From NCBI GenBank assembly GCA_963736195.1, contig CAVTNP010000001.1:690133-754132 (forward strand): DNA of 64,000 bases. Reading direction: 5' to 3'. Shown here piece after piece: positions 1 through 64,000 of this stretch. Source of the DNA: Ignavibacteriota bacterium. GTDB lineage: Bacteria > Bacteroidota > Ignavibacteria > Palsa-1295. Both the position numbers and the translations under genes were made by a program. Under the pieces are notes generated by a model. That model saw only the letters and a list, made by a program, of their open reading frames with translations, made no database searches and was not told the DNA's origin. Position 1 is the first letter of the stretch; every line of letters starts with the position of its first letter.

Positions 1-846
1 TGTGGAGTAACAAATGCCTAGAAGGTATGCGGCATTATTTGGAATATTTGTGTTTCGAACGCCGAATTCACCATAAGCACCAATACCAGAAGAATGCATT
101 AGACGAATAGAATAAGAAAACGATGTATTTTCTTCATCCGTAAAATCATGCCCTAAATCTGGAGAGTATGTCGGAAGAACTCCTGTGGGAACCGATGAAG
201 CATATTCGCCGGTAACTGCAAATCCAAGAGGGAGCGGCAAGCTGTCAATTTTAAAAGAAGTAACATTGCCATCATTTTGATTTAATCCGATCCATTCCTG
301 GAGATCCGCAATTTTTTGATATGTAAAACTGAGTCGATTGAAAGAAATACTCCATCGTGAGCCCTGCGCGTCTATATTATACATAGTAAGACCTTGCTGA
401 AGGCGCATGTCATCATAATTGCCGCCTGATACGTCGAAGCCGATCCAATGTCCAAGGACATGAATTCCCGTATCGAAATCGGCAATAAATTTTGGATAAA
501 CGTCGATGGCCTGAAGATCATATACGCCGTAAGATTGTCCGCGATGTTCGGCGACAAGCTGTGTCGAAAGAGAAAATGCCGTATAGTGAAATTGTGAACT
601 GAAATCGAGATAGGACGCGCCATGAATGAGAGGTTCGTCGCCTACCGAATAACTATCGAATAAAAGCCCTCGCTGTTGGGCTAATAAATTTGGAAGAAGT
701 GCGGTGCCGAATGGATCGCTCTGGTAAATCAAACCACCTCGCAACGACCATTTGAAATCCTTCAGGGAAAACTTCGGTAGAGTATCTTGTGCGGATGCGT
801 TAGAATTAGCGAAGCAGAAAAGAACAATTAGGCTGGCGACTCGCAT
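1..846 (-). CDS. Partial CDS (N-terminal part; C-terminus lies beyond the window start): putative outer-membrane/porin-like protein with signal peptide
   Basis: The reverse-strand frame is open from the window edge to an ATG (complement at 844-846). The N-terminus MRVASLIVLFCFANSNASAQD is a typical signal peptide. Alternating hydrophobic, aromatic-rich strands are consistent with an OM beta-barrel. It is absent from the ORF track because it runs off the edge. Confidence 0.45.
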   Translation of the reverse strand, partial: MRVASLIVLFCFANSNASAQDTLPKFSLKDFKWSLRGGLIYQSDPFGTALLPNLLAQQRGLLFDSYSVGDEPLIHGASYLDFSSQFHYTAFSLSTQLVAEHRGQSYGVYDLQAIDVYPKFIADFDTGIHVLGHWIGFDVSGGNYDDMRLQQGLTMYNIDAQGSRWSISFNRLSFTYQKIADLQEWIGLNQNDGNVTSFKIDSLPLPLGFAVTGEYASSVPTGVLPTYSPDLGHDFTDEENTSFSYSIRLMHSSGIGAYGEFGVRNTNIPNNAAYLLGICYST

Positions 847-924
847 AATAATTCGATTAAACACGCTCAAAAACCTATTATGTAGTGAATAGTTGCACCA
901 AATATCTATCAGCCAGTTTGATTA

Positions 925-2571
925 TCAAACCCTCGCCAACGCCTCGTCGATGGTTGGCGCAAGATTTTCCTCGCCAAGCTCTTTTAAGAATCCGCTGCCA
1001 TCGAGCGCAATATACGGTTGGGAATGAATTTCAGATATAATAAAGCGCCCTTTGGCTTGCCGGACGCGCTTGCGAATATCGCCCAACACTTTCATTCCGG
1101 TCGCGTCAATGGCTGGCACGTTCCGCATTCGCACAATGAGTACCCGCGGAAAGGTACCGACGGAGGACATCGTCTGCATAAAGGAGTCAGCGGCACCGAA
1201 AAAGAATGGGCCATTGATCTCATAGATCTGCACGCCTTCAGGAATAACGAGCTTGCTCATATCGGCTGGAATATCGGCGTCATCCATTTCGCGCGAGATG
1301 ACACTTACATTCGTAACCGTTGCCATACGGTGCATAAAGAGGAATGCAGCGAGCACCATCCCAACCTCAATTGCAACCGTCAGATCAATGACGACTGTAA
1401 GAATAAACGTGGTGAGCAACACGATCACGTCACTCTTCGGCGCTTTCAGCAGGGAACGGAATGTTCGCCACTCGCTCATGTTGTATGCAACAACGACGAG
1501 GATCGCAGCAAGCGCGGCTAGTGGGATCATCGACGCCAAATGCCCGAATGCAAGCAGAATAAGTAACAGCGTAGCCGAATGGATGATACCGGCGATAGGT
1601 GTGCGCCCACCGCTCTTGATATTTGTTGCCGTCCGAGCGATCGCGCCGGTAGCGGGAATTCCACCGAATAGCGGGGTTACAATATTTGCAATTCCTTGTG
1701 CAACAAGTTCCATATTGGAGCGGTGCTTGCCGCCGATCATGCCATCTGCAACCACCGCCGATAGCAATGACTCCACTGCGCCAAGCACCGCTACGGTAAA
1801 GATGGATGGCATCAACATTCGGATCATTGGTAAGCTAATGTGCGGGAATTGGGGCGCTGGGATCGCGCCGGAGATCACACCAAACCGGCTGCCGATCGTA
1901 TCGACTGGAAGATTGAAAAAGTAAACGAGCGATGTCATCACCATAATCACAACAAATGGCGATGGAATTTTTTGTGTCAATCGTGGCCAATAAATAAGAA
2001 TGAACAGTGAAACGACGGCAATCCCAATAGACCATGGATTGACGTTCATCATATTCTCGCCAAAAGCCGCCCATTTGGAAAAGAACTCAGCGGGCACAGC
2101 GCCCATTTTAAGCCCCAGAAAATCTTTTACTTCCGAGGAAAAGATGATGACAGCAATACCGCTGGTGAATCCGGTAATAACTGGCGCCGGAATAAATTTG
2201 ATAACCGCGCCAAATTTTGCGATACCCATCAGCACCAGCACAACGCCGGCAAGCATGGTGGTTACGATAAGTCCGTCGATTCCGAATTTTTCGACAACGC
2301 CATAAATGACAACCACGAACGCGCCCGTTGGTCCGCCGATCTGCACGCGGCTACCGCCAAGTGCGGAGATGAGAAATCCGGCAATGATCGCAGTGATAAT
2401 GCCGCGTTCCGGTGAGACCCCACTCGCGATGGCAAACGCGATCGCCAATGGCAGCGCCACAACGCCAACGATAATACCAGCGGTGGCATCCTTGAAGAAT
2501 GCCTGACGGTTATAGTTTTTAAGAGTAGTGAATAACTTTGGTACGAACATCTGTATAATTGCGGGAGGCAT
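925..2571 (-). CDS. SulP-family anion permease (sulfate/bicarbonate transporter) with C-terminal STAS domain
   Basis: 548 aa with multiple TM helices and glycine-rich SulP motifs (GGSRVQIGGPTGAF...). The C-terminal soluble STAS-like region follows. Start is ATG at 2569-2571. Confidence 0.85.
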   Translation of the reverse strand: MPPAIIQMFVPKLFTTLKNYNRQAFFKDATAGIIVGVVALPLAIAFAIASGVSPERGIITAIIAGFLISALGGSRVQIGGPTGAFVVVIYGVVEKFGIDGLIVTTMLAGVVLVLMGIAKFGAVIKFIPAPVITGFTSGIAVIIFSSEVKDFLGLKMGAVPAEFFSKWAAFGENMMNVNPWSIGIAVVSLFILIYWPRLTQKIPSPFVVIMVMTSLVYFFNLPVDTIGSRFGVISGAIPAPQFPHISLPMIRMLMPSIFTVAVLGAVESLLSAVVADGMIGGKHRSNMELVAQGIANIVTPLFGGIPATGAIARTATNIKSGGRTPIAGIIHSATLLLILLAFGHLASMIPLAALAAILVVVAYNMSEWRTFRSLLKAPKSDVIVLLTTFILTVVIDLTVAIEVGMVLAAFLFMHRMATVTNVSVISREMDDADIPADMSKLVIPEGVQIYEINGPFFFGAADSFMQTMSSVGTFPRVLIVRMRNVPAIDATGMKVLGDIRKRVRQAKGRFIISEIHSQPYIALDGSGFLKELGEENLAPTIDEALARV

Positions 2572-2614
2572 CGGGAACGAGTAGGGTGAAAAGATAATTC
2601 AGCTAACATCATTC

Positions 2615-3475
2615 ATGGCACTCGATCATTTCCGCATAGAACCAGGCAGCGCCTTTTCGCTCGACTCCATCGATCCAGCGAACACACCGGGATTGAAAAC
2701 CAAAAAAAGCGCGGAAACAAAGCTCGTGAGCGACATCGAAGAACTCTCGAAGCTTCAATCTATGCTGTTCGCCCAAGATAATTATTCATTGCTTGTCATT
2801 TTTCAGGCAATGGATACTGCTGGGAAGGATAGCGCGATCAAGCATGTACTGACCGGCGTCAATCCGCAGGGTGTCGAGGTAAGTAACTTTCGCGTTCCGA
2901 GCGCCGAGGAGCTAAACCACGATTTTATGTGGCGTGCCATGAAAAGGCTTCCCGAGCGCGGGCGCATCGGCATTTTTAATCGTTCCTATTACGAAGAAGT
3001 GCTGACGGTTCGGGTTCACCCAGAGCTTTTATCCGGTGAAAAGCTTCCGAAGTCCGCACAAAAGAAAAATATTTGGAAAGAGCGTTATGAAGACATCAAT
3101 GCCATCGAGAAATATCTCACACGCAATGGTATTCGTATCGTTAAGTTCCATCTTTGTATCTCCAAAGAGGAACAGCGCAGGCGCTTACTCGCGCGCATCG
3201 AGGAGCAGGATAAGAACTACAAGATCAGCACGGCCGACGTGTATGAACGCACGTTCTGGAAGGATTATATGTCCGCCTACGAGGAGATGATCCGCCATAC
3301 CAGCACCGCGCACGCCCCGTGGTATGTTATCCCGTCCGATCACAAATGGTACACGCGCATCGCCGTTGCAGATGTGCTGGTTAGTACGCTACAATCGCTT
3401 CAACTCGAATTCCCGAAAATGACGAAAGATAAACTGCGCGAAATGGAGAAAGCGAAAAGACTGCTAAGTGTCTGA
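2615..3475 (+). CDS. ppk2: Polyphosphate kinase 2 (PPK2) family polyphosphate:nucleotide phosphotransferase
   Basis: Walker A-like motif AMDTAGKDS and conserved FNRSYYEEVL block typical of PPK2. Length 286 aa. Confidence 0.8.
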   Translation: MALDHFRIEPGSAFSLDSIDPANTPGLKTKKSAETKLVSDIEELSKLQSMLFAQDNYSLLVIFQAMDTAGKDSAIKHVLTGVNPQGVEVSNFRVPSAEELNHDFMWRAMKRLPERGRIGIFNRSYYEEVLTVRVHPELLSGEKLPKSAQKKNIWKERYEDINAIEKYLTRNGIRIVKFHLCISKEEQRRRLLARIEEQDKNYKISTADVYERTFWKDYMSAYEEMIRHTSTAHAPWYVIPSDHKWYTRIAVADVLVSTLQSLQLEFPKMTKDKLREMEKAKRLLSV

Positions 3476-3501
3476 ACTCGGATTTATGGGATTTTAGGGA
3501 T
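3472..3501. repeat. Left terminal inverted repeat (CTGAACTCGGATTTATGGGATTTTAGGGAT) of the cassette carrying the GxxExxY gene
   Basis: It is the reverse complement of 4029-4058 with 29/30 identity. It contains the TGA stop of ppk2. Confidence 0.7.
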
Positions 3502-3549
3502 CGACAGGAAAATATTAATAAATTTCAACCAAATAACCACTCAATTGCT

Positions 3550-3954
3550 ATGCTCGAAGATAGTGAAATTACTGGTAAGATCATCGGATGCGCAATGAAA
3601 GTACACTCGTCGCTCGGCAATGGCTTTCAAGAAGTTATTTACCAACGAGCCCTTGCGATGGAGTTGGAATTAGCTAACATGCCATTCTCACGTGAGCATG
3701 AAATGCCGATCTATTATCACGGAGCACTTATTGGAACTCGGCGCGTCGATTTCTTGGTCGATGGAAGAATCTCAGTTGAACTAAAAGCTATTACTGTGTT
3801 AGAAAATGTCCACCTTGCTCAGGCGATAAACTACCTTGAAGCGTATAATCTTCGAATCGGTTTATTAATTAATTTCGGTGCGGTCAGTATTGAAGTCCGA
3901 AGGCTTCAAAATAAAAAGCATAAGCCCTCCATTGAACCGAGAGATAGATCTTAA
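3550..3954 (+). CDS. GxxExxY-family protein (PDDEXK_3 nuclease-fold superfamily)
   Basis: 134 aa. The signature G-F-Q-E-V-I-Y (GxxExxY) lies near the N-terminus, followed by RVDFLVD and ELKA blocks typical of this family. The gene is flanked by 30-bp inverted repeats. Confidence 0.7.
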   Translation: MLEDSEITGKIIGCAMKVHSSLGNGFQEVIYQRALAMELELANMPFSREHEMPIYYHGALIGTRRVDFLVDGRISVELKAITVLENVHLAQAINYLEAYNLRIGLLINFGAVSIEVRRLQNKKHKPSIEPRDRS

Positions 3955-4028
3955 CGAAGCGAGCCTCAAGGAAACATAGTGAATTTGCGGGTTCTATGTG
4001 ATTTATTACGAAGAAATTCTTCCTGTTA

Positions 4029-4058
4029 ATCCCTAAAATCCCATAAATCCAAGTTCAG
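4029..4058. repeat. Right terminal inverted repeat (ATCCCTAAAATCCCATAAATCCAAGTTCAG) of the cassette carrying the GxxExxY gene
   Basis: It is the reverse complement of 3472-3501. It contains the stop codon of queG on the opposite strand. Confidence 0.7.
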
Positions 4059-4972
4059 ACAGCCGCATTCCTTATCAATCCCGCCAACTTCGTCCGCTTC
4101 ACAGGGGATTTCTGAAAGCGCCGGGAGAATTCCTCCGCATCCATTTGCGCGATCTTATCTCGTGTGAGGTTCAGATTCCCCTCTCGCGGAGCAAACTCCT
4201 GAATAGCCGATGGTTCTGCAAAGCGGTTCCAGGGACAAACGTCCTGGCAAATATCGCAGCCGTAAAGCCAACTATCCATTTTAGAGGCAAACTCTTCGGG
4301 AATGTTGTGCTCTGGTTTTAGTTCGATGGTAAGATAGGAGATGCAGCGCGTGGCGTCGATCTCGTAAGGTTTCAGTGCATCGGTTGGGCAGGCCTCGAGG
4401 CAGCGGGTGCAGGTGCCGCACAGATCTTCTGCGGGTGAGTCAGCTTCCAACTCGATATTCAGAATGATCTCTGCAAGGAACACCCACGAGCCTGCTTCCC
4501 GTGTGATGATATTGGTGTGCTTTCCTTGCCAACCGATCCCAGCGCGTTCTGCAATAGGTTTTTCGAGGAGCGGGCCGGTGTCGGTGTAATAGCGTCCTTC
4601 AGACTCCGGTACAAGTTGCTTTATTTCTGCAAGCAGCTTTTGGAGAATCGGTGGAATGATCTCGTGGTAATCCGTACCCCACGCATAACGGGAGATCTTT
4701 AGCTCTCCTGCATCAGGGAATTTGTCTGGATGATAATAGTTAAGCGCCAGCGAGAGAATGCTTTTCGCTCCTGGCAGAATATTCCTGACATCGCGCCGCT
4801 TTTCGTGGTTGTGCTCCATCCACTTCATCATCCCATGCGCACCGCCTGCGACCCATGCTTCAAAGTAATCCGCAGCTTCGTTAAATGGCTCAGCGGAAGT
4901 CACACCGGCTTTGTTAAAGCCGATCTCGATCGCTTTTGCTTTGATGAGATTGGTTAACTCGCCGGGAGTCAT
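4055..4972 (-). CDS. queG: Epoxyqueuosine reductase QueG (4Fe-4S)
   Basis: CGTCTRCLEACP and CDICQDVCPWN ferredoxin-type cysteine motifs. Length and order match QueG. Confidence 0.85.
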   Translation of the reverse strand: MTPGELTNLIKAKAIEIGFNKAGVTSAEPFNEAADYFEAWVAGGAHGMMKWMEHNHEKRRDVRNILPGAKSILSLALNYYHPDKFPDAGELKISRYAWGTDYHEIIPPILQKLLAEIKQLVPESEGRYYTDTGPLLEKPIAERAGIGWQGKHTNIITREAGSWVFLAEIILNIELEADSPAEDLCGTCTRCLEACPTDALKPYEIDATRCISYLTIELKPEHNIPEEFASKMDSWLYGCDICQDVCPWNRFAEPSAIQEFAPREGNLNLTRDKIAQMDAEEFSRRFQKSPVKRTKLAGLIRNAAV

Positions 4973-4978
4973 GCTATG

Positions 4979-6193
4979 TCAATGTACAACAGCAATTTTC
5001 CGAATTTCTCGCTTATTGCCCGCTTCCACAACCGCAAAATATATGCCTGCATTGACTGTAGAAAGATCAATGTTTACTGAGCCTGATTCATCCTGCGATA
5101 ACACTTCTGACCCAAGCATATTCAAGATTTGGATCTTGTATGAACCCTCCTCCGTCACGATCGCAAGCCTGTCGCCAGTCTGAACGATCTGAAATGCAGG
5201 CGGTGGAACTTCGCTCGTAACCCCGCTCGATACCTGGAACTCCAGATCGCCGCAAGAAAGCGTATCTGCTTGTACTTGCGCCTCGAAAGTATCACGCACA
5301 CCGGCACTTGACACAATAGTGCTTCGCTCCGGTACATGATTGATCATACCACCTGACTTGATGTAAAAAGTGTTCCAGCTTTCTTCTGATGTGGTATAGA
5401 CGCTACCCTCCGATTCCACAAAAACTGTTTGTGGATACGGAGTTGTAATCATTGTATCGATCCCGCCTGGTTTTACCCACACAAAACTATCGGCTACGCT
5501 TTCTGGAGTCGTCACTATCGTTGCGTACCAGGGAATCGTTGGTTCGCAATCGAGCACGCGGATGCTGATCGGCGTCGTGGTTTCACATCCAGCGGCATTA
5601 AAAATTGATACCGTTCCATCCTTAATGCCGATCGTGGGGTAGCTTACAGATACCCTGGCTCCGGTCGCAGAGGGTACGCTTGCATCTTCGTTGAAGCTCC
5701 AATAAAAGGAATCAGCCGATGGAAATGCAGAGGCAGTGAACGTGGCGACTTGACCAACCATCACGGCTGGCCCACTTAAGGAATCGGTTGCGGTGGGAGC
5801 AAAGTAATTCCCATCAATAAGAAGCGTAACAGTGGGAAGAGGGTAATTCGACACTGTAATATCATTCCCATTATCGGCAGAACTATCTACGGGGTCACTG
5901 GATACCACGCGAACGCGATAGCCAAGCCCGGTATTTGCGAGTTCGATTTGAAATGAACCTGTGTCGCCGGTCTCGGAACCGAACATAGTCGGTGAGTCGA
6001 ACGAACCATTGCTATTCGAAAGCTCGGCAACAAAAACGTTAGATGAATCGAACGAGCCACTTGCGGTGTAACTAAGATTGAGGATACCGTCTAAGCAATA
6101 CACCAGCTTCGTAATCGGTTTCAGCGTGATCGTCTGTCCACGGGCCTCGATCGCCGTGGCGCAAAGAAGAATAAGTGCAATTCGTAACTTCAT
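4979..6193 (-). CDS. Secreted protein of unknown function with T9SS C-terminal sorting domain (paralog family member 1)
   Basis: Signal peptide MKLRIALILLCATAIEARG. The N-terminal block QTITLKPITKLVYCLDG is shared with 6248-7444 and 31937-33316. The C-terminus ...GIYFAVVEAGNKREIRKIAVVH is typical of a Por secretion tail. Confidence 0.7.
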   Translation of the reverse strand: MKLRIALILLCATAIEARGQTITLKPITKLVYCLDGILNLSYTASGSFDSSNVFVAELSNSNGSFDSPTMFGSETGDTGSFQIELANTGLGYRVRVVSSDPVDSSADNGNDITVSNYPLPTVTLLIDGNYFAPTATDSLSGPAVMVGQVATFTASAFPSADSFYWSFNEDASVPSATGARVSVSYPTIGIKDGTVSIFNAAGCETTTPISIRVLDCEPTIPWYATIVTTPESVADSFVWVKPGGIDTMITTPYPQTVFVESEGSVYTTSEESWNTFYIKSGGMINHVPERSTIVSSAGVRDTFEAQVQADTLSCGDLEFQVSSGVTSEVPPPAFQIVQTGDRLAIVTEEGSYKIQILNMLGSEVLSQDESGSVNIDLSTVNAGIYFAVVEAGNKREIRKIAVVH

Positions 6194-6247
6194 CGTCCGC
6201 TCCTTTGATGAAGCATAGAAAACACTGTACCGCCCCGAAAGTTACAC

Positions 6248-7444
6248 CTAATGCATCACCGCGATCCTTTGAACCTTCCGGTCATTTCCCGAAACCACCA
6301 CCGCGAAATAAACTCCCGCCGAAAGTGCCGAAAGCTCGACATCCAACGCACCAGACCCACGCTGCGAAAGCACCTCTGTGCCGAGAATATTCGAGATGCG
6401 GATTTCGATCGGTAATCCTTCATCATTCGCAAAGAAATGATCGCCGGATTGAAGAATTGTTAAATTTGAAGGAGGGGGATTGTCGACAAGGCTGGGAAGA
6501 ACTTGGGAGTAATCGAAAGTAAGATCGGGACAGTAAAAATTGAACCTTAAAACACTATCGATTCCTGAATCCAAAACAGCAGCGGATAAATAGAATGGAT
6601 TCCCTTCTGTGTTCACTGAGGCACCATCCTTAATGTAAAAGATATAATTTGCTTGTAGCTGGCCCTCAATAGTTGCTCCGGGCTCTACAAAAATAGTCTG
6701 TGGATTATCACCAAAGATGTCTCCATCGAGGGACAAAATTCCACCAGGCCTAACCCAGACATACTGATAATCATTGGGACCAATGCCCGAAGTGGTTCCT
6801 TCAATAACGTCTACGTCCGGCCAATGGGGAATGGTTGGATTACAGCTAAGAATATAAAATGTGAAATTAGTAGTTGCCATGCACCCTGCCGCGTTCGTGA
6901 CGAGCAGACTTCCTGTCTTAGGGCCATCATGGGAATAACTCAATGCTACTGACGAATCCTGAGAATGATGTGTGGAGGCATCGGTATCGATAAACGTCCA
7001 GTCAAATAGAGTTCCTGTTGGCTCCATGTCGGTGATGTAGATGGTGTCTCCTATGAGTGCAAACGGAGAACTTGGAATTGGTTCTGGACTTGGTGGGCTT
7101 AAAACTTGAATATCGGATGGATTACTATCAGAAATTGCATAAGGATCAATCGAAGCAACCTTCACGTGAAAATTAGAGCCGATTGATCCCAACTTAACAC
7201 TAATAGAACCATTCATTGAGGAATTGTTTCCAATAATCGTGAAGTGGGAGAACGATCCATTGGCATCAGATAGCTCCACGAAGAAAGAATTATTGGAGGC
7301 AAAACTCCCACTCGCTTGATATGGGACAGTGATACTATCGTCCAAGCAATACAGAAGCTTCGTAATTGGCCCAAGCGTAATCGTCTGCGCTTCGAGTGAA
7401 GTCGCAGTCAGCAAAAAGCAAATAATAATTACGATTTTCTTCAT
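6248..7444 (-). CDS. Secreted protein of unknown function with T9SS C-terminal sorting domain (paralog family member 2)
   Basis: The track ORF is 6248..7489. A better start is MKKIVIIICFLLTATSLEAQ (signal peptide) at 7444. It carries the conserved QTITLGPITKLLYCLDD and CxDLTFDYSQ blocks, and a C-terminal sorting tail ...GVYFAVVVSGNDRKVQRIAVMH. Confidence 0.7.
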   Translation of the reverse strand: MKKIVIIICFLLTATSLEAQTITLGPITKLLYCLDDSITVPYQASGSFASNNSFFVELSDANGSFSHFTIIGNNSSMNGSISVKLGSIGSNFHVKVASIDPYAISDSNPSDIQVLSPPSPEPIPSSPFALIGDTIYITDMEPTGTLFDWTFIDTDASTHHSQDSSVALSYSHDGPKTGSLLVTNAAGCMATTNFTFYILSCNPTIPHWPDVDVIEGTTSGIGPNDYQYVWVRPGGILSLDGDIFGDNPQTIFVEPGATIEGQLQANYIFYIKDGASVNTEGNPFYLSAAVLDSGIDSVLRFNFYCPDLTFDYSQVLPSLVDNPPPSNLTILQSGDHFFANDEGLPIEIRISNILGTEVLSQRGSGALDVELSALSAGVYFAVVVSGNDRKVQRIAVMH

Positions 7445-7498
7445 AAATTTAGCTTCGAGGCGGAATGTACGGTTTATCCCTATAGACAAGAACGCACA

Positions 7499-7528
7499 AG
7501 GTCGCTCGGGTTACAAAATTATTTTAAA
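7499..7528 (-). promoter_or_regulatory. Conserved ~30-bp motif ATAATTTTGTAACCCGAGCGACC upstream of a T9SS cargo gene (second copy at 33637-33666)
   Basis: A near-identical 30-mer occurs in the same orientation upstream of two unrelated T9SS cargo genes. Confidence 0.3.
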
Positions 7529-7571
7529 AATCTTTTGTGAGTGGTCAAAATAGCTCAAAAAAGGGCATTTT

Positions 7572-7970
7572 TCAAAGTGGCTTTTCCCTCACCCAGACCT
7601 CACCATCCGCCATTTTCACCTCATAGACAGGAATGCTTCCGCTTGCGCCGATCTGCTGGCCGGTCGGAATATCGAAGATCCAGCCATGCAGTGGGCAGGT
7701 GACGGTTCGCGCTACGCAATCAAGCGAACCTGCCGCCAGCAGCGGCGACATCTCGTGTGGGCAGATATTTGAGGTGGCATAGATCGCGCCATCGATATTG
7801 AATATCGCGATCTCGCGATCCTCAATCACAATAACCTTCCCACGCTCGCAATTTTTTGGGAGTTCATCGACGGTGCAAGCGAAGGTGAATTCCATCGGAG
7901 CGTTCACCTCGCCCCGCAATTCTCTTCGCGCGGCTTCGAGGGCTTCGTCGTCGAACTCGTCCGTGGCCAT
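7572..7970 (-). CDS. Rieske [2Fe-2S] ferredoxin-like protein, last gene of the nuo cluster
   Basis: CPH...CPLHGW Rieske motif. Its start overlaps the nuoD stop at 7970. The true start may be the internal Met at about 7895. Confidence 0.7.
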   Translation of the reverse strand: MATDEFDDEALEAARRELRGEVNAPMEFTFACTVDELPKNCERGKVIVIEDREIAIFNIDGAIYATSNICPHEMSPLLAAGSLDCVARTVTCPLHGWIFDIPTGQQIGASGSIPVYEVKMADGEVWVREKPL

Positions 7971-9181
7971 TACCTATCCACTTCCCCCAGCACAATATCG
8001 ATCGAGCCGAGGATCACGATGAGATCGGCAATGAGGTAGCCACGCGAAATGAGCGGCAACAGACTGAGATTCGAAAATGCAGGGGAGCGGACCTTCACGC
8101 GCCACGGCTTTACATCGCCTTTCGAGACGATATAATATCCAAGTTCCCCGCGCGGAGTTTCCGTGCGTGAGAATATCTCGCCTTCTGGTGGTTTGATGCG
8201 CTTGGGAATTGCGGATTGAACATCGGTCGGATCATTAGTTGGATACTGCTCCAGAATTTGCTCGATGATATTCAGCGATTGTTCCCACTCCACCATACGC
8301 ACCCAATTCCTATTAAAGGAGTCGCCGAGTGTAGCGAGTTTGTCAGAGCCAACGGCTACTTCGAAATCGAATCGGTCGTAAATGGAATAGGGATCGTTCT
8401 TACGAACATCCCATTTTACACCACAGGCGCGCAGCATTGGGCCGGACGCACCACCATTGATCGCAACTTCCGCATCCAACACGCCAATATCTGCGGTACG
8501 TTGTCGGAAAATATGATTGAACGTCAGGAGATCGTTAATCTCTTTATGTGTGGCGCGGGAAGTGTTCAGGAACTCGCGGCACATGCCGAGCACATCCGGA
8601 TGCAGATCATGGGAAAGCCCGCCAACCCACATGTAATTATACAGAAAGCGGGCACCGCACGTTTTCTCGAACATTTCAAGAATGGTCTCGCGGTCGCGGA
8701 AGCAATAGAGAAATGGCGTAAACGCACCTGCGTCCATTCCAAACGTTCCGATCGCTATCAGATGTGAAGCAATGCGTTGAAGTTCAGCAAACAGAACGCG
8801 AATATACTCCACCTTTTGAGGAACTTCAATATTCATCATCCGCTCGACAGCTGTCACATACCCGTGCTCGCCTGACATGGCAGCAATGTAATCCATGCGA
8901 TCAACGTAGGGAATGATCTGTGGATAGGTCAACTGCTCCGCATGCTTTTCAAAGCAGCGGTGAAGGTAACCGATATGAGGAATAACATCAACTACGAGCT
9001 CGCCATCGAGCACCACTTCCAGGCGCAGCACGCCGTGCGTGGATGGATGCTGAGGCCCCATGTTCAGCACCATTTCCTCGGTGTGCAATCGCCCGCGCTC
9101 GACTTCTTCGGGCGCGTGGATTGGTGCGCTTGCATGAAGCGTGCTGTGCGTGATGGTGTGGCGATCGAAAATTTCTGGCAT
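7970..9181 (-). CDS. nuoD: NADH-quinone oxidoreductase subunit D (49 kDa)
   Basis: 403 aa with strong NuoD/NiFe-hydrogenase large-subunit-like conservation throughout (e.g. ...RSPAFSNLS... C-terminal block). Confidence 0.95.
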   Translation of the reverse strand: MPEIFDRHTITHSTLHASAPIHAPEEVERGRLHTEEMVLNMGPQHPSTHGVLRLEVVLDGELVVDVIPHIGYLHRCFEKHAEQLTYPQIIPYVDRMDYIAAMSGEHGYVTAVERMMNIEVPQKVEYIRVLFAELQRIASHLIAIGTFGMDAGAFTPFLYCFRDRETILEMFEKTCGARFLYNYMWVGGLSHDLHPDVLGMCREFLNTSRATHKEINDLLTFNHIFRQRTADIGVLDAEVAINGGASGPMLRACGVKWDVRKNDPYSIYDRFDFEVAVGSDKLATLGDSFNRNWVRMVEWEQSLNIIEQILEQYPTNDPTDVQSAIPKRIKPPEGEIFSRTETPRGELGYYIVSKGDVKPWRVKVRSPAFSNLSLLPLISRGYLIADLIVILGSIDIVLGEVDR

Positions 9182-9205
9182 TGAAATAGTGGTAATCCCG
9201 GTGCG

Positions 9206-9709
9206 TTAATATGGCACTTTCATCCCATGATAAAAGTCCGGTTCCTTGAAATCTTTTCGCAGCGGGAATCCGGGATAGTCTTCATCCAACAATAGTCTGC
9301 GATGGTCTGGGTGCCCGTCAAAATGAATTCCCATCATATCCCACGCTTCGCGTTCATGCCAATTCGCGTGCAGCCATACATCGGTTACCGATGGCACATG
9401 AGCATTCTCAGCAGGGACAGTAACCTTCAGTGCGATCTGATGTTGATGCTTCGTCGATTCGATATGATACACCACCGAGAGTGTGCCATTTCCATTATCC
9501 ACCGAAGAAATCAGAAGCAAGCTATCGAAAAAGAGGGACCGTTCATCGCGTAGGAAGAATGCGAGATCGCGAATTGTGGAGGGGTCGGCAACTTCGAGAT
9601 AAGAGCCCATCCGGCGCTGATAGGCATTTTCAGAATTGGATTTATGCCACGTGCCGACCCCTTCACCGAAGGAAGAATGTATTGCTGCTACTATATCCGA
9701 GGAAACCAT
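9206..9709 (-). CDS. nuoC: NADH-quinone oxidoreductase subunit C (30 kDa)
   Basis: 167 aa, positioned between nuoB and nuoD, with typical NuoC blocks (HIESTKHQHQIALKV, ERE.WDM.G). Confidence 0.9.
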   Translation of the reverse strand: MVSSDIVAAIHSSFGEGVGTWHKSNSENAYQRRMGSYLEVADPSTIRDLAFFLRDERSLFFDSLLLISSVDNGNGTLSVVYHIESTKHQHQIALKVTVPAENAHVPSVTDVWLHANWHEREAWDMMGIHFDGHPDHRRLLLDEDYPGFPLRKDFKEPDFYHGMKVPY

Positions 9710-9712
9710 AGA

Positions 9713-9766
9713 ATCATCCTAAAATCGTCCGCGTAATCCGCCTTAATCCGCGTAATCCCGGTTCTG
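9713..9766. repeat. Copy of the dispersed repeat family (CATCCTAAAATCGTCCGCGTAATCC...CCGCGTAATCCCGGTTCTG) spanning the nuoC-nuoB junction
   Basis: About 85% identical to 44857-44909. It contains an internal direct repeat TCCGCGTAATCC x2. Part of it encodes the nuoB C-terminus. Confidence 0.6.
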
Positions 9767-10258
9767 TGTCCTTACGATATCCTGCAATTTCATCAAACCT
9801 TCGAGCAGAGCTTCGGGGCGCGGCGGACAGCCAGGAATATATACATCAACCGGAATGATCCGATCGACGCCTTTCAGCACATGGTAACCATATTCCCAGT
9901 ACGGGCCCCCGCAGTTCGAGCAGTTTCCCATGGAGATCACGTACTTCGGGTCGGCCATTTGCTCGTAAAGCATTTTGATGCGCGTCGCCATCTTCAGCGT
10001 AACGGTTCCTGAGATAATGATCACATCCGATTGGCGCGGACTTGGGCGCGGAATAACTCCAAAACGCATCATGTCATAATGCGATGCCGCAGTGGCCATC
10101 ATTTCGATAGCACAGCAGGCAAGGCCAAAGCTCATCTGCCACAAACTCGAAAGGCGAGACCAATCGAAGAGCGTGTCGAGGTTTGTAACGATAATATTGG
10201 ATTCACCCGTTTTATCATTTGGAAGTACGGGGAGTTCGAGTTTATCTAAATATCCCAT
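9743..10258 (-). CDS. nuoB: NADH-quinone oxidoreductase subunit B (20 kDa, Fe-S)
   Basis: CCAIEMM...[11 protein letters not shown]...[10 protein letters not shown] cysteine motifs diagnostic of NuoB. Confidence 0.95.
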
Positions 10259-10261
10259 GTA

Positions 10262-10390
10262 AAATTACGAATTACGAATTTCAAATTACGAATTATAAAA
10301 AATACGCAACCTCAAGGCGAATCCCGCACGATACTGTTTGCTGTAGATTCGTAATTCGCAATTCGAAATTTGTAATTCGTAATTACAACA
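10262..10390. repeat. AT-rich imperfect inverted repeat built from ATTACGA heptamers (arms about 35 bp, 50-bp spacer) in the nuoB-nuoA gap
   Basis: AATTACGAATTACGAATTTCAAATTACGAATTAT ... ATTCGTAATTCGCAATTCGAAATTTGTAATTCGTAATTA. The right arm is translated as the C-terminal tail of nuoA. Confidence 0.6.
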
Positions 10391-10776
10391 TCCTTCAGCC
10401 TGGCAACATAAGGCTTGGGCCTTGCCCAGTCGAGATCGCCTTTCGCCCATACATAAATGTAGCCGACAAGTAAAATTCCAAGAAACGTAAACATCTCCGC
10501 GATGGCGAACCAGCCCATGCGCTTAAATATGAGTGCCCATGGAAACAAAAACAGAATCTCGACATCGAACAAAATAAAGATCAACGCTACAACGTAATAC
10601 CGAATGTTGAACTTCACCCACGCGCCGCCGATCGGATCCTCACCGCATTCATAAGACGCAAGCTTGAATTGATTCGGATTCTTCGGACGCAAAAGCTTGC
10701 TCGTAAGCAGGCCACCCGCAACAAAAATAATTGCGAGTATCCCAAATGCAAATACGTGGCTGAATTCTCCTAACAT
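10312..10776 (-). CDS. nuoA: NADH-quinone oxidoreductase subunit A with a ~36-aa C-terminal extension encoded by the heptamer-repeat element
   Basis: Three TM helices and a conserved ...WAKGDLDWA end at residue 118. The reading frame then continues through the repeat (ITNYKFRIANYE...) to the stop at 10312. Confidence 0.8.
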   Translation of the reverse strand: MLGEFSHVFAFGILAIIFVAGGLLTSKLLRPKNPNQFKLASYECGEDPIGGAWVKFNIRYYVVALIFILFDVEILFLFPWALIFKRMGWFAIAEMFTFLGILLVGYIYVWAKGDLDWARPKPYVARLKDVVITNYKFRIANYESTANSIVRDSP

Positions 10777-10897
10777 GACCGGGATTGTATCCTGATGACT
10801 CTATACCGGCTGAAAACGCCCATTGATTCAAGATAATGCCAAAACTAGAAAGGCCGCGAGATTCGCGGCCTTTCAAAACGATCGTTACAGCGAGAAC

Positions 10898-11569
10898 TTA
10901 GTCGTTCTCAACATACATCTTCAGTACTTCCGCGGCCTTGCCTGGATTTGCTCCTTGATCATGAATTTGTTTTGGAGTTTTTCCGCTGGCATCCGGAAGA
11001 TTCACAATTTTATCTGCTATATCCATCCCTTCGGTCACTTGGCCAAATACAGTGTAATTCTTATCGAGGAACCCTGCATCGGCTACACAAATAAAGAATT
11101 GGCACGATGCTGAATTTGGATCATTCGTGCGTGCCATCGAAAGGATACCGCGGGAATGATGAATTTCGTTGAATTCAGCCATGAGCCGGTTGGTGCCATT
11201 ATTCCCCATGCCGTCGTTGGAATAATCATTATCCTTCGTATTTGGATCGCCGCCCTGGATCATAAATCCCGGGATGACGCGGTGGAAATACGTTGAATCG
11301 TAAAAATGCGTCTTGGCAAGATTGATGATATTCGCGACGTGGTTCGGGGCAACCTTCTCGAAAAGCTGAAGCTTGATCGTGCCTTGCTTGGTAACGATCA
11401 CCAGGTGCCGTTTCGGATGCGCAGTGTATTGATCGAGTTTTGTGCCGGTAATAGGTGGTTTGTAGGGGTCTGTGCCCATAATGGTGGTGGCGTGCGTAAT
11501 GGTTAGTGTTGCGGCGCAAACGAAGATTGCTGCCGTGAAAAGGATGGAAAATTTGATCTTTTTATTCAT
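10898..11569 (-). CDS. Cyclophilin-type peptidyl-prolyl cis-trans isomerase with signal peptide
   Basis: HRVIPGFMIQGGDP and SMARTNDPNSASCQFFI blocks. N-terminal signal peptide MNKKIKFSILFTAAIFVCAA. Confidence 0.85.
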   Translation of the reverse strand: MNKKIKFSILFTAAIFVCAATLTITHATTIMGTDPYKPPITGTKLDQYTAHPKRHLVIVTKQGTIKLQLFEKVAPNHVANIINLAKTHFYDSTYFHRVIPGFMIQGGDPNTKDNDYSNDGMGNNGTNRLMAEFNEIHHSRGILSMARTNDPNSASCQFFICVADAGFLDKNYTVFGQVTEGMDIADKIVNLPDASGKTPKQIHDQGANPGKAAEVLKMYVEND

Positions 11570-11644
11570 GCAATGGATTGATTGTGAAAATCATAAAATA
11601 AGAAACTGCCATAGGCCAAAAAGAGCCAATCCGTTCCCGTTTCG

Positions 11645-12445
11645 TCATTGAATTGTAATTTCTCCAGTGGGGCTGTTATAGCTGCCGGGCACCACGCTGC
11701 CATCAGGTGCAATAAGTTGCAGCTTCACCGTATGCTTACCCTGCGTGAGCCCGGTAATGTAGTAGGGCTGCCATTTCGTGATGTCGGGCATGGAGGTTGT
11801 ATCAACCCATACCTTCACCTTATAGGCGTCGGGTGCCAGCGTGGCATTCGACACATAGAAATCGAGCAGCACCTTCGAATTCTCACCGGAGGCATAAGTG
11901 CCCTTTGGCCTGGAATACGTCAGCAGCGGACCGTTCAGATTATTCGCTTGCGCGGTATCGCTCGATTTGCTGCCGACGTAAAAAGTCCTGGTCGCGAACG
12001 AGTGTGGCGATTTAATGCTCTCGTGCCAGGAAAACGATGGAAAAGCCCTGATCGTATGCATCCCCGGTGCAAGCAAGCCAATATTGAATGGCTCGCCGCT
12101 CTTGTAGTTCGCCATGTAAGGCTTGCTATCCACGATAACGTGAAAATGCTGTCCCTGCTTGGAGTACGCGATGCCCATGGTGCTATCGCCATCGGTGTGG
12201 ATGCCCAGGTCGGTTCCCGAAACCTGCATGACGATCCGCACGGAATCGCTTGCATCCTTCAGAGTCTCGCCCTCTTTAGGCGATACAATGCTGAGCGAAG
12301 CATCAGGATACGCCCGCTGCGGCGCTGGAATAATAGCGATATGGCTTGTGGTATCAACAGTCGCTTGTTCAGTGCGTTTGCCGCACGAAACGAGCAAAGT
12401 GGAAAGAAGTGCTGCACTAAAAACGACGGAAAAAGTCTTACGCAT
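11645..12445 (-). CDS. Hypothetical lipoprotein
   Basis: The likely start MRKTFSVVFSAALLSTLLVSCGK carries a lipobox. The upstream extension to 12571 in the track ORF is probably not translated. Confidence 0.5.
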   Translation of the reverse strand: MRKTFSVVFSAALLSTLLVSCGKRTEQATVDTTSHIAIIPAPQRAYPDASLSIVSPKEGETLKDASDSVRIVMQVSGTDLGIHTDGDSTMGIAYSKQGQHFHVIVDSKPYMANYKSGEPFNIGLLAPGMHTIRAFPSFSWHESIKSPHSFATRTFYVGSKSSDTAQANNLNGPLLTYSRPKGTYASGENSKVLLDFYVSNATLAPDAYKVKVWVDTTSMPDITKWQPYYITGLTQGKHTVKLQLIAPDGSVVPGSYNSPTGEITIQ

Positions 12446-12576
12446 AGGTATATGTAAATATTTGAACACAAAAGTACGCAGAAATGCCCGGCATGTAACA
12501 TAATTTGCTACGGACATAGCTAAATTGAGAATTGCCTTACCGAATCCCCTCGCCTCCATTTCCGTATGCACACGTA

Positions 12577-13914
12577 ATGACGCTTCAGCCAGTTGCCATA
12601 AAGCGGTCCGTTAATTCATTGTTCTCTGCGACGTTTCGGTCGCTCAGGCATCGTAATTTCCGGCTGTTCTTTATTGGGCAGCTTATTTCGCTGATCGGGA
12701 CATGGCTTCAAAATACTGCGCTTGCATGGCTGGTCTGGTCATTGACGCACAATTCGATGATCCTTGGCGTCATGAGCTTTCTTGGCTCGATCCCGATACT
12801 ATTTCTTTCCATCATCGCCGGCACAGTTGCCGATGAGCATCCCAAGCGGCGCATTCTCGTCATTACACAAGCCTCTGCTGCACTGCAGGCCATTCTGCTT
12901 GCGATTGCGATTTGGACGCATAGCGTAACCGTCATCGTTATCGGTTCGGCAAATCTATTGCTTGGGATCATCACGGCTTTCGACATGCCTACCCGTCAGG
13001 CGTTCGTAGTGGAGATGGCGAGCAAAGAGGATGTAACGAACGCCGTAGCGCTGAACTCCGCGATCTTTAACGCGGCGCGTTTGATCGGTCCTGCGTTTGC
13101 GGGATACATCATCTATGCGCTTTCGATCGATATGTGCTTTTTTCTGAATGGCATTTCGTATATCGCGGTCATCATCGGGCTGCTAATGATGCGGTTCGAC
13201 AACGAGCATGCTCGCACACGTTCGCGAGAAACATCGCGTGTTGGAGCAATGAAGGAGGGAATTTCCTATCTCTATTCCGTTCCGCAACTACGCTCACTGA
13301 TGTTCCTGGTTATAGGCATGACTCTTTTTGGATGGAGCTACACCGTTAACCTTCCCGTTGTTGCCGGACATTTGTTGCGAGGCGGTTCATCCACCTATAG
13401 TGCGCTACTCTCTGCGAACGGCGCGGGTGCACTTCTCGCGGCGCTTTCACAAGCTGCGCTGGCCGGGAAGCTCGATTCTCGGAAGATGTTGTTCATTGGG
13501 CTTGCGGTATTTATCCTCGCACTCCTGGGACTTTCTTTCGCGCACACCCTTGCAGCATCCGTCGTGCTTTTGCTTTTCATTGGCTGGGGACTCATCACCT
13601 TTTTCATCACAGCGAATACGACACTTCAACGCCGCGTACCTGATGAGCTTCGGGGGCGTGTGATGAGCATCTATTCCTTTGCCTTCGCGGGTCTGTTCCC
13701 ATTCGGATCGTTATTGGCCGGCTGGATCGCTTCGACATTCGGCGTGGCAGATGCTTTTCGATTGAATGCGTTCATGCTTTCGTGCTTTGCTGTTCCCGCA
13801 TTTTTGTTCATTCGGAAGCTCCCTCGGCTTTCGGCAACCCGTGCAGAATCCATTCAGGAACTGCTCACCGGCGAGAGGGGTGCATTAGAGGCGGAACAGA
13901 TTTCGCGCGGTTAG
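12577..13914 (+). CDS. MFS transporter
   Basis: About 12 TM helices, with an MFS signature near TM2-3 (GTVADEHPKRRIL). The start is chosen at MTLQP (the track ORF begins at 12532). Confidence 0.8.
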   Translation: MTLQPVAIKRSVNSLFSATFRSLRHRNFRLFFIGQLISLIGTWLQNTALAWLVWSLTHNSMILGVMSFLGSIPILFLSIIAGTVADEHPKRRILVITQASAALQAILLAIAIWTHSVTVIVIGSANLLLGIITAFDMPTRQAFVVEMASKEDVTNAVALNSAIFNAARLIGPAFAGYIIYALSIDMCFFLNGISYIAVIIGLLMMRFDNEHARTRSRETSRVGAMKEGISYLYSVPQLRSLMFLVIGMTLFGWSYTVNLPVVAGHLLRGGSSTYSALLSANGAGALLAALSQAALAGKLDSRKMLFIGLAVFILALLGLSFAHTLAASVVLLLFIGWGLITFFITANTTLQRRVPDELRGRVMSIYSFAFAGLFPFGSLLAGWIASTFGVADAFRLNAFMLSCFAVPAFLFIRKLPRLSATRAESIQELLTGERGALEAEQISRG

Positions 13915-13953
13915 GCTTTATAGTGATGCGGGGACGGCTGGCCCCTAATATGC

Positions 13954-14370
13954 ATGACGATCGCATTCCTCCTTTTACGCGGGAAAGAATTTAGCTTACC
14001 GGATGATGTAAGCTCGGGAATTATCGGCCTTTTTTTTGGCCTGCTGTGTGGCCTGTTCTTTTACCAGCACTATTATAAACCGTATTTCTGGGCGATCTCG
14101 CTTGCCGGCGGCCTGTTCTTTACTCTCATCTCGCACGATCTATTTCAAAGAATGCTTACCGACGATGACACGCGCTCGATATGGCTTACGATCACATCCT
14201 TCGCATTACCGTTTCTCCTTACGTTGGTACTGAATTACGGATTGTATTACATTAAGCACACTAAACGCCAAAAGCGAATGAAGCGGCGGCGGCATTCGCA
14301 GTTCTTTGATACGCTCGATACGATCGACGCTGCAAGTTCCACAAATACCGGAAAGGATATTGCTTCATGA
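13954..14370 (+). CDS. Hypothetical membrane protein
   Basis: Four predicted TM segments and a basic C-terminal tail. Its end overlaps the next gene start by 4 nt. Confidence 0.4.
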   Translation: MTIAFLLLRGKEFSLPDDVSSGIIGLFFGLLCGLFFYQHYYKPYFWAISLAGGLFFTLISHDLFQRMLTDDDTRSIWLTITSFALPFLLTLVLNYGLYYIKHTKRQKRMKRRRHSQFFDTLDTIDAASSTNTGKDIAS

Positions 14371-14720
14371 AGCTTGTTCTGGCATGTGCATTTGTGTTCC
14401 TGGTGTATGGCTGCACAACGAACGCGCCGGTAGTATCGGAGTACATGATCATCGCTCCGCATTCCATTGCCATGACAGCAGCGAGACCGGATTCAACCGT
14501 GTCGATCACACATAGCTGCACGTGTCCTTTCACATGGAATTCAACGATTATTCCGGCATCGCCCTGGCTTACGTTTCCAACGTATCAGAACGGTGATAAA
14601 ACGGATGTGCCGATCTCGATCGATACCTCGCAATTACCGGTCGGCACCAGTCATGCATCCATTATTATTAACTCGAATAGTTACGGCGAAGATTCCATTC
14701 TGGTGACCGTGTCGAAATAA
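14367..14720 (+). CDS. Hypothetical small lipoprotein
   Basis: MKLVLACAFVFLVYGCTTN lipoprotein signal. The remainder is a beta-rich Ig-like/BACON-like sequence. Confidence 0.45.
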   Translation: MKLVLACAFVFLVYGCTTNAPVVSEYMIIAPHSIAMTAARPDSTVSITHSCTCPFTWNSTIIPASPWLTFPTYQNGDKTDVPISIDTSQLPVGTSHASIIINSNSYGEDSILVTVSK

Positions 14721-14736
14721 AACTTCATCGCGTAAT

Positions 14737-15462
14737 TCACACCATCATTTGTCTTACCTGCTCTTCCGTTTCTTTTAGAAGGCGGTTTTCATCGGCGCGT
14801 TTTTCTCCAACGGACGCCGTTTCGGCGGCGTGAGCAAAGATCGGCTTCCCAATGCGGATCTCAGCATGGCATCCCCATTTCGGAAGCCCTTTGTCGCGCG
14901 GTAGGATGCTATAAGCGCCAAGAAGCGCCACCGGTATGACCGGCACTCCCGCCTCATGGGCAAGATGAATAGCACCTCGTTTAAATGGCTGCATGATGCC
15001 AGTGTGAGTGCGGGTTCCTTCAGGAAAAAAAAGCACAGAAGCGCCATTCTTGATCCGCTCGATGGCCTTTCCGATCGTTCGTTGAGCCTTTTTGGGATTG
15101 GAACGATCGAGAACCAGGAACGGGCTTACCAGCAAGGCCCAACCCCAGACCGGAATGCGTGTAAGTGAACTTCGCAAGGTAAGGCGTAAGTTGTCCGGAA
15201 TGTATGCAAGCAAGATGGGAATGTCCATATAGCTCGAGTGATTTGCAGCATACACATAGTTCTGGCCTTTCTTAATATGTTCCGTGCCCGTGATCTTAAC
15301 ACGGACTCCGAAGGATAACAGACACGATCTGCTCCAGATCTTTGCTAACCAAAGATAGCTTCTGCCACTCCGGTCAGCCAGCGAAAAAATAACTGAGAGG
15401 ATCGAACAGATAATGGTCGATACGAGAAAACAAAGCGAGCCAAGGATCGAGAGTAAAATCAC
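14737..15462 (-). CDS. plsC: 1-acyl-sn-glycerol-3-phosphate acyltransferase
   Basis: NHSSYMDIP (HX4D-like) and FPEGTRTHTG acyltransferase motifs. Confidence 0.8.
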   Translation of the reverse strand: MILLSILGSLCFLVSTIICSILSVIFSLADRSGRSYLWLAKIWSRSCLLSFGVRVKITGTEHIKKGQNYVYAANHSSYMDIPILLAYIPDNLRLTLRSSLTRIPVWGWALLVSPFLVLDRSNPKKAQRTIGKAIERIKNGASVLFFPEGTRTHTGIMQPFKRGAIHLAHEAGVPVIPVALLGAYSILPRDKGLPKWGCHAEIRIGKPIFAHAAETASVGEKRADENRLLKETEEQVRQMMV

Positions 15463-16079
15463 TGGAGGTTTTCCAGCCCTTTAAGATTCATCGATTCGGC
15501 AATGCGACGGATCTCGTTAATGCTCTCAGCACTGTCCTCCACGATCGAGATCACGTACCGATTGCCCGGAAAGAGCGTGATCTCCCCATGCGGCTCTTTC
15601 TTCTCCATAGATTGCACTGCGCGATAGCCGGCAATAATCGTTGTTTCCGTACGCTCGTCGTTATTGTCATCAAGATAGGTTCCTTTGAATTTCTGCCACG
15701 GATCGTAAAGATACGGTACGTAGGCGAAATCATCGATCTGGATCTTCAATTTCTTGGTTCCCATTGTCAGATTTTCTGACACGCGCGACCGATTAAAATT
15801 GTCGCGAACTTGAATTTCCTTTTGTACCTCACCCTGGACGGTCCAGCCGGGAAGCGTTGGAAGGAATGTTGCGAGCTGATCGGGTTCGATCGCTTTTGCC
15901 ATTGGGGGAAGATTAGAGAGTGTAGTATCGGCTCTGGTTTTTGAGGTATCCTGAGTAGGCTTCAGCATCAAGGAATCTACCGAAGGATGCAGTGAATCCA
16001 GCGATGGTGGAAGCTGATCATTCCGGCGGCAGCCGGAACAGAGAATAAGAATAAGGCAAATCGCCAAAACGTACTTCAT
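15459..16079 (-). CDS. Hypothetical lipoprotein
   Basis: MKYVLAICLILILCSGC lipobox. It overlaps plsC and the ZIP gene by 4 nt, so the three form an operon. Confidence 0.5.
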   Translation of the reverse strand: MKYVLAICLILILCSGCRRNDQLPPSLDSLHPSVDSLMLKPTQDTSKTRADTTLSNLPPMAKAIEPDQLATFLPTLPGWTVQGEVQKEIQVRDNFNRSRVSENLTMGTKKLKIQIDDFAYVPYLYDPWQKFKGTYLDDNNDERTETTIIAGYRAVQSMEKKEPHGEITLFPGNRYVISIVEDSAESINEIRRIAESMNLKGLENLQ

Positions 16080-16807
16080 GATCCCATCAAGCTATTAAGC
16101 AAATGTGCTCCGATCCAAAACAGGAGCATTCCAAGAAACACTAAGATCGGGCCACTACGTCCCCGAAGAAACGAGAGATCGTGATTGCTTCTGCGATTTA
16201 TCTCTGGAATCAGGTCGGCAGCGCCAACATAAACCGCGCTTCCGGCGCTAAATGCAAATAGAAATCCGATCATCCTGGCATCGATCGAAACGAATAGCAG
16301 TACGAACAATGCACCGGCGAGTGTCGCGGCCGGAAGCATTAAATTTGCCGTTCGGGTGGCCCGGTGTGAGCTTCGCCCTGCGCGCATAACGCTTGCAACG
16401 GTGAGACCTTCCGGCACTTTGTGAAGCAGCACTGCGGTAAACACAAGTATCCCGATGCTCGATTTTGCCTGGGTAGCCGCACAGATCGACATGCCGTCGA
16501 AAAATGAATGAATGGCCAGACCGCCAATAGCACCAAACACCGAGTGCGATGCAAGCGCCCCTTCGCGATGCGTTTCCTCGCCAAAGTGCATGTGGCCTGA
16601 AAGGATATGCTCGAAAAAATGCAGCGCACTGAATCCTATCAGTATTGCGAGCAATGCAAGGTCGCTTCGATTGGAGAGCTGAATACTTTCAGGGATTAGA
16701 TCAAGGAACGCGAGGGCGAGCAAAAACCCTGCGCCGATGGCAAGCAAAGCACCCTCCACGGCCTTCGGCCAGCCTTTCTTTCGCTGCACGAGCATACCGC
16801 CGCTCAT
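16076..16807 (-). CDS. ZIP-family metal (zinc) transporter
   Basis: Multiple TM helices with histidine-rich HSFFDGMSI and HKVPEGL motifs characteristic of ZupT/ZIP. Confidence 0.75.
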   Translation of the reverse strand: MSGGMLVQRKKGWPKAVEGALLAIGAGFLLALAFLDLIPESIQLSNRSDLALLAILIGFSALHFFEHILSGHMHFGEETHREGALASHSVFGAIGGLAIHSFFDGMSICAATQAKSSIGILVFTAVLLHKVPEGLTVASVMRAGRSSHRATRTANLMLPAATLAGALFVLLFVSIDARMIGFLFAFSAGSAVYVGAADLIPEINRRSNHDLSFLRGRSGPILVFLGMLLFWIGAHLLNSLMGS

Positions 16808-16848
16808 TTGAGCGACAGCCGCGATCAGGGAGAGAAGAATTCCAAGGA

Positions 16849-17325
16849 TCAGAATTCCCCCAAAAGCAGCTTATCTCCAATGGGATAAAAAGTCCAGCTC
16901 ACCCTTCGCTGTTTCTTGCCGTTAAGATGAACGATCTGGGAAATATGCTTTTGGCCAGACGGAGTATCCTGTGTCTTGAATACAGTGTAGTAATCTCGGC
17001 GAGTATCGGGGAAATCATGGAAGAGTTTATTTATCTTAACGAGCACACCAGACACATACGCGTGCTCGCCAGAATCATTCACATTCACGGCGCGCAGCCA
17101 TTGCTTGCTTGTATCTTTATGCGCGATCAGCAACGCCGCGCTGTCGATATTATTCGTTTCTGCAAAATGTTTCAGATCCATAATGTGACCGAACACCACA
17201 TCCGAAAGGGAATCGCGCACCACTTGTGACAGCATCACAATATCGGTGCGCGGTTTGTTGCCCAGGCCGCCTTGCGCAATAGCAAGTGAAGGAAATAAAA
17301 CGAGTGCGATCAGGAGTTTCTTCAT
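16849..17325 (-). CDS. Hypothetical secreted protein
   Basis: Signal peptide MKKLLIALVLFPSLAIAQG. No recognizable motifs. Confidence 0.5.
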   Translation of the reverse strand: MKKLLIALVLFPSLAIAQGGLGNKPRTDIVMLSQVVRDSLSDVVFGHIMDLKHFAETNNIDSAALLIAHKDTSKQWLRAVNVNDSGEHAYVSGVLVKINKLFHDFPDTRRDYYTVFKTQDTPSGQKHISQIVHLNGKKQRRVSWTFYPIGDKLLLGEF

Positions 17326-17514
17326 AATGGGAAGAAACGTGTAGCAGTGGGAGTATGCTCCCGATCAATTTCTCTGGCTCTGTAGATACCATCTTAAAAG
17401 CAAGCGTAGCTTTAACGATCTTGCTGTTTGAAGAGCATATTTGCTTGTTTATTACCCGTTGTTCTTCCTCCGCAAAATAATTTGAAGCTTCTTTCTTAAG
17501 AAGCCTGGCGAAGC

Positions 17515-18057
17515 CTAAAGGGTATATCGCACGCCGATAGCGCCATCAAGATCAAGATCGAAGATGCGCTTGAACGCGATGAGCGGTCCAGCCTCCACAA
17601 AATATTGCATGGGTGAACTGAGCGGAATGAGGTTTATGCCGAAGATCGCACGACCCCCCAACTCGAACCCGTTATCTTCCTGATTGGCAAAGCTTTCTAC
17701 ATGCGGTTCCCTGCTGAAGAACATCCGGACACCCTTTGCAAATGCCACGGCTAATCCGGGTCCGGCATATTCATTCGTAACCGCAGAATGGAATATGTTA
17801 AATTCCCACACGTAGTCTAACTGCAGGCGCGGGGATCCGAAATAGTCTGGGCCGAACGCAGCCTGGAAGGCCGTTGGGCCCTCGAACTGGTACTTCATCG
17901 TGATGCCAAGCGGGTCGCCGAGGATAACGCCGACACACACATGCCTGGCAGCAGAATCTTGCGCCCTCGTCAAGGCGCTGGTGAAAAGAAGGCAGAATAG
18001 AACAATAGTTACCGGTCGGATCGGCTTTCTAACAGGGAGGCTATACATGCGGTGCAT
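17515..18057 (-). CDS. Hypothetical small outer-membrane beta-barrel-like protein
   Basis: N-terminal signal sequence, alternating amphipathic strands, and a C-terminal ...GVRYTL aromatic end. A hairpin with a T-rich tail lies downstream on its strand. Confidence 0.45.
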   Translation of the reverse strand: MHRMYSLPVRKPIRPVTIVLFCLLFTSALTRAQDSAARHVCVGVILGDPLGITMKYQFEGPTAFQAAFGPDYFGSPRLQLDYVWEFNIFHSAVTNEYAGPGLAVAFAKGVRMFFSREPHVESFANQEDNGFELGGRAIFGINLIPLSSPMQYFVEAGPLIAFKRIFDLDLDGAIGVRYTL

Positions 18058-18241
18058 AGTACGATGTAGTGAGGGAGTGTAAAAAGCTGGGGGGAAATAG
18101 GAACGTGTAGTTCTTATAACTTCTTATGTTACCGGAGATCACAAAAAGTTTGGAGAAGCTATGCAGAAAAGGATGTATGCTACTTCGGCGCAACAATTCC
18201 ACGCTGAATGTTTGTTTAGCGCACTGCACTCCTTAAATCCC

Positions 18242-18649
18242 ATGGCATATATACCCGAACGCCGCCCCTTTAGCGCCTGGAACAAGCTGATCCTTGGATA
18301 CCGCAGGTATTCTGGGTCGTGGGCGTATTTGCTCCAGCGCATCACCGGCGTGGGGCTTGTGACTTATCTCTTCATCCATATTTGGGCGCTCAGCTCGCTT
18401 ACGCATGGCCGCGCAGCGTTTGCCGAGGAAATGAAGACGTTCACCACGCCACCGTTCAAGGTGGCCGAATGGCTGCTCGGCGCGCTCGTCATGTTCCATG
18501 CGTTCAATGGCATTCGCATTGCGCTTGTCGATCTCGCTAATGGCGCGAAGTATCACAAAAAGCTACTTGGCGCCGTGTGGGTCACGGGTATCGCTGTGGT
18601 CGTGATGATGTTTTTCCTCATTTTTTCCAGCGAGATCTTCGCAAAATAA
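18242..18649 (+). CDS. sdhC: Succinate dehydrogenase/fumarate reductase cytochrome b subunit
   Basis: LQRITGVGLVTYLFIHIW and HAFNGIRIALVD heme-ligand blocks. Start chosen at the internal ATG 18242 (the track ORF begins at 18161). Confidence 0.7.
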   Translation: MAYIPERRPFSAWNKLILGYRRYSGSWAYLLQRITGVGLVTYLFIHIWALSSLTHGRAAFAEEMKTFTTPPFKVAEWLLGALVMFHAFNGIRIALVDLANGAKYHKKLLGAVWVTGIAVVVMMFFLIFSSEIFAK

Positions 18650-19057
18650 ATGGCTGATACTAAAAATACCATGAAAGGCGAGGGAGCACTTTTACGAAGC
18701 TATGCACGTCCGCGCAAAAGTGGAGCACCGGCATGGTGGTTGCAGCGTGTGACGGGCCTGGCACTCGTCGTGCTGACGGTCGGGCATTACATTTTGATGC
18801 ACTACAATCCGGTTAGCGGCCACGATTACGGCGAGACTGCTTCGCGTCTCACCTCACCGTGGTTCAAGGGAATTTATCTCGGTTTTATTACCATCGGAAT
18901 GTACCACGGACTGCAAGGAATTTGGAATATCGTCCGCGATTTTAAGTTGAAGCCCGCCGTTGGCCTCACCATTTTTGGCGTGATCGTGATCGCGGGAGTG
19001 ATCTTTGTCGCCGTGGGATGGAATACGATCCTAACATTCGATCCAATGAAGCCATAA
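18650..19057 (+). CDS. sdhD: Succinate dehydrogenase hydrophobic membrane anchor subunit
   Basis: Three TM helices with a conserved His (GHYILMHYN). It lies immediately downstream of sdhC. No sdhA/sdhB follows. Confidence 0.6.
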   Translation: MADTKNTMKGEGALLRSYARPRKSGAPAWWLQRVTGLALVVLTVGHYILMHYNPVSGHDYGETASRLTSPWFKGIYLGFITIGMYHGLQGIWNIVRDFKLKPAVGLTIFGVIVIAGVIFVAVGWNTILTFDPMKP

Positions 19058-19066
19058 GGCTTTCAG

Positions 19067-19759
19067 ATGTCGTTAAAACAATTCAGGGAAAGATTATTTG
19101 GACCACGCGGCCCAAGATTTGAGTGTCACCTGCGCGAACTGCGGGAGGAGGCCGGTTTGTCTCCCGAAGAATTAGCCGAGCATTGCAAGGTTTCAGTTGA
19201 AACGATTACCCTCATCGAGCAGGCTAAGTATGAGCCATCCGTGGTGCTTGCGGAGCATCTTGCCCGAAGGATGAATACCACAGTGGAATCGCTTTTTACG
19301 GCACTCTCACCAACTGGTGCTGCTTCTGCAGATTTTGAAGAGCGCATCCGCATGCAACTCAGACGCCTCGGCTTATGGTGTTTCTATGGTTTTTTTATTG
19401 TATCCTTGGTCGGAGCAGATATTTTATTCCATCTTAAGAATGAAGAGGATGCCGGAGTCGCGGTGTTTGTGGTATTGTGTTTCTTGACCATTGGTTTCCT
19501 TGTTGGCACCCTTTGGATTCCCGGCTACTGGCGATTTATGAGGCGCAGAAATAGGGAAGGAACCTCGAATCGCATATTCTGGCTTCGAGTGATCGGGAGC
19601 CCATTTCTTTTTGCTAGTATCATGGAAGTGTTCAATGTTAATCATGATCTGACATGGCAGCGACGACTCCTTTCATTTGTGTATTACGCTGTCTTCTGGG
19701 GTGGATGGATGTACTTGCTTGTTTATAGAAAAGTCAAACCTAAGAAAAGTCAAACCTAA
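19067..19759 (+). CDS. XRE-family HTH transcriptional regulator fused to a 4-TM membrane domain
   Basis: N-terminal Cro/C1-type HTH (LRELREEAGLSPEELAEHCKVSVETITLIEQAKYEPS) followed by hydrophobic segments. A 16-bp tandem duplication (GAAAAGTCAAACCTAA x2) lies at the 3' end (19728-19759). Confidence 0.65.
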   Translation: MSLKQFRERLFGPRGPRFECHLRELREEAGLSPEELAEHCKVSVETITLIEQAKYEPSVVLAEHLARRMNTTVESLFTALSPTGAASADFEERIRMQLRRLGLWCFYGFFIVSLVGADILFHLKNEEDAGVAVFVVLCFLTIGFLVGTLWIPGYWRFMRRRNREGTSNRIFWLRVIGSPFLFASIMEVFNVNHDLTWQRRLLSFVYYAVFWGGWMYLLVYRKVKPKKSQT

Positions 19760-19774
19760 GAAAAGTAGTATTTT

Positions 19775-20551
19775 ATGACCCCTCTTACCGAACTCAGAGC
19801 CTATCATATACGCGGCCTTCTGCGCGATGCGCGCGCGCGCCGTGGCGACTCAGAATTTGTGCTCGAAGGTCCGCATTTGCTCGAAGCGGCGCTTGAGAAA
19901 GCCCTGAAGCTCATCGAATACGTCGCGTTCACTCAGGCTGCTATAGTGCGGAATGGCGAGCTAATGGATCACACGGAAAAGCTTGGAATTCCCGTCTATT
20001 CGCTGTCAGCAAAACTTGCGGGGCGCATTTCCGATACACAGGAACCGCAAGGAATTTTTGCAGTATGCCGGATGCCTCGTTCTACTCAATTGCGTGGTAA
20101 CGCCATTCTTGCGCTCGATGGCCTGCAGGACCCTGGTAATGTGGGTACCATCGTGAGAACTGCGGCGTGGTTCGGCGTTCAGAATATTCTGCTCGGCGAT
20201 GGTACTGCCGATCCATTCGCGCCCAAAGTGGTACGCAGCACCCAAGGTGCGATCTTCGATGTGAGTATGGAAACCAGTACGGATCTCACAAAGCGCCTCA
20301 CTGATCTAAAGACCGCCGGATGGAATATTGTAGCTGCATCGTTGGATGAATCCGCACAACCGCTGTTCGATTTTTCCTTTCCGGAAAAAGTGGTAATCCT
20401 GCTCGGCACCGAAGCACACGGGATTCGTCCTGAGCTGCTCGCGATTGCCAACGCGCAAGTTGTTATTCCCAAATACGGTGTCGGCGAATCGCTGAATGTG
20501 GCGCTCAGCTCGGCAATCATCCTAGCAGAATACCGCAGGAGAAATCCGTAA
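19775..20551 (+). CDS. TrmH/SpoU-family RNA 2'-O-methyltransferase
   Basis: SPOUT motifs GLQDPGNVGTIVRTAAWFG, LGTEAHGI and VIPKYGVGESLNVAL. Confidence 0.8.
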   Translation: MTPLTELRAYHIRGLLRDARARRGDSEFVLEGPHLLEAALEKALKLIEYVAFTQAAIVRNGELMDHTEKLGIPVYSLSAKLAGRISDTQEPQGIFAVCRMPRSTQLRGNAILALDGLQDPGNVGTIVRTAAWFGVQNILLGDGTADPFAPKVVRSTQGAIFDVSMETSTDLTKRLTDLKTAGWNIVAASLDESAQPLFDFSFPEKVVILLGTEAHGIRPELLAIANAQVVIPKYGVGESLNVALSSAIILAEYRRRNP

Positions 20552-20583
20552 CCACCCCGTATGGGCACGGCAGGCTCTAAAGC

Positions 20584-21471
20584 TTGCTTCGGCCTGTTTA
20601 CGGGCTGAATTCGATTCCCCCTAAATTCTTGATTCACCCTGTAACCATACCATCCCCATCTGGCAAGTACAGCGTTACCTTCGGCACGTCCGAGCGGTTC
20701 GCAATCATTGCCGGACCGTGCGTGGTCGAAACTGAGGGAGTTCTGCGAGCAGTGGCGGATCGGTTGGTTGATATTCAATCGCAGTACCCCGTGGATTTCG
20801 TGTTCAAATCGTCCTACACCAAAGCGAACCGCACCAGCAGCACCAGCTTTACCGGAATAGGAATGGAAGCGGCGCTTGCGTTACTCGCAAAAATAAGAGC
20901 AGATTACGACCTCCCGATCCTAACCGATGTGCATTCGCCTGAAGAATGCGCAGATGTTGCAGCAGTCTGCGACGTTCTGCAGATCCCGGCATTTCTTTCA
21001 CGGCAAACCGAGCTATTGCACGCCGCCGGAAGAACGGAGCGCGTCGTTCAGATCAAAAAAGGGCAGTTCATGGCGCCGGAAGATATGAAGTTCGCGAAAG
21101 CTAAAGTTACCGAGACGGGTAACGCGCGCGTGCTGCTCTGTGAGCGCGGAACGTTCTTCGGCTATGGCGATCTGGTTGTTGACTTTCGGTCGTTGGTTAA
21201 AATGCGCGAGTTCGGTTCACCGGTGATCTACGATGCAACGCATTCTGTGCAGCGTCCGAGCCAAAATGGGATGAGCGGTGGAAATCGGGAATTCATCTCG
21301 CCGTTAGCACGCGCGGCTATGGCCGTCGGTGTGGATGGTCTTTTCCTCGAAACGCATCCTAACCCAGCCGAAGCATTGAGCGATAAAGAATCCCAACTTC
21401 CGCTCTCCGAACTGGAGCGGCTGATCGAATCCGTGCTCGAAGTTCACAATGCCGTGAAAGGGAATCGTTGA
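20584..21471 (+). CDS. kdsA: 3-deoxy-8-phosphooctulonate (KDO8P) synthase
   Basis: FKSSYTKANRTS, ILTDVH and LCERGTFFGY blocks typical of KdsA. Confidence 0.85.
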   Translation: MLRPVYGLNSIPPKFLIHPVTIPSPSGKYSVTFGTSERFAIIAGPCVVETEGVLRAVADRLVDIQSQYPVDFVFKSSYTKANRTSSTSFTGIGMEAALALLAKIRADYDLPILTDVHSPEECADVAAVCDVLQIPAFLSRQTELLHAAGRTERVVQIKKGQFMAPEDMKFAKAKVTETGNARVLLCERGTFFGYGDLVVDFRSLVKMREFGSPVIYDATHSVQRPSQNGMSGGNREFISPLARAAMAVGVDGLFLETHPNPAEALSDKESQLPLSELERLIESVLEVHNAVKGNR

Positions 21472-21472
21472 T

Positions 21473-22462
21473 ATGGATAGTTTTATTGCCAGTGCCCATA
21501 GGACCTTCGAGATCGAATCTCGTGCTATCCGTTCAAGCCTGGATAAGCTCGACGCGAAAGCGTTCGAGCATACCTGCAAGCTCGTGATGAATGCCAAAGG
21601 CCGAGTGATCGTAACCGGCGTGGGTAAATCCGGACATATCGCCAATAAGATCGCAGCGACGCTTGCCTCCACCGGTACGCCGGCATTTTTTCTCCACCCT
21701 GCTGAAGCTGCCCATGGCGATGTCGGCATGGTACAGCGTGAAGATGTCATTATTGTTCTCAGCAAAAGCGGTGCCTCGGATGAATTGCTGGTGCTTGTTC
21801 CATCGCTTCGCCAGATCGGGGTTCCCATTATTGCAATTACGTTCGCGCCGGAATCAAGGCTCGCGATCGAAGCTCGCGAGAGCGGCGGCGCGATCATGGC
21901 TTTACACCTGGATGAAGAGGCCTGCCCGTACGATCTTGCACCAACAGCCTCCACGACTGCTATGCTTGTGCTGGGCGATGCCCTGGCGATCGCATTGCTC
22001 GAGGCTCGGGAATTTTCCAGCGCGGATTTTGCACGGTTGCATCCGGCAGGCGCACTCGGACGCAAACTGACGTTCTCCGTTGCTGACCTCATGGCGAGCG
22101 GCGATGCACTCCCGCGCGTGCAGAAACATGCCACACTGAACGAGGTGATGATGGAAATGTCGCGAAAACGATTTGGGGCAACCGCCGTAATGAACGGCGA
22201 TCGACTGGTAGGAATCATTACCGACGGCGATCTACGCAGATTTTTTGAAATGCAGGAAACCATCGACACCAGCCTGGTTCGAGCGAAAGATCTGATGTCG
22301 GCAAACCCGCGCACGATCTCCTCCAGTGCGCTTGCGATCGAGGCGCTTCACGCCATGGAGGATCGCACACCAAAGGTCATGCAGCTACTCGTGCATGGCA
22401 GCGACGGCGATCTCGAAGGCATCATCCACATTCACGATATTGTAAAGGCAGGTATTTCTTGA
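21473..22462 (+). CDS. kdsD: Arabinose-5-phosphate isomerase (SIS domain plus tandem CBS domains)
   Basis: SIS motif VTGVGKSGHIANKIAATLASTG and a C-terminal CBS pair. It lies immediately after kdsA. Confidence 0.85.
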   Translation: MDSFIASAHRTFEIESRAIRSSLDKLDAKAFEHTCKLVMNAKGRVIVTGVGKSGHIANKIAATLASTGTPAFFLHPAEAAHGDVGMVQREDVIIVLSKSGASDELLVLVPSLRQIGVPIIAITFAPESRLAIEARESGGAIMALHLDEEACPYDLAPTASTTAMLVLGDALAIALLEAREFSSADFARLHPAGALGRKLTFSVADLMASGDALPRVQKHATLNEVMMEMSRKRFGATAVMNGDRLVGIITDGDLRRFFEMQETIDTSLVRAKDLMSANPRTISSSALAIEALHAMEDRTPKVMQLLVHGSDGDLEGIIHIHDIVKAGIS

Positions 22463-23127
22463 AAGCCGGTTTTTTTGTAGCAGCGCTCACATGCGTCCTT
22501 CTCATCAGTTGTGATGAAGGCCCGAAGGTCATGCCCAGCATCGCAAATGTGCCGGATGTTGGCAAGGATAATCCAGGCCAGGTCAGTTACAATACTTCCA
22601 TGAATTTTTCCGCGAGCGGGATTCTGCGTGCCATCGTTCACGCCGGCCGCGTGGAAACTTTTGAGACCAAGCACTACACCTGGCTTGATAGCGGTGTTCG
22701 CGTCGATTTTTACAACAAGGAGGGTTTGCATTCCAGCGTGTTGACATCTCGAAGTGCGAAGGTTAACACGATCAATAATAATATGACCGCATACGACCAC
22801 GTTCACATCGTCAGTGATTCAGGAACGACGGTCGATACCGATTCGCTGGAATGGGATAACAAATCGCAGACCATCCATTCGGATGCACACGTCCATATTG
22901 TCGAAAAGGACGGTCGCGTGACAGATGGCATTGGTTTCGAGAGCGATCAGAACCTTGAGAATTATCACATTCTGCGTCCAACGATCGTTGCACCGGCCGG
23001 AGCGTTCGAGTCGCACAAATCGAGTGGTAACGATCTGAAGCCGCAAGAGCAAACAGTTCCAGGCGCCGGTGCGATGCAGCAAAAGCCTGTGAATCTCGGG
23101 CTGGATTCAGCCAGTCGCGCAAAATAG
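22459..23127 (+). CDS. Periplasmic LptC/OstA-like LPS export protein (lipoprotein)
   Basis: Lipobox LLISCDE followed by a beta-jellyroll LptC-like sequence. It sits after kdsA-kdsD and overlaps kdsD by 4 nt. Confidence 0.5.
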   Translation: MKAGFFVAALTCVLLISCDEGPKVMPSIANVPDVGKDNPGQVSYNTSMNFSASGILRAIVHAGRVETFETKHYTWLDSGVRVDFYNKEGLHSSVLTSRSAKVNTINNNMTAYDHVHIVSDSGTTVDTDSLEWDNKSQTIHSDAHVHIVEKDGRVTDGIGFESDQNLENYHILRPTIVAPAGAFESHKSSGNDLKPQEQTVPGAGAMQQKPVNLGLDSASRAK

Positions 23128-23215
23128 TACGATTGGAACGTGCAATGTTTTGTTAAGCAGCCACTTCTAAAACACTCCGCCAATAAGGCAACGATATAGG
23201 ATTCCACAACACGAA

Positions 23216-24214
23216 ATGCCAACAACGCTCGTCACCGGCGCTGCCGGATTTATCGGTTCCCACCTCGTCGATGCGCTGATCGAGCGCGGTCATAATGTTG
23301 TCGCGCTGGATGATCTATCCGGTGGCTTTGCCGACAATGTGAATTCTCGCGCCACCTTTGTTCAGGCAAGCTGCGTCGATCACGAGCGCCTCTCGCGGTT
23401 GTTCAATCAATATGCGTTCGATTACGTCTTTCACCTTGCGGCCTATGCGGCAGAGGGTCTTTCACATTTTATCAAACGCTTCAATTATACGAATAACGTG
23501 ATCGGTTCAATGAACCTTATCAATGAATCGGTCAATCATAACGTGAAGCGATTCATCTTCACCAGTTCCATCGCGGTGTATGGAAAGAACCAGCTTCCGA
23601 TGCGTGAAGATCTCACGCCCGCGCCGGAAGACTCCTATGGCATTGCAAAATATTCGGTCGAGCTCGATCTGAAAGCTTCCCACGAGATGTTTGGTTTGGA
23701 TTATGTGATCTTTCGTCCGCATAATGTTTATGGCGAGCGGCAAAACACCGGTGACAAATACCGCAATGTGATCGGGATTTTCATGAACCAAACTCTGGCT
23801 GGGGAGTCATTCACTATTTTTGGGGATGGCGAACAAAAGCGAGCGTTCTCTTATATTGGCGACATCGCGCCGATCATTGCTGAAAGCGCAACGCACGATG
23901 GCGCAAGAAATGAAATTTTCAATGTTGGTGCGGATTCGGTTTACACGGTCAACCAGTTGGCGAACGAAGTAATGAACGCTATGGGAGTGAAGACCGAGGT
24001 TCGTCATCTTCCCGCCCGCAACGAGGTTGTTGATGCGTGGAGCGATCATTCAAAGGTGCAGCGCGTGTTCGGCACCAGCAAAGAGACGCCCCTTTCCGAA
24101 GGGCTAAAACGCATGGCAGAATGGGTTCGCGCAAACGGTCCGCGACAATCAAAACCCTTCGAAGGGATTGAAATTTTGAAGAATCTGCCGCCGAGTTGGA
24201 AAATCCTGGCGTAG
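23216..24214 (+). CDS. NAD-dependent nucleotide-sugar epimerase/dehydratase
   Basis: Rossmann motif TGAAGFIGSHLVDAL and a YxxxK-containing SDR-extended fold (YGIAKYSVE). Confidence 0.8.
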   Translation: MPTTLVTGAAGFIGSHLVDALIERGHNVVALDDLSGGFADNVNSRATFVQASCVDHERLSRLFNQYAFDYVFHLAAYAAEGLSHFIKRFNYTNNVIGSMNLINESVNHNVKRFIFTSSIAVYGKNQLPMREDLTPAPEDSYGIAKYSVELDLKASHEMFGLDYVIFRPHNVYGERQNTGDKYRNVIGIFMNQTLAGESFTIFGDGEQKRAFSYIGDIAPIIAESATHDGARNEIFNVGADSVYTVNQLANEVMNAMGVKTEVRHLPARNEVVDAWSDHSKVQRVFGTSKETPLSEGLKRMAEWVRANGPRQSKPFEGIEILKNLPPSWKILA

Positions 24215-24280
24215 AGTTGTGACTTTTAGGAGTTTTTTGTGTCATGCAACCAATGGCGCTGGTTCCGTCATATTTATTTT

Positions 24281-27200
24281 ATGAATACTCCTCTCGGTCG
24301 CTCTGGAATTTTTGCGGTCTCTAAACACACTCTAGCATCCACCTTTTCTCGGATTCGGACAAGATCGCTTCTTACGCTCGCGGTGCTTGCCTTGCTGGGC
24401 TGGTACTCGATTCGTGAAACGAATGCCCATTCCGGTGGAATAACTGGACAGACCCAAAAGACAACGAATACGGGTTGTTATTGTCATTGCAATGAAGCCC
24501 AGTCAAGCACAACCGTGACACTGGCGTGTTCAAGCGGCTCGTCTCCGCTGACAGCAATTGCCAATACGACCTACGATTTCACGATAACGGTCGCGAACAG
24601 CAGTGAAGTGGATGGTGGATGCGACATAGCTACCTACTCCGGAAACGGTCTCACCGCTGGGTCGGGCTTATATGCCTCGGGTGGCGAACTGACCCACAGT
24701 AGTCCTAAAAGTTTTGGTGGCAATGGATATTGTACCTGGAGCTTCACCTACACTGCCGGGTCATCAGAAGGATGGGATACTATTTACGCGACGGGCAATG
24801 CCGTCAATGGGGATGGCAGCGACGATAATGGCAATTGGGACGATCTGTGGAATTGGGCGCCGAAATTTATTATCCATACCGTTACACAGCCGGTTCGGAT
24901 GTCCCTCAGCCGAACAACGATCGCATTAGGGAAGATTCGGGTGGGTAACCGTGCATCAGATTCACTCACAGTGATTTCGAATGGCGAAGCTGCCATCACC
25001 ATTAGTTCGAGTGGCATGAAGAATGGCGCACCGTTTTCGAGCTATCCAACCACGACAGATCGATCTCTCAATCCCGGTTCCACCGAGATCGACAGCGTGA
25101 TCTTTGCCCCAACCGCGCGCGGCACTTTCTCCGATTCACTGATTTTCATTACCAATTCCGATACGTTGCCGGAGCAGAGGATGGGCGCTTACGTTAGCGG
25201 CCAGGGAATTCAAGCCATCTTCGATGCACCGAACGGCACAAACCTCTCATTCGGGAATCTTCGAGCGGATCGGACGGCACAGCAAACCTTTTCGTTCTCC
25301 AATTCTGGCGATGATACGCTATTTCTCCAAACGCCTTCCATTTCCGGGAGCGGTTTTTCGATCGTGACTGGGCTTTCCACACTTGCGTTCCCTCCAAATC
25401 AATCTGGAAGTGTGGTGGTGCAATTTGCTCCTACGTCGGCGCAATCGTATAGCGGGAGCTTGAGCTTTACCGCTTCGAACGGTGTCTCAGCTCCAACGGT
25501 ATCGCTGAGCGGTACCGGAATACTTCCCCAGATTCAAGTAGCAAATTCCGAAGCGCTGGGCTCGATCCGAGTGGGACAAACCTTGCAAGGTGGCGTTGCG
25601 ATCAAGAATATTGGAACGGATACACTGCATCTTTCCAATATATCGCTCACCCAGCCTTCCTCCCGCTTTTCACTCGGTGGTTATAGCTCTGCTGTCAATC
25701 CTGGGGGTACCGATACGGTGCATCTTTCCTACACGCCGAACGCAGAAAGAGCCGATACAGCAACGCTCACTTTTTCCACCGACGATCCAACAGATTCAGC
25801 CGTAGCGGTCACCATTATTGGCAGCGGAACCTTGCCGCACATGCTGATCTCTGAAAACGGGGACACCGAAAATCTGGGTCAGGTGAAAATATATTCCAGT
25901 GTATTTACTGATATAGCCGTTTCGAATAATGGTGCGGCTGTCCTTCATATAACGAGTGCATCAGCGGGGCCAACTCCTTTTGGTGTCGAGGTAAGTCCGG
26001 ATACAGTCAGCTCCGGCACATCTTCCAATATCCTGGTTGGATTTTCTCCAACGATGACCGGGGCGTTCAACGGAAAACTTGTCGTGCATGGAGACGATCC
26101 GAACAATCCTTCAGATACCGTATACCTAACCGGAACCGGAATTAACAGTGCGCTTTCCATCGATCCAGGCAGTATTAATTTTGGATCGGTTCCTGTACAT
26201 GCCAGCGTGATCGATACTATTATGCTCAGCGATTCCGGAACCGCAAATGTTAATATCTACAACGTACAATTACTTCCATCAGTGGGTGCTTTCGAGATCC
26301 TCGGAGAACCACCTACCGAAGTGACTGCTGGTGGAAGCGCAATCATCGTCCTGAGTTTCAAGCCAGATAGCGATGTGAATTATTCTGGATCGATCACCTT
26401 GACTACTGACGATCCCAGTGCAACCACCCGGACCATTAATATCAATGGCACCGGGATTACCGACCCGTTCACGGTAACACCTTCGATGCTCGATTTCGGC
26501 GAGGTACCTGCTATGAAAAGCGTTACGGATACCATTTCGCTGGACAATGAGGGAACTTCAATAGTGAACATTTCGAAGTATCAGCTTTCTCCGGCTTCGA
26601 GCGTATTTTCTATCGTCGGCACGCCCCCAGATCATGTGAATTCCAATGGGACGGCATCCCTGATCGTACTGTTCACGCCGGATAGTGCCGGCAATTACGA
26701 TGGAGCGATCACGATGACTACTAATGATGCAAGCGATCCCAGCCGCATCATTAGTCTGACAGGCACTGGTATCAAAGGCTCGCTTGCCTTATCTCCAGCC
26801 CAGATCGATTTTGGAACAGTCCCGATTGGGCACGATTCGTCCATTCGGGTAGCCTTGCGCAATGTTGGTTCCGCAAGTGTAACGATCGATTCAGTTGAAC
26901 TGAAAGGAAGCAACCCCAGCGCATTCAGCTATGGCGCATTTTCCGCCCCAACAACATTAGCCGCGAACGACTCGATCTCCTTTAGCGTGAGCTTCGATCC
27001 GACATCATCTGGAAGTTATAGTGCATCGATACGACTTGTTCTCGAAGATGGCACGAAAATAAACTTACCGCTGCAGGGGATTAGTCAGAACACAGCGAGC
27101 GTCTTACAGGATAATGCTGCGTTCGCATCGCTTTCGATTTCTCTATCCCCAAATCCTGCTGGAAATTCCGTATATCTACACACTACGCTCGGTGAGTCTG

Positions 27201-27391
27201 CTGAAGCCGCATTGTCAGTCTTTGATGAGGCGGGCAAAGCCGTGATCGTCCGCTCGCTTGGAATGCTCTCGCAAGGGCAGCATGACATTCTGATCACAAC
27301 CGAATCTCTCTCTATTGGGACCTATTTCGTTCGTTTGAGCAGTGGGAATTTCGCAACTGCCCAGGCAAAATTGATCATCGACAAAAAATAA
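24281..27391 (+). CDS. Large secreted adhesin-like protein with about 8 tandem 'choice-of-anchor D'-like Ig-fold repeats and a T9SS C-terminal sorting domain
   Basis: Repeated 100-aa modules (LxFGxV...DTxxLxNxGxxxLxI...). A C-terminal Por tail ...IGTYFVRLSSGNFATAQAKLIIDKK. Start chosen at MNTPLGRSG (the track ORF begins at 24239). Confidence 0.75.
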   Translation: MNTPLGRSGIFAVSKHTLASTFSRIRTRSLLTLAVLALLGWYSIRETNAHSGGITGQTQKTTNTGCYCHCNEAQSSTTVTLACSSGSSPLTAIANTTYDFTITVANSSEVDGGCDIATYSGNGLTAGSGLYASGGELTHSSPKSFGGNGYCTWSFTYTAGSSEGWDTIYATGNAVNGDGSDDNGNWDDLWNWAPKFIIHTVTQPVRMSLSRTTIALGKIRVGNRASDSLTVISNGEAAITISSSGMKNGAPFSSYPTTTDRSLNPGSTEIDSVIFAPTARGTFSDSLIFITNSDTLPEQRMGAYVSGQGIQAIFDAPNGTNLSFGNLRADRTAQQTFSFSNSGDDTLFLQTPSISGSGFSIVTGLSTLAFPPNQSGSVVVQFAPTSAQSYSGSLSFTASNGVSAPTVSLSGTGILPQIQVANSEALGSIRVGQTLQGGVAIKNIGTDTLHLSNISLTQPSSRFSLGGYSSAVNPGGTDTVHLSYTPNAERADTATLTFSTDDPTDSAVAVTIIGSGTLPHMLISENGDTENLGQVKIYSSVFTDIAVSNNGAAVLHITSASAGPTPFGVEVSPDTVSSGTSSNILVGFSPTMTGAFNGKLVVHGDDPNNPSDTVYLTGTGINSALSIDPGSINFGSVPVHASVIDTIMLSDSGTANVNIYNVQLLPSVGAFEILGEPPTEVTAGGSAIIVLSFKPDSDVNYSGSITLTTDDPSATTRTININGTGITDPFTVTPSMLDFGEVPAMKSVTDTISLDNEGTSIVNISKYQLSPASSVFSIVGTPPDHVNSNGTASLIVLFTPDSAGNYDGAITMTTNDASDPSRIISLTGTGIKGSLALSPAQIDFGTVPIGHDSSIRVALRNVGSASVTIDSVELKGSNPSAFSYGAFSAPTTLAANDSISFSVSFDPTSSGSYSASIRLVLEDGTKINLPLQGISQNTASVLQDNAAFASLSISLSPNPAGNSVYLHTTLGESAEAALSVFDEAGKAVIVRSLGMLSQGQHDILITTESLSIGTYFVRLSSGNFATAQAKLIIDKK

Positions 27392-27415
27392 AGGTACAAG
27401 CCGACAAAAAGTAAA

Positions 27416-27448
27416 GGGGCTCGCCGGTGGCGAGCCCCTTTGTTTTTT
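27416..27448 (+). terminator. Rho-independent terminator (GGGGCTCGCCggtgGCGAGCCCC + TTTGTTTTTT)
   Basis: A perfect 10-bp GC stem followed by a T-tract, 25 nt after the stop of the 1050-aa gene. Confidence 0.7.
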
Positions 27449-27468
27449 CGAAAGTCGAAAATCTTAGC

Positions 27469-28065
27469 TTAGTGGGCTGACTTTCTCACAGCGCCATGAT
27501 GTTGTTCGGGCGCCGGAGCAGCCGCCTTAGCAGCTTCTTTCTTGGCTGGCTCGGCCTTGGCAGCAGGAGCCGCAGCCTTCGTCGTGTCGGCTGCAGGAGC
27601 CGCGGCAAGCTGCGTAATCTTCTGTCCGAGGCTGGTGTGGGCGTCCTGGAGACTCTTCCATTTGTCACTGAGATCGTTGAAATTCGTCCCAAGTTTGGTA
27701 TCGGCATCCTTGAGCGCATCTGCCTGATCGGGTGTAGCATTCATGTACTGCTTCGTGCTATCGACGAGTGCATTCACAGCCGCCATATCGGCCTCATGCT
27801 TGGCAAAATCAGCTTTGATCATGCCGATCACAGTTGTATCCGCACCGGGTTTTTGCGCTGCGGTCGCGAGCGTTGCAGCCCATTGGGTGTGGTCGGTATT
27901 CATGCCGGCCATCGCAGTATTGATCTGGTCAATAAGGGTTTGAGCGGAGGCTTTCTTGGTTGCGTAATCGGTTTCGAGTTCGGTATTACGCTTGCTGCAA
28001 GCCGCCAGCCCAATGGTAAAAGCGGCAATCGTCGCTAAAATGGTCAATTTCCGTAGAGAGATCAT
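27469..28065 (-). CDS. Hypothetical lipoprotein with Ala/Lys/Pro-rich C-terminus
   Basis: MISLRKLTILATIAAFTIGLAACSK lipobox start (the track ORF begins at 28134). The C-terminus is low-complexity: AAAPAADTTKAAAPAAKAEPAKKEAAKAAAPAPEQHH. Confidence 0.5.
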   Translation of the reverse strand: MISLRKLTILATIAAFTIGLAACSKRNTELETDYATKKASAQTLIDQINTAMAGMNTDHTQWAATLATAAQKPGADTTVIGMIKADFAKHEADMAAVNALVDSTKQYMNATPDQADALKDADTKLGTNFNDLSDKWKSLQDAHTSLGQKITQLAAAPAADTTKAAAPAAKAEPAKKEAAKAAAPAPEQHHGAVRKSAH

Positions 28066-28111
28066 GCTAAAATAGTTAGTTTGAGTGAGCAGTTCACAAG
28101 AAGCGTCCGAA

Positions 28112-28179
28112 TTGTGATCGCTCATCCATTGCATGATTGCTCATCTAGCATGATCGCTCATACTGCATGATTGCTCATG
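28112..28179. repeat. Four tandem about 17-bp repeats (G/C)ATGAT(T/C)GCTCAT just upstream of the lipoprotein gene
   Basis: gtgatcgctcat / gcatgattgctcat / gcatgatcgctcat / gcatgattgctcat at regular 16-17-bp spacing. Confidence 0.6.
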
Positions 28180-28282
28180 GTTGGATTAACCGTTCACTCC
28201 CAGAACGCGAATTCCTGTGGTTAGTTGAAAAAATTCTATGCGCGAAACCAAAGAATTCGCTGAAAAGTGCGAATCCGCCGTC

Positions 28283-28963
28283 TCAGCTTTGCAGAGCATT
28301 CAGGCGTTCTAACGCCAAAGCAAAGACTCGATCCACCTGACTCTCGATCGTCAGGGTGGTCGTATCGAGTTCAACAGCATCCGAAGCTTTGCGTAGCGGG
28401 GAAATTGTACGTTCTCGATCACGTTTATCGCGCTCATCAATTTGCTGACGCAATTCTTCGAGCGGGATATGCGTCCCCATTCGTTCAAATTCCTGATCGC
28501 GGCGTTCGGCTCTGACGGCTGCATCCGCGATCAAAAATATTTTCAATTCTGCGTCCGGAAAAACGACGGTTCCAATATCGCGGCCTTCGAGCACAACGCC
28601 GCCATCGGCGCCAAGCTCGCGCTGTTTCTCAACCATTTTCGAGCGCACGTCGGCAAGCGTGGAAAGCTCGCTGGCGAGCAGCGCAATATCCGGCTCAAGG
28701 ATCTCTCGGGAGACATCCGAGCCGTTCAACAGGATATTTCCAGTGCCATCGAACCCAATTTCTGCCTCGCCCAATAACTCGTGAACCCGCGCAGGATCAT
28801 GCCCGTGATGATCCCGCCGGCGGACGAGCAGCGCGAACGCTCGGTACATTGCGCCGGTATTGATATGAAGATAGCCCAGACGAGCCGCGACTTGCCTGGC
28901 TGTCGTGCTTTTGCCGGAGGCCGTCGGGCCATCGATCGCTATGATTATTCCTTTGGGGCGCAT
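28283..28963 (-). CDS. cmk: Cytidylate kinase
   Basis: P-loop IIAIDGPTASGKST, plus INTGAMYRA and later conserved blocks. Confidence 0.9.
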   Translation of the reverse strand: MRPKGIIIAIDGPTASGKSTTARQVAARLGYLHINTGAMYRAFALLVRRRDHHGHDPARVHELLGEAEIGFDGTGNILLNGSDVSREILEPDIALLASELSTLADVRSKMVEKQRELGADGGVVLEGRDIGTVVFPDAELKIFLIADAAVRAERRDQEFERMGTHIPLEELRQQIDERDKRDRERTISPLRKASDAVELDTTTLTIESQVDRVFALALERLNALQS

Positions 28964-29269
28964 TTATTTGCAATGGATTTGCTCAAAAGATGGAAAGCAG
29001 AGCGTTCGTTCCGAATTAACCAAACCATTCCATTTCAGAAAGCCCGCAATATTTTTTTTTGCATTAGGAATTCATAAACTGTAGAGTATTTGAGCCACTT
29101 CCCGCCGATCGTCAATGAATGCTGCCCCTTCCTCATTTCATCTCTCATATTTCATCTTTTCCCCAAACAGGTGCCTATCATCACACCACATAATATACGG
29201 CGGGAATTCCCGGAAGTCAAGCAATTCCTGAAAATAGAGGAAAAATTCTTTTCAGACACAATGCGTACC

Positions 29270-30292
29270 CTACCATTGGAAACCAAGCGTGGCTTCCAAT
29301 CCAATCGAACCTAAAGGTGATGTGGCCGGTGAAAATAGCTGTTCCGCGCGAGCAGACATATCGAGCGTAAGTCCATTCGCAAATCGGTATTCAATACCGG
29401 CAGCTTCCGAGGAAAGGAATCCTACCGTGCTCGCACCTGCAACAATCTCCGCGCACGGAGATAACACATCATTCGGATTCAGGTCGAAGCGGTAGCCAAC
29501 ATCAAGCGAGTTTACTAATGATGTTGATGCCGACGCTGTTTGAGAAGGACTTCCAAGGGTAAGTTGTGTTGGCAATCCACCGACAGTAACCGTGGTATCG
29601 CGAGGCATGACAGATTGGGCGGCGTGATTCACGGTAAAAGAACTGCGCCGCAATTCCACAACGAACGAGGATGAGCCAAAAATGTGATACCGCACTCCCG
29701 CTGCGCCAAAGATAGAACTTGTGGAATAGCTATTGCCCGGGAGCAAAGCTCCACCAGCTACAAATGCACTCCAACGGTTAGCTGTCATCTCGTTCTGACC
29801 AGATACTTGGGTTAAAATTGTGGGATCAGAAGGAGCAGCAACGGGGGTCGCGATCGATTGTATATTCGATTGCGTCGAGGATTTTTTTCCCGATATATTC
29901 TGCGGAGCGGGAATCGTATTTTGTGTTTCACTAGAGTTATCTGTAACGCCAGTTTCTAAAGCTTCACCTTGCATTGCAGTGTTCTTTGCAGCGTTTGTTG
30001 CAACATTCACAGTTAAATGGGAAGGATCGGTCGCTTGGGATGCATCCGTCGCATACGACCCATGCAGGGCTTGCGTATTCGGCAACGATTCATTCACAAG
30101 GAAATGACTACCCATGAAAAGTCCAATACCTGCGAGCAATACCACACCGGCAGCATAATGAAAAAAGACTGCGAACGCCGATCTGCGGCGCGTATCGTGG
30201 TTCATCACAAGCGCGCGCATCTCGCCGAACGGGTAATAGGATGGCGTAGCATTTAGCGATCGGATGTAGGTTTGGTATGAGTCAGAGCGCAT
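29270..30292 (-). CDS. Anti-sigma-like single-pass membrane protein with S/T/Q-rich periplasmic linker and C-terminal outer-membrane beta-barrel domain
   Basis: It lies immediately downstream of the ECF sigma gene and overlaps it. The order is a short cytoplasmic N-terminus, a TM helix AFAVFFHYAAGVVLLAGIGLFMG, about 120 low-complexity residues, then about 175 aa of alternating amphipathic strands ending ...LGFQW. The track ORF start at 30394 overlaps the sigma gene by 112 nt, so 30292 (MRSDSYQ...) was chosen instead. Confidence 0.55.
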   Translation of the reverse strand: MRSDSYQTYIRSLNATPSYYPFGEMRALVMNHDTRRRSAFAVFFHYAAGVVLLAGIGLFMGSHFLVNESLPNTQALHGSYATDASQATDPSHLTVNVATNAAKNTAMQGEALETGVTDNSSETQNTIPAPQNISGKKSSTQSNIQSIATPVAAPSDPTILTQVSGQNEMTANRWSAFVAGGALLPGNSYSTSSIFGAAGVRYHIFGSSSFVVELRRSSFTVNHAAQSVMPRDTTVTVGGLPTQLTLGSPSQTASASTSLVNSLDVGYRFDLNPNDVLSPCAEIVAGASTVGFLSSEAAGIEYRFANGLTLDMSARAEQLFSPATSPLGSIGLEATLGFQW

Positions 30293-30875
30293 AATTTTCG
30301 ATTGCCTCCATGAGAATAACATTCTTCTCAGCATGTTGCCCGAGTTGATCTGAGTTCTTTTCTTTGTTACTAATTTCTTCGGGTTCGATCCCAAGCATTT
30401 TTTTCAGCATTTCGCGGCCGCGTCGTAATCTGCTTTTCACGCCGCTCAGTGTGCCACCTTGAATTGCACGAATTTCTTCGAGCGAAAGATCTGCAATATC
30501 GAATAGTAAAATGGTTTCCTTCATCTTTGCCGGCAGTCGGTCGACCACAGTCATTACTATTGCAATTTCCGCTGCGACATCCGGCATTGCGTTTAGATCG
30601 AGGATCGATTCCAGCGTGCTTGATTCAACAATCGTAAATCGTTGATCGCGGCGATGCCAGCGTTTGTACGTTCTTGCTACGATACGATAGAGAAATCCAG
30701 GGAACCCAGATTCATCGCGGTTAAAATCGAACCGTTCGAGCGCAACAAGAACTGCCTCGCTGACGAGATCTCTTGCCTGCTCCAGGTCGTGCGTCATGGC
30801 AAGCGCATATCGCAAAAGCCGAGGATAGACCGGCTCCAGCAGTGCAAGAAATCGTTCTTTGTGCGCGTTTTCCAT
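30282..30875 (-). CDS. ECF-subfamily RNA polymerase sigma-70 factor
   Basis: Sigma-70 region 2 (LVSEAVLVALERF...FLYRIVARTYKRWHRR) and region 4 (LSLEEIRAIQGGTLSGVKSRLRRGREMLKKML). It is a paralog of 44995-45633. Confidence 0.85.
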   Translation of the reverse strand: MENAHKERFLALLEPVYPRLLRYALAMTHDLEQARDLVSEAVLVALERFDFNRDESGFPGFLYRIVARTYKRWHRRDQRFTIVESSTLESILDLNAMPDVAAEIAIVMTVVDRLPAKMKETILLFDIADLSLEEIRAIQGGTLSGVKSRLRRGREMLKKMLGIEPEEISNKEKNSDQLGQHAEKNVILMEAIENYAL

Positions 30876-30882
30876 GAGTATT

Positions 30883-30912
30883 CCCCCTCCTAAAGAAGGA
30901 GGGGGCTTTTTT
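30883..30912. promoter_or_regulatory. GC hairpin CCCCCTCC-TAAAGAA-GGAGGGGG in the 35-nt gap between the upstream lipoprotein gene and the ECF sigma gene; on the mRNA strand it sequesters the Shine-Dalgarno GGAGG of the sigma gene
   Basis: Read on the minus strand: UAA-AAAAGCCCCCUCCUUCUUUAGGAGGGGGAAUACUC-AUG. The 3' stem half contains GGAGG, 7 nt before the ATG. A near-identical hairpin occurs at 33489-33516. Confidence 0.45.
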
Positions 30913-31891
30913 ATGGTACTACATATTTGATCCTCACAGCATTTGGCCCGAAGGGCGTGGTCAGGAAATGCTGATATTGCCCGCCGATCACCGGAAGCCC
31001 AGTCATATTCGAATGTCCGACGGCATAGACGTACACCGCCTGTCCCGCCGGCAGCGAATAGGGCATGAGCGTGGCAACGTCCATCGTGAGCGTATCCTTA
31101 AAATTCCCGCCGATCATTTTCGGCGATTGAAAGCCGGAATGATATGCGTCATTGGTTAACTCCGTTGCAAGCCATGCATCCTCCGTGCTATCTGGGGATT
31201 GCGCGCTTGGAGACGCGGGAAACAGCCCGCTATCGAGCGAAGTATAAACATAGATATTACCCGGCGCGAGCGTGCCCGTAACTTTCCCGCTCAGGATCAT
31301 TCCGTTGGAACTTCCAGCCGTATCGTAAATGACCACTTCAGAATCATGCGTGGTGACGGTCGTATCGAGTTTGCCGAGGCTATCTTTGATCGTACTGTCG
31401 ATGACAGTTATGATCTTCGTCTGGCTGACATTGAACACGTAGGATACGCCCGTCATGGTGATGGTATCGGTCGATTCCTGGACAAGGTAGGCATCATTGA
31501 TAATATCAGTTCCCACTCCAATGATATGATGCACCGGATAGATCATGGAATCGAATCCCGGCTTCCAGAAAATGATATTATACACTCCGGCGGGAATGTT
31601 ATCGATCTCGAAATGGCCGCCGGTATCTGCAGTTGCCTGATACGGCGTTCCCTGAATCGAGATTTGAATACCCGTTGGCGAAAGCCCCGTTGGCGCACCG
31701 GACGCATACGCCGCAACCGTTCCCTCCAGCTTTTCGCCGTTGCTGGTCGCCGCCGGAGGGTCAGAAGGGCTGGAGCAGCTTGAAAAAACCATTGCAAAAA
31801 TGGCGAAAAGGAGTCCGTATAGGCGGACTCCTTTATCGCTGTAGCGGCGCGGTTCCCGCGCCAGCCCCATGTTGCAAATTCCTGAGATCAT
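30911..31891 (-). CDS. Hypothetical lipoprotein with carboxypeptidase-regulatory-like (CarbopepD_reg) beta-sandwich domain
   Basis: Lipobox ...FAMVFSSCSS. GGHFEIDNIPAGVYNIIFWKPGF is the classic CarbopepD_reg motif. Confidence 0.55.
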   Translation of the reverse strand: MISGICNMGLAREPRRYSDKGVRLYGLLFAIFAMVFSSCSSPSDPPAATSNGEKLEGTVAAYASGAPTGLSPTGIQISIQGTPYQATADTGGHFEIDNIPAGVYNIIFWKPGFDSMIYPVHHIIGVGTDIINDAYLVQESTDTITMTGVSYVFNVSQTKIITVIDSTIKDSLGKLDTTVTTHDSEVVIYDTAGSSNGMILSGKVTGTLAPGNIYVYTSLDSGLFPASPSAQSPDSTEDAWLATELTNDAYHSGFQSPKMIGGNFKDTLTMDVATLMPYSLPAGQAVYVYAVGHSNMTGLPVIGGQYQHFLTTPFGPNAVRIKYVVP

Positions 31892-31936
31892 TCGTCCGGC
31901 AGAGGGCGGGGGGACCCCGCCACTACAGTTAATATG

Positions 31937-33316
31937 TCATTCCTTCACGATCTTCTTCGTTGTTACACTATTGCCAGAAGCAATTCGGATATAATACGTT
32001 CCGGGCGTGACATTCGAGAGATCGAGCGTAAGGTTCGTATTGCCTCGCGAATTCTCGGTTTTCACCGATTCGCCGAGCACATTCATCACCATTACATTCG
32101 AGCCCATCGGAATGTTTTGCAGTGTGACGACGCCATTCGTTGGATTGGGCGATAGTTCGATCTGAGAGACCGGCTCCGTTGGTGCGACCGATTCATTATC
32201 GTTGATGTGCATGATGGAGTTCGGTGGGGCTTGAGAATAATCGAAGGTGAGTGAATCACATTCAAACTCATTCTGTATCTCGCTTGGCTGATTCGGCTTC
32301 GGAGGCACGCTTGCACCTGCTGCATAGATGATAACATTGCCCCCATCGTCATAACCTTCCCCAGGCACACACGCGGCACCCGGCTTCAAGTAAATCAAGT
32401 CGCCCTCGCTCGCCACGACAGTAGCACCGGCCTCGGCGAAGAAAGTGTCTCTCGACTCGGACCACGCTGTCACCGTGACGCCAGGATTGACCCAATAGGT
32501 GCCAGGACTGTAGATCCTTCCATTCGAATCGAGACTATATATCGTAACACTCGAATCGAGCACGACCGCAGAGCGAGGAACCACCGGAGGAGAGCAATCG
32601 AACACATAAATTGTGTCGTACGCCATTCTCATACAACCGGTGGCAGTGTTGACTTCTCGGACGCTCACATACTTATAGCCTCCCGTCGAGTACGAAATGG
32701 GTGGCACAATGGTGTCCTCGTAGATGGTCACCGCATAAGCTCCCATCGCGGTAGCAGGCGTAGCATCTGCGCCAAAATCGCAAAAGACGCTGTCTATGGT
32801 CGGTGGCGGCGAGGGCATAAAATATATCCCACCCGAGAGTGGGGCACCCAAGAACGGAACCCCAATAAATCCAATATTAGCACGACCAAAGTTAAGGCGA
32901 AATCCAAATTCTGGCGCATTCGGATAATAACCAACAACGATATTACTTCCATTATCAGCACTTGTAATGTAAGGATTTGCACCTATTACACGGATGCGGT
33001 AATGTGCGGACCCTAATGCTGTTTTTGGAATAGCTGTCACAAGCGTAAACGTGCCCGGCAGAGAATCAATGAATGAGCCGATATTGCTGAAATCATTATT
33101 ATTGAAGCTTCCAGAAGTATCCAATAGTTGCACTGTAAAGGCATTTGCATGACCCCACGTCCCCGTTGCGGTAAATGTAACAGAGAATGGATCACCCAAG
33201 CAAAATGTGGTTCCGGATATTGAGTCTAACGTTATCGTTTGAGCGCAGGGAGCTCTTGGCTCTGCAAGCAGCACAACCGCGCAAAAGACCGCAAGAAAAG
33301 TACTGATTTTTTTCAT
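31937..33316 (-). CDS. Secreted protein of unknown function with T9SS C-terminal sorting domain (paralog family member 3)
   Basis: Signal peptide MKKISTFLAVFCAVVLLA. It shares the N-terminal QTITLDSISGTTFCLGD and CDSLTFDYSQ blocks with 4979-6193 and 6248-7444. C-terminal sorting tail ...GTYYIRIASGNSVTTKKIVKE. The track ORF extends to 33388. Confidence 0.7.
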   Translation of the reverse strand: MKKISTFLAVFCAVVLLAEPRAPCAQTITLDSISGTTFCLGDPFSVTFTATGTWGHANAFTVQLLDTSGSFNNNDFSNIGSFIDSLPGTFTLVTAIPKTALGSAHYRIRVIGANPYITSADNGSNIVVGYYPNAPEFGFRLNFGRANIGFIGVPFLGAPLSGGIYFMPSPPPTIDSVFCDFGADATPATAMGAYAVTIYEDTIVPPISYSTGGYKYVSVREVNTATGCMRMAYDTIYVFDCSPPVVPRSAVVLDSSVTIYSLDSNGRIYSPGTYWVNPGVTVTAWSESRDTFFAEAGATVVASEGDLIYLKPGAACVPGEGYDDGGNVIIYAAGASVPPKPNQPSEIQNEFECDSLTFDYSQAPPNSIMHINDNESVAPTEPVSQIELSPNPTNGVVTLQNIPMGSNVMVMNVLGESVKTENSRGNTNLTLDLSNVTPGTYYIRIASGNSVTTKKIVKE

Positions 33317-33636
33317 AGCCGAATTTAAGTAAAAAAGTGAACAAAAATGGTTTGTTTCCAATGCCGCAGAGTTTCCGGAAATCCCCACACGTATAACTTG
33401 CCGGAAGCCGGGTAGAAAGTTTCTGGGAGGGGTAAAATTATTTGGGTGAAGAAGTAACGCAAGACAAAACAGAGTTCACTGAATTACACCCCCTCCTTCT
33501 TTAGGAGGGGCTTTTTCAGTGGACTCCATATAATTGACGCAACTTTCAGCATTCTAAAGTGTTCTTTAGATACGAGCTTTTCAGATTGACTCGTTTCGGG
33601 GCAGTTCATGAAAAGTCTGCTAAGGTCGATAATTAT

Positions 33637-33666
33637 TCATAATTATTTTTTGTAACCCGAGCGACC
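33637..33666 (+). promoter_or_regulatory. Second copy of the conserved 30-bp motif ATAATTATTTTTTGTAACCCGAGCGACC upstream of a T9SS cargo gene
   Basis: Near-identical to the reverse complement of 7499-7528. It lies 40-100 nt upstream of the Kelch-repeat gene. Confidence 0.3.
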
Positions 33667-33766
33667 CAGCGCGTTTTAAATAGTGTAGAGACTTCTGACT
33701 TGATAAATGGGGCAAGCGAATATGGGCGCTTACCGCGGTGTTCAATCTCCCATAATACTCAAAATC

Positions 33767-35245
33767 ATGAAAATTCGTATCGCCGTCATTAGCTTAATAA
33801 TGTGTCTCGGAGCGAACCTACGTGCCCAGACCTGGCAATTTACCGGATCCCTGAATACGGAGCGCCGGTTGGAAACCATTAACGTGCTCCAAAATGGGAA
33901 AGTCCTCGTTACCGGCGGGGATGATATGGAGGGGAATGCGCTCGCCTCCTGCGAGATCTACGATCCGGCAACCGCCTCATGGAGCTACGCTGCATCGATG
34001 CAATTTCCAAGAGAGCGGCATACCTCCAACGAACTTTCGGATGGCCGAATCGTGATCATCGGGGGAAATACCAACAATATCAACGAATGGATTGCGACGC
34101 CAAGCATCGAAATTTACGATCCATCGACGGATACCTGGACACCCGGCGGCTCGATGTATGTTCCGCGCGAAAATCACACTTCTACCCTTATCAATGACAG
34201 CATGATTTTGATCAGCGGGGGACTTACCGGCCAAGAAGGAAACTGGCAGGTTCTTACTGAGTGTGAGATCTATAATGTAAATTCACTTCAGTGCACCGTT
34301 ACGGGGTCAATGTCCCAACTTCGGCATGACCATGCCGCTGCTTTACTCTCCGATGGGACGGTTCTTGTTGCTGGTGGACGAACCGGCGGCGCTGGAAGCG
34401 ACTATTTGGCAGAGTGCGAGATCTTCAATCCGTCTTCAGGAACCTGGGCGATTGCTCCACCGATGCCAGAGGCTCGCATTGCGCCGATCACCGCTGTCTT
34501 TTCCGATAACTCCGTTCTGATCGCGGGTGGACGTAAAGACGATAACGATGCCGCCGAGGCAGCGGACGTTTACAGTCCCGGCGCTCCAGCCTGGACGGCA
34601 GTCCAGAATATTTTGGTGCCCTCGACGTGGCAGGGAGGTACGGTATTACCGGGTGACCGTCTGCTCATGACCGGAGGTATCATCGGTGGCGATTGGTCCG
34701 ATCCATCTGGTCAGAGCCCAGTCAATACTCCTACCTGCGAGTGGTACGATAAGCCGAACCAGCAATGGTACTATGCTCCGACGATGAATGAGCCACGCGC
34801 AGAGCATGGAGCAGTTACCTTTACTCAAACTGTCAATTCGGGCCTGCCGACGCAACTGGTACTCGTCGTTGGCGGGATCATCGGTGTTGCAACTGTAACC
34901 AATACATGCGAAGTGCTCGATGTTGGTTCAGGCGCGATCGCAAACTACATTGCACATCAGGAGAGCATCGAGTCAGCGGTCGCTCCAGCAAATGCTCCGG
35001 CAAATATGCTAACTATTAGCTACACGAACAATGGACCGGCGCTCGATCTCGTGCTTGCTGCCAGCGAAAATGTGACAACTGAGCTCGTTTCGATCGATGG
35101 CCGAGTGGTCTTCAACATGGATGAGCAGCTTGCCGGTGGCGAACATGTTCTCAATCTTCCTTCCAGTTTGGCCTCCGGGATGTACCTGGTTCGCGTGAAC
35201 GCGGGCGGGAACGTAATGACTTCGAAGATACAGATCACCCAGTGA
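33767..35245 (+). CDS. Kelch-repeat beta-propeller protein with T9SS C-terminal sorting domain
   Basis: Signal peptide MKIRIAVISLIMCLGANLRAQ. There are about 6 Kelch-like repeats (VLVTGG..., IVIIGGN..., ILISGG..., VLVAGGR..., VLIAGGR..., LLMTGG...). C-terminal sorting tail ...GMYLVRVNAGGNVMTSKIQITQ. Confidence 0.75.
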   Translation: MKIRIAVISLIMCLGANLRAQTWQFTGSLNTERRLETINVLQNGKVLVTGGDDMEGNALASCEIYDPATASWSYAASMQFPRERHTSNELSDGRIVIIGGNTNNINEWIATPSIEIYDPSTDTWTPGGSMYVPRENHTSTLINDSMILISGGLTGQEGNWQVLTECEIYNVNSLQCTVTGSMSQLRHDHAAALLSDGTVLVAGGRTGGAGSDYLAECEIFNPSSGTWAIAPPMPEARIAPITAVFSDNSVLIAGGRKDDNDAAEAADVYSPGAPAWTAVQNILVPSTWQGGTVLPGDRLLMTGGIIGGDWSDPSGQSPVNTPTCEWYDKPNQQWYYAPTMNEPRAEHGAVTFTQTVNSGLPTQLVLVVGGIIGVATVTNTCEVLDVGSGAIANYIAHQESIESAVAPANAPANMLTISYTNNGPALDLVLAASENVTTELVSIDGRVVFNMDEQLAGGEHVLNLPSSLASGMYLVRVNAGGNVMTSKIQITQ

Positions 35246-35277
35246 GTTTCTGTTGAAATAAATAAGAATTGGCCTTG

Positions 35278-35312
35278 AAAGGGGAGGACGTGTTCCTCCC
35301 CTTTCTGTTATT
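35278..35312 (+). terminator. Rho-independent terminator (GGGGAGGAcgtgtTCCTCCCC + TTTCTGTTATT)
   Basis: A GC hairpin followed by a T-rich tract directly after the Kelch gene stop. It marks the left edge of an AT-rich island. Confidence 0.65.
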
Positions 35313-35366
35313 ATGTATTTTGGCGATTATATACTTTGCTCAACCGACAGAAGGGGGTGTTGATAA

Positions 35367-35570
35367 TTGAGTATCACTGAGTGGCTTGGCTTCAGCTTCT
35401 TTCTGCTGTTCCTTTTTCTTCTCGTATGGCTTAATTTGGCTTTCCTCTACTGGGCTATTAAGGCGGTGTTTTACGGAGATTATGCTGAGGAATTTGCTGA
35501 ATCTCTCTCTGAGGTCATAATAACGGGACTTGAAGCGACCATACTTGGTAGTATAAGTGGGACGCAATAA
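35367..35570 (+). CDS. Possible small membrane protein (67 aa, TTG start)
   Basis: Strong SD AAGGGGG 9 nt upstream of TTG. It has a single hydrophobic helix and an acidic C-terminus. The overlapping minus-strand ORF 35340..35633 is an alternative, so coding status is uncertain. Confidence 0.3.
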   Translation: MSITEWLGFSFFLLFLFLLVWLNLAFLYWAIKAVFYGDYAEEFAESLSEVIITGLEATILGSISGTQ

Positions 35571-36000
35571 AATGGTATAATAATTTCGATCATACTGACG
35601 CTTTTCAGTATAGCGGTAATAATCCTTTGCCATGCCGTGATACTCAATATTTATCCAGCATTTAATTTACTGTTTTTCCTCATTATCCGTACTCTAAAAA
35701 TCACGAAGCACGTCATTGTTTTCCTTAGGAATTTCAAGTGGAACATCGGTTTTCATTTGAGGCGCAATCGTAATGGTTCCAAGGTTCCATTCGAAGAGGA
35801 CAAGGCTCAGTTTGAGCGTTTCGAATCGCTCCTCGAAAAATTCGTCTCCGCTCCCTCCGACAAGGTAAAGGGAATACTCAAAAAGGAGAAGAAGCTAAAA
35901 ACGCGCAAAATTCGCCCCAAATGAAGCTTTTTTAACGGCTCAAAAGATTGTGCAAAATTGTTTCGTATATTTGTAGCGTCATTTTGCTGGCGGCGACACT

Positions 36001-36699
36001 ATGGCAGACAATACTATCCGATTCAGACAAATCCCCGAAGACGCTCTTCGCGCTTTCGAGGATTTGTTTGTTATGGGGGAACCATTGTTTGAGCAACTTG
36101 ACGGTGCTATTGATGCGGCTCCGAAGAAAGTCAAAGCATCTGCCGTCGTAGCTTATCTTGCGAAGAAAGTTCAGATACCACTTGAATCGCTTTCGGCGTT
36201 AATTGGTTCCCTACAAGGACTTCTTGGCGCAATGGATTCTTACCATGTAACTGCCGCGCAAGCCAGCAAGGATGTTGTTGAAACCTCTCTTAAGCTATCA
36301 AAAACGGAGAAGCTGATAGCCTCTGATTCTCCCAAATACGAGCAAAGACTTCTTAGCCTCTTATCGAAACCTCAACTTGTTTTACCGTCAAAGGCGTTAA
36401 GTTTATTGAACGATCATGCACGAGTATTTGGCAATGTGCGAATAATATCTGATGTTAGACCCGTGTTTGGTGAAGACACAAGTGCCCCTCCCCATGCTTG
36501 GATGCTCTATCATACCTTACACTTTAGATGCAATCTTGGCAAAGAGGTAGAGGATGATATTTTTATTGCCCTTGATACCGCTGATCTTCGCGCCCTTGAA
36601 CATGCTGTTGCTCGCGCAACCAGTAAACAAAAAGTTTTGATCTCGCAATTTAAGCAGCTTAAATTGGATTACGTAACTCCTGACGAGGTGGAGGCTTAA
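36001..36699 (+). CDS. Hypothetical protein, first gene of a three-gene cassette in an AT-rich island
   Basis: 232-aa ORF with no recognizable motifs. Its stop (TAA) is 1 nt before the next ATG (TAAAATG). Confidence 0.5.
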   Translation: MADNTIRFRQIPEDALRAFEDLFVMGEPLFEQLDGAIDAAPKKVKASAVVAYLAKKVQIPLESLSALIGSLQGLLGAMDSYHVTAAQASKDVVETSLKLSKTEKLIASDSPKYEQRLLSLLSKPQLVLPSKALSLLNDHARVFGNVRIISDVRPVFGEDTSAPPHAWMLYHTLHFRCNLGKEVEDDIFIALDTADLRALEHAVARATSKQKVLISQFKQLKLDYVTPDEVEA

Positions 36700-36700
36700 A

Positions 36701-37201
36701 ATGTTAGAGCCAATCTTCATTCCAACACGGCATTTGAGAGGACGCTGGGAGGTCTCTCGTAATAACTTCGAAGTTGAGCCATTAAAGCGAGAGATTCCTT
36801 TCGATGGATTGCTTTGGGTCGCCTTTTCTAAATGTGAAATTGATTTAGAAGTTGAAAGTAAATTTAAAAGCTTACAGAGGAGTCTCTTAGATGAAACAGC
36901 GGGAACATCCCACTTTAGGGATATTCTTATGAGTCAGTATTACCGATGGATGATTCGCTTAAGCGAGCCGCTAATTCCTATCTTGCTCCGCGAAATTTTA
37001 CTTGACCCCTCTCCGATCTGGGTTTCTCTTTTGAGGGACGTAGCAGGACTTGACCCCGTTCCCTCTGAAGAGAGAAGCGATTACACGAAAGTGGTGTTGC
37101 GCTGGCGCGATTGGGGACTTATTGAAGGATATTTACGTGACGAACGAAACAGTCCCTCTTCGGCTGAAAGTTGGCTTGGGCCTCTTACATCCGTTAACTG
37201 A
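36701..37201 (+). CDS. Hypothetical protein, second gene of the cassette
   Basis: 166-aa ORF, translationally coupled to the upstream and downstream genes. No recognizable motifs. Confidence 0.5.
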   Translation: MLEPIFIPTRHLRGRWEVSRNNFEVEPLKREIPFDGLLWVAFSKCEIDLEVESKFKSLQRSLLDETAGTSHFRDILMSQYYRWMIRLSEPLIPILLREILLDPSPIWVSLLRDVAGLDPVPSEERSDYTKVVLRWRDWGLIEGYLRDERNSPSSAESWLGPLTSVN

Positions 37202-37658
37202 TGACAACCATTCTCCTTGTAGTCCCGCCGATGCTGCGTATAATTGCTTTGCTTGGGCAGCGGGAATCACCCATGTCAACTGGGGGCCATATCCTGATTA
37301 TGGCTTCACTTGGCCAGAAGACTTGCCGAGAGATGAAAAGGAATCAACCTATATCGCCCTTTTTGAAAAGGAGCGGTTTGTAGTTTGCGAAAACGGAGAA
37401 CCTGAGTCTGGTTATCAAAAAATAGCCCTTTTCGTAAAAGACGGATTTGTAGAACATGCGGCGAGGTTGCTCGAAAGCGGCGATTGGGCAAGTAAGCTTG
37501 GATTTGAGCATCTTGACATTATTCATACTTCTGTTGATGTCGTTGCAGGAAGTAGGTATGGCATTCCTAAGATTTATATGAAGCGCGAAAGAACAGAGTC
37601 CGACCCAGAGGCGCCCTCTATTGCCAAATTCCCGCCGAACCCACTTAGTAGCCGATAA
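37050..37658 (+). CDS. Hypothetical protein with a candidate Cys/His active-site pattern (AAYNCFAWAAG ... H), third gene of the cassette
   Basis: The ORF as listed in the track. The true start is probably an internal TTG/ATG around 37160-37200, overlapping the previous stop. The motif SPCSPADAAYNCFAWAAGITH loosely resembles papain-like/NlpC-P60-type cysteine hydrolases. This is inference only. Confidence 0.4.
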   Translation: MTPFPLKREAITRKWCCAGAIGDLLKDIYVTNETVPLRLKVGLGLLHPLTDDNHSPCSPADAAYNCFAWAAGITHVNWGPYPDYGFTWPEDLPRDEKESTYIALFEKERFVVCENGEPESGYQKIALFVKDGFVEHAARLLESGDWASKLGFEHLDIIHTSVDVVAGSRYGIPKIYMKRERTESDPEAPSIAKFPPNPLSSR

Positions 37659-37815
37659 TTACTGGTTGAGCGAGGTATATAATCGACTATATTTTCGGTG
37701 CCATTTACGGCACCAAATTGATCCCGTGGGTTGTTCATAGGTTCGGACTTATCTACCGGAACTGGTGTTCCACCCGAACAACCCCACAACATTTTCATTG
37801 GAAAGCACTTTTACT

Positions 37816-38904
37816 ATGCAAGATACAGCAACGAGAGACGCGCGGAAGAAAGCACTCACTATCGCGATGGACGCGATCGAGAAGAACCACGGCAAGGGAT
37901 CGGTCATGCGTTTGGGCGATCAGCCGCATGTGAAAGTGGATGTGATCCCGACCGGCTCGCTTTCCATCGATGCTGCGATCGGCATTGGCGGCGTACCACG
38001 CGGCCGCGTGATCGAGATCTTTGGGCCGGAATCCTCCGGCAAAACCACGCTGTGCCTGCATATCATCGCGGAAGCGCAAAAACGCGGTGGCAACGCAGCA
38101 TTTATCGATGCCGAACATGCGCTGGACGTGAATTACTCGAAGCGTCTCGGCGTGAACGTGGATGAGCTTATTCTTTCTCAGCCCGAATTTGGCGAGCAGG
38201 CACTGGATATTCTGGAGCAGCTCGTGCGATCCGCTGCGCTTGATGTTATCGTTGTCGATTCCGTTGCCGCGCTTACGCCTCGCGCAGAAATTGAAGGCGA
38301 AATGGGCGATGCGCAGATGGGATCTCATGCCCGGCTTATGTCGCAGGCCATGCGGAAAATTACGGCCGTTATTGGCAAATCCGGCACGACGGTTATTTTC
38401 ACGAATCAGCTTCGCTCGAAGATCGGCGTGATGTATGGCAATCCGGAAACCACCACCGGTGGAAACGCGCTGAAATTTTACGCATCGGTGCGCTTGGATA
38501 TTCGCCGACGTGATGTCATTAAAGAAGGCACGGAAATCATCGGAAATCGCGTACGCGTGAAAGTGGTGAAAAACAAGCTTGCACCGCCCTTCCGCGAAGT
38601 GGAGTTCGACGTGCTCTATAACGAAGGCATCTCGAAAATGGGTGACATGATAGACGTTGGTATCGAGAACGACATCATTCAGAAATCTGGCTCGTGGTTC
38701 TCCTTCGAAGGCGAGCGCATCGGCCAGGGCCGCGAATCCGTCAAGGCATTCCTGAAAGAAAATGCCGATTCCTTCGCGAAAGTCGAAAAAGCAGTGCGAA
38801 AGAAACTGGGCATCGAGATCGAGGGAATCGCTGGTAACTTGGCGACCAATGGCGCTGTCGCGGCGGGAGGGGTGATCGAGGAGAAGTCCAATAGGAGGAA
38901 ATAA
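37816..38904 (+). CDS. recA: Recombinase RecA
   Basis: Walker [11 protein letters not shown]1/L2 loop blocks, and near-complete RecA conservation. The ATG at 37816 is preferred over the track start at 37765. Confidence 0.95.
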
Positions 38905-39416
38905 TGACCACAATAGAATACAACGAAAAACAGACTATTAACGAACTGATGCGTGTCATTAATCACGCAGAAGGAACACCGATTAATGAGCTTCGCATTA
39001 TTGACCTTGCCGAATGCGGAAGCGGAATTTACATCTTTTATCAGCAACAGGCAAATAAGCGGTGGTATTTTTACATTGGGAAGGCATCCAGTGAGAGCTT
39101 GGTTCAAAGGATTGCGATTCATTTTGATACAAGGATTGAGATGGCATCGAGCGGGATTCTAAGCAAGGTTCAGCGTTCAGAAGCTATCGCCGATCAATCT
39201 GCATTCTCGCTTATCGACGCAATTCGACTCTTGGAAAAGAAAAATACGAGACTGATTTTCATTACTATTTCACCGTTGCAAGAGTGCAAACGGGTCGTGA
39301 CAAAATTGGAATACTTCCTCATAAATGCTTATGACACTCCAAAGGTGTATAACGTGCGGAGGGGTAAAGCAGCTCCCTCACTCGACATTCCACTCAAAGA
39401 ATTGATTCCTAACTAA
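38904..39416 (+). CDS. GIY-YIG nuclease-domain protein, translationally coupled to recA
   Basis: GIYIFY...(9)...YFYIGKA, then a conserved Arg (LVQRIAIHF) and downstream Glu/Asn (KLEYFLINAY), as in UvrC/I-TevI-type GIY-YIG domains. Its ATG overlaps the recA stop (ATAATGA). The region is AT-rich. Confidence 0.7.
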   Translation: MTTIEYNEKQTINELMRVINHAEGTPINELRIIDLAECGSGIYIFYQQQANKRWYFYIGKASSESLVQRIAIHFDTRIEMASSGILSKVQRSEAIADQSAFSLIDAIRLLEKKNTRLIFITISPLQECKRVVTKLEYFLINAYDTPKVYNVRRGKAAPSLDIPLKELIPN

Positions 39417-39417
39417 A

Positions 39418-39837
39418 ATGCAATCAGCCATGATTACGAATTATTCGAATTGCAACAAAAGGGCGCGCTCATTCGATTTAATTATCGAGTCTTTCTGTCT
39501 ATTGGCACTAATTACCCTCACTTCGGGATGTGTGGGTAAAAACGATGGAGGAATAAGAGGCGTCTTTATCTGCCAGAACCCTGACAAGAGCGGCCTTCCT
39601 ATGTCTAATCTTGAATTCAGGAGCGACGACATTGTCGCATTTTTGCCGCTTTTACCAGACGGAAGCACGACGCCAATGAATTATAAAATTGAGGGGAATT
39701 TTATCTACTTAAAACCGATACCTGGAATTGTAACTCCGATGGTGGTGGATCTGTTGACAACCCTTAAAATCGTCAGTGACACCAGTATAGAAGAGGATGT
39801 TCAGAGCAACCCTTATGTGTGGGTGAAGAAGCAATAG
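39418..39837 (+). CDS. Hypothetical lipoprotein
   Basis: Hydrophobic N-terminus with lipobox LTSGCVGK. No recognizable motifs. Confidence 0.4.
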   Translation: MQSAMITNYSNCNKRARSFDLIIESFCLLALITLTSGCVGKNDGGIRGVFICQNPDKSGLPMSNLEFRSDDIVAFLPLLPDGSTTPMNYKIEGNFIYLKPIPGIVTPMVVDLLTTLKIVSDTSIEEDVQSNPYVWVKKQ

Positions 39838-39866
39838 TTAAAGAATCTCAAGAAAAGATGCTACAA

Positions 39867-39905
39867 CGCAAAGTACATGCTTGCTGTTATGGGGCCGACG
39901 ATCAA
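39867..39905 (+). pseudogene. Remnant 3' end of a fourth copy of the tandem lipoprotein family (..YMLAVMGPTINK*)
   Basis: The 39-nt tract translates to a peptide near-identical to the C-terminus of the following paralog (..ISMLAVMGPSVNR*). No N-terminal portion is present. Confidence 0.4.
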
Positions 39906-39937
39906 TAAGTAAATTTTCAAGATTGGAGGATTTGAAA

Positions 39938-40324
39938 ATGCTTCGAGCATTGCTGTTTATTATTATTGCATTCACGCTTTCCGCGTGTGGGGCCTCGAAA
40001 TACACCCCGTATTCCAAATGGTCGTTGCCCGCGCATGGCTATTCGGAAGCCCAACTTGATTCGACGACCTATCAGGTGAGTTATGTCGATCCTTCTGCCG
40101 ATGTATCGGATCGTTTTGCTCTTTACCGTGCAGCGGAGCTAACCAAGCAGCGTGGCTTCGATTATTTCATTGTTGCTGATACCCAGCCCAGTTCCACTGA
40201 TGACGATTTGTCGAAAGTCACTAAGACGGTTCGTATGTATAAAGGAGATGCTCCTGCCGATAACCCGCAGGCCTACAACGCAATCTCCATGTTAGCTGTT
40301 ATGGGGCCGTCGGTGAATAGATAG
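39938..40324 (+). CDS. Lipoprotein, tandem paralog A (GYSE..LDSTTYQV...RYALYRAAELT.QRGFDYF family)
   Basis: Lipobox LSACGAS. The conserved core is shared with the next two genes. Confidence 0.6.
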   Translation: MLRALLFIIIAFTLSACGASKYTPYSKWSLPAHGYSEAQLDSTTYQVSYVDPSADVSDRFALYRAAELTKQRGFDYFIVADTQPSSTDDDLSKVTKTVRMYKGDAPADNPQAYNAISMLAVMGPSVNR

Positions 40325-40367
40325 AAATTAACCGCGCGATGTTTCGCGCATAGAAGGAGATGAATTC

Positions 40368-40766
40368 ATGATATCGATCCGATTAACTGCTTCGTGCATT
40401 GCGTTACTGCTTCTTTCCGCGTGTGCAACGCCCTACGTTAAGAATGCCGGTGGGCTGTTTAGTGGCACCGGCTATCAGGATATTCCGATCGATTCTACAA
40501 CGTACCGTGTAGTGTTTTACGGAAGTCATGGTGGCACCAGCCTGGAATTGGTTGATCGCTACGCGTTCTATCGTGCTGCAGAGCTTACCGCCGAAAAAGG
40601 GTATGATTATTTTGTGATCGTGCAAACCGGGGCGGACGAAAAACAGCGCATTGCGTGGAATACCGTTCGCATGTCGAGGGTTCCGCCAACGAGCGAGGAT
40701 TTTGCCGTGTTCGACGCACAAACCGTGCTACGGGAAATGGCGCCTTACGTTCAACGATCGGAGTAA
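40368..40766 (+). CDS. Lipoprotein, tandem paralog B
   Basis: Lipobox LLSACAT. Conserved DSTTYRVVF...RYAFYRAAELTAEKGYDYF. Confidence 0.6.
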   Translation: MISIRLTASCIALLLLSACATPYVKNAGGLFSGTGYQDIPIDSTTYRVVFYGSHGGTSLELVDRYAFYRAAELTAEKGYDYFVIVQTGADEKQRIAWNTVRMSRVPPTSEDFAVFDAQTVLREMAPYVQRSE

Positions 40767-40847
40767 GGAGCGAATGAACTAGATCTGCTGTTTTAGGATT
40801 AAATTTCTGTAGCTTCGATTTCTTAAAAATACCTTCACCCTATTTCC

Positions 40848-41378
40848 ATGAAAAACCATAAGAGCGCAACGATCCTTATTGGAATTGGAATTTTGTTTTT
40901 AGCTTCGTGCGCAACGAAATACGCGCCGGCCACCGGCTCGTTCTGGGACGGCCATACCGGCTACTCCGAGGTAGCGCTTGATAGCACTACCTGGCAGGTT
41001 ACCTTCTGCGGCAATAATAACACTTCGGATGATGTCGTGAACCGCTACGCGTTGTACCGTTCGGCGGAACTTACTTCTCAGCGAGGCTTCGATTACTTCG
41101 TTGTGCTTGATAATAATGACGTCGCAGCGCTGACTTCGACCGTGAATCGTAACAAGACTCAGCAGACCCAGATAGAACACACCGTCGATCCGCAAACAGG
41201 CAAAGTGATCCCTGTGGCAGTTACGACTACTAACTCGACATCAACGGTCAACACGCAAGCGGCACACACCGTGACGAAAACCATTCGTATGTTCACGGGC
41301 GCGCGGCCTGCGGATAATCCCAACGCTTTCGATGCCAGATCCATGGTTACGATGATGGCGCCGAGCATTCAACGCTAA
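40848..41378 (+). CDS. Lipoprotein, tandem paralog C (with T/N-rich insertion)
   Basis: Lipobox FLASCAT. Conserved DSTTWQVTF...RYALYRSAELTSQRGFDYF. Confidence 0.6.
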   Translation: MKNHKSATILIGIGILFLASCATKYAPATGSFWDGHTGYSEVALDSTTWQVTFCGNNNTSDDVVNRYALYRSAELTSQRGFDYFVVLDNNDVAALTSTVNRNKTQQTQIEHTVDPQTGKVIPVAVTTTNSTSTVNTQAAHTVTKTIRMFTGARPADNPNAFDARSMVTMMAPSIQR

Positions 41379-41399
41379 CGCGCCTGCCGGCTTTTTATT

Positions 41400-42044
41400 A
41401 TGGAAGGCCGCATCACCTCGATCGTCCGTCAAAAGAACGACAAGGCTCGCGCTTCGATCTTTTTGGATGAAGAATTTGCGTTCGGGGTGTGCGATCAGAC
41501 GGTCGAGCAATTCCGCCTTCGCAAAGGCGATTACATCGATCGTGAGTTATTCGAAAAGATCACGGAGTTCGATCTATTCATCGAAGCGAAGCGCGTTGCG
41601 CTGGCATATCTAAACTATCGCGCCCGCAGCGAGAAAGAGATTCGTGAGCGATTGCAGAAGGAAGACATTCCAGAGCCAATTATTCTTCGAACCTTCGAGT
41701 TCCTGCGAGAATACAAACTGATCGATGATGAGGCGTGGTCAAAATCCTTCGTAAATGATAAACTGGTAAGGAAATCTGTGTCATCGAAGCAGTTGGCGTA
41801 TGGCCTGGCGCAAAAAGGGGTGTCGAAGGAAGTGATCGAAGAAACGATCTCGAATTTGAATGCAAATGAGAGTGATGAGTCCCGTGCCATACGCGCTGCC
41901 GAAAAGCGCTGGCCACGAATCCTGAAATCCGAGAGCGACCCCCGAAAGCAAAAACAAAAGTTGTACACGTTTTTGGCCGGAAGAGGGTTTGATTATGACG
42001 TGATCAACCAAGTGATCGCAAAAATTATGAATGATGAATTATGA
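41400..42044 (+). CDS. recX: RecA regulator RecX
   Basis: Three-repeat helical architecture with typical blocks (ALAYLNYRARSEKEIRERL, AWSKSFVNDKL, LAYGLAQKGV). Confidence 0.8.
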   Translation: MEGRITSIVRQKNDKARASIFLDEEFAFGVCDQTVEQFRLRKGDYIDRELFEKITEFDLFIEAKRVALAYLNYRARSEKEIRERLQKEDIPEPIILRTFEFLREYKLIDDEAWSKSFVNDKLVRKSVSSKQLAYGLAQKGVSKEVIEETISNLNANESDESRAIRAAEKRWPRILKSESDPRKQKQKLYTFLAGRGFDYDVINQVIAKIMNDEL

Positions 42045-42096
42045 AAGATGAAATATCTTCCTCTGATTCATCATTCATAATTCATAATTCATAATT
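42022..42096. repeat. AT-rich imperfect inverted repeat made of ATTCATA/TATGAAT heptamers, spanning the recX stop and the recX-ybbR gap
   Basis: AAATTATGAATGATGAATTATGAAAGATGAA ... TTCATCATTCATAATTCATAATTCATAATTT. The architecture matches the nuoB/nuoA element. Confidence 0.55.
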
Positions 42097-42101
42097 TCCT
42101 C

Positions 42102-43055
42102 ATGACCCTCGCTCGCGGCATCCTGATTTTCCTCGGCGCACTGATCTTTTCTGTGCTGCTGTGGGCGTATGTGCGGCTTTCAGCAGCGTATGAGGCGGAT
42201 GTCGATCTGCCGGTCAAGCTTACTGCGCCGAAAGGATATGCGCTCGCTTCCGGCGTTCCCGAACGATTGCACACACGCGTGCGCGGCGCGGGCTGGCAGA
42301 TACTTCTGATGGGTTTTACCAAGAATGCGAATTTCCAATTCGATCTTTCCGAACGTGCGTTGCCGCCCGAGGAACTTGTAACGCTGCACTCGGACGAGAT
42401 CGCGAATTCAGCCGTACTCCCAAGTGAACTGCGCGTGCTGAAAGTGGAACCGGATTCTCTTGAACTACAATTTGCCAGGGCCATCGAAAAACGAATCAGC
42501 ATACAACCGCGGCTTGACGTGCGCCCGGCCCGGGGCTATGTTATCGTTGGTGACCCGGTGGTGACACCGCGCACGGTATCCGTAGTTGGTGCTTCCGATG
42601 TGGTTGATTCCTTGAACGGGATTTCGACTCAGTCCTTCCGGGTGACCGATGCGAAGGAAGATGTGGATCGAGTGCTGTTGTTATCCGATTCGCTCGATAA
42701 TTTTATTACCATACCAAATGCGCCGAAAGTTACCGTTCACGTCGCGGTGCAAGCGATCGGCGAACAACGAATTTCCGGAGTTCCAGTAGTTATCGATGCG
42801 CTGCCGCCTCAATTTGAGCTGCTCCTCATTCCAGGAACGATCGCTGTTACGATTCGAGGAGGCGCGGAGGAGCTGGCGAAGCTTCAGCCTTCTGTGATCC
42901 ATGCGCGAGTGTTGTATAACCCCACGATGCTGGATACTGCAACGTCCGTTACGCCACAGATAGAAGTTCCAAGGGGATTGACATATCTCTCTTCCGATCC
43001 TCCCAGTGTAAAGTTCATTCTCCGGCGAAGGGGGGCGGATCATGGGACTCCGTGA
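42102..43055 (+). CDS. YbbR-like domain protein (CdaR-type)
   Basis: N-terminal TM helix followed by repeated YbbR-like beta modules. Confidence 0.55.
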   Translation: MTLARGILIFLGALIFSVLLWAYVRLSAAYEADVDLPVKLTAPKGYALASGVPERLHTRVRGAGWQILLMGFTKNANFQFDLSERALPPEELVTLHSDEIANSAVLPSELRVLKVEPDSLELQFARAIEKRISIQPRLDVRPARGYVIVGDPVVTPRTVSVVGASDVVDSLNGISTQSFRVTDAKEDVDRVLLLSDSLDNFITIPNAPKVTVHVAVQAIGEQRISGVPVVIDALPPQFELLLIPGTIAVTIRGGAEELAKLQPSVIHARVLYNPTMLDTATSVTPQIEVPRGLTYLSSDPPSVKFILRRRGADHGTP

Positions 43056-44802
43056 TGCTTCGTTCGTCGTAGTTGATGTCGAAACAACCGGCCTGAACGC
43101 TGCCCAGCATCGCATTACGGAGATCGCTCTGGTGCGGGTGCAACAGGGAGCGATCACGGAATCCTATACCACGCTTATCAACCCCGAGCAGTTCATTCCG
43201 CCGTTCATCACGCAGCACACGGGAATTACGAACGCGATGGTGTACGACAAACCGCGCTTTCGCGAGGTTCTTCCAGAGATAGAGAAGTTCATCAAAAAAT
43301 CCGATCTGCCGGTGCTGGTTGGGCATAACGTGAAGTTCGATCATGGGTTTCTGATCGAGTCTTTCAAACGCGCGGGACAAGAATTCCAACATGCCCAAGG
43401 CCCGCTATGCACCTGCCGGCTTGCGCGCAGATTACTACCACAGCTTGGAAGTAAATCACTCAAAAGCGTACAGGATTATTTAGGAATTAAGAACCCGCGC
43501 CAGCATCGCGCGCTTGGGGATGCGCAGGCTACGGCAAAGATCCTGCTGCATTTCTTATCGATGGCAGAGGGATTGGAGATCGAGACGATCGAAGATCTGA
43601 TCCGCCTGCAATTTGCCAAACCCAATTACGCTCGCCGTAAAACTAAGCGCGAGGTTTCGCTTCGTGAAAAAGTACGAATGTTCCCAGACCGTCCTGGAGT
43701 CTATACGATGACGAGCCGAGGTGGTGAAGTGCTTTATGTTGGCAAGGCGAAGAGCCTTCACGAGCGCGTGGCTTCTTATTTTACCCAATCGCATACGGAG
43801 GGCACGAAGCTAACCCGCATGATGCGGGCCGTGCAGGATATTACCTACGAAGAAACAGGCAGCGAGCTTTCTGCATTGCTATTGGAGAGCCGAAAGATCA
43901 AGGAACTGAACCCACGCTTTAACTCGCTCGATCGCAGGTATAAGCCGCAGAGTTTTATCCGGCTGGACGTGCAGAACGATTTTCCGGAACTATCGTTCAG
44001 CCGCGAACCGGCGCCGGATGGGGCCGAATATTTCGGGCCGTTCCGCTCGCGCGAGGCGGCGGAATCGTTGATGGAAATCCTGAACCATGCTTTCAAACTT
44101 CGCGAATGCGGCGACAAATTCAAGATCGGCGCTGATGTAAGGCCGTGTCTGTATTTTGAGATCGACCGGTGCGGAGCGCCGTGCGCGCTCTTGCAATCCA
44201 AGCAATCCTATCGTGATGAAGTGAGGCGCTTGCAGGAATTCCTCGCCGCAGGTGATGACGGAGTTCTTGCTCACGTCGAACAGCTCATGCGCGATGCCTC
44301 CGACAAACTCGATTTCGAAGAAGCTCAGTTTTACAAAGTCCGGCTCTTCGAACTGCGCCGTGTACTTGGCACGGGCGATCGGCCATCGGCAAGCCTCAGC
44401 GCAAACGATTTTGTGCTTTTAAACCCCCTCAATGCCTCGGAGTGTGAGGTCTATTTTGTGAGATTCGGCCAACTCATGAAGCAAATGGTTCTCGGCGTGG
44501 GACACCTGCCCATCGCCGAACAATGGTTCGCGCGTCAGCTTCGCATGTATTACGGTGCAACATCCTCGTTGCCTCCCTCGGCTGGAAAACCAGAGATCGA
44601 TGAGATGCGCATTCTTTCGAGGTGGGTCGAGACAAGCAAGAAAAAGGGGAGCAGAATAATCTATATCGAGCAGGATTGGGAAGACTCAGTAACGAAAGTG
44701 GTAGCAGAATTGAGAACGATGCTTGGGGAGTCACAAAAGGAACTATCGCAAGCCCAATCACGCCAACGCAAACTTTTGTTGAAACCGATGAAAACTGTCT
44801 GA
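43042..44802 (+). CDS. DnaQ-like 3'-5' exonuclease fused to a GIY-YIG (UvrC N-terminal-like) nuclease domain
   Basis: DEDDh motifs (FVVVDVETTGL, HNVKFDHGFL, H..LGDA) followed by GIY-YIG (GVYTMTSRGGEVLYVGKAKSLHERVASYF). A Cys cluster follows. Confidence 0.8.
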   Translation: MGLRDASFVVVDVETTGLNAAQHRITEIALVRVQQGAITESYTTLINPEQFIPPFITQHTGITNAMVYDKPRFREVLPEIEKFIKKSDLPVLVGHNVKFDHGFLIESFKRAGQEFQHAQGPLCTCRLARRLLPQLGSKSLKSVQDYLGIKNPRQHRALGDAQATAKILLHFLSMAEGLEIETIEDLIRLQFAKPNYARRKTKREVSLREKVRMFPDRPGVYTMTSRGGEVLYVGKAKSLHERVASYFTQSHTEGTKLTRMMRAVQDITYEETGSELSALLLESRKIKELNPRFNSLDRRYKPQSFIRLDVQNDFPELSFSREPAPDGAEYFGPFRSREAAESLMEILNHAFKLRECGDKFKIGADVRPCLYFEIDRCGAPCALLQSKQSYRDEVRRLQEFLAAGDDGVLAHVEQLMRDASDKLDFEEAQFYKVRLFELRRVLGTGDRPSASLSANDFVLLNPLNASECEVYFVRFGQLMKQMVLGVGHLPIAEQWFARQLRMYYGATSSLPPSAGKPEIDEMRILSRWVETSKKKGSRIIYIEQDWEDSVTKVVAELRTMLGESQKELSQAQSRQRKLLLKPMKTV

Positions 44803-44856
44803 ACCTTGATTTGGGGCGATTTCAGAGAATAAAAAGATAAGGCTTCATTTTCAATC

Positions 44857-44909
44857 CATCCCTAAAATCGTCCGCGAAATCCCCTTCCATCCGCGAAATC
44901 CAGGTTCTT
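44857..44909. repeat. Copy of the dispersed repeat family (CATCCCTAAAATCGTCCGCGAAATCCCCTTCCATCCGCGAAATCCAGGTTCT) upstream of the second ECF sigma gene
   Basis: About 85% identical to 9714-9766. It contains an internal direct repeat TCCGCGAAATCC x2. Confidence 0.6.
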
Positions 44910-44994
44910 CCCCATGCGACTTTTCTCCACCTCATGTCTCTTCTCTCCAAATCCGAAGAATGGTGACCGGTCATCCTTGTCGGACTAACACAGC

Positions 44995-45633
44995 ATGACA
45001 CTACAGGCAGCGAGCATTTCGGCTCGCGGTAACGAGAAACACACGCGATTCATGGCCCTTCTGGAGCCGTGCCTTGCGAAGCTTTCCCGTTATTGCCATG
45101 CGATGACAAAGGATGTGGAATCGGGACGCGATCTGCTATCGGATGCGATCCTGCTCAGCTACGAGAACTTCGAAAGACTTCGAGCACCCGAAGCCTTTAC
45201 GAGCTATATCTTCACAACGGCGCGGCGGTTATTTTACCGGCGCGAACGGAGAAAAAAGTTCTGGGGTGTGCTCGGAAGCGAAGCGGAAACACTCGTGGAT
45301 GAGCGGGAACCCACGCCCGAAATGCGACTCGATCTCGAAGCGCTCGATCGCGCACTAACGCATTTACCCGAAAAACAACGCGAAGCCGTGATACTCTTCG
45401 AAATATCCGGACTCTCGCTTGCGGAAATTCGGGAAGTGCAAGGCGGATCGCTTTCGGGTGTGAAATCGCGCATCGTGAGAGGCCGCGAGAAGCTTGCGGT
45501 CCTGCTCGGTGAGCGGGAGTCTGAACAGCCGGGGACGACAGTTCGACAGCAGGCGCGGACGCCTGCTCCACGCGAGCACTCAACATCCTTTGAACGCGCA
45601 CAGGTCGCTACTCTAATAAGGGAGAAACTATGA
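44995..45633 (+). CDS. ECF-subfamily RNA polymerase sigma-70 factor (paralog of 30282-30875)
   Basis: Region 2 (LLSDAILLSYENF...YIFTTARRLFYRRERR) and region 4 (LSLAEIREVQGGSLSGVKSRIVRGREKL). It shares the unusual QGGxLSGVKSR block with the other ECF sigma. Confidence 0.85.
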   Translation: MTLQAASISARGNEKHTRFMALLEPCLAKLSRYCHAMTKDVESGRDLLSDAILLSYENFERLRAPEAFTSYIFTTARRLFYRRERRKKFWGVLGSEAETLVDEREPTPEMRLDLEALDRALTHLPEKQREAVILFEISGLSLAEIREVQGGSLSGVKSRIVRGREKLAVLLGERESEQPGTTVRQQARTPAPREHSTSFERAQVATLIREKL

Positions 45634-47978
45634 AGAACAAACCGCTTCAACCATCCGAGAAATTAGCGAAGCACTTCGCGGCATACCGCGAGGAAGCGCC
45701 GCTGATCTCTGCTCCCGAAGTCGAGAATCTCCTTGCCGGTAGTGCCACTGCTGACCACCCACGCAACGCATTTTCTTTCAGGAGAATTTTTATGACACTC
45801 AGCGGACTCGCCGGACTTGCGGCTATCAGCTACTTCGCATTCTTTAGTTCATCAAATGGGACCAATGGGACTACTACTATCAATGGGTCCCAAATGACCC
45901 ATCCGTCCCATAACACCCCGAATACTACGAAACTTTCGCAGCTTGCAACGCCAGCAAGCACGACCACGAAGCCCACCCCACAACTTCACATAAACGACAA
46001 CCCCCACGGCCCATGGAGCGCCGGCAACGACCAGTTCTACGCCGATCTCTCGCAGAAAGAATTAGCAAAGCTGGGAATTGTGGTTCATGGTGACTCCATA
46101 TTGACCTATAAACTCAATGATAAGGATAGTGTCGTATGGACGCAATTTTCTGAATATTCGGTTCCGGGTATAAAGTACAAAGGTCATTCCATTGGCGGTG
46201 GGGGGAAGTTGGCCTCTGCGCCGCAGGGCGTGGAAGCTCACCGCTTTTATCCGATTCTCATGACCTACTCGAACGGCAATGGCGCAGCCTATCGCATCGA
46301 GGAAGGTGACCAAAGTGAGTGTGGAATGATCGGGCCGGAAGATCTGAATAAAGCATTCCGTGCATGGCTCGAAACTCCTGGAACTCCCGGGCTGCGGACA
46401 CTGGGATTTACCTCCTCATCCACAATGTCGTCGCCGTGCAAAAACTGTCCTCCCATCGAAAGCGACACTATTAAGATCACGGTCGGAAAAGATCTGGCGC
46501 CTTCTCCATTCCCATTAATTGCACCAAAAATCGATAGTCTCTCCGGCGATCTTCAGGGTGCATTATTGCAGCTCGCTCATTATTATGAAGGCAGCATAGC
46601 TATACAACCTTCGGTTACGTGGCCCAAAAATCTAACTATAAAAGTGGATACGTTTACCGCTCGGAACTTGCTCGATCAAATGGACGCCGAGGAGAATGGT
46701 GGAGTAGAACAGCATTTGCGTTCGATCATGGCTCGCTTGAACGAACTCATTCCCGTCATTGTGCGGCCGCACGGCGGTTCCGGCGCACCCGATTCGAACG
46801 ACTACATCTTCTGGTATGAACCAAGCGATGAGCTGTTCGATGCGTTGCCCTCGGCGCAAGCATCAATCATTCGAGCAAAGTTGAATACGCCACCGCATTG
46901 CCTATCCATGCCGAACGATGTGCTGAAGTCAGCGGAGATAACCTATTGTGTTGCCGAAACCCAAGAGGTACAAGTGAGGGTGCAAGATTTAACGGGCAAA
47001 CAACTTATTGGTATGTCGCAACTTGCATCTACTGGAGATAATATCCTGCAATTCACAACAGAGACACTTCCATCGGGCATGTACATCGTCACCGTGCAAG
47101 ATCATGACGGCACGGAACGCTCGCAAAGGCTGTGGGTCGAGAACGCACATCCGAAATCCTATAAAGACGCGATTTGGGATAAGAATGCACCGCACGCACC
47201 CAACCAAATGTGGTTTGTGAATACCGACGATCCAACTCCTGTGAATGATCTGCCCGTGGAGCATTCGACTTCACTTCTCATTCCGAGTTTGTCGTTGGAT
47301 TCGGCGGCTCTTTCCGGGATCGGAGTACAAAGCAATAGTGTACTATCCGCGTATTACACTCAAGGCTCTCAACCAAATGCAGTTAACTACATGGGTATTG
47401 TGAGAAGTTGGGGAGCAGTTATTCAGACCCTTGCAAAGAGTTCGGTGACTGGTGTCACTGTCCCTATATTCGAACCGTCATTAGTGACAGATGGAATCGG
47501 TCGTAAGCGAGTATTCGCGGGTGATTCCAATTATAGCGAACTTGTTCCAATTCTTCTTCGCGCTGGAACTCCAAGTGATACCATCGGAGCTACGGATCTT
47601 ATTTTCTGGTACAAGCCAACGCCAGAATTTCTTGCAGATCTATCGGATTCTGCCCGAGCCATAGCACAGAGTCTCGCCAGTGTCAATGGTGGAACTAACA
47701 CAACCAAGGTACATGGTTCGATCCAGCAGGCCGCGGTATTCCCAAATCCATCGAAAGGGAACTTGTCCGTGCAGCTAACGCTGGGCGGTGCGCGCACCCT
47801 TACGTTCACGCTTCGGAATTTATTAGGCCAGCAAGCGGCGCCATCGGTTCAAGCGCGGATGGATGGCACGGGCGAGCAGTCGCTTGATTTCAGCACGGTT
47901 CCGGAAGGCGTGTATCTCCTCGATATTTCCTCCGATCAGGGCGAGCGGTATATCGAGCGGGTGGTGATTGCACATTAA
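45630..47978 (+). CDS. Anti-sigma-like single-pass membrane protein with large extracytoplasmic domain and T9SS C-terminal sorting domain
   Basis: Its start overlaps the sigma stop (ATGA). There is a cytoplasmic segment of about 50 aa, then a TM helix IFMTLSGLAGLAAISYFAFF, then about 700 aa ending in a Por-type tail ...VFPNPSKGNLSVQLTL...GVYLLDISSDQGERYIERVVIAH. It is paralogous to 62712->64000. Confidence 0.6.
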   Translation: MKNKPLQPSEKLAKHFAAYREEAPLISAPEVENLLAGSATADHPRNAFSFRRIFMTLSGLAGLAAISYFAFFSSSNGTNGTTTINGSQMTHPSHNTPNTTKLSQLATPASTTTKPTPQLHINDNPHGPWSAGNDQFYADLSQKELAKLGIVVHGDSILTYKLNDKDSVVWTQFSEYSVPGIKYKGHSIGGGGKLASAPQGVEAHRFYPILMTYSNGNGAAYRIEEGDQSECGMIGPEDLNKAFRAWLETPGTPGLRTLGFTSSSTMSSPCKNCPPIESDTIKITVGKDLAPSPFPLIAPKIDSLSGDLQGALLQLAHYYEGSIAIQPSVTWPKNLTIKVDTFTARNLLDQMDAEENGGVEQHLRSIMARLNELIPVIVRPHGGSGAPDSNDYIFWYEPSDELFDALPSAQASIIRAKLNTPPHCLSMPNDVLKSAEITYCVAETQEVQVRVQDLTGKQLIGMSQLASTGDNILQFTTETLPSGMYIVTVQDHDGTERSQRLWVENAHPKSYKDAIWDKNAPHAPNQMWFVNTDDPTPVNDLPVEHSTSLLIPSLSLDSAALSGIGVQSNSVLSAYYTQGSQPNAVNYMGIVRSWGAVIQTLAKSSVTGVTVPIFEPSLVTDGIGRKRVFAGDSNYSELVPILLRAGTPSDTIGATDLIFWYKPTPEFLADLSDSARAIAQSLASVNGGTNTTKVHGSIQQAAVFPNPSKGNLSVQLTLGGARTLTFTLRNLLGQQAAPSVQARMDGTGEQSLDFSTVPEGVYLLDISSDQGERYIERVVIAH

Positions 47979-48144
47979 GACGTGCCAATCATGTAGGGGT
48001 TAATGGCATTAATCCATGTTGTGATGTCAATCATTGGTTGATATCGATCATTCGTTTCCAATGATGGGCCAATGCCATTGGCCACTACAATTCGATTGGC
48101 TTTGGTTAATGGTATTGAGGCATTAGAGCCACAAGGGCCATAAA

Positions 48145-48183
48145 CCGAAAAAGCACCCGCCGATCCGACGGGTGCTTTTACTA
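48145..48183. terminator. Bidirectional rho-independent terminator (AAAAAGCACCCGccgatccgaCGGGTGCTTTTT)
   Basis: An A-tract, 8-bp GC stem and T-tract between convergent genes. Confidence 0.65.
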
Positions 48184-48201
48184 TCTTGAAAATAGGGATA
48201 T

Positions 48202-48561
48202 TTATCGAGCCATCGGCGCGCGGCCACCATAGGCTGCGCGGCCGCCGCGACCTGGCGCTGCCCAATGTCCGGCAACGAAGCCGTAACGTCCGCCTCTGTG
48301 TGGGTAACGTGGTGCTACCCAAACAAATCCGGGGTGTGGTGGGCGGTCCCAACGGCCTGGCACCCATACATAAGCCTGCGTGGCATAGTCCCAGCGATGG
48401 AATCCGGGTATCCATACGGCTTCTGGATATGGCGCAGCTACAACCACCTCGTGCCGAGGCGGCGGCGGGCCGATACGAATGTCGAAACTGACTTGTGCGA
48501 ACGACGGTACCGCAAGCGCCAAGAGGCAACTGATACCGATCGCTTTTATGAGATTATTCAT
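48202..48561 (-). CDS. Small secreted protein with W-x-P-G-x-W type tryptophan/proline/glycine repeats
   Basis: Signal peptide MNNLIKAIGISCLLALAVPSFAQ. Repeats WIPGFHRWDY / WVPGRWDRPP / WVAPRYPHRGG / VAGHWAAPGRGG. The track start at 48636 is probably too early. Confidence 0.55.
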   Translation of the reverse strand: MNNLIKAIGISCLLALAVPSFAQVSFDIRIGPPPPRHEVVVAAPYPEAVWIPGFHRWDYATQAYVWVPGRWDRPPHPGFVWVAPRYPHRGGRYGFVAGHWAAPGRGGRAAYGGRAPMAR

Positions 48562-48784
48562 GTGGTGTCTCCTTTTAATTTGTTGTTTAATCTTTAGACG
48601 CCTTTTCATACGCACTTCGTTTAATGCGTGATACACAGATTCGCAATTTTTATGATTAATTGTTCTTCAGAAAACGGTGGGTCTTGAGCAAAAAATGATT
48701 TTTCGCGGCCGCTAATTAAAGTTCATAGAATTTGGTTTACCTACATTCTATATTCCGTGGCCTGCATTGTCAGGCTAACGGGAG

Positions 48785-50911
48785 ATGACACGCTCTCCAA
48801 GTTGGGAGCACTTAGCACCTTTCAGACAATACATGCAGGACGAATTGCAATCAGAAGAACGGCCGAATTCGAACGAGGAACAACCGGCCACACCACATTC
48901 GACGCCAGCCGGCGAATCCGAGTCCACAACAGCAGAAGCTACCCCCGCGCGCCCGCCCGCGGCAACCGCAAGCAGTTATCGCGATATTATAGCCGAACGC
49001 CTGGCTCGTAAAGCCGGCGGTGGGGATGGCGCGGCCCACAGCCCAATGGCGCATTCTTCGGATGTCGAGCTTACTCAGAGAACAGCATCTACCCCCGAAA
49101 ATCAAGCTGAATCATCCACGGACGACCGCGCCGGTTCGAGCGATTCAGAAGTCAAAACGGCTCAACCTGAAATCTCGCTCAAGACGAGAACGGCGTCTGA
49201 AGTTCCCGCGGGAGGCTCGGCGACCGAAGTGCGCACGGATGCCGGCATTTCGAGCAGAGAGCGCGCAAGGATCCGCCAGCAGGAACGCGCTGCGCTTCGC
49301 AGACAAGGGGCGCGAGCCGCCGATGCTTTTTCAAATCGTGAGGAAGAAACAGCAGTGCTTGAAACGCCATCCGCTGATCAAGAGTCCGGCCAGTCTGTTG
49401 AAGAAGCCGCGTCAGCGCAAGAGCGAAAAGATATTATCGCGGAGCGCATGGCACGCCGAGGCGGCGATCGTGAGCAACGCCGCCCGGAACGAAGTCGTGA
49501 AGAGGGACGTGGCCGTGAGGACGGTCGCAATCGAGAAGAAGGACGCGGCAGAGAGGAATCTCGCCGAAGAGAAGAACCTCGCCGAGGTGGTTCGCGCCGC
49601 GAGGAAACGCCCCGTGAACTGCCTGCAAAGCCTCAAACAGAAGTTCCATCCGGTTTGACACTTCGTTCAGCACAATCTACTCCGCGGGTGATCGAAGAAC
49701 CACGTCGAGAAGCTGGCGCCCAGCGCTCACCATCCGACCGCACGTCATCCGACCGGCGTGCATCACGGCCCGAATCTGCGTCCCGTCCCGAAGCGGGAGC
49801 TCGTCCCGAAACCGGAGCCCGTCCCGGCAGCGATGCAGCCCATTCGCTCGCAGCAAAACTCGGAATTTCGGTTGTGGTGCCCCTCTTCAACGAACAAGAT
49901 TCGCTTAGGGAACTTACGGCTGCGCTCAAGCAGCAGTTGATGCGGCTTGCCGGCCCGAAGTACGAGATCCTTTACGTCAACGATGGCTCGACCGACCGTT
50001 CCGGCGAGATCCTGCAGGATATCCTTGCGACAAGTTCTCGTGTAACTGTTATTTCGTTCCGGCGCAATCTCGGTAAATCGGCGGCGCTTGCCGCAGGCTT
50101 TGCCGAAGCCCAATATGGCATCGTGATTACACTCGATGCCGATCTGCAGGACGATCCGCAAGAATTCGTCAATTTGATTGCCAAACTCGCCGAAGGGTAC
50201 GACCTCGTGAGCGGCTGGAAGAAACAGCGTCACGACCCCGTCTCGAAAACGGGCCCGAGCAAGTTCTTTAATTGGGTAACAGGAATGTTTAGCGGTATTA
50301 AGCTGCACGATTTCAACTGTGGGCTAAAGGCGTACCGGAAGGAAGTGACCGAAAGCCTGCAAGTCTATGGCGAAATGCACCGTTACCTTCCCGCGCTGGC
50401 CTATTGGCAGGGCTTCCGCGTAACGGAGATTCCGGTCACGCATCATCCGCGCAAGTTCGGTAAATCAAAATTTGGTTCCAGCCGATTCTTCAAAGGGTTC
50501 CTTGATCTGCTTAGCATCGTGTTCACGAACCGGTACGGCAAACGCCCGCTGCACCTCTTCGGTACCATCGGTACGCTGATGGCGATCGCCGGATTTATTA
50601 TTGACATCTACCTTACGGTTGAGTGGGCACTTGGGCTTACCTCGCTTTCGAATCGCCCGATACTGTTGCTTGGCTTGCTGCTGATCCTGGTGGGAGTACA
50701 GCTTATTTCGATCGGACTTTTAGGAGAGATGATCGTAAAGAACGCGGCATCGAAAGCTACGCTGAATTATCAGAAAGAAAAGGGTAAGCCGTCAGCAGAA
50801 GCGCGCGAACGCCGGGCTTCGCGTATGAGCGCCCGCTCCGGCGGGCCACGCCCTCCGCGCCCAGGTGGATCAAGACCGGAACGCCGCGGACCTTCTCGAC
50901 GCCCCGTTTAG
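48785..50911 (+). CDS. GT2-family polyprenyl-phosphate glycosyltransferase (GtrB/DPM1-like) with a ~340-aa highly charged low-complexity N-terminal extension
   Basis: The C-terminal half carries VVVPLFNEQDSL...YVNDGSTD...LDADLQDDPQE GT2 motifs plus two TM helices and an Arg-rich tail. The N-terminal half is E/R/S/A-rich with internal repeats (DIIAERLAR x2, REEGRGRE x2). The frame is open throughout. Confidence 0.7.
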   Translation: MTRSPSWEHLAPFRQYMQDELQSEERPNSNEEQPATPHSTPAGESESTTAEATPARPPAATASSYRDIIAERLARKAGGGDGAAHSPMAHSSDVELTQRTASTPENQAESSTDDRAGSSDSEVKTAQPEISLKTRTASEVPAGGSATEVRTDAGISSRERARIRQQERAALRRQGARAADAFSNREEETAVLETPSADQESGQSVEEAASAQERKDIIAERMARRGGDREQRRPERSREEGRGREDGRNREEGRGREESRRREEPRRGGSRREETPRELPAKPQTEVPSGLTLRSAQSTPRVIEEPRREAGAQRSPSDRTSSDRRASRPESASRPEAGARPETGARPGSDAAHSLAAKLGISVVVPLFNEQDSLRELTAALKQQLMRLAGPKYEILYVNDGSTDRSGEILQDILATSSRVTVISFRRNLGKSAALAAGFAEAQYGIVITLDADLQDDPQEFVNLIAKLAEGYDLVSGWKKQRHDPVSKTGPSKFFNWVTGMFSGIKLHDFNCGLKAYRKEVTESLQVYGEMHRYLPALAYWQGFRVTEIPVTHHPRKFGKSKFGSSRFFKGFLDLLSIVFTNRYGKRPLHLFGTIGTLMAIAGFIIDIYLTVEWALGLTSLSNRPILLLGLLLILVGVQLISIGLLGEMIVKNAASKATLNYQKEKGKPSAEARERRASRMSARSGGPRPPRPGGSRPERRGPSRRPV

Positions 50912-50943
50912 ATAATTCAGTAAGAGTTTAGAAGTAAGAGCAC

Positions 50944-52089
50944 TTGGAACTCTCACTTTATAAGGCCGATTGTCGTCAATTTCGCGGCGACATTCCCTGT
51001 GCACCGAGTAAGCGGGAGGGCGTGCATTGCGATGGCTGCCGTTATTACGACCAGGTTTCGGAGAACGTCCTAATTATCAAGCTTGGCGCCGCCGGTGATG
51101 TGCTGCGTACCACGCCACTACTGATTCCGCTGCGCAAGCAGCATCCACATGCGCGTATTTGGTGGCTTACGCATTCGCCCGAGCTGGTTCCCAAGTCGCA
51201 GGTCGATCGTATTCTTACCTGGAAATCCGAACACATCGAGATCCTTCATGCGCTGCATTTCTCGCGCGTACTCAATCTCGATAAAGATCATTATGCCTGT
51301 GCGCTCGCATCTTCGCTAAATGCAGATGCGAAAGATGGATTCATCCTCGGCACGTTCGGAGAAACGGAACCAGCGAGCGAACGAGCGAAGGCCAAATTCA
51401 TCACGGGAATTTTCGATGACGTCAGTCTTCAAAATCATAAAGACTACCCTACCGAACTCTTCGAACTCTGTGGCTATGAGTTCCATGGCGAGGAATATCT
51501 CATCGATCCGCCCCCAATGGAAGCATTCCCGCTACTCGACACCTTGCGGCCTATCGTTGGGCTGAACACGGGTGCGGGTCCACGGTGGACCTCACGCCTT
51601 TGGAATATCGAGAACTGGGTGCAGCTTGCCGAGCAGATACACGCTTCGGGAAAGAACGTCCTGCTGCTGGGAGGGCCGGATGAGGACGCGCGCAATCGTG
51701 AAATCCATCGCCGAACGAATGGCAAGGCGCAGTATATCGGCTTTTTTGCGTTACAGCAGTTCATTGCGCTCATGCAGCACTGCGAGCTTGTCGTAACCGG
51801 CGTTACGATGGGACTTCACATTGCGATCGCTTTGAAAAAGAAGATCGTGCTCATCAACAATATTTTCAATCCCTACGAATTTGGGAATTTGTATGGTTTG
51901 GGAGAGATCGTTCAGCCGGACGCGCAATGCAAATGCTTCTTCCGTGGCGAGTGCATCAATCCAGATTATTTCTGCCTCGATAGATTGAGCGTTGAGAAAG
52001 TATTTGCCACGCTCGAACGTGTGTGGGTTACACCGAATGGCAAACACCAGCAAGCGCCGCTCGTGATGCCGGGAATGATAACGGTGTGA
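50944..52089 (+). CDS. GT9-family glycosyltransferase (ADP-heptose:LPS heptosyltransferase-like)
   Basis: IKLGAAGDVLRTTPL and LLLGGPDE...VTGVTMGLHIA blocks typical of RfaF/WaaC-type heptosyltransferases. Confidence 0.8.
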   Translation: MELSLYKADCRQFRGDIPCAPSKREGVHCDGCRYYDQVSENVLIIKLGAAGDVLRTTPLLIPLRKQHPHARIWWLTHSPELVPKSQVDRILTWKSEHIEILHALHFSRVLNLDKDHYACALASSLNADAKDGFILGTFGETEPASERAKAKFITGIFDDVSLQNHKDYPTELFELCGYEFHGEEYLIDPPPMEAFPLLDTLRPIVGLNTGAGPRWTSRLWNIENWVQLAEQIHASGKNVLLLGGPDEDARNREIHRRTNGKAQYIGFFALQQFIALMQHCELVVTGVTMGLHIAIALKKKIVLINNIFNPYEFGNLYGLGEIVQPDAQCKCFFRGECINPDYFCLDRLSVEKVFATLERVWVTPNGKHQQAPLVMPGMITV

Positions 52090-52101
52090 ACGAACTACAT
52101 A

Positions 52102-52458
52102 TTATTCCGGAGTAGCGCTGCGTTCGACATTATGCCTAATCTGCGCACCCGGATGGGCATGCGTCTCTTTGTGTTTCTTCAACAGCTTTTCGATAACCTT
52201 CATCGAGATGTCAATGGCCTTGTGAGATTCCTCAGCGGATTCCTTTACCTTCAGCGTATCGCCGGGGACATGTATTATCGCTTCGAAGGTCTTTTTATGT
52301 CCATTCGAGCCTTCCTGATCGACGATGAATTCCGCGCTGATAATACTGGAGTGCTCGCCATTGGTAAATTTACTTGCGATGTGCTCGAATTCCGTGGTGA
52401 TGTATTTCTGAATGGCTTCGCGGGCGGCTTCGTGGCGAACTTGAATTCTGATATTCAT
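52102..52458 (-). CDS. hpf: Ribosome hibernation promoting factor (HPF/RaiA family)
   Basis: 118 aa. MNIRIQVRHEAAREAIQKYITTEFEHIASKF and a beta-alpha-beta-beta-beta-alpha pattern typical of HPF. Confidence 0.85.
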   Translation of the reverse strand: MNIRIQVRHEAAREAIQKYITTEFEHIASKFTNGEHSSIISAEFIVDQEGSNGHKKTFEAIIHVPGDTLKVKESAEESHKAIDISMKVIEKLLKKHKETHAHPGAQIRHNVERSATPE

Positions 52459-52640
52459 AATGGTTATTGTTTAAATTTCAAAGTAATGAACGCTTGCGTT
52501 CATTACGGGTTGAGCAGTTGACATGGCGGCAAAGTGCAGGAGAAAAGGCAGCCATTCCATAAGCTGTACCTAAATAATTATACTGCCAATCACTGTACAT
52601 GTAACATCGCTGAACCGAAATTAATACCCGATGGAAGCTC

Positions 52641-53693
52641 TTAGGAAGGCTCCGTTCCGGATCGTGGATGTGCCTGATCATAGACGGATTTCATGCGTTC
52701 GACGGTCAAATGCGTGTAGCGTTGGGTGGTCCGGAGGGATTCGTGGCCTAAAATCTCCTTCACAGCCCGCAGATCGGCACCGTGATCGAGCAAGTGGGTA
52801 GCCGTTGTGTGACGAAGCATGTGCGGATGAGCGTGCGGCATGTCCGGCTCATGCGCAAATGCCTTGGAGACAATATCATAGACCATGCGCGGGGTGAGGC
52901 GATTGCCGTTCTTGAGCAGAAAGAGTGCTTGGGTATCTCCCGAACCACCCCCCAACCCCCGCCTTGGAAAGGCGGGGGAGCTTAATGAAGAGTTCTTTCT
53001 TTCTTTCAGATATTCTTTGATCGCCTCGACCGCTTTTGCGCCGATGGGTACGATGCGCTGCTTCGATCCTTTGCCCAGCACGCGAACAGTGTTCGCTTTA
53101 AGATCGAGTTCGCTGAGATCGATCGAGCATAGTTCCGAGCGGCGAAGTCCGCTGGAATAGAGTAGTTCCAGCACTGCCCGATCGCGCGCTTCTTCCATGC
53201 TTCCCCTCTTCTTTAGGGAGGGGGTTGGGCCGGCACTATTCCCAGCCAGCACATTGGCCATGGCGCGTTCGCTTACGACATTCGGCAAATTCTTTTCTGC
53301 CTTGGGTGTTTTCAGCAAACGAGCAGCATTGAACTCAAAAATTCCCTGCTTCACTAAAAATTTGACGAAAGACCGCACCGCAGCAAGCTTACGCCCGATA
53401 GAGCTTGCCTTCAGAGTTTTTACATTGCCTACGGTCATTCTCACTTCTCCTCTCCCTTTGGGAGAGCCTGGGTGAGGGATCGTTTGTTCTGAAAGCGTGT
53501 GGACATAACGGCGAAGAGCATACAGGTCATCATGCGTGCCGGATAGTACCATCCGTTCGGACTTTAGGATGCGGTAGAGATCGACAAGGTCGCCTTCGTA
53601 GGCTTCGATCGTTTTAGGGCTGGCCTCGCGCTCGTGTTCGAGGTATTCCAGGAAACTGCGAAGCCATCGGGGAAAATCGGTGTAGAAATCCAT
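52641..53693 (-). CDS. xerD: Tyrosine site-specific recombinase XerD/XerC, carrying two short in-frame GC-hairpin insertions
   Basis: Catalytic blocks ARDRAVLELLYSSGLRRSEL, HMLRHTTATHLLDHGADLRAVKEILGHESLRTTQRYTH (R..HxxR..Y). At 350 aa it is about 50 aa longer than canonical XerD because of two inserts (GPTPSLKKRG and SLSSPAFPRRGLGGGSG). Confidence 0.85.
   Translation of the reverse strand: MDFYTDFPRWLRSFLEYLEHEREASPKTIEAYEGDLVDLYRILKSERMVLSGTHDDLYALRRYVHTLSEQTIPHPGSPKGRGEVRMTVGNVKTLKASSIGRKLAAVRSFVKFLVKQGIFEFNAARLLKTPKAEKNLPNVVSERAMANVLAGNSAGPTPSLKKRGSMEEARDRAVLELLYSSGLRRSELCSIDLSELDLKANTVRVLGKGSKQRIVPIGAKAVEAIKEYLKERKNSSLSSPAFPRRGLGGGSGDTQALFLLKNGNRLTPRMVYDIVSKAFAHEPDMPHAHPHMLRHTTATHLLDHGADLRAVKEILGHESLRTTQRYTHLTVERMKSVYDQAHPRSGTEPS
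52946..52978. repeat. GC hairpin element (CCCCCAACCCCCGCCttggaaaGGCGGGGGAG) inserted in-frame inside xerD
   Basis: An 8-bp perfect GC stem within the coding sequence. It encodes the extra peptide ...SSPAFPRRGLGGGSG... that is absent from canonical XerD. It shares the GGGGGTTGGGG tail with intergenic hairpins. Confidence 0.6.
53203..53233. repeat. GC hairpin element (CCCCTCttctttagGGAGGGGGTTGGGCCGG) inserted in-frame inside xerD
   Basis: Its stem and loop are almost identical to the intergenic hairpins at 30883 and 33489. It encodes the extra peptide ...GPTPSLKKRG... Confidence 0.6.
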
Positions 53694-53740
53694 AAAGATT
53701 TCCTATGAACTGCCCGCCATTCCGGGCAGACGACAAAATA

Positions 53741-54289
53741 TTAGTGTACTCGATCGGAACCGGTGAGCATCACGCGCCCTAACGGAGAATACGGCGCATC
53801 GAAGTGGAACAACATGCTCGAAACAAAATCCTTCACTTCTTCAAGCGATGCACTCGAAGCGCCGGAAAGCATAATGCGGTCGATCATAAATTCCACATCG
53901 GAATCAGTCAGAATGCCGAGTTCCAGCATTTGCAGCATGAAGCCGCGTGCCTCTTTGGAAATGACGGAACTTTCGATCTCGTGATACACTCGGAAACTCG
54001 CATTCTCTTTGAGGATACCGAGTACGCTCTGCTTTTTTCCGAATGGGACTGAAAGGATCAGCGGATCGTCGGAACCCTGAGCGAATTTATCGATCAACCA
54101 CGAGAACGCGGTGGAAATTTCGATCTCGCTGAAGCCGCGCACGGAAAGCGGTTTGAGGTCGATCTCGGCAAGCGGCTTGTTCTCCTTGATCTCAGAAAGA
54201 AGAAAGAAAACGATCTCCATGATGCGCTCCCGCCCAGAAGCTTCCGGAGCACCGGCCATGTTCTGTTCGAGTGAGTTATTCGCGTTCAT
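53741..54289 (-). CDS. smg: Smg-like protein (DUF494)
   Basis: 182 aa, acidic, with an N-terminal ..IMEIVFFLLSEI.. block resembling Smg. Weak. Confidence 0.45.
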   Translation of the reverse strand: MNANNSLEQNMAGAPEASGRERIMEIVFFLLSEIKENKPLAEIDLKPLSVRGFSEIEISTAFSWLIDKFAQGSDDPLILSVPFGKKQSVLGILKENASFRVYHEIESSVISKEARGFMLQMLELGILTDSDVEFMIDRIMLSGASSASLEEVKDFVSSMLFHFDAPYSPLGRVMLTGSDRVH

Positions 54290-54316
54290 TGTGCTAACTT
54301 CTTAATAAGGGCATCG

Positions 54317-54763
54317 CTACGAACGTCCCTGGATCGTAGCCAAATACCAACGCTCCCTGCTTCTCATTTGTTTCCTGCCGGAAGGGGTCTTATCCGTGTA
54401 ACCGGCGAGGTGTAAAACGGCATGAATAACAAGGTGTACGATCTCCCGATCCGGCCCACTCTTGAAACGTCGGGCATTTTCCAGCGCTCGCTCCACGCTG
54501 ATGTATATCTCCGATTCCAGCGATGTGCCAGTACGCTCAAGCTCGAACGTGATCACGTCGGTCAGGTAGTCATGCCCAAGCGACGATCGGTTAATTTCGA
54601 GCAATTCTTCATCCGACATGGCGATCACCGAAAGATCAATGCTCGTCGTGGGCAATTCCGTATTTGCAACGAGCTTTGCAGCTTGTTTCATCTTCGCACG
54701 CTGATCGCTCGATATGGCAAAAACTCTTCGAGCGCGCGGCGTTTGAGTGATACTAAATCTCAA
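54317..54763 (-). CDS. ybeY: Endoribonuclease YbeY (rRNA maturation factor)
   Basis: Conserved zinc-binding HxxxHxxxH-type block HLVIHAVLHLAGYTD near the C-terminus. Typical length. Confidence 0.8.
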   Translation of the reverse strand: MRFSITQTPRARRVFAISSDQRAKMKQAAKLVANTELPTTSIDLSVIAMSDEELLEINRSSLGHDYLTDVITFELERTGTSLESEIYISVERALENARRFKSGPDREIVHLVIHAVLHLAGYTDKTPSGRKQMRSRERWYLATIQGRS

Positions 54764-54787
54764 GGGAGAATAGTTATTCTATCCATG

Positions 54788-54933
54788 TCATCCTGAGCGT
54801 AGTCTTCCGCAGCGGAGCGGAGGAAGACGAAGTCGAAGGATCTCATGCGGTTCAACTCACAGGTGAATGTCCGAAGATCCTTCGACTTCGCAAGACTACG
54901 CTGTCGCTTCGTCTTGCTCCGCTCAGGATGACA
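54788..54933. repeat. 146-bp complex palindromic element with 14-bp perfect termini TGTCATCCTGAGCG ... CGCTCAGGATGACA
   Basis: The arms share the GTCATCCTGAGCG and GAAGTCGAAGGATC modules in inverted orientation. There is a central 30-bp unique core and no ORF. It lies between ybeY and the next gene. Confidence 0.55.
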
Positions 54934-54955
54934 GATGAATAACGGATTATTCTAA

Positions 54956-55459
54956 TCAATTCTCGTTACGAAACACTTCTGTGTTTTCGGCAAATATTTT
55001 TAGTGCAACGGCGGCGCGGAGATCTTCATCGCCTACTTCGGAAAGCTCCATTGGTCCGAGCGATTCAGAGATATTCATGTACACCTGGATCGCGCCACGC
55101 GAGCTGAGCGTGAGCATCGAGAGCTTACCCGGTGCTGGACGCGAATAGAACGCCGCTTCCTCCGTGGCCTCGAGCAAACGAATTTCCTCGATGCCGTGCA
55201 ATTCCACAATTCCAAGCGCCGAAGTAACGACTACGCAAGCATCTGCAGTGGCCCCATCGCCAGCGCCCTCGGTTTCCATCAAATTGATCTCCAGCAGCGG
55301 ACTTTCGCCAGCCACCGCTCCGCCGCCCTCTGCACGAGCGGTATGATAAATAAGGATATTCGCCTCGCGCGAGCCCAGGCCCGTTTCGCGGGCGCTCGAC
55401 ATCGCGATACCCTCTAAGGTATCGGCTAGGCGTTCGATCAATTCCGGTCGTAAAAGCAT
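54956..55459 (-). CDS. Hypothetical protein
   Basis: 167-aa ORF in a high-GC region with no recognizable motifs. The overlapping alternative frames look less protein-like. Confidence 0.4.
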   Translation of the reverse strand: MLLRPELIERLADTLEGIAMSSARETGLGSREANILIYHTARAEGGGAVAGESPLLEINLMETEGAGDGATADACVVVTSALGIVELHGIEEIRLLEATEEAAFYSRPAPGKLSMLTLSSRGAIQVYMNISESLGPMELSEVGDEDLRAAVALKIFAENTEVFRNEN

Positions 55460-55657
55460 GTGTTATGAACGTACCACTTATGACTGGCGGTTCTCCGTCT
55501 ACGAAAATACGGAATAAATCGAGGGGGGCGGGTAATTCGGTCACTTGTCATTCCCGCGGATACAAGAATCCAGGCCCGGAGCTACAGTAACCATTGGATT
55601 CCCGGTTCATGGCCGATCATGCTCCTTTCGCGGGACATGCCACTCAAGTATCCCATT

Positions 55658-55690
55658 CATCCCAGCAATACCCATAAATCCAGGTTCAGA
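55658..55690. repeat. Copy of the dispersed repeat family (CATCCCAGCAATACCCATAAATCCAGGTTCAGA)
   Basis: Shares the CCCATAAATCCAGGTTCAG core with 3472-3501 and 4029-4058. Confidence 0.5.
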
Positions 55691-55833
55691 ATTTCAAAAC
55701 CAGCATTGTCCGCGTCTACCCATGCACCTGAATGGGGGCATTCATACACCTCATTGCTCAAACGTCCACGCCAAGCATATCTCGATGAAGACGTTAATTG
55801 GAACCGAAGCGAGATTCTACCGTTTCTTCTATT

Positions 55834-56076
55834 ATGGATCGATCATTCGAACAAATTCGCACGGAAGTTCTGGAATTAGATACCGAGAGCCAGCGCAGGC
55901 TTGTGGACGAGGTCGAACAGAAGCTTGGACCTTATGAACCGAATAATACTGATTTTGAAGGAGCCTACGAGAGGCTTCAGGCCTTCGACCGCGGGGAAAT
56001 GAGTTCCATTAGCGCTGAAGAGTCCGTGGCTGATGTTTATCAATTGATTGCGGCTTCAAGGCAGAAACGTCCGTGA
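55834..56076 (+). CDS. Putative antitoxin (addiction-module component, ParD-like position)
   Basis: Small acidic protein immediately upstream of a ParE/RelE-like toxin gene, overlapping it by 4 nt. Start chosen at MDRSFEQIR. Confidence 0.55.
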   Translation: MDRSFEQIRTEVLELDTESQRRLVDEVEQKLGPYEPNNTDFEGAYERLQAFDRGEMSSISAEESVADVYQLIAASRQKRP

Positions 56077-56369
56077 CGTTTCAAGTCCTTTCTGCAGCAC
56101 AAACAGATTTTGTTCGCGCCGTGCATTGGTATCTGGAAGATCAACAGACGCTTCAATCGGCAGAGCGGTTCGCACAGGAAGTCAGTCGGATCTATAATGA
56201 GATCAAGAAAGACCCGAACCGCTATCCTCCAAAACATCGAGGTCTTCGAGCCTGGCCGCTAGTGAAGTTCCCTTTCTTCGTTATTTATCGGCTGAAAGGG
56301 GAGGACATTGCCATCGCTTCCATAAAGCACAAATCCCGCGATGCGGGATATTTAGAGAGGCTGAAGTGA
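56073..56369 (+). CDS. ParE/RelE-family type II toxin
   Basis: 98 aa with C-terminal KFPFFVIYRLKGEDIAIASIKHKSRD, matching the ParE/RelE fold pattern. Confidence 0.7.
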   Translation: MTFQVLSAAQTDFVRAVHWYLEDQQTLQSAERFAQEVSRIYNEIKKDPNRYPPKHRGLRAWPLVKFPFFVIYRLKGEDIAIASIKHKSRDAGYLERLK

Positions 56370-56378
56370 GGTGAATTT

Positions 56379-58505
56379 TCACCGCATCAGCACCACCGGC
56401 AGCGTTTGCACGGTGGATGAGCGATCATCCACCTGCCCATTCATCCGAACGAGGCATTCATACACCCCATCGGGCAATCCGGTAGGATTGCCCCATATAA
56501 AGTTATGCTCTCCCGCACCCAACTCACCCGAAAACAGCCGCGCAACCTCCACGCCAAGCATATTCACAATGGATACCTCCGCATATCCAGCAGCTTGAGA
56601 TGTGAAGGTGATCTGGGTAGATTGAGAGAAGGGATTTGGGTAGATTTGAATTGACGGTTCGGTTACTGTTGAGGTTTGCGCTACGGAACTAATACCGAAA
56701 TCGGAAAGTGGAATGTCCCAAACACTGTATCCATTAGTGCCTGCAAAAAGATTCGTTCCGTTGGCAACAAGGCATGTGATGCCGTAAAAGGGAATCAGCC
56801 CAGTGTTCTTTGACTCCCATGTCGTTCCATTATCAATAGAGAAATAAACGCCACTCTTATCATCACTCACGAATAAATTCGAACCACTGGCGGTAAAAGA
56901 TGATATTCCATTACCAGGAAGGCCCGCAAATGCTTCTTTCCAACTATTGCCGCTATCAGTGGAACGATAAATGCTATCATTATAACTTACAGCAAAGAGA
57001 CTCGTCCCATTGGCAAAAAGATAATAGAAATAGCTCATTGGTGTTGCCAAACTCGTCCAGGTAGCACCAAGGTCTGTGGAGCGCAAAACCACCCCGGTTG
57101 GAAACTCATCAGGACCCTCGGCAGCAGCAAACAGAGTCGTTCCGATGGCTGCAAACAAAGACGCTCCCCCATACCCTCCGACACCCAAATTTTTTTCATT
57201 TTCGACTGTCTGAGCAATCCAGTTCGAACCGCTGTCCGAGGAATAATAGAAAACGCTATCGTTCGCAGCAAAAAGATTCGTTCCGCTTACGGTGAGTATT
57301 GTTGTAGGCTCGGTATCGATGAGAATCCAGCTTTTGCCGTTGTCCCTTGATCTAAATATTCCGCCTGGAGGGATGCCATAGGGACCATTCGCAACTGCAA
57401 AAAGAGTTGTTCCCATAACGGCCAGATCATCGACATAATATCCAGAGAGTCCAGCGGTTGACCAGCTTGTTCCATTGTCGGTTGATAGAAAGAGGCCATT
57501 GGAGGCGTTCTCGGCAGCAAAAAGATTCGTGCCCACGGTTGCGAGCACGGCAATATCAGCGTCGGTGATTCCATCCGTAGCAGCAGTCCAAGTCTCCCCG
57601 CTATCGCTTGAACGGAACACCTGATCCTCAAAAGATCCGGCAAAAAGAGTCGATCCAACTGCCTCAAGAGGGCCAAAGCCGATCACATTACTTATTCCAT
57701 CGCTGGATGAATCCCAGCTTGCCCCTCTATTTCTAGAATGCCAGAGCCTCCAAGAATCTGACACATAAATGTTCGAGTCGTCAATAATTAGAGAGGATAT
57801 ATCTGCATTCGAGAACCCATTTGTATCCGGCAACCAACTTGCCCCGCTATCTGTGGAACTCCAGACCCCCGCGCCGTGGGTACCCCCAAACAGCGTCGTC
57901 CCCATAACTGCGAGTGGAGCGAACAGGACTTGTGAGACACCTGCACTCGTCCAAGTTATTCCATCGTCTATTGATTCAACAAACCCGCCTTCGTACATCC
58001 CAACGTACACGCTTGCAAAAAGGGATGAACCGATGGAGGCAAACGAAGCGGCATTGATCCCAATAGTCGTCCAATTTTTCCCGTTGTCTGTAGAACGAAA
58101 AGTACCGCCATCTGTCGCTGCAAAGAGCGTGGTTCCATTGGAGAAGAGTGTGGAAACTAAGTACGAAGTTAAACCTGAGCCATGCCAAGTATTGCCGTTA
58201 TCAGATGTGAGATATACGCCGCTATCGGTACCTGCAAAAATATTCGTGCCCACAATCGCAAAGGTTTGAACGGCACCATTCGTGAGACCTGTGCTTGAAG
58301 GAGTCCAGCTTGCGCCATTATCTGTAGAACGAAAAATTCCATCTCCCCAGGTTCCGGCAAACAAGCTTCCGTTTTGAAATGTAAACGCTTGAACCGTCCC
58401 TCCCCATGGTCCATTCGTTTGCACCCACTGTGCGTGCAGCATACACGGCGGCATCACCGCGAGCGTGGCGAAGAGAGTGAGTGCGAGAAGCCGTTTCGGG
58501 AACAT
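56379..58505 (-). CDS. Secreted beta-propeller protein with about 14 BNR/Asp-box-like (SxDxGxTW) repeats and T9SS C-terminal sorting domain
   Basis: Signal peptide MFPKRLLALTLFATLAVMPPCMLHAQ. Repeated STDNGASWT / SDNGNTWH / STDSGASW ... motifs. C-terminal Por tail ...IQIYPNPFSQSTQITF...GVYECLV... Confidence 0.75.
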   Translation of the reverse strand: MFPKRLLALTLFATLAVMPPCMLHAQWVQTNGPWGGTVQAFTFQNGSLFAGTWGDGIFRSTDNGASWTPSSTGLTNGAVQTFAIVGTNIFAGTDSGVYLTSDNGNTWHGSGLTSYLVSTLFSNGTTLFAATDGGTFRSTDNGKNWTTIGINAASFASIGSSLFASVYVGMYEGGFVESIDDGITWTSAGVSQVLFAPLAVMGTTLFGGTHGAGVWSSTDSGASWLPDTNGFSNADISSLIIDDSNIYVSDSWRLWHSRNRGASWDSSSDGISNVIGFGPLEAVGSTLFAGSFEDQVFRSSDSGETWTAATDGITDADIAVLATVGTNLFAAENASNGLFLSTDNGTSWSTAGLSGYYVDDLAVMGTTLFAVANGPYGIPPGGIFRSRDNGKSWILIDTEPTTILTVSGTNLFAANDSVFYYSSDSGSNWIAQTVENEKNLGVGGYGGASLFAAIGTTLFAAAEGPDEFPTGVVLRSTDLGATWTSLATPMSYFYYLFANGTSLFAVSYNDSIYRSTDSGNSWKEAFAGLPGNGISSFTASGSNLFVSDDKSGVYFSIDNGTTWESKNTGLIPFYGITCLVANGTNLFAGTNGYSVWDIPLSDFGISSVAQTSTVTEPSIQIYPNPFSQSTQITFTSQAAGYAEVSIVNMLGVEVARLFSGELGAGEHNFIWGNPTGLPDGVYECLVRMNGQVDDRSSTVQTLPVVLMR

Positions 58506-58600
58506 AGTGTGCCTATAGAAAGCCGCGCGGGAAGTTAAAAGTGCCCCTGCGAAAGGTCAATTCGGAGTACCTAACCTCCGGTGGAATCATGGGGATTCAT

Positions 58601-58738
58601 GGAAGCAGCGCTTCCATGCACACAACAACAGTGTTTGTGTGGAGGGAAGCGCTGCTTCCCTCATTCCCCAATCCCAACCAGCGTTACTTCCCTCATTCCC
58701 CAATCCCAACCAGCGTTACTTCCCTCAATTCCACTTCC
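58601..58738. repeat. Structured repeat region upstream of htrA: a 15-bp inverted repeat pair (GGAAGCAGCGCTTCC / GGAAGCGCTGCTTCC) followed by a 32-bp tandem repeat x2.5 (CCTCATTCCCCAATCCCAACCAGCGTTACTTC)
   Basis: Two perfect unit copies at 58659-58690 and 58691-58722 plus a partial copy. The track ORFs here (58541..58813, 58581..58838) are repeat-derived. Confidence 0.6.
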
Positions 58739-58940
58739 ATCCCCCATACCATCCGGTGTAGCTTCCCCTATCATGGTTGGATTTATCTTCATTCACCAAG
58801 TCTTCATTGGTGAAACAAGAAATTGCCCGTTACGTTAGAAAACTTCACCTTATATGGAGCGCGCCTTTACGCAGCCTTATGGCGTATCTGGGGGCTCCAG
58901 GTTAGCCACTCATTCACCAAATTTTTATCAGGAGTCAAAT

Positions 58941-60554
58941 ATGTTAAAGAAACGACCATTAGTAGCAGCCATCTTTTTGGTGGTGCTCGGTTTGGTATTC
59001 GGAGCGACTTTAGTGACTGGCTTTGGCAGTTGGAAAGGCATGAACCTTGCTTTTGGCGCCAATCAGCCTGAGCTTGGCGGTCCGATGCCGGATCTTCCGA
59101 ACGACCAGGCGCTCGCCAGCATGAACGGATCGTTCGTAGCTATCGCAAAGGCGGTTCAGCCGACGATCGTCCAGATCAATGTGAAGACCGAAGCGCCAAA
59201 GCTCACCAAGAACGAGCAAAATAACGACAACAACCCGTTCAAGCACTTTTTCAACTTCGGCAACGGCGATGATGGCAATGGTGGTGGTGGCGATATGCCG
59301 TTCTTCCAATTCCCACCTCAGCAGCGCGGCCCGGAAGAGGGGATCGGCTCTGGAGTGATCATCACGAGCGATGGATATATCCTTACCAATAACCACGTGG
59401 TAAAGGATGCTGCCAAGAAGGGCGGTATCACCGTTCAAATGACCGACAAACGAGTTTTCGATGCACATGTTGTTGGCACCGACCCAACCACCGATCTTGC
59501 GGTAATTAAAGTGGATGCATCTAATCTGCCTGTTGCGGCGCTTGGCAATTCTGACGATCTTGCCGTCGGGCAGGTAGTATTGGCTGTTGGAAATCCTCTG
59601 GGCCTTGAATCGACAGTTACCGAGGGTATTGTTTCATCGCTTGGCCGTCCTTTGGATATTCCAGATGAAAAAGGCACGCACAATGGTTATAGTATCGCGA
59701 ATTTTATTCAGACGGATGCCGCGATCAATCCAGGGAACTCTGGCGGTGGGCTGTTCAATATCAAGGGCGAAGTCATTGGAATCAATTCCGCCATTGAATC
59801 GACGACCGGCATGTTCGCCGGATATGGATTTGCTATTCCGATCAATATGGCAAAAGTGGTTGCGACGGATCTTATCAAGTCCGGCAAAGTGAACCGTGGC
59901 TACATCGGAGTCAATATTGGAACCGTCGATCAAACGACTGCCCAGGCGCTAGGTCTTGACAAACCGCGCGGCGTGCTCATCGATCATGTCGTGAAAGATG
60001 GCGCCGGTGAAGCAGCCGGACTCAAGGAGCACGACGTCATCCTTTCGGTCAATGGCACGGAGACGAACGAGCGCAATCAATTGCAAGCTCTGATCGGCAT
60101 GCACCGCGCCGGCGATCACGTTACACTTCATATCTGGCGCGATGGAAAAGAAATGGATAAGACCGTTACGCTCAAGCCGCGCGAAGAGATAGCTGATAAG
60201 GATTCCGACGAAAATGGCGATGAGTCGCAAGGCGATGCACAGGAAGAGTCGGCGAAATCAACTGCTACGCTCGATAATATTGGGCTCGCAGTCCGCACCG
60301 TGACTGCCGATGATAAGGATAAATATCACGTCACGAACGGAGTACTTATCACAAGCGTGGCTCCGGCATCCGAGGCAATGGATCGCGGCTTGGGACGCAA
60401 TGCAGTCATCACGGAAGCGGCGCACCAAAAGGTAACCGATGCCGGGAAGTTCGAGAAGATCATCAAAGATAACGCAGGCAAAGCCGTCGGCTTGAACGTC
60501 GTTGATGATAAAGGGGACTCGCACTTCTTCGCGATCAAGGTTCCAAGCGAGTGA
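58941..60554 (+). CDS. htrA: Periplasmic serine endoprotease DegP/HtrA (trypsin-like domain plus two PDZ domains)
   Basis: Catalytic triad blocks TNNHVV, DLAVIKV and GNSGGGLFN. SD AGGAGT 7 nt before the ATG at 58941. Confidence 0.9.
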   Translation: MLKKRPLVAAIFLVVLGLVFGATLVTGFGSWKGMNLAFGANQPELGGPMPDLPNDQALASMNGSFVAIAKAVQPTIVQINVKTEAPKLTKNEQNNDNNPFKHFFNFGNGDDGNGGGGDMPFFQFPPQQRGPEEGIGSGVIITSDGYILTNNHVVKDAAKKGGITVQMTDKRVFDAHVVGTDPTTDLAVIKVDASNLPVAALGNSDDLAVGQVVLAVGNPLGLESTVTEGIVSSLGRPLDIPDEKGTHNGYSIANFIQTDAAINPGNSGGGLFNIKGEVIGINSAIESTTGMFAGYGFAIPINMAKVVATDLIKSGKVNRGYIGVNIGTVDQTTAQALGLDKPRGVLIDHVVKDGAGEAAGLKEHDVILSVNGTETNERNQLQALIGMHRAGDHVTLHIWRDGKEMDKTVTLKPREEIADKDSDENGDESQGDAQEESAKSTATLDNIGLAVRTVTADDKDKYHVTNGVLITSVAPASEAMDRGLGRNAVITEAAHQKVTDAGKFEKIIKDNAGKAVGLNVVDDKGDSHFFAIKVPSE

Positions 60555-60576
60555 TCGGAACGACAACCAAAAGTAC

Positions 60577-60614
60577 GAAGGCCCCCCTCACTTTAGTGGT
60601 GAGGGGGGCCTTCT
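60577..60614. terminator. Long perfect hairpin GAAGGCCCCCCTCAC-tttag-GTGAGGGGGGCCTTC between convergent htrA and pirin genes
   Basis: A 15-bp perfect stem. It lacks a clean T-tract but is positioned as a bidirectional terminator. Confidence 0.55.
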
Positions 60615-60652
60615 GCCAATGGGCTATATTTAGGTGCTCTATTATTTTAAGA

Positions 60653-61531
60653 CTACGCTCCGAACTTACCGGCGTTGTAATCGTCGAACGCCTGGAAGAC
60701 TTCTTCACGCGTGTTCATCACGAACGGGCCATAGCGCGCGACGGGCTCATTGATCGGCTCTGCGCCGAGCACGATGAGTTCGGCGGCTTCATCGGATGTG
60801 TTGGCAATTGCGAGTTGGTTACCATCGGAAAGAATTCCTAATTGACCCGCGTTCAGGCGCGAGGCATCTTTGCCCACGCTGATGCTGCTGCGGAACACGT
60901 AGAGCATGATATTTTGTCCTGAGGGAACCTCAAGCAAGGCATGTCCGCCAGGCTGAACGGTGTAGTGTAAATAGAGGATCGGCCACGTTGTATTGATCGG
61001 CCCACGAACGCCGGCAGCCTCGCCTCCAAGAACTTTTAATTTGTAACCGCTTTCGGCATCTTCAATGACTGGAATGGAATCCGCCTTAATGCGTAACGAT
61101 TGCGGCGGTATCATTTTCTTTGCTGCCGGAAGATTCACCCATAATTGAAATCCGCGCATGAACCCACCGTGCTGCCGGGTGTATTCCGTTGGGCCGCCGC
61201 CGTGAATGATGCCGCGTCCGGCGGTCGTCCATTCGACATCACCGGCGTAAAAGTCTTCCGCGAAACCGGTAGAATCATGACTTCGCGTCTCGCCTTCCAG
61301 GATGTAGGTCAGCGTCTCGAATCCGCGGTGCGGATGGTCGGGGAGGCCATCTTCGTCACCGGGGTTGTGTTGGATCGGTCCAGCTTCATCGAGCAGAAAG
61401 AACGGATCGACATGATCGAGCGATCGCGTCGGGAAGGGCCGGCGCACCTGAAATCCGCCGCCTTCAATGGTGATCTCGCCATTTACGATGCGATCTAATT
61501 CTCTGGTATGAGTCTGTGTGAGTATATCCAT
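60653..61531 (-). CDS. Pirin-family bicupin protein
   Basis: HPHRGFETLTYILEG metal-binding motif and two cupin halves. Confidence 0.85.
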   Translation of the reverse strand: MDILTQTHTRELDRIVNGEITIEGGGFQVRRPFPTRSLDHVDPFFLLDEAGPIQHNPGDEDGLPDHPHRGFETLTYILEGETRSHDSTGFAEDFYAGDVEWTTAGRGIIHGGGPTEYTRQHGGFMRGFQLWVNLPAAKKMIPPQSLRIKADSIPVIEDAESGYKLKVLGGEAAGVRGPINTTWPILYLHYTVQPGGHALLEVPSGQNIMLYVFRSSISVGKDASRLNAGQLGILSDGNQLAIANTSDEAAELIVLGAEPINEPVARYGPFVMNTREEVFQAFDDYNAGKFGA

Positions 61532-61857
61532 AATAATTTTTCTAAGTTAGTAAAGGAAAAACGAACGAGCGAGATATTTGTTTCAACAGGCAATAATAGG
61601 GCTATCGGGTCATCAACTTTTTGCCTCACTTGACTTTGGCAAAATAATTGCTATATTGTGGAAGTGAATGATGCGCATGCGTCGTTCTAAGAATGTACAT
61701 TCTCACTAAACAACGAACCATCGTGAGGCGAGCAACGGACGGGCGGTAACAAGTGCAGGAGCAGCAAGCTCATGGTGCTTGCTGTTTGGATACTCGTTTC
61801 CTTCTTTGCCGCTGTTCCTTACGGAACTCTCCTGAATGGAGGAAAGGGAAGGAAACT

Positions 61858-62598
61858 ATGCTTATAACATTTGAAGGTATTGATGGAAGCGGTAAGTCGT
61901 CTCAGGCGAAACTTGTTGCCGATCGCCTGAGCGAGCAAGGAATTGAATGCTTGCTCGTCCGGGAACCTGGTGGTGCGGAATTATCCGAGCAGATCAGAAC
62001 CATTTTGCTCGATGCCAAACACAAAGCGCCTGTTGCCCATGCCGCGGAATTATTATTGTTTGCCGCAAGTCGTGCTCAGCTTGTCGAGGAAGTGATCGAG
62101 CCGGCCTTGAAGCGCAATGCCGTGGTGATCTGCGACCGCTTCACCGACTCGACGATCGCCTACCAGGGCTACGGGCGGGGGTTGCCGCTGGCCTACATCC
62201 GCAGTGTGAACGATCTTGCGACCGGCGGACTGATTCCCGATATTACATTCCTCATCGATGTGCCCATCGAAATGGCTATCCAACGCCGCAAAGGTATGGG
62301 GGATGATAGGATGGAATCTGAAAGCAGACTATTCTTCAGCCATGTGGTACAGGGCTATATGGCGCTTGCACAAAAGCATCCGGATCGCATTCATGTGATC
62401 GATGGATCGGACTCGATGGAGGATATTCACCATACCATCGTTCGGCTTGTGGAGTACGAACTGGGAAACGACTTACGGCATGCGCATCGCATCAATAAAG
62501 GCTTGCGTCGTGCCGAGAACATCCCTGCACAATTGCTTTCTGCTCGCAGCGAACTTGCCTATTCGCTCGATGGGCAGGCGGAAGTAATGGCAAATTGA
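61858..62598 (+). CDS. tmk: Thymidylate kinase
   Basis: P-loop ITFEGIDGSGKSS, DRF..S..AYQG and lid blocks. SD AAGGAAA before the ATG at 61858 (the track ORF begins at 61753). Confidence 0.85.
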   Translation: MLITFEGIDGSGKSSQAKLVADRLSEQGIECLLVREPGGAELSEQIRTILLDAKHKAPVAHAAELLLFAASRAQLVEEVIEPALKRNAVVICDRFTDSTIAYQGYGRGLPLAYIRSVNDLATGGLIPDITFLIDVPIEMAIQRRKGMGDDRMESESRLFFSHVVQGYMALAQKHPDRIHVIDGSDSMEDIHHTIVRLVEYELGNDLRHAHRINKGLRRAENIPAQLLSARSELAYSLDGQAEVMAN

Positions 62599-62607
62599 AA
62601 ATTAAAA

Positions 62608-62710
62608 GCCCCTCTCCCTGCAGGGAGAGGGGTTGGGGTGAGGTTTTTCGGATTATCGACCGGCCTCATCCCTTTGCCCCCTTCTTCCCTGCTGGGAGAA
62701 GGGGGTTTTT
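62608..62710. terminator. Pair of GC hairpins (GCCCCTCTCCCtgcaGGGAGAGGGG and CCCCCTTCTTCCCtgctGGGAGAAGGGGG+TTTTT) between convergent tmk and the T9SS gene
   Basis: Each hairpin has a T-tract on one side and an A-tract on the other, so together they act as bidirectional terminators. Both belong to the GC-hairpin family (GGGGTTGGGG tail). Confidence 0.6.
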
Positions 62711-62711
62711 A

Positions 62712-64000
62712 TTATTTCGTTACCACGACCCGCTCCACATCGCGCTCACCGTTGTCAGTGGTGGTGACGAGGAGATAGACGCCTGCCGGTAACTGCGAGA
62801 GATCGAGCTGTGCATCTCCAGTGGTGGACGAAGTCACCCCGCCATTCAGCACTTCCTGGCCAAGAAGGTTACGCACGCTGAAGTAGGCACGCGGTGCGTC
62901 CGAAAGCTGATAGTGAACCGTTGCCGGGCCGATCGTTGGATTCGGATAGACCGAGATCGCAAGCTGCTTCGATTGCGGCGCTGGAGTTGAATTAACTGCC
63001 GCAGGCATCGCCGCCGTTAGCTCCGGCGATGGTTCATACCAGAAGATGAGTTCGTTCGGATGCTCCGCATTCTTTAGGTTGACGACGCGGATGGGGATGA
63101 GGTGATTGAGATTTAACGGATCGCTTACAAACGAACCATAGACGGAATCAATATCAGGCATCCGTAAATCAAAATTTTCTACATTCGGAATTGAATCGAT
63201 TGGCTTTTTCATTGCAATCATCTTTTTGATAGCAAAATGCGAAATCGAATCGACAAATTTTTTGCTAAATGCTTCGTCAAGACTGTCCGTAACAAACACT
63301 CGCGTTTCCGTTGATACCCTTGTATGGCTTCCTGGAGTTTGAGAAATGGTATTTCGGATGCTCTGAGTAAAATCATTTTTGACATTGGCGCGGACAGTTA
63401 TCGGATTTCCATTGATCGTCGTATCAACGATCTTTTGGAGCATCGAATCGTCATCAAACACAGGGAGAATATCCATTTTCCCACTTTCATTTACAAAATT
63501 TTTGATGATTTCAGTTTGCGGTTTGCTATGAGATGAGTCCGCAAATTCTAAGAAAAACATTCTTTTCGCACCACTTGCTGTGGTAATCAGCTTTGGTGGA
63601 GGAAGAATATTAACGTTCGGCTCTTTTTGATGTGAGGTCGAGAAGTGCATTCGAACTGCACCAGTTGGAAGAAGGGAAAAATGATTGTAATAATCATCTT
63701 TCGTTCCAACTCCCTCGTAAAAATCAATATCCCCGTTATCTTCAAGCACAATGCCGAGCTTGGCAAGCTGGTCGGGCGAAAGCTCGACGGGTTGCAGGCT
63801 GTCGGCAGTTGCAATGGGGGTTTCGGGAATTTTTACGCTAGCTAAGGTGGCCTCGTTTAATGGGCATACGACAAATGAGGGTTTATTTCTTGGCGGTGTT
63901 GCAAAATGTTGCGTACCCCCCTCCGTCCTCTCTGACCCATAGTTCGTATGGGACAATACGGGTTCTTTTGTGATTGCGGTTGTGCTTGGCTGGGGTGTTT
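62712..64000 (-). CDS. Partial CDS (N-terminus beyond window end): secreted protein with T9SS C-terminal sorting domain, paralog of the anti-sigma-like protein at 45630-47978
   Basis: Shares ELSPDQLAKLGIV, LIFWYEPSPELTAAMP and the C-terminal Por tail with 45630-47978. The reading frame stays open to the window edge. Confidence 0.65.
   Translation of the reverse strand, partial: TPQPSTTAITKEPVLSHTNYGSERTEGGTQHFATPPRNKPSFVVCPLNEATLASVKIPETPIATADSLQPVELSPDQLAKLGIVLEDNGDIDFYEGVGTKDDYYNHFSLLPTGAVRMHFSTSHQKEPNVNILPPPKLITTASGAKRMFFLEFADSSHSKPQTEIIKNFVNESGKMDILPVFDDDSMLQKIVDTTINGNPITVRANVKNDFTQSIRNTISQTPGSHTRVSTETRVFVTDSLDEAFSKKFVDSISHFAIKKMIAMKKPIDSIPNVENFDLRMPDIDSVYGSFVSDPLNLNHLIPIRVVNLKNAEHPNELIFWYEPSPELTAAMPAAVNSTPAPQSKQLAISVYPNPTIGPATVHYQLSDAPRAYFSVRNLLGQEVLNGGVTSSTTGDAQLDLSQLPAGVYLLVTTTDNGERDVERVVVTK

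Follow-up and report, generated by a model that had tools for sequence, protein, structure and literature searches.

A hairpin-bounded GxxExxY cassette inserted between ppk2 and queG in an Ignavibacteriota genome, and its family of arms and gene-less hairpins

Background

REPIN/RAYT systems combine dispersed, genome-specific hairpins of about 100 nt with a low-copy gene flanked by inverted repeats, and the hairpins greatly exceed the gene in number. The same is true of the family represented by a 593-bp cassette that we describe here from an Ignavibacteriota bacterium, within a stretch of 64,000 nucleotides of contig CAVTNP010000001.1 (the window). Unlike a RAYT locus, however, the cassette carries a predicted PD-(D/E)XK, Cas4/RecB-like nuclease of family PF13366 and no HUH Y1 (IS200/IS605-like) transposase, and the GxxExxY termini are conserved across phyla, with arms made of boxes repeated every 9 nt. 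Free-standing homing endonucleases, including the PD-(D/E)XK enzymes I-Ssp6803I and I-Bth0305I, are comparable in that a small nuclease gene is present or absent at one site, with an element history discordant with that of the host and a divergence boundary within tens of nucleotides. The GxxExxY cassette differs from them in lying outside introns and inteins, in its long inverted-repeat arms and in having gene-less hairpin relatives; moreover, GxxExxY elements occur at thousands of unrelated sites, which makes a single sequence-specific target unlikely.

Bacterial MITEs (Correia/NEMIS, ERIC, RU) likewise have terminal inverted repeats, are small and multicopy, lie in intergenic regions at gene ends and form long hairpins. 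The present copy is instead filled by a conserved ORF under selection and lacks a target-site duplication, and from the 25 neighbour families listed no parental IS with a known transposase emerged. The IVS of 23S rRNA with an S23p (four-helix-bundle) ORF, described in Leptospira and Coxiella (PMC4990558), are also selfish elements of about 0.4-0.7 kb that hold a small ORF in an inverted-repeat stem and form part of a host transcript. In contrast to these, the cassette lies between protein-coding genes, encodes a different protein family and shows no sense-strand G.U signature; neither rRNA nor any other Rfam family matched in the window at the gathering threshold. Integron cassettes and their attC sites are similar in holding a single gene without room for a promoter, in their imperfect palindromes ending in AAC/GTT and in inserting without duplication. 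They differ in that the GxxExxY termini GTCTGAAC and GTTCAGAC depart from the R'' RYYYAAC and R' GTTRRRY boxes (GTTCAGA breaks two positions), the gene lies within the palindrome, the cargo is of one type and no intI occurs among the window neighbours. With the Cas4/RecB/lambda-exonuclease clade the GxxExxY protein shares fold and motif set (E...D...ExK...QxxxY), but it has about 125 aa and lacks an Fe-S cluster domain, helicase or Cas partners. From the IS classes DDE, DEDD, HUH, Ser, Tyr and Cas1 the element differs in that its only ORF is PF13366.

The PF13366/TIGR04256 family is recorded as 'function unknown' (PMC3424549), and the sources consulted otherwise mention GxxExxY incidentally, beside cas4. 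In the literature searched (on the protein family, the repeat sequence and Bacteroidetes MITEs), we found no description of a GxxExxY cassette or hairpin family.

Results

Structure of the cassette

The cassette occupies positions 3469-4061 of the window, between the convergent genes ppk2 (2615..3475, plus strand, 286 aa) and queG (4055..4972, minus strand, 305 aa, compared with 307 aa in relatives with an empty site). Both genes had been named in the original prediction, made from the letters of the window alone, and profile identity to PPK2 and QueG upheld them; further neighbours in the window are sulP, T9SS-tail proteins and nuo genes. The left arm (3469..3510) begins with the terminal TGTCTGAAC at 3469-3477 and continues with GATT boxes at 3481, 3490 and 3499, a period of 9 nt, while the right arm (4020..4061) ends with the terminal GTTCAGACA at 4053-4061. 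These arms of 42 nt each are separated by 509 nt and complementary at 39 of 42 positions (93%). The narrower claim of 29/30 identity between 3472-3501 and the reverse complement of 4029-4058 was right by direct reading. The 22-nt arm core matches twice in the window, where 100 shuffles give an expectation of 0.00.

As had been noticed, the stops of both flanking genes fall inside the repeat ends: the ppk2 stop (3473..3475, plus strand) is the TGA of TGTCTGAAC, read as GTC-TGA (Val-stop), and the queG stop (4055..4057, minus strand) is the TGA of GTTCAGACA, again a Val-stop. The sole ORF between the arms is the single 134-aa GxxExxY gene expected there (3550..3954, plus strand), with profile matches to PF13366 (E 2.6e-37) and TIGR04256 (E 6.2e-39). 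On the same strand, a 5' spacer (3511..3549) leads from the left arm to the start codon and is conserved, with 36/39 positions identical to the orthologous copy in the relative L121; the 3' spacer (3955..4019) is variable and unconserved in that copy.

The repeat core had also been claimed to recur elsewhere in the window. The exact core is absent there at up to three mismatches, but degenerate relatives are present. One is a gene-less hairpin of the same family at 44796..44908, whose left terminus TGTCTGAACC provides the stop of the upstream exonuclease gene and whose right end is degenerate; the orthologue L216 lacks it, and another hairpin family occupies that spot. A solo right-type arm lies at 55650..55692 (ATCCC...CCCATAAATCCAGGTTCAGAA), and a degenerate arm-like stretch at 9716-9770.

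Empty and occupied orthologous sites

Comparison of the ppk2-queG locus in relatives, as the original prediction had proposed, revealed empty sites in L119 and L123, where the gap between the two genes is 5-7 nt and holds neither gene nor repeat. PPK2 ends in ...LLSQEK*, ...LLLKEK* or ...LLSKEG* at empty sites and in ...LLSV* at occupied ones; QueG ends in ...AALK* and in ...AAV* or ...VAV*, respectively. Nearly all homologues keep the ancestral PPK2 C-terminus, and in the present ppk2 one Val codon stands in place of the last three codons of the ancestral 288-aa form. The cassette at 3469-4061 is an insertion whose symmetric termini gave each flanking gene a new Val-TGA end. Together with termini found in many phyla, the empty sites bear out the earlier view of a mobile cassette that was inserted, is bounded by inverted repeats and belongs to a dispersed family, rather than an ordinary intergenic gene or two ordinary terminators. 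The expected target-site duplication, on the other hand, is absent; instead, the element took the place of about 29 nt of target where the 3' ends of ppk2 and queG meet. Across 115 flank pairs from the family, identity equalled that of a shuffled control for k = 2-9 at three offsets, and no conserved target sequence was identifiable. We rejected a further ...LLSV* end (P0021) as an independent insertion: it is encoded by GTG-TAG without a repeat, a coincidence.

Arrival at the same site in a second lineage

L121 carries the same cassette with identical junctions, yet this relative stands nearer to the genomes with an empty site than to the window. When L121 is compared with the window, pS amounts to 0.5-0.8 in the flanks, as near as 18-75 nt to the element, and to 0.32-0.47 in the cargo; flanking dS is about 1.4. 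The left arms are identical at 42/42 and the right arms at 39/42 positions; identity is 0.83-0.95 in arms and ORF and 0.12-0.61 in 3920-4040. No co-transferred flanks were detected past about 75 nt. Because synonymous divergence is lower inside the cassette than in the flanks, we conclude that the element reached this site horizontally; two lineages that are not sisters have received it there, with the same junctions. Constraint instead of age could be a partial cause of the lower cargo dS. With a cargo dN/dS of 0.065, the GxxExxY gene is under strong purifying selection, and its catalytic residues are intact.

The GxxExxY protein

The protein matched PF13366 (PDDEXK_3) with 128.2 bits (cut-off 22) and TIGR04256 with 133 bits (cut-off 35). 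Its motif G25-F-Q-E28-V-I-Y31, D67 and E77-x-K79 are invariant among 28 homologues, as are Q91 and Y95. An AF2 model (pLDDT 89.4) has the PD-(D/E)XK nuclease fold, with Cas4 SSO0001 (best, E 4.6e-4), lambda exonuclease and AddAB as top Foldseek matches and a weak match to I-Bth0305I. As modelled, the GxxExxY protein is a minimal Cas4/RecB/lambda-exonuclease-like nuclease with its catalytic residues intact. It matched none of the PADLOC defence-system models, and its PHROG match was weak and to a family of unknown function. PF13366/TIGR04256 is very large, with at least 8000 candidates, all at E <1e-10; with the query and the L121 orthologue set aside, the best 120 of 8000 homologues are 69-79% identical.

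Arms and gene-less hairpins across the family

Family termini were found in at least 116 DNA stretches from many phyla. Their arms share one design, a GTCTGAAC terminus followed by GATT boxes at 9-nt intervals, with a logo of 1.5-2 bits across GTCTGAAC and the first GATT box and about 1.1-1.4 bits in the second. Covariation between arms, in the sense of kept complementarity, is confined to the GATT box positions. The terminal stem of about 16 bp is mostly continuous, with occasional mismatches at variable positions, and gives way to symmetric internal loops; the hairpins lie at gene 3' ends and fold at -20 to -70 kcal/mol. Element spans are bimodal, at 60-200 nt (gene-less hairpins) or 450-720 nt.

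Among 71 GxxExxY genes sampled independently of the repeat, 56 (79%) are bracketed by the arm family, above the 95th percentile of the control. Loci selected by the repeat and totalling 0.8 Mb contain seven GxxExxY genes, all of which adjoin a terminus. Divergent GxxExxY subfamilies, down to 31% identity, have the same arm design with different, co-varying boxes. Most commonly the gene lies inside the hairpin, with some hairpin-gene-hairpin arrangements as well, and GxxExxY is the sole cargo seen between such arms. The 90 neighbouring ORFs fall into 74 unrelated families, and the 25 of these that were listed include no recurrent transposase, integrase or alternative cargo by the termini. The sole cargo, the arms on 56 of 71 genes and the subfamily-specific arms mark the gene as the hallmark of the element; everywhere in the protein family, arms and gene go together as one unit.

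Hairpins that have these termini but no gene are far more numerous than the genes, and their subfamilies are genome-specific. In the repeat-selected sample, about 90% of termini are gene-less. The subfamily that matches the gene is amplified within the genome: in Gemmatirosa it occupies at least 79 hairpin places versus 3 gene places, with repeats of this type in no other plasmid records; a second Gemmatirosa replicon has about 39 hairpins and no GxxExxY match at the threshold used. Chthonomonadaceae have a hairpin subfamily of their own. In mid-size hairpins we found no trace of a former gene, which makes an origin of the hairpins by deletion not obvious; we take them to be a derivative or dependent form of the element. 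Identical proteins were not found at several loci (P0227 and P0192 occur at one locus each), which suggests slow turnover.

Cassettes recur within type I R-M operons and cas operons, and the L104 copy adjoins a genuine cas4. The repeated occurrence in type I R-M operons may point to a role that benefits the host, and we count it against the explanation favoured below.

Expression and RNA-level features

The element leaves the GxxExxY gene no space for a promoter of its own. The most compact members of the family even lack the 5' spacer, and their ATG falls within the third box of the arm. Sigma-70 promoter and intrinsic terminator signals in the element are at background level, with no terminator-like T-run. 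The upstream neighbour is co-oriented with the GxxExxY gene in 50 of 54 cases. An RNA stem in the sense transcript was considered and rejected, since G.U pairs are not enriched on the sense strand, with 5 G.T versus 16 A.C in the terminal 16 bp and 34 versus 56 in 36 nt. This bias is opposite to that of a sense-RNA stem and weakly suggests the bottom strand. Rfam searches of nine hairpin loci returned only sub-threshold matches to generic miRNA hairpins.

Discussion

On balance, we consider it somewhat more likely than not that 3469-4061 is a complete selfish element, defined by its GxxExxY nuclease gene, in which the nuclease promotes copying of the element and acts in trans on the hairpins. 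Its mode of movement we infer as follows. Read-through transcription of the upstream host gene would express the nuclease, which would recognise the element's own termini or hairpin, that is, the GTCTGAAC stem and periodic boxes, probably as DNA. Its cutting of DNA may then promote copying of the element into gene-end sites, and joining would be left to host repair or recombination because a PD-(D/E)XK fold is incapable of strand transfer. That a 125-aa PD-(D/E)XK nuclease alone is unable to join DNA also counts against this explanation, as do the missing target-site duplication and target sequence, the identical proteins confined to one locus each, the mid-size hairpins free of gene remnants, the second Gemmatirosa replicon and the possible effect of constraint on cargo dS. 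Action in trans on the gene-less hairpins would parallel RAYT/REPIN, or a homing endonuclease with dependent MITEs. A wider proposal, which we advance tentatively and would not ourselves bet on, is that GxxExxY elements are an unrecognised autonomous class of prokaryotic mobile element across at least 8 phyla, in which a minimal Cas4/RecB-like nuclease takes the place of any known transposase or recombinase. It would act on hairpin or cruciform termini composed of GTCTGAAC and periodic boxes, bring about insertion at gene ends in a homing-like manner and mobilise in trans the still larger population of gene-less hairpins.

The original prediction saw a non-autonomous, MITE-like element with a passenger gene, which would make the hairpin a MITE that depends for its movement on an unlinked transposase or recombinase, with GxxExxY as a passenger captured in the loop. 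We know of no PD-(D/E)XK enzyme that acts as a stand-alone transposase, and the preponderance of gene-less termini in the repeat-selected sample, the mid-size hairpins without gene remnants and the Gemmatirosa replicon with hairpins and no gene detected would all fit. Passenger cargo would be expected to differ between copies, but GxxExxY is all that was seen; arms accompany most independently sampled genes, subfamilies have their own co-varying boxes on the same arm design, purifying selection is strong with catalytic residues intact, and no transposase or integrase recurs among the 25 neighbour families listed. We therefore judge this description unlikely and depart from it.

We consider it distinctly unlikely that the GxxExxY nuclease is an accessory protein of benefit to the host, for example in defence, which spreads by ordinary horizontal transfer and recombination, and that its arms are not sites of mobility but regulatory or RNA elements, such as a terminator, a stabiliser of mRNA or, as in the rRNA IVS, a stem processed by RNase III. 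The recurrence inside type I R-M and cas operons and the strong hairpins at gene 3' ends speak for it, read-through would place both arms on one transcript, and the IVS offer a precedent for an ORF within an inverted-repeat stem (PMC4990558). But the sense strand lacks a G.U excess, neither Rfam nor PADLOC gave a match, and the primary sequence of the termini is near-invariant across phyla, which suggests recognition by a protein. Genome-specific amplification of gene-less hairpins and same-site arrival with a sharp divergence boundary at the termini would also go unexplained.

The chance is very small that the hairpins are integron attC sites and the GxxExxY genes cassettes put into secondary sites by an integron integrase. 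Hairpins of 60-140 nt with ends ...AAC / GTT..., a single-gene cassette with no room for a promoter, the occasional hairpin-gene-hairpin arrangement, the missing target-site duplication and the weak bias towards the bottom strand are as expected of attC. GTTCAGA, however, fails the R' consensus GTTRRRY at positions 4 (C) and 7 (A), and the stem of about 16 bp with symmetric internal loops has neither an unpaired central spacer nor extrahelical bases. In the commonest architecture the gene lies within the hairpin and not beside it, the cargo is monotonous, the 25 neighbour families listed include no integrase, and the elements stand singly among housekeeping genes. Finally, although the cassette lies between convergent genes and a small palindrome spans both stop codons at the empty L119 site, an ordinary resident gene between convergent-gene terminators has next to no chance of being correct, because the orthologous L119 and L123 junctions have neither gene nor repeat, the repeat is a cross-phylum family and there is no terminator-like T-run.

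Conclusions

To regard GxxExxY genes as the hallmark of a compact, hairpin-bounded cassette would give a large family concrete, testable biology. The features behind this view are the conserved termini, the dependent hairpins without a gene, the polymorphism of the insertion and the horizontal arrival at one site. Should the nuclease drive mobility, it would be a new enzyme class for prokaryotic mobile DNA and a second, independent relation between gene and hairpin of the RAYT/REPIN type. The cassette also explains many odd single-gene insertions in operons, between fabD and fabG, hsdS and hsdR, cas4 and cas1, and pyrH and frr, as well as remodelled gene C-termini and spurious repeat-arm peptide tails in MAG annotations.

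Insertion of a GxxExxY cassette at the ppk2–queG junction

The arms of the cassette, at 3469–3510 and 4020–4061, are 42-nt inverted repeats, 39/42 complementary and 509 nt apart, which confirms the repeat of the original prediction. They enclose one ORF (3550–3954, 134 aa) matching PF13366 PDDEXK_3 (E 2.6e-37) and TIGR04256 GxxExxY (E 6.2e-39), the sole cargo as had been proposed. The neighboring PPK2 (2615–3475, plus strand) and QueG (4055–4972, minus strand) genes both end in Val-TGA, with GTC-TGA part of the outermost TGTCTGAAC of each arm, so both convergent stops do lie inside the repeat ends. The predicted recurrence of the core within the window held in part: the exact 22-nt core GGATTTATGGGATTTTAGGGAT occurs only in the two arms (shuffles expect 0.00), and degenerate family relatives lie at 44796–44908, ~55650–55692 and 9716–9770.

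We compared four loci picked via close PPK2 orthologues (88–90% identity). An empty orthologous site, which the original prediction had proposed looking for, was found in L119 and L123 (PPK2/QueG 288/307 aa), where the ppk2 and queG stops are 5–7 nt apart with neither repeat nor gene. L121 (286/305 aa) carries the same cassette with identical junctions and a 126-aa, 94% identical GxxExxY protein. L118 (288/307 aa) has no GxxExxY cassette, its junction holding a 143-nt insert (3868–4010) of another, unrelated repeat type (CATTCTGAGCGTAGC..GCGAAGCATC ... CCGCTCAGGATGAC). Since nearly all PPK2 homologues, down to ~60% identity, keep an ...AKRLLxKE(G/K)* ending, the occupied junction is the derived state, and the comparison identifies the window cassette as an insertion. 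It replaced ~29 nt, namely the last three codons and stop of both genes plus the spacer. Target-site duplications, also suggested for examination, were found neither here nor across the family pairs (k = 2–9). With ~29 nt of target replaced and no duplication, the empty sites cannot be precise excisions.

By sequence identity, the host genes of L121 resemble those of the empty-site genomes more than those of the window (PPK2: 0.92 to L118, 0.88 to L123, 0.89 to the window; QueG: 0.84, 0.86 and 0.79, respectively). Between the window and L121, dS is ~1.4 in the flanks (pS 0.63) and 0.57 in the cargo; windowed pS is 0.5–0.8 in both flanking genes up to 18–75 nt from the termini and 0.32–0.47 within the cargo. 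The host-gene affinities and this drop in pS indicate that two non-sister lineages acquired the element horizontally at one and the same site, its junctions being identical in both. Either recombination over very short tracts or insertion of a site-specific (homing-like) kind could account for such same-site arrival. The left arm (42/42 identical), right arm (39/42) and 5' spacer (36/39) are, on this comparison, also under constraint; the 3' spacer is not alignable.

A hairpin family spanning phyla

Scanning one genome per species with TCTGAACNNGGATTTATGGG returned at least 116 DNA stretches, against ~17 expected by chance from our own arithmetic (18 specified bases, 2 × 596 Gb). The matches listed include Chitinophagaceae, other Bacteroidota, Ignavibacteriota, Kapaibacteria, Armatimonadota, Chloroflexota, Poribacteria, Desulfobacterota and one MAG labelled archaeal. 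The family logo, T-GTCTGAAC-yr-(T/G)GATT-nnnn-(T/G)GATT..., has a 9-nt period and carries ~1.5–2 bits at the terminus and first GATT box and ~1.1–1.4 bits at the second. In 1.25 Mb of fetched loci, 403 termini gave 116 nearest left–right pairs with bimodal spans, 81 below 200 nt and 29 at 400–800 nt, with hardly any between. The short pairs are predicted hairpins (−20 to −70 kcal/mol) with a terminal stem of ~16 bp followed by 5-bp GATT/AATC mini-helices, between which lie 3–4-nt internal loops. Mid-size hairpins held no gene remnants. At variable box positions, complementarity was higher between an element's own arms than with shuffled partners (0.76/0.49, 0.78/0.51 and 0.63/0.38; z 6–7), and arm spacers showed no covariation (z ~0). 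At 24 of 129 termini the terminal TGA is the stop of an ORF with 60 or more codons, compared with 4 and 11 for the other two frames. No Rfam family matches the repeat.

Other palindromes were also observed. A second hairpin family, TGTCATTCCCGCGAAAGCGGGAATCCAG...CTGGATTCC..CGCGGGAATGACA, occurs in several different MAGs (L216 ~3265–3350, L217 ~3255–3350, L035, L041), with a degenerate copy at window ~55535–55615. Relatives carry it at the intergenic spot that a GTCTGAAC-type hairpin occupies in the window; several hairpin families thus appear to use gene ends as common landing sites. In L217, the orthologue of window 43042–44802 has a mutated left-type terminus, TTGTCGGAGCCTTGATTTAGGGCG (~3180–3200), 22 codons inside an exonuclease gene, truncating the protein at ...ILSEP*. 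Homologues P0244, P0255 and P0272 end alike (…EP or …PT), and P0246 stops slightly earlier; these truncated-type ends indicate that hairpin insertion took off the conserved C-terminal tail RKLLLKPMK. Two intergenic window palindromes with tandem-box arms of other sequences and a 7-nt period may be further hairpin-element families: 10263–10384 (AATTACG-AATTACG-AATTTCA-AATTACG, 56-nt loop) and 42022–42097 (ATGAATG-ATGAATT-ATGAAAG, 14-nt loop). The large minus-strand region at 56731–58340, with 29–38-nt motifs dispersed in 6–8 copies ~114–489 nt apart, resembles a gene for a repeat-domain protein; it is followed, at 58590–58743, by a 36-nt palindrome and three tandem repeats of 32 nt.

The GxxExxY gene is the hallmark of the element

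Repeat-selected loci contained seven GxxExxY genes, each immediately following a same-strand terminus; their contexts (hsdS|hsdR, cas4|cas1, pyrH|frr, upstream of prfA) have nothing in common. We also fetched 80 loci by protein patterns alone, independently of the repeat. Here 71 genes were evaluable, and in 56 of them the bracketing inverted repeats scored higher than the 95th percentile of controls with displaced flanks (median score 33 vs 18), with arms of the same family. Left arm–gene–right arm was the commonest architecture (27/70), alongside hairpin–gene(–hairpin) variants. ORFs adjoining termini fall into 74 unrelated families; no second cargo recurs and, among the 25 families listed, neither does a transposase or integrase. 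The bracketing of repeat-independent genes and the lack of another recurring cargo speak against the mere passenger of the original prediction, and on these sequence associations the gene is the hallmark of the element.

Divergent GxxExxY genes (31–43% identity) in Gemmatirosa, Bacteroides, Bernardetia and Sphingomonas are likewise single, wedged among housekeeping genes, and have arms of the same design with other boxes (GCAGAGGAC, CACAGAGGA, CGCGAAGG); Gemmatirosa retains the ...GGTTCAGAC terminus. There, the matching hairpin was counted at ≥40 places on one replicon and ≥39 on another, versus three GxxExxY places, and was absent from other plasmid records. Identical GxxExxY proteins each occurred at one locus only, which argues for slow turnover. 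In divergent members from Prevotella nigrescens (L214) and Fusobacteria bacterium ZRK30 (L215), direct rather than inverted repeats of ~50–80 nt flank the gene, which suggests tandem cassette arrays.

Cassettes recur inside defence operons (L104 4731–5172, L106, L218–L233). One copy, lying between cas4 and cas1, is frameshifted; others are found at hsdS|hsdR, hsdS-higBA|hsdM and hsdS|Fic-hsdR. These operons could be permissive landing pads or reflect a functional link, and the recurrent R-M context could mean benefit to the host; no PADLOC model matches the protein. In L009 (~1600–2330), from a MAG labelled 'archaeon', a methyltransferase-like gene has a cassette in its 3' end, and the gene's C-terminal coding stretch (YGLTEEEI..VVE..) stands, diverged, on both sides, as if the element had brought a replacement gene end.

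A putative nuclease, probably expressed by read-through

Invariant residues of the protein are E28 (in GxxExxY), D67, E77-x-K79 and Q91-xxx-Y95, and dN/dS between the window and L121 is 0.065. No solved homologue was found by sequence. The AF2 model (pLDDT 89.4, pTM 0.82) best matches Cas4 SSO0001 (E 4.6e-4), lambda exonuclease, AddAB/AdnAB, MGME1 and the Cas4-family ACE1. Many annotated N- or C-terminal tails (P0224, P0228, P0230, P0137, P0140 and others; for example NPLITKITVQT and ENQMNHGSDD) are arm translations, which reflect either errors of gene calling or genuine read-through into the arms.

The most compact elements (453–470 bp) leave no promoter space: the ATG falls in the left arm's third box, 26 nt in from the terminus, and the 3' end of the ORF runs into the right arm. 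Neighbors are co-oriented upstream in 50/54 and downstream in 49/58 cases, and host genes probably provide the gene's expression by read-through. For the sense transcript an RNA stem is unsupported, as A.C exceeds G.T among sense-strand arm mismatches in 29 gene-bearing elements (G.T/A.C 5/16 in the terminal 16 bp, 34/56 over 36 nt). This bias, equivalent to G.T on the antisense strand, hints weakly that, should the hairpin be active in single-stranded form, the strand concerned is the bottom one.

We infer a mechanism in which the nuclease would recognize the termini or hairpin of its own element at the DNA level, its cutting would promote the arrival of new copies at gene-end sites, and host repair would do the joining; it would also act in trans on gene-less hairpins. 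Replaced gene ends loosely resemble the terminus, and no conserved target sequence was found beyond this likeness.

Relation to known systems

The nearest systems in working are the RAYT/REPIN pair and homing-endonuclease genes, although the element belongs to neither family. The MITE-like, non-autonomous reading of the original prediction fails by definition, because the element's gene is intact, target-site duplications are absent and no parental IS was found. It also falls outside the definition of an integron attC, on the grounds of its boxes, its structure and the gene's position inside the palindrome; identity as an rRNA IVS was rejected. The literature searched on PF13366 gives only 'function unknown'. 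Should mobility turn out to be the work of the nuclease, the element would be categorically new.

Follow-up and report, generated by a model that had tools for sequence, protein, structure and literature searches.

An ECF sigma factor gene in the window, the 64-kb stretch of DNA that we analysed, is followed by a gene for a 340-aa protein that probably extends as a single polypeptide between cytoplasm and outer membrane and restrains the sigma factor. We read it as a Kapabacteria version of a Dma-type design, unrelated to Dma in sequence. The initial annotation had put forward a one-polypeptide trans-envelope device but could match it to no described system; a one-polypeptide, two-membrane anti-sigma design has in fact been described in gut Bacteroides as the Dma family (Pardue et al., 2024, PMC10927553). 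Residues 1-40 of Dma1 (BT_4721 of Bacteroides thetaiotaomicron) bind and pull down its sigma factor Das1 (BT_4720), full-length Dma1 was seen with an N-terminal as well as a C-terminal tag, and its barrel was found in OMVs and located in the outer membrane (PMC10927553). Relatives of this pair are Reo/EcfO of B. fragilis (PMC10927553) and Dma2 (PMC13088901). Dma proteins were searched for by tblastn with a 95% coverage threshold (PMC10927553), with which divergent versions would be missed.

The sigma gene (30282..30875, minus strand) and the anti-sigma candidate (29270-30292, minus strand) overlap. The candidate's ATG at 30292 lies inside the last codons of the sigma gene (TATGCGCTCTGA) and its reading frame ends at 29270, giving an overlap of 11 nt, in agreement with the initial annotation, which had placed the downstream start across the sigma stop. 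An overlap of 8-11 nt was present in 8/8 loci compared, and eight loci have an overlapping TATG start with a purine-rich, SD-like element before it. The start methionine is common to all full-length homologs, and public data contain an identical 340-aa protein call. The gene arrangement supports translational coupling of the candidate to the ECF sigma gene, in the position typical of an anti-sigma factor.

The 197-aa sigma factor is recognized by both Pfam (Sigma70_r2, E 6.7e-10; Sigma70_r4_2, E 8e-07) and NCBIfam (sigma70-ECF, TIGR02937, 64 bits against a cut-off of 42.9). It carries only regions 2 and 4 in about 200 aa, as ECF (sigma-70 group 4) factors do. A search at E<=1e-5 returned 309 relatives, of which the few with names are labelled Kapabacteria, Kapaibacterium or Bacteroidota bacterium. 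Within the region-4 motif IQGGTLSGVKSRLRRGRE, the stretch QGGTLSGVKSR shows no variation among eight sigma orthologs and paralogs.

The anti-sigma candidate belongs to a family of 65 representative clusters that share the same architecture and all lack annotation; the recurrence of one architecture across 65 clusters indicates that the arrangement is not due to chance. Among its sequences and MAGs, the few that bear a name go under Kapabacteria, Kapaibacterium or Ignavibacteriota. Statistics on length and termini were taken over 44 members, none of the family being longer than 383 aa, and a search for related loci with one family alignment gave five. The initial annotation had asked whether the fusion is kept next to sigma factors with the QGGxLSGVKSR motif, and had named orthologs detached from the sigma gene as evidence against its reading. 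The linkage is present in every locus examined, and the order of lipoprotein, sigma and anti-sigma genes persists even where the anti-sigma candidates are only about 20% identical, with the lipoprotein gene directly 5' of the sigma gene each time. One MAG contig carries two paralogous systems of this kind.

Two further genes precede the sigma gene on the same strand. The one directly upstream (30911..31891, minus strand) had been described as a CarbopepD_reg lipoprotein of the same operon, and this description holds with weak domain matches: PF13620 scores 29.5 bits, below its 32.3-bit cut-off, the overlapping PF14686 (fn3_3) scores 28.6 bits, above its cut-off of 24.4, and PF13715 also matched. 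A lipobox with its cysteine (FSSC) is present, as it is in 7/9 orthologs and paralogs as called. The first gene of the operon (31937..33316, minus strand) encodes a secreted protein with a C-terminal T9SS sorting domain (Pfam Por_Secre_tail, E 1.5e-12) and, if translation starts at Met25 of the listed ORF as we read it, a short Sec signal peptide (MKKISTFLAVFCAVVLLA...). A T9SS cargo gene also lies upstream in five of the loci compared and is missing in three-gene paralogs.

An ECF-type promoter-like motif, GAAACTTTC-N17-GTTA(T) (33394..33423, minus strand), precedes the first operon gene by about 70 nt. This is the only match in the 64-kb window, which holds no further copies that would mark regulon members. 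With up to two mismatches, 0.43 matches are expected by chance and 34/100 shuffles reach one match, so the single occurrence is unremarkable. The evidence for a promoter comes instead from its conservation: 10 orthologous loci each have a single copy of the motif, always in the syntenic position. Three three-gene paralogs carry a GAAACTTTC -35-like element before the lipoprotein gene, with the same spacing to a TCA(C/T) element. We infer that this sigma factor recognises the GAAACTTTC-N17-GTTAT promoter. We weighed and rejected an attenuator role for a hairpin located between the lipoprotein and sigma genes; the hairpin is absent from orthologs, where the two genes abut, and thus falls outside the conserved system.

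The first 38 residues of the anti-sigma candidate (30179..30292, minus strand) are hydrophilic, contain six K/R residues with RRR directly before the following helix, and are predicted to be cytoplasmic. Residues 39-66 (30095..30178, minus strand) form the sole hydrophobic segment of the protein, 27 aa long (KD19 up to 2.03), and the 24 residues after it contain no K/R, giving a positive-inside charge distribution; we read the segment as an N-in signal anchor. The full-length AF2 model has helices at 5-15, 23-30 and 33-65, disorder at 66-173 and beta structure at 174-339, in keeping with the single helix after a short N-terminus that had been read from the sequence earlier. The N-terminal helices have low confidence (pLDDT 44-55), and the AF2 models were built on a shallow alignment of 16-17 sequences. 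The N-terminus carries the family motif Y..(6)..LRxRExxPxFxxIxxLV and is conserved about as well as the C-terminal barrel described below (58% and 68%, respectively, among close homologs; 30% and 31% family-wide).

No anti-sigma domain was detected in the 340-aa protein by Pfam or NCBIfam scan. Class I anti-sigma domains (zf-HC2, RskA and others) are about 80 aa long, and only 38 residues precede the membrane here. The only NCBIfam match, to an LEA adhesin (E 0.023), was discarded as low-complexity noise. We presume, by analogy with Dma1, that residues 1-38 are the sigma-binding module. None of the other operon products has a cytoplasmic segment, so the operon offers no alternative anti-sigma factor.

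A different interpretation is that the hydrophobic segment belongs to a long, cleaved Sec signal peptide, so that the mature product is a small outer-membrane protein of the ordinary kind, with an N-terminal extension that lies disordered in the periplasm, and a member of the sigma factor's regulon instead of its regulator. The failure of Pfam and NCBIfam to detect an anti-sigma domain fits this interpretation, as do the small residues (G-I-G, A-x-G) found towards the end of this segment and a barrel and beta-signal typical of outer-membrane proteins. The initial annotation had itself pointed to a cleaved signal peptide as the observation that would undo its reading. What we found is a conserved stretch of 29-39 residues before the 27-aa segment in 44/44 members, whereas the signal peptides of the two upstream operon genes are short, with h-regions of about 14 residues and much shorter n-regions. 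Conservation of the N-terminus at the level of the barrel would be unexpected for a discarded leader, the overlapping start is kept across the family, and the operon would then lack any anti-sigma candidate. We therefore consider an ordinary outer-membrane protein unlikely, and favor the anchored anti-sigma factor.

The membrane segment is followed by a tether predicted to lie in the periplasm (residues 67-172; 29777..30094, minus strand), rich in S, T, N, Q and A (T 14%, A 13%, S 12%, N 10%, Q 8%). It is of low complexity and is modelled by AF2 with no secondary structure at pLDDT 26-33. The disorder and composition originally ascribed to it are borne out, and its length is 106 aa where about 120 had been estimated. 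Its sequence is poorly kept (32% conservation among close homologs, 9% family-wide) despite a length confined to 96-146 aa (median 112) in the 44 family members.

The remaining 168 residues (173-340; 29273..29776, minus strand) are a series of beta-strands ending in LGFQW. The initial annotation had taken this segment for an 8-stranded outer-membrane barrel, and structure prediction bears this out. Modelled in isolation, the domain has a mean pLDDT of 79.8 and a pTM of 0.66, and the model reads as eight long strands plus a short hairpin within the second outward loop, which carries the conserved residues RDTT..GG..Y..TIG. In a Foldseek search of the PDB, all top matches were outer-membrane barrels and the best ones were 8-stranded: the OmpA transmembrane domain gave TMq and TMt of 0.58-0.59 and a designed 8-strand barrel gave a TMt of 0.79, with NspA, OmpX, Ail, OmpW, PagL and OprF-N among the further matches. 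Hydrophobicity alternates along most strands. The C-terminal beta-signal (..G.GF.W) is widely kept, with a final W or F in 41/44 members and F, Y or W at position -2 in 41/44. Together, the models support an 8-stranded outer-membrane barrel. Eight strands put both barrel ends at the periplasm, so that the tether can come from the inner membrane. The closest folds, the OmpA N-terminal domain, OmpX, NspA and Ail, share only 8-12% sequence identity with the domain and differ from the protein here in having cleaved signal peptides and no cytoplasmic or transmembrane part.

The same C-terminal domain could instead be a soluble periplasmic sensor, lipocalin-like or other, that never enters the outer membrane, which would make the protein a conventional single-pass anti-sigma factor. 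Most anti-sigma factors do have periplasmic sensor domains, soluble 8-stranded barrels exist, and the Pfam outer-membrane families match weakly: PF13505 in only 4/44 members, and OMP_b-brl_2 (PF13568) in neither the 340-aa protein nor any of the 44 members at E<=1. However, all significant structural matches are integral outer-membrane barrels, with no soluble barrel or lipocalin among the 50 matches listed. A soluble domain would also leave the alternating hydrophobic faces of most strands and the terminal aromatic signal to be explained, and only a domain that has to reach the outer membrane needs a tether of at least 96 aa with constrained length. A soluble sensor thus seems to us improbable, and we retain the outer-membrane barrel as the preferred reading. 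Least probable of the alternatives is a mainly structural or secretory role for an envelope-spanning protein, such as tethering or chaperoning the T9SS cargo or the lipoprotein while the sigma factor is controlled otherwise: a lipoprotein gene is always and a cargo gene often in the operon, and sigma binding is argued by analogy, but the conserved coupling is specifically to the sigma gene, also in three-gene operons with no cargo, and the conserved cytoplasmic N-terminus would have no role.

We compared the locus with das1-dma1 loci fetched from gut metagenomes, taking the dma1 start from published primers. The two systems share a short cytoplasmic N-terminus, one transmembrane helix, a long disordered tether and a C-terminal 8-stranded outer-membrane barrel, the last of these predicted here. 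In both, the gene lies directly downstream of an ECF sigma gene, a lipoprotein gene adjoins the pair, and the host belongs to the phylum Bacteroidota under current NCBI taxonomy. At the sequence level, hhalign of our family profile against Dma1 orthologs found no significant match (probability 1-2%). The best profile alignment, non-significant, is co-linear, pairing F22 here with W27 of Dma1 and then the transmembrane helices. A Dma1 ortholog matches PF13568 (E 1.7e-06), whereas the protein here does not. Dma1 is also longer (420 aa against 340 aa, with 48 against 38 residues before the membrane), and its tether, as we read the sequence, is rich in charged residues, whereas the tether here is uncharged and rich in S, T, N and Q.

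The loci and sigma factors differ as well. The dma1 and das1 genes are 2 nt apart where those here overlap by 11 nt, and the Dma1 locus has a NigD-like lipoprotein gene on the opposite strand where ours has a CarboxypepD_reg-type gene that precedes the pair on the same strand. The operon here begins with a T9SS cargo gene, unlike the Dma1 locus, and the region upstream of das1 contains GAAAC at a spacing that differs from the motif here. Das1, Das2 and EcfO belong to ECF21, and the Das1 ortholog has LGINEKSSASQ in region 4 where the sigma factor here has QGGTLSGVKSR. The two sigma factors are 27% identical (E 2e-11, pairwise), a generic ECF similarity; the best PDB matches of our sigma factor, SigH, SigE and SigW, are similarly weak, on a statistical footing that differs from that of the Das1 comparison. 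By sequence, the sigma factor appears no closer to the Das1 ortholog than expected for unrelated ECF factors. The likeness to Dma thus appears to be one of architecture only, and we regard the protein as a divergent variant, not an ortholog. Dma3 (BT_2778) is likewise a trans-envelope device for sigma control that ends in an outer-membrane barrel, but its N-terminus is fused to a sigma domain, a fusion that no member of the present family carries (maximum 383 aa).

Other well-known systems resemble this one in part. In FecA-FecR-FecI, an outer-membrane signal also controls an ECF sigma factor through a single-pass inner-membrane anti-sigma factor, but there three proteins are involved, FecR being separate from the TonB-dependent 22-strand receptor, whereas here receptor and anti-sigma factor would be one polypeptide; the operon here has no TonB-dependent receptor gene. 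In the RseA/sigma-E system, envelope or OMP stress leads through DegS and RseP to proteolysis of a single-pass anti-sigma factor and release of the sigma factor. The same release logic is likely here, by inference. RseA differs in that its anti-sigma domain can be recognised and its periplasmic domain is soluble, and it senses OMP C-termini indirectly through DegS, while the protein here would have an outer-membrane domain of its own.

Our analysis itself shows how the genes are arranged and conserved, which fold is predicted, what the composition is and where the promoter motif lies; for sigma binding, localization in two membranes, proteolytic release and the signal we reason from Dma1/Das1 and propose the following mechanism. 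The first 38 or so residues would be cytoplasmic and would sequester the ECF sigma factor with which the protein is co-translated, and residues 39-66 would anchor the protein in the inner membrane. The periplasm would be crossed by the tether of about 106 aa, whose contour length, some 38 nm, exceeds our rough estimate of 20-25 nm for periplasmic width, and the C-terminal 168 residues would be inserted in the outer membrane as an 8-stranded barrel. A disturbance of the outer membrane or cell surface would lead to proteolysis of the tether and transmembrane segment and so release the sigma factor; the conserved outward hairpin of the barrel may take part in the signal, or failed barrel insertion may be the signal itself. 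Once released, the sigma factor would activate its own operon from the GAAACTTTC-N17-GTTAT promoter, and with it the T9SS-secreted protein, the CarboxypepD_reg lipoprotein, the sigma factor and the anti-sigma factor; other envelope genes are presumably in the regulon.

Elsewhere in the window, a neighbouring paralogous sigma factor has in the anti-sigma position a 782-aa transmembrane partner (45630-47978) that ends in a T9SS sorting domain. A possible sharing of the RE..P motif by the N-terminus of this partner was examined with an N-terminal HMM, with or without the transmembrane segment, and rejected (E about 4).

More tentatively, and with low confidence, we suggest that the Kapabacteria family could have arisen independently of the Dma design or be its very ancient sister, and that the outward hairpin could act as a surface receptor monitoring the co-encoded lipoprotein or T9SS cargo. 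If this were true, then together with the 782-aa partner it would mean that the lineage repeatedly makes anti-sigma factors of the trans-envelope kind, joining one or another outer-membrane-targeting module to a short anchor that binds the sigma factor.

The trans-envelope design, as predicted from sequence, is now seen in an uncultured, deep-branching Bacteroidota lineage, the Kapabacteria, in a form that differs from Dma1 in having no detectable sequence similarity to it, a sigma factor of an apparently different clade, a different partner lipoprotein, and a definable promoter that is predicted to be autoregulatory. At 340 aa, it would provide a second, compact model for how an inner-membrane-anchored protein is handed over to BAM, what tether length is required, and what the barrel senses. 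The case also suggests that more systems of this kind would come to light if architecture, not sequence, guided the search.

The ECF sigma factor gene (30282-30875, minus strand) encodes a 197-aa protein with Sigma70_r2 and Sigma70_r4_2 matches that scores above the NCBIfam ECF superfamily cut-off, and the gene directly after it overlaps it by 11 nt (TATGCGCTCTGA). This confirms the genes, coordinates and overlap reported in the initial annotation, which had described a sigma factor followed by a barrel protein in the anti-sigma position. The ORF of the second gene (29270-30292, minus strand) is also readable from a TTG far upstream. We placed its start at the ATG at 30292 because this codon lies inside the last sigma codons and is preceded by GGAGG, because the resulting 340-aa protein is identical to the public call, and because every full-length homolog begins at the same methionine. 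The sigma C-terminal tail (30282-30320, minus strand; about 35 aa beyond region 4) is variable save for its final residues (..MEAIENYAL), with distant members ending in ..RYV or ..DYAA. Since the overlapping TATG start lies in the codons of the conserved Y and the A or V next to it, and the downstream gene takes its GGAGG from the MEA codons, this conservation is probably due to translational coupling rather than to sigma function.

The 340-aa protein begins with 38 hydrophilic residues, including six K/R (RRR at 35-37), followed by its single hydrophobic stretch (39-66), the next 24 residues after which contain no K/R. A T/A/S/N/Q-rich stretch of 106 aa then leads to a beta-rich C-terminal part ending in ...LGFQW. 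A full-length AlphaFold2 model built on a 17-sequence alignment has short helices at 5-15 and 23-30, a long helix at 33-65, no structure at 66-173 (pLDDT 26-33) and beta-strands at 174-339 (pLDDT 70-86); the C-terminal domain modeled alone (residues 166-340) reached a mean pLDDT of 79.8 and a pTM of 0.66. We interpret this predicted domain as having eight long strands and, inside the second outward loop, a short hairpin; most strands show alternating hydrophobicity. For both models, the 50 Foldseek matches listed against the PDB were integral outer-membrane barrels throughout. The best were 8-stranded, including the OmpA transmembrane domain (TMq and TMt 0.58-0.59), a designed 8-strand barrel (TMt 0.79), NspA, OmpX, Ail, OmpW, PagL and the OprF N-domain. 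Of 44 family members, 41 have W or F as their final residue and 41 have F, Y or W at position -2, which gives the family an aromatic beta-signal; close homologs end in E-A-G-I-G-F-E-W. Pfam OMP_b-brl (PF13505) matches were weak and found in 4/44 members. It is improbable that the C-terminal domain is instead a soluble periplasmic sensor. An outer-membrane barrel with eight strands would have both ends in the periplasm, so the tether can come from the inner membrane.

Whether the hydrophobic segment is an anchor or a signal peptide was addressed by comparing the 44 family members. The segment is preceded by 29-39 residues (median 38) carrying the motif Y......LRxRExxPxFxxIxxLV. Identity in this N-terminal part is close to that of the barrel (58% vs 68% among close homologs, 30% vs 31% family-wide), and that of the linker is 32% and 9%, respectively, its length being kept at 96-146 aa despite this low conservation. 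Both upstream operon genes encode ordinary short leaders (MKKISTFLAVFCAVVLLA... for one, a lipobox leader for the other). Because a discarded leader would not be expected to be so long or so conserved, we take the segment to be a likely N-in anchor and the residues before it a functional cytoplasmic part, and consider an outer-membrane protein with a cleaved leader quite unlikely. The structural reading given in the initial annotation, with an N-terminus, transmembrane helix, linker and barrel, is supported.

The family is small: only 14-17 homologs with shared words were found among 5.8 billion sequences, and a HMMER scan of 1.84 billion representatives gave 65 clusters, mostly of 326-383 aa and matched end to end, the remainder being shorter fragments. 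All members are unnamed or "hypothetical", the few with names being Candidatus Kapabacteria or Kapaibacterium, and genome matches are MAGs labelled Ignavibacteriota or Kapaibacterium (now within Bacteroidota, class Eximiradiia, at NCBI). Orthologous loci keep a block of a T9SS-tail protein, a CarboxypepD_reg lipoprotein, the sigma factor and the focal-protein ortholog, including the 11-nt overlap, with differing flanks. The expected linkage of barrel fusion and sigma factor was borne out in the orthologous and distant loci examined, the latter (about 20-30% identity) keeping the lipoprotein-sigma-anti-sigma triad with 8-11 nt overlaps. The sigma factor is conserved at 70-87% identity, far above its partner, and 309 members of its clade are found at E<=1e-5. 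Two paralogous systems (L010 and L015) lie on a single MAG contig. In two orthologous loci from MFD MAGs (L008 and L010), tblastn spans query residues 1-340, yet the called proteins are shorter (P0012, 217 aa; P0017, 178 aa), probably through frameshifts from assembly errors or as pseudogenes.

The motif GAAACTTTC-N17-GTTAT recurs in the regions preceding the first operon gene, and three-gene paralogs have the same -35-like element and spacing ahead of the lipoprotein gene. ECF promoters combine a GAAAC -35 element with a CGT/GTT-type -10 element. Because the motif has this form, it suggests that the four-gene operon may be autoregulated, and we infer that the focal sigma recognizes it. Its one occurrence in the window, on the minus strand at 33394-33423 and about 70 nt ahead of the ATG of the cargo gene, is unremarkable (0.43 expected by chance; 34 of 100 shuffles reach the same count); we give it weight because it occurs exactly once, in syntenic position, in ten orthologous loci. 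A 21-nt GC-rich hairpin (CCCCTCC-N7-GGAGGGG; none expected by chance) occurs twice in opposite orientations, at 30884-30904, between the lipoprotein and sigma genes and covering the sigma's GGAGG, and at 33490-33510, upstream of the operon promoter. Both copies resemble intrinsic terminators on the plus strand. Orthologs lack the intergenic copy and have the two genes directly adjoining, which makes the hairpin look like a small palindromic element, mobile or repeated. The 45-nt gap between the cargo and lipoprotein genes contains a GC stem-loop without a T-tract (GGCGGGG-TCC-CCCCGCC, about 31895-31930, minus strand), conserved in the related locus L003 (GGCGGGGTTCCCCCGCC), which could act in RNA processing or partial termination and so set the cargo:regulator transcript ratio.

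The initial annotation could match this device to no described system, a statement superseded by the 2024 description of the Dma family, which is the device deduced in that annotation (Pardue et al., 2024; PMC10927553). In Bacteroides thetaiotaomicron, the first 40 residues of Dma1 (BT_4721) pull down the ECF21 sigma Das1, full-length Dma1 bears both its N- and its C-terminal tag, and the barrel alone is found in OMVs (PMC10927553). Dma proteins are defined by an N-terminal anti-sigma segment, a transmembrane helix, a long disordered tether and a C-terminal barrel; their genes adjoin ECF21 sigmas, and the family is described as confined to Bacteroidota (PMC13088901). We took the dma1 start from published primers and fetched das1-dma1 loci from gut metagenomes, one of which (L036) has NigD-like, Das1-like and Dma1-like genes, its Dma1 ortholog matching OMP_b-brl_2. 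Our family profile had no significant match to Dma1 (probability 1-2%); the best, non-significant alignment was co-linear, pairing F22 with W27 and then the transmembrane helices. The focal sigma shares 27% identity with the Das1 ortholog, a similarity of the generic ECF kind; its best PDB matches are weak as well. The predicted architecture of the focal protein is therefore that of the Dma family, but it shows no detectable sequence homology to Dma1. What is new here is a Dma-like variant from Kapabacteria that is shorter than Dma1 and unrelated to it in sequence, with a sigma of an apparently different clade, a CarboxypepD_reg-type rather than NigD-like partner lipoprotein, and an operon headed by a T9SS cargo gene with a defined promoter motif.

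The neighborhood appears rich in genes for secreted proteins of the T9SS type (24239-27391, plus; 31937-33388, minus; 33707-35245, plus), which would be in keeping with an organism of the FCB group that has a large T9SS secretome. The product of 31937-33388 has a Pfam Por_Secre_tail match; the C-terminal ends of a 1050-aa repeat protein and a 512-aa protein resemble T9SS tails by eye. A predicted 221-aa lipoprotein (27469-28134, minus strand; ..LAAC) with an alanine/lysine-rich low-complexity C-terminus (AAPAAKAEPAKKEAAKAAAPAP) had no family match. Another ECF sigma (44995-45633, plus strand) is a paralog of the focal one (phmmer E 3e-35; same VQGGSLSGVKSR motif) and is followed by a 782-aa ORF (45630-47978, plus strand) whose start overlaps the sigma stop (ATGA). 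Its product has an N-terminus of about 50 residues and one hydrophobic segment (residues about 53-72, preceded by FRR). These are followed by an S/T/N-rich stretch, a large uncharacterized region and two matches to the T9SS sorting domain Por_Secre_tail (best 703-780, E 3.5e-17). A full-text literature search for anti-sigma factors together with Por_Secre_tail found only a paper on an unrelated topic. A membrane-anchored protein in the anti-sigma position with a T9SS sorting domain at its end would represent another trans-envelope design, apparently undescribed.

Follow-up and report, generated by a model that had tools for sequence, protein, structure and literature searches.

The low-GC DNA directly 5' of recA in this Kapabacteria-like genome raises the question of whether a foreign gene cassette has settled there and what its closely spaced genes may do. 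We examined it within a window of 64 kb, by which we mean the whole stretch of DNA analysed. A preliminary description had proposed an AT-rich island upstream of recA, and base composition bore this out: the GC content of positions 35317-37692 was 0.440 compared with 0.503 over the whole 64-kb window, the GC minimum fell on this interval and just 0.16 % of island-sized sliding windows were equally low. It is the lowest-GC 2.4-kb stretch in the 64 kb. GC3, which averaged 0.549 (sd 0.057), fell to 0.428 in two of its three main genes (B and C) and to 0.379 in the first (A), the lowest value among 51 long ORFs. The island and its borders contained the following features.

35277-35305, plus strand: intrinsic terminator of the upstream Kelch/T9SS-tail gene (12-bp stem, 7 GC pairs, T-rich tail)
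35317-35345, no strand: left arm of an inverted repeat (29 nt, imperfect; 24/29 complementary to 37664-37692)
35340-35633, minus strand: 97-aa ORF, probably the 5'-truncated relic of an accessory gene (homology to an L002 protein)
35757-35924, plus strand: uncertain small ORF, 55 aa, with a TTG start and a basic C-terminus, directly 5' of A
35966-35973, plus strand: candidate operon promoter TATATTTG, 28 nt 5' of the A start, fitting TAnnTTTG
36001-36699, plus strand: gene A, 232 aa, prokaryotic COMMD-like protein (similarity to PDB 9Q6A)
36701-37201, plus strand: gene B, 166 aa, obligate partner of C (homologue 5' of C in 67/76 loci)
37137-37658, plus strand: gene C, 173 aa, DUF7689, predicted cytoplasmic papain-like (NlpC/P60-like fold) Cys-His hydrolase
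37664-37692, no strand: right arm of the inverted repeat and right island end, 6 nt past the C stop
37697-37714, no strand: palindrome GGTGCC-N6-GGCACC, operator-like, native recA upstream region outside the island

Both ends of the island could be placed. The terminator that had been suggested as its left boundary was found at 35277-35305; it serves the upstream gene, whose product carries Kelch and Por_Secre_tail domains (Pfam), and is the left neighbour of the island, lying outside it. The 29-nt inverted repeats share a 23-nt core that occurs twice in the 64 kb where shuffles expect 0 occurrences, and their similarity ends at the arm ends. The right arm overlaps a sigma-70-like promoter match (37666-37693) facing recA. 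No transposase was found inside 35317-37692, and no target-site duplication was evident at the island ends. A similar inverted repeat was not found around the cassette in the related loci L002, L003 and L005, and on this ground we rejected the repeat as a shared transposon end. On the right, a hairpin at about 37700 had been taken for the boundary. That hairpin is the palindrome at 37697-37714, which is not an intrinsic terminator because it lacks a T-run, and which belongs to recA as an operator-like element: island-free relatives have it 72-119 nt 5' of recA, unchanged in L082 and L083 and differing at 2 positions in L078, and the window contains no second exact copy. The island instead ends at the repeat arm 37664-37692.

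The A-B-C unit was recovered at three unrelated sites in relatives (L002, L003 and L005); its genes travel together and, as described earlier, are translationally coupled. Some recA loci lack the cassette: in three relatives whose RecA is ~93 % identical, other genes lie upstream of recA. The composition of the island, its occurrence at the three other sites and its absence from these recA loci uphold the view that it is a horizontally acquired, foreign cassette. An exact empty site was not found, as upstream synteny was lost at 83 % recA DNA identity, and the insertion point is therefore delimited on the recA side only.

Upstream of A, the minor ORFs required reinterpretation. A small membrane protein previously read from 35367-35570 proved to be the antisense shadow of the minus-strand ORF at 35340-35633. 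The latter displayed 32 % identity to the C-terminal third (residues 170-250) of a 252-aa protein encoded in L002 by a divergent gene upstream of A-B-C; the N-terminal 170 residues of that protein have no counterpart in the window, and the ORF had no family match among Pfam, PADLOC, NCBIfam and PHROG models. It is probably what remains, after loss of the 5' part, of an accessory gene found with the cassette in one relative. For the ORF formerly drawn at 35637-35924, the last ~37 codons were weakly conserved in L003/L004 and the remainder was not. Redrawn as 35757-35924, it lacks a Pfam match, and its C-terminal 37 residues share 51 % identity with an ATG-initiated ORF of 51 aa at the same position in those loci (E 1e-5 in a small locus database; the reverse search was weak, E 0.25). 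The motif TAnnTTTG is the Bacteroidota-type -7 promoter element, and TATATTTG is a candidate for the promoter of the operon.

All three main genes had been described as lacking a recognizable domain. C proved to be a DUF7689 protein, and A to resemble the COMMD-like protein MBK5214510 (PDB 9Q6A). In a single-sequence phmmer search A matched this protein at E 1.7e-6, with residues 11-221 aligned to 25-235 of 240; a seven-sequence A-family profile reached E 6e-28 across 213 residues, and the 9Q6A fragment matched all seven A-family members by BLASTP (E 1e-9 to 5e-18). Identity to the solved protein is only 22-32 %. Both the helical HN part and the COMM part of the solved chain are covered by the alignment, and the conserved A-family block (RIISDxRPxFG...H...LD..DL...RA..K) falls within the COMM region. 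By this similarity A is a prokaryotic COMMD-like protein, predicted to combine an N-terminal helical HN domain with a C-terminal COMM domain (three beta-strands and a helix).

Structures of prokaryotic COMMD-like proteins (MBK5214510; PDB 9Q6A/9Q6C/9Q6D) were described by Liu et al. (Nat Commun 2026, PMC13392464). The bacterial family forms octameric and decameric rings, that of MBK5214510 from Flavobacteriaceae being homo-oligomeric with 8 or 10 subunits; its function in bacteria was stated to be unknown, and the prokaryotic proteins were presented as roots of the eukaryotic Commander complex (PMC13392464). Its survey of COMMD gene neighbourhoods was confined to Myxococcota (T6SS-like genes), Chlamydia and Haloarchaea; it predicted no partner and reported no interacting neighbour (PMC13392464). 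Like MBK5214510, A is encoded by a single-copy bacterial gene, has ~230 aa and aligns over its full length; unlike the genes in the contexts of PMC13392464, it is translationally coupled to the B-DUF7689 pair. Three close A relatives were identified, followed by B and C in 3/3. Pattern scans of GTDB genomes and JGI metagenomes for more A relatives found none, and distant members were obtained via C-based scans only. Altogether the COMMD-like-B-C triad was present in at least seven lineages. This arrangement, a COMMD-like gene coupled to B and a putative papain-fold Cys hydrolase, offers a testable operon context for bacterial COMMD-like proteins.

The ORFs at 36001-36699 and 36701-37201 and their TAA-a-ATG junction were as originally reported: the ATG of B lies 1 nt past the A stop, with GAGGTGGAGG just 5'. 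B is characterized by the core motif HPAYQxIIGMG...PLILRELxxxPxHWFWAL..ITG..PV...AWLxWG. It had no Pfam, PDB or PADLOC match, and 50 B sequences displayed neither a consistent Pfam family nor a detectable type II antitoxin-like DNA-binding domain (Pfam). Profiles of B and of C searched against PDB sequences yielded chance matches only (tau repeats, designed helical proteins), and none of A, B and C had a significant PADLOC v2, NCBIfam or PHROG match. B belongs to an undescribed, uncatalogued family.

Gene C begins at GTG 37137 rather than at ~37170 as first proposed. This start is conserved in four lineages and follows an AAGGA-like purine-rich stretch 7-10 nt upstream; an in-frame stop directly precedes it in L003, and stops lie nearby in L005. 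With this start, C overlaps B by 65 nt. A tblastn similarity in the C frame that ran back into B had raised the idea of a programmed +1 frameshift fusing B to C. We rejected it, as the L003 and L005 stops interrupt the frame before the conserved GTG, and the apparent conservation 5' of the start is due to the overlap with B. The C product matched Pfam DUF7689 (PF24738) at E 1.1e-26 and 94.3 bits against a gathering cut-off of 22.6, a threshold passed by 146/146 sampled C relatives from a family of at least 2211 representatives (clusters at 50 % identity). An AlphaFold model built on an alignment of cluster representatives reached pLDDT 88 (single-sequence AF2, at pLDDT 45, was unusable) and placed Cys37 at the N-terminus of a helix and His107 in the following sheet; a nucleophile Cys at a helix start with a His on the adjacent sheet is the hallmark of the papain-like alpha+beta fold. 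Among the 146 cluster representatives H107 and H130 were invariant, and C37 and D127 were at least 90 % conserved. The L003 copy has Gln in place of His107. Family motifs were TSPxxxxYNC[IF]AWA, HAARQ, WxSKLG and DIxH, and the C-terminal tail (DPExPS.A..PPNPL) was lineage-specific. The model thus predicts that C is an intact Cys-His enzyme with a papain-like, NlpC/P60-like fold.

Searches with Pfam models gave no NLPC_P60 or CHAP match for C at E up to 1, and no NLPC_P60, CHAP or other peptidase-family match for the 146 relatives at E up to 0.01. C had no Pfam match outside DUF7689 and no SH3, LysM or other wall-binding domain; its N-terminus, judged by eye, is non-secretory. Peptidoglycan therefore seems an unlikely substrate. 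The Pfam entry designates DUF7689 a domain of unknown function and a literature search found no mention of it; its predicted fold, catalytic residues and obligate partner B are worked out here.

The association between B and C extends well beyond this operon. B lies directly 5' of C in 67/76 loci from Bacteroidota, Cyanobacteria, Planctomycetota and metagenomes; of the nine loci without B, eight are contigs cut at C and L076 is a partial C match only. In nearly every one of the 63 loci scored, the C start overlaps or abuts the B stop; the median distance from the B stop to the catalytic Cys codon is 81 nt. One natural B-C fusion (P0030) was found, which suggests physical association only. We regard B-C as the conserved core of the cassette, to judge from this distribution an ancient, mobile and obligately paired two-gene module. 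The first gene, in contrast, varies across loci: it encodes a COMMD-like protein, a TIGR04255 protein or a member of a weakly DUF3467-like family, or is missing. The TIGR04255 and DUF3467-like first-gene proteins had no significant PADLOC, NCBIfam or PHROG match. We rejected their homology to A (hhalign probabilities ~0.1%); they seem to have A's position in common with it and not its ancestry. Tight A-B coupling is confined to the window's lineage, and distant COMMD-like-B-C loci have gaps of ~110-140 nt. Neighbouring genes included MNT/HEPN, Uma2, Fic/Doc, Imm30, Eco57I/MmeI restriction-modification, R2K ATP-grasp and PD-(D/E)XK nuclease genes, a PIN/DUF433 pair beside the L003 cassette, and IS1595 transposases adjoining the module in five loci. 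No homologue was found in phages (INPHARED; IMG/VR, searched with one pattern). Against PLSDB plasmids, the C of the window gave no match, and the search with a cyanobacterial C reached no further than a distant fused form carried by Bacteroides plasmids; on Bacteroides conjugative plasmids a distant DUF7689 domain occurs in a larger protein beside a MACPF toxin gene.

What the operon does can be approached through this architecture. We consider it an evenly balanced proposition that the cassette is an acquired operon with a mobile B-C conflict module, toxin-antitoxin (TA)-like or defensive, in which C is the effector; judged by architecture and neighbourhood, the likeliest class is defence or toxin-immunity. 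A cassette of ~2.4 kb (35317-37692) with 29-nt inverted repeats at its ends was acquired horizontally and sits between the gene of a secreted Kelch protein and the native control region of recA. C would be an enzymatic effector that attacks a target in the cytoplasm by breaking an amide, peptide or thioester bond. B, produced before C and in stoichiometric coupling to it, would bind C directly and restrain or target it. The exchangeable first gene might provide the pair with an oligomeric scaffold, a sensor or a regulator, a role taken by a COMMD-like protein here, for which homo-oligomeric rings are expected by homology, and elsewhere by a TIGR04255 or weakly DUF3467-like protein. The gene identities, the fold and conserved catalytic residues of C, the pairing and coupling, the mobility and the foreign composition are shown by the analyses above, whereas the B-C interaction, the toxic or defensive activity and the part of A as a scaffold are inferred. 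A TA or defence module is favoured by several features: the two genes are small, co-directional and overlapping, they are distributed sporadically across phyla, their neighbours are rich in conflict genes, and the first gene is hypervariable, as in modular defence systems. Against it stand the failure of A, B, C and the alternative first genes to match PADLOC, NCBIfam or PHROG models, the lack of a detected DNA-binding domain in B, the B-C fusion, which fits a two-subunit enzyme at least equally, the negative phage search and the negative plasmid search with the window's C, the Gln for His107 in L003, and the restriction of tight A-B coupling to the window's lineage.

A distinct minority possibility is that B and C are instead the two subunits of an enzyme outside any conflict system, with C as the hydrolase and B as its substrate-binding or regulatory subunit. 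Tasks could include peptide or amide trimming, recycling of cell-wall precursors or peptides, or removal of protein modifications, with A or the other first genes acting as assembly platform or substrate. The natural fusion, the lack of a detected DNA-binding domain in B and the absence of any TA or defence model match would suit such an enzyme. It accounts poorly for the patchy cross-phylum distribution, low GC and varied insertion sites, for neighbourhoods rich in IS and TA genes, for close relatives without the cassette and for a first gene that varies with no common metabolic neighbour.

Interbacterial antagonism is improbable. In this reading C would act as a papain-like toxin exported from the cell, with B conferring immunity in the cytoplasm and the COMMD-like protein serving a secretion apparatus as adaptor or chaperone. 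The predicted C fold is indeed similar to Tse1, Tae3, CDI toxins and the papain-like toxin/immunity pair 9L5U, and a DUF7689 domain sits beside the MACPF toxin gene on the Bacteroides plasmids mentioned above. However, C is a single 173-aa domain in which Pfam found no PAAR, Rhs, MIX or T9SS domain, no VgrG, PAAR or CdiA gene adjoins it, either in the window or in the other loci inspected, the toxin gene comes after the putative immunity gene and overlaps it, and cyanobacterial and planctomycete loci lack adjoining secretion-system genes.

That the cassette serves the DNA-damage response, co-regulated with recA or modulating it, is barely credible and largely refuted: the cassette does precede recA by 158 nt in the same orientation, and no intrinsic terminator separates the two, but the L002, L003 and L005 cassettes are not near recA, the relatives' recA loci do without it, the island does not include the conserved recA palindrome, and lineage-specific low-GC ORFs on the other recA flank point to a hot spot for insertion, not to a functional connection. 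As A-B-C is found elsewhere in relatives and their recA loci lack it, the adjacency, contrary to the earlier suggestion, is incidental, unique to this genome and of no consequence.

Returning to the conflict-module reading, its components can be set against known systems. C shares its predicted fold with NlpC/P60 (MEROPS C40) and other clan-CA papain-like hydrolases (6BIM, 4XCM, 3H41, Spr/MepS, LytE), yet differs from NlpC/P60 (PF00877) in lacking a sequence-model match and a wall-binding domain and in having motifs of its own. The 9L5U, T6SS Tse1/Tae3 and CDI toxin structures were among its fold matches, and papain-like toxin/immunity pairs (9L5U; Tse1-Tsi1, Tae3-Tai3; CDI 8SSM) resemble C-B in combining a papain-fold enzyme with a small dedicated partner. 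Unlike secreted effector-immunity pairs (T6SS/CDI/T9SS), C was found with no delivery domain or secretion genes, and the cassette is flanked by the Kelch gene and recA.

Type II and three-component TA operons (omega-epsilon-zeta, TAC) likewise consist of small, co-directional, overlapping genes, encode the putative neutraliser before the enzyme, may carry a third gene in front, and are sporadic, mobile, low in GC and set among other TA or defence genes. B-C is, as in type II TA, a small, adjacent, co-directional and conserved pair with coupled translation; it departs from these systems in belonging to no known toxin or antitoxin family, in B lacking a detected DNA-binding domain and in existing as a fusion. 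An antitoxin DNA-binding domain for autoregulation is common in type II TA and not universal; the toxin of such a module halts growth, and the antitoxin binds and neutralises it.

Eukaryotic COMMD rings dock CCDC22 and CCDC93. By analogy, the A ring might be the platform of a three-component conflict system, binding B and thereby controlling the papain-fold hydrolase, a tentative and rather unlikely proposal. If true, it would reveal an ancestral job of the COMMD fold before its recruitment into the Commander trafficking complex, and B-DUF7689 would be a new and widespread effector pair, of TA or defence type, whose sensor or scaffold gene (COMMD-like, TIGR04255 or DUF3467-like) can be exchanged. 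Large, unstudied, strictly paired and mobile, with a TA-like architecture and a swappable first gene, B-DUF7689 is in any case a candidate new conflict system.

Analysis of the low-GC stretch beside recA reproduced the terminator, the three plus-strand ORFs (A, B and C) and the low GC of the preliminary description, whilst the start of C, a hairpin and a supposed membrane-protein ORF required correction. The following features were identified in the window and in L002, the cassette locus of a Bacteroidota MAG:

35277-35305, terminator of the Kelch/T9SS-tail gene, upstream of the island
35317-35345 and 37664-37692, arms of an imperfect 29-nt inverted repeat (24 of 29 positions complementary)
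36001-36699, plus strand, ORF A
36701-37201, plus strand, ORF B
from GTG 37137, plus strand, C, overlapping B
L002 8511-9498, minus strand, XRE-type HTH gene (74 aa) and gene for a 252-aa protein, divergent from and upstream of the cassette

The inverted repeat bracketed the region exactly, its arm boundaries falling where similarity ends; the 64 kb contain just two copies of its 23-nt core, against a chance expectation of none. GC content in the bracketed 2376 bp was 0.440 against 0.503 in the window; just 0.16 % of sliding windows of that length reached so low a value, and the minimum fell at the island position. GC3 was 0.379 in A, the lowest among 51 long ORFs, and 0.428 in B and C (mean 0.549, sd 0.057), bearing out the compositional contrast first described. 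Neither a transposase nor a target duplication was found at the repeat, which was absent around relatives' cassettes; it may be an element end, a regulator site or serve another role. Each arm directly follows the stop codon of a gene that reads outward (a minus-strand relic ORF on the left, C on the right), with one hairpin just outside each arm. The putative membrane-protein ORF (35367-35570, plus strand) was the antisense shadow of a minus-strand ORF at 35340-35633, which matched the C-terminal third of the 252-aa L002 protein and is probably a truncated relic. The L002 protein has no assigned family and an N-terminal hydrophobic stretch; its tail alone survives in the window. Conservation of ORF 35637-35924 was weak and confined to the last ~37 codons.

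One base separates the TAA of A from the ATG of B, and the purine-rich GAGGTGGAGG, coding for the C-terminus of A (TPDEVEA, invariant across the four closest lineages), stands just before the B start. The start of C, previously placed at about 37170, was corrected to GTG 37137, which in four lineages opens VT[TN]E.VP; it is preceded by an AAGGA-like stretch at 7-10 nt, and an in-frame stop directly precedes this conserved GTG in L003, and stops lie nearby in L005 (both relatives' loci). This gives a 65-nt overlap of C with B, and a frameshift joining the two, which we considered, is unnecessary. The translational coupling proposed for the operon was upheld.

The three genes had been described as lacking recognizable domains. 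A matched nothing in Pfam, NCBIfam, PADLOC or PHROG; against PDB entry 9Q6A ('COMMD-like protein MBK5214510'), however, A alone gave an E-value of 1.7e-6 (residues 11-221) and a seven-member A-family profile 6e-28, showing it to be a COMMD-like protein. C matched Pfam DUF7689 (E 1.1e-26) and no other Pfam family. Close relatives of A numbered only three in 5.8 billion proteins, each followed by B and C, each at a different chromosomal site and none near recA:

L002 (Bacteroidota MAG), cassette flanked by a hypothetical gene and lgt
L003/L004, cassette between a PBP1 gene and DUF3501
L005, cassette adjoining other genes

The cassette therefore travels as a unit, and we conclude that it is a foreign, mobile operon.

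An exhaustive HMMER search recovered 2211 DUF7689 cluster representatives (E up to 1e-3), nearly all single-domain and of 145-180 aa. In the AlphaFold2 model of C (alignment of 146 representatives; pLDDT 88, pTM 0.84), Cys37 starts helix 37-41, His107 lies within strand 104-111, and Asp127 and His130 lie within strand 126-130. Foldseek searches against PDB and against viral models gave the same picture. H107, H130, W59, K95 and W117 were invariant in the family, and C37, N36, S119, K120, D127, E90 and R150 at least 90 % conserved. The Cys...His pattern earlier called loosely papain-like was matched by a predicted papain-like fold with conserved Cys37/His107, and C is seen to be an intact Cys-His enzyme of papain fold. 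No DUF7689 member (146 relatives) matched an NLPC_P60 or CHAP model, and DUF7689 is therefore a distinct clade within the papain-like superfamily. We take C to be cytoplasmic because its Pfam match was limited to DUF7689 and its N-terminus appeared non-secretory by eye. The L003 copy (11177-11713) has Gln at the otherwise invariant His107 (VEHAAR motif) and could be inactivated or an assembly error. In the window's lineage, C proteins (window 37596-37655, residues ~154-173; also L002, L003 and protein representative P0008) share a C-terminal tail, RTExDPExPS[IV]A..PPNPL, which is conserved though of low confidence, was missing from the other DUF7689 proteins examined and may serve as a short docking motif. 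On Phocaeicola dorei plasmid NZ_CP072249.1 (L077, 4830-5828) and 10 other Bacteroides conjugative plasmids, a 332-aa hypothetical protein has a distant DUF7689 domain at its N-terminal end (28 % identity to one cyanobacterial C; Pfam E 9e-27), and a MAC/perforin-domain gene lies two genes downstream.

B had no Pfam family, PDB relative or PADLOC match. Its conserved core of ~95 residues reads F..L...W..ET...S....HPAYQ.IIGMG....PLILREL...P.HWFWAL..ITG..PV...G....AWL.WG, with W135 and W138 invariant. Scans with the C alignment gave 11 genome loci (cyanobacteria and one Gemmatales planctomycete) and 60 metagenome loci, and B was sought near C by profiles against all six-frame ORFs at 76 loci. It lay directly upstream of C in 67 of the 76; eight of the other nine contigs end within ~110 nt of C and the ninth had only a partial C match. 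At the 63 scorable loci the start of C overlapped or abutted the B stop almost everywhere, and the B stop lay 38-152 nt (median 81) from the Cys codon of C. In P0030, a metagenomic representative of 297 aa, a B-like domain (residues ~20-105) is fused to DUF7689 (140-260), which could be a natural B-C fusion or stem from a single indel between overlapping genes.

The gene preceding B was variable. Ten loci had COMMD-like A at this position (among them L058, L065-67 and L070, whose members are distant, at 20-24 % identity), a TIGR04255 protein was found in 13 (L020, L025, L051, L059-61, L063-64, L017, L030, L039-40 and L045) and a small FRVVHADG family in five, one member having a weak, sub-threshold DUF3467 match; the remaining loci had other genes or none. 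No relatedness among these three families was detectable. B-C is thus an obligate, translationally coupled pair spread across phyla, preceded by an exchangeable gene. Around the pair, mobile and conflict genes abound, including IS1595 transposases (five loci), MNT/HEPN, Uma2, a HigA-like gene, Fic/Doc, Imm30, an Eco57I/MmeI-type enzyme, R2K ATP-grasp, a PD-(D/E)XK nuclease and a PIN/DUF433 pair.

Given this architecture, a patchy distribution and the conflict genes nearby, we consider it an even call that B-C and its first gene form a toxin-antitoxin-like or defence unit, in which C would be the effector, B would bind C, as their pairing, coupling and fusion suggest, and the first gene might act as scaffold, sensor or regulator. 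The main rival, a non-toxic two-subunit enzyme, appears unlikely, yet draws support from a natural B-C fusion, the lack of a detected DNA-binding domain in B and the absence of defence or TA model matches. We regard a secreted effector-immunity pair as less probable, since there is no delivery domain, there are no secretion genes and the gene order is partner-first.

A role tied to recA is essentially excluded. RecA cluster names pointed to Candidatus Kapabacteria, and recA loci without the cassette do exist, in three relatives with ~93 % identical RecA (83 % DNA identity), each with a different upstream gene. The hairpin near 37700, formerly taken as the island boundary, is a perfect palindrome, GGTGCC-N6-GGCACC, found 72-119 nt upstream of recA in four Kapabacteria-like genomes:

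window 37697-37714, the sole exact copy there
L082 3351-3368, exact
L083 5899-5916, exact
L078 ~5890, two mismatches

Since it is conserved in relatives without the cassette, it belongs to recA's own control region, possibly as the lineage's recA operator (a putative LexA or SOS-type box), and the right repeat arm marks the end of the island. From recA to recX the window measures 2.5 kb versus 0.5 kb in L078, the gap holding more low-GC ORFs. Both recA flanks look like insertion hot spots; the adjacency thus carries no functional signal, and the suggested DNA-damage link fails on relatives' cassettes away from recA as well as recA loci without one. The lineage-specific ORFs between recA and recX (38904-41378; GC 0.42-0.43) include one of 170 aa, its ATG overlapping the recA stop, with only weak GIY-YIG-like matches, others of 139 and 176 aa, and one of 147 aa matching a 139-aa gene located after recA in L078. 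In L082 the gene after recA is DUF4160.

The COMMD-like and DUF7689 components are already catalogued but functionally uncharacterised. Neither DUF7689 nor TIGR04255 was mentioned in the literature searched, and COMMD-like papers did not report an operon with B and DUF7689. Bacterial COMMD-like proteins of this kind assemble into octameric and decameric rings that resemble the eukaryotic COMMD core of Commander, with their function stated as unknown; gene context was examined only for Myxococcota (T6SS-like genes), Chlamydia and Haloarchaea, and no partner was predicted (Liu et al., Nat Commun 2026, PMC13392464). B-DUF7689 emerges from our analysis as a paired module that is large and unstudied. 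It provides the 'sporadically distributed' TIGR04255 family with a recurrent operon partner, and for bacterial COMMD-like proteins it supplies a set of conserved partners that can be tested.
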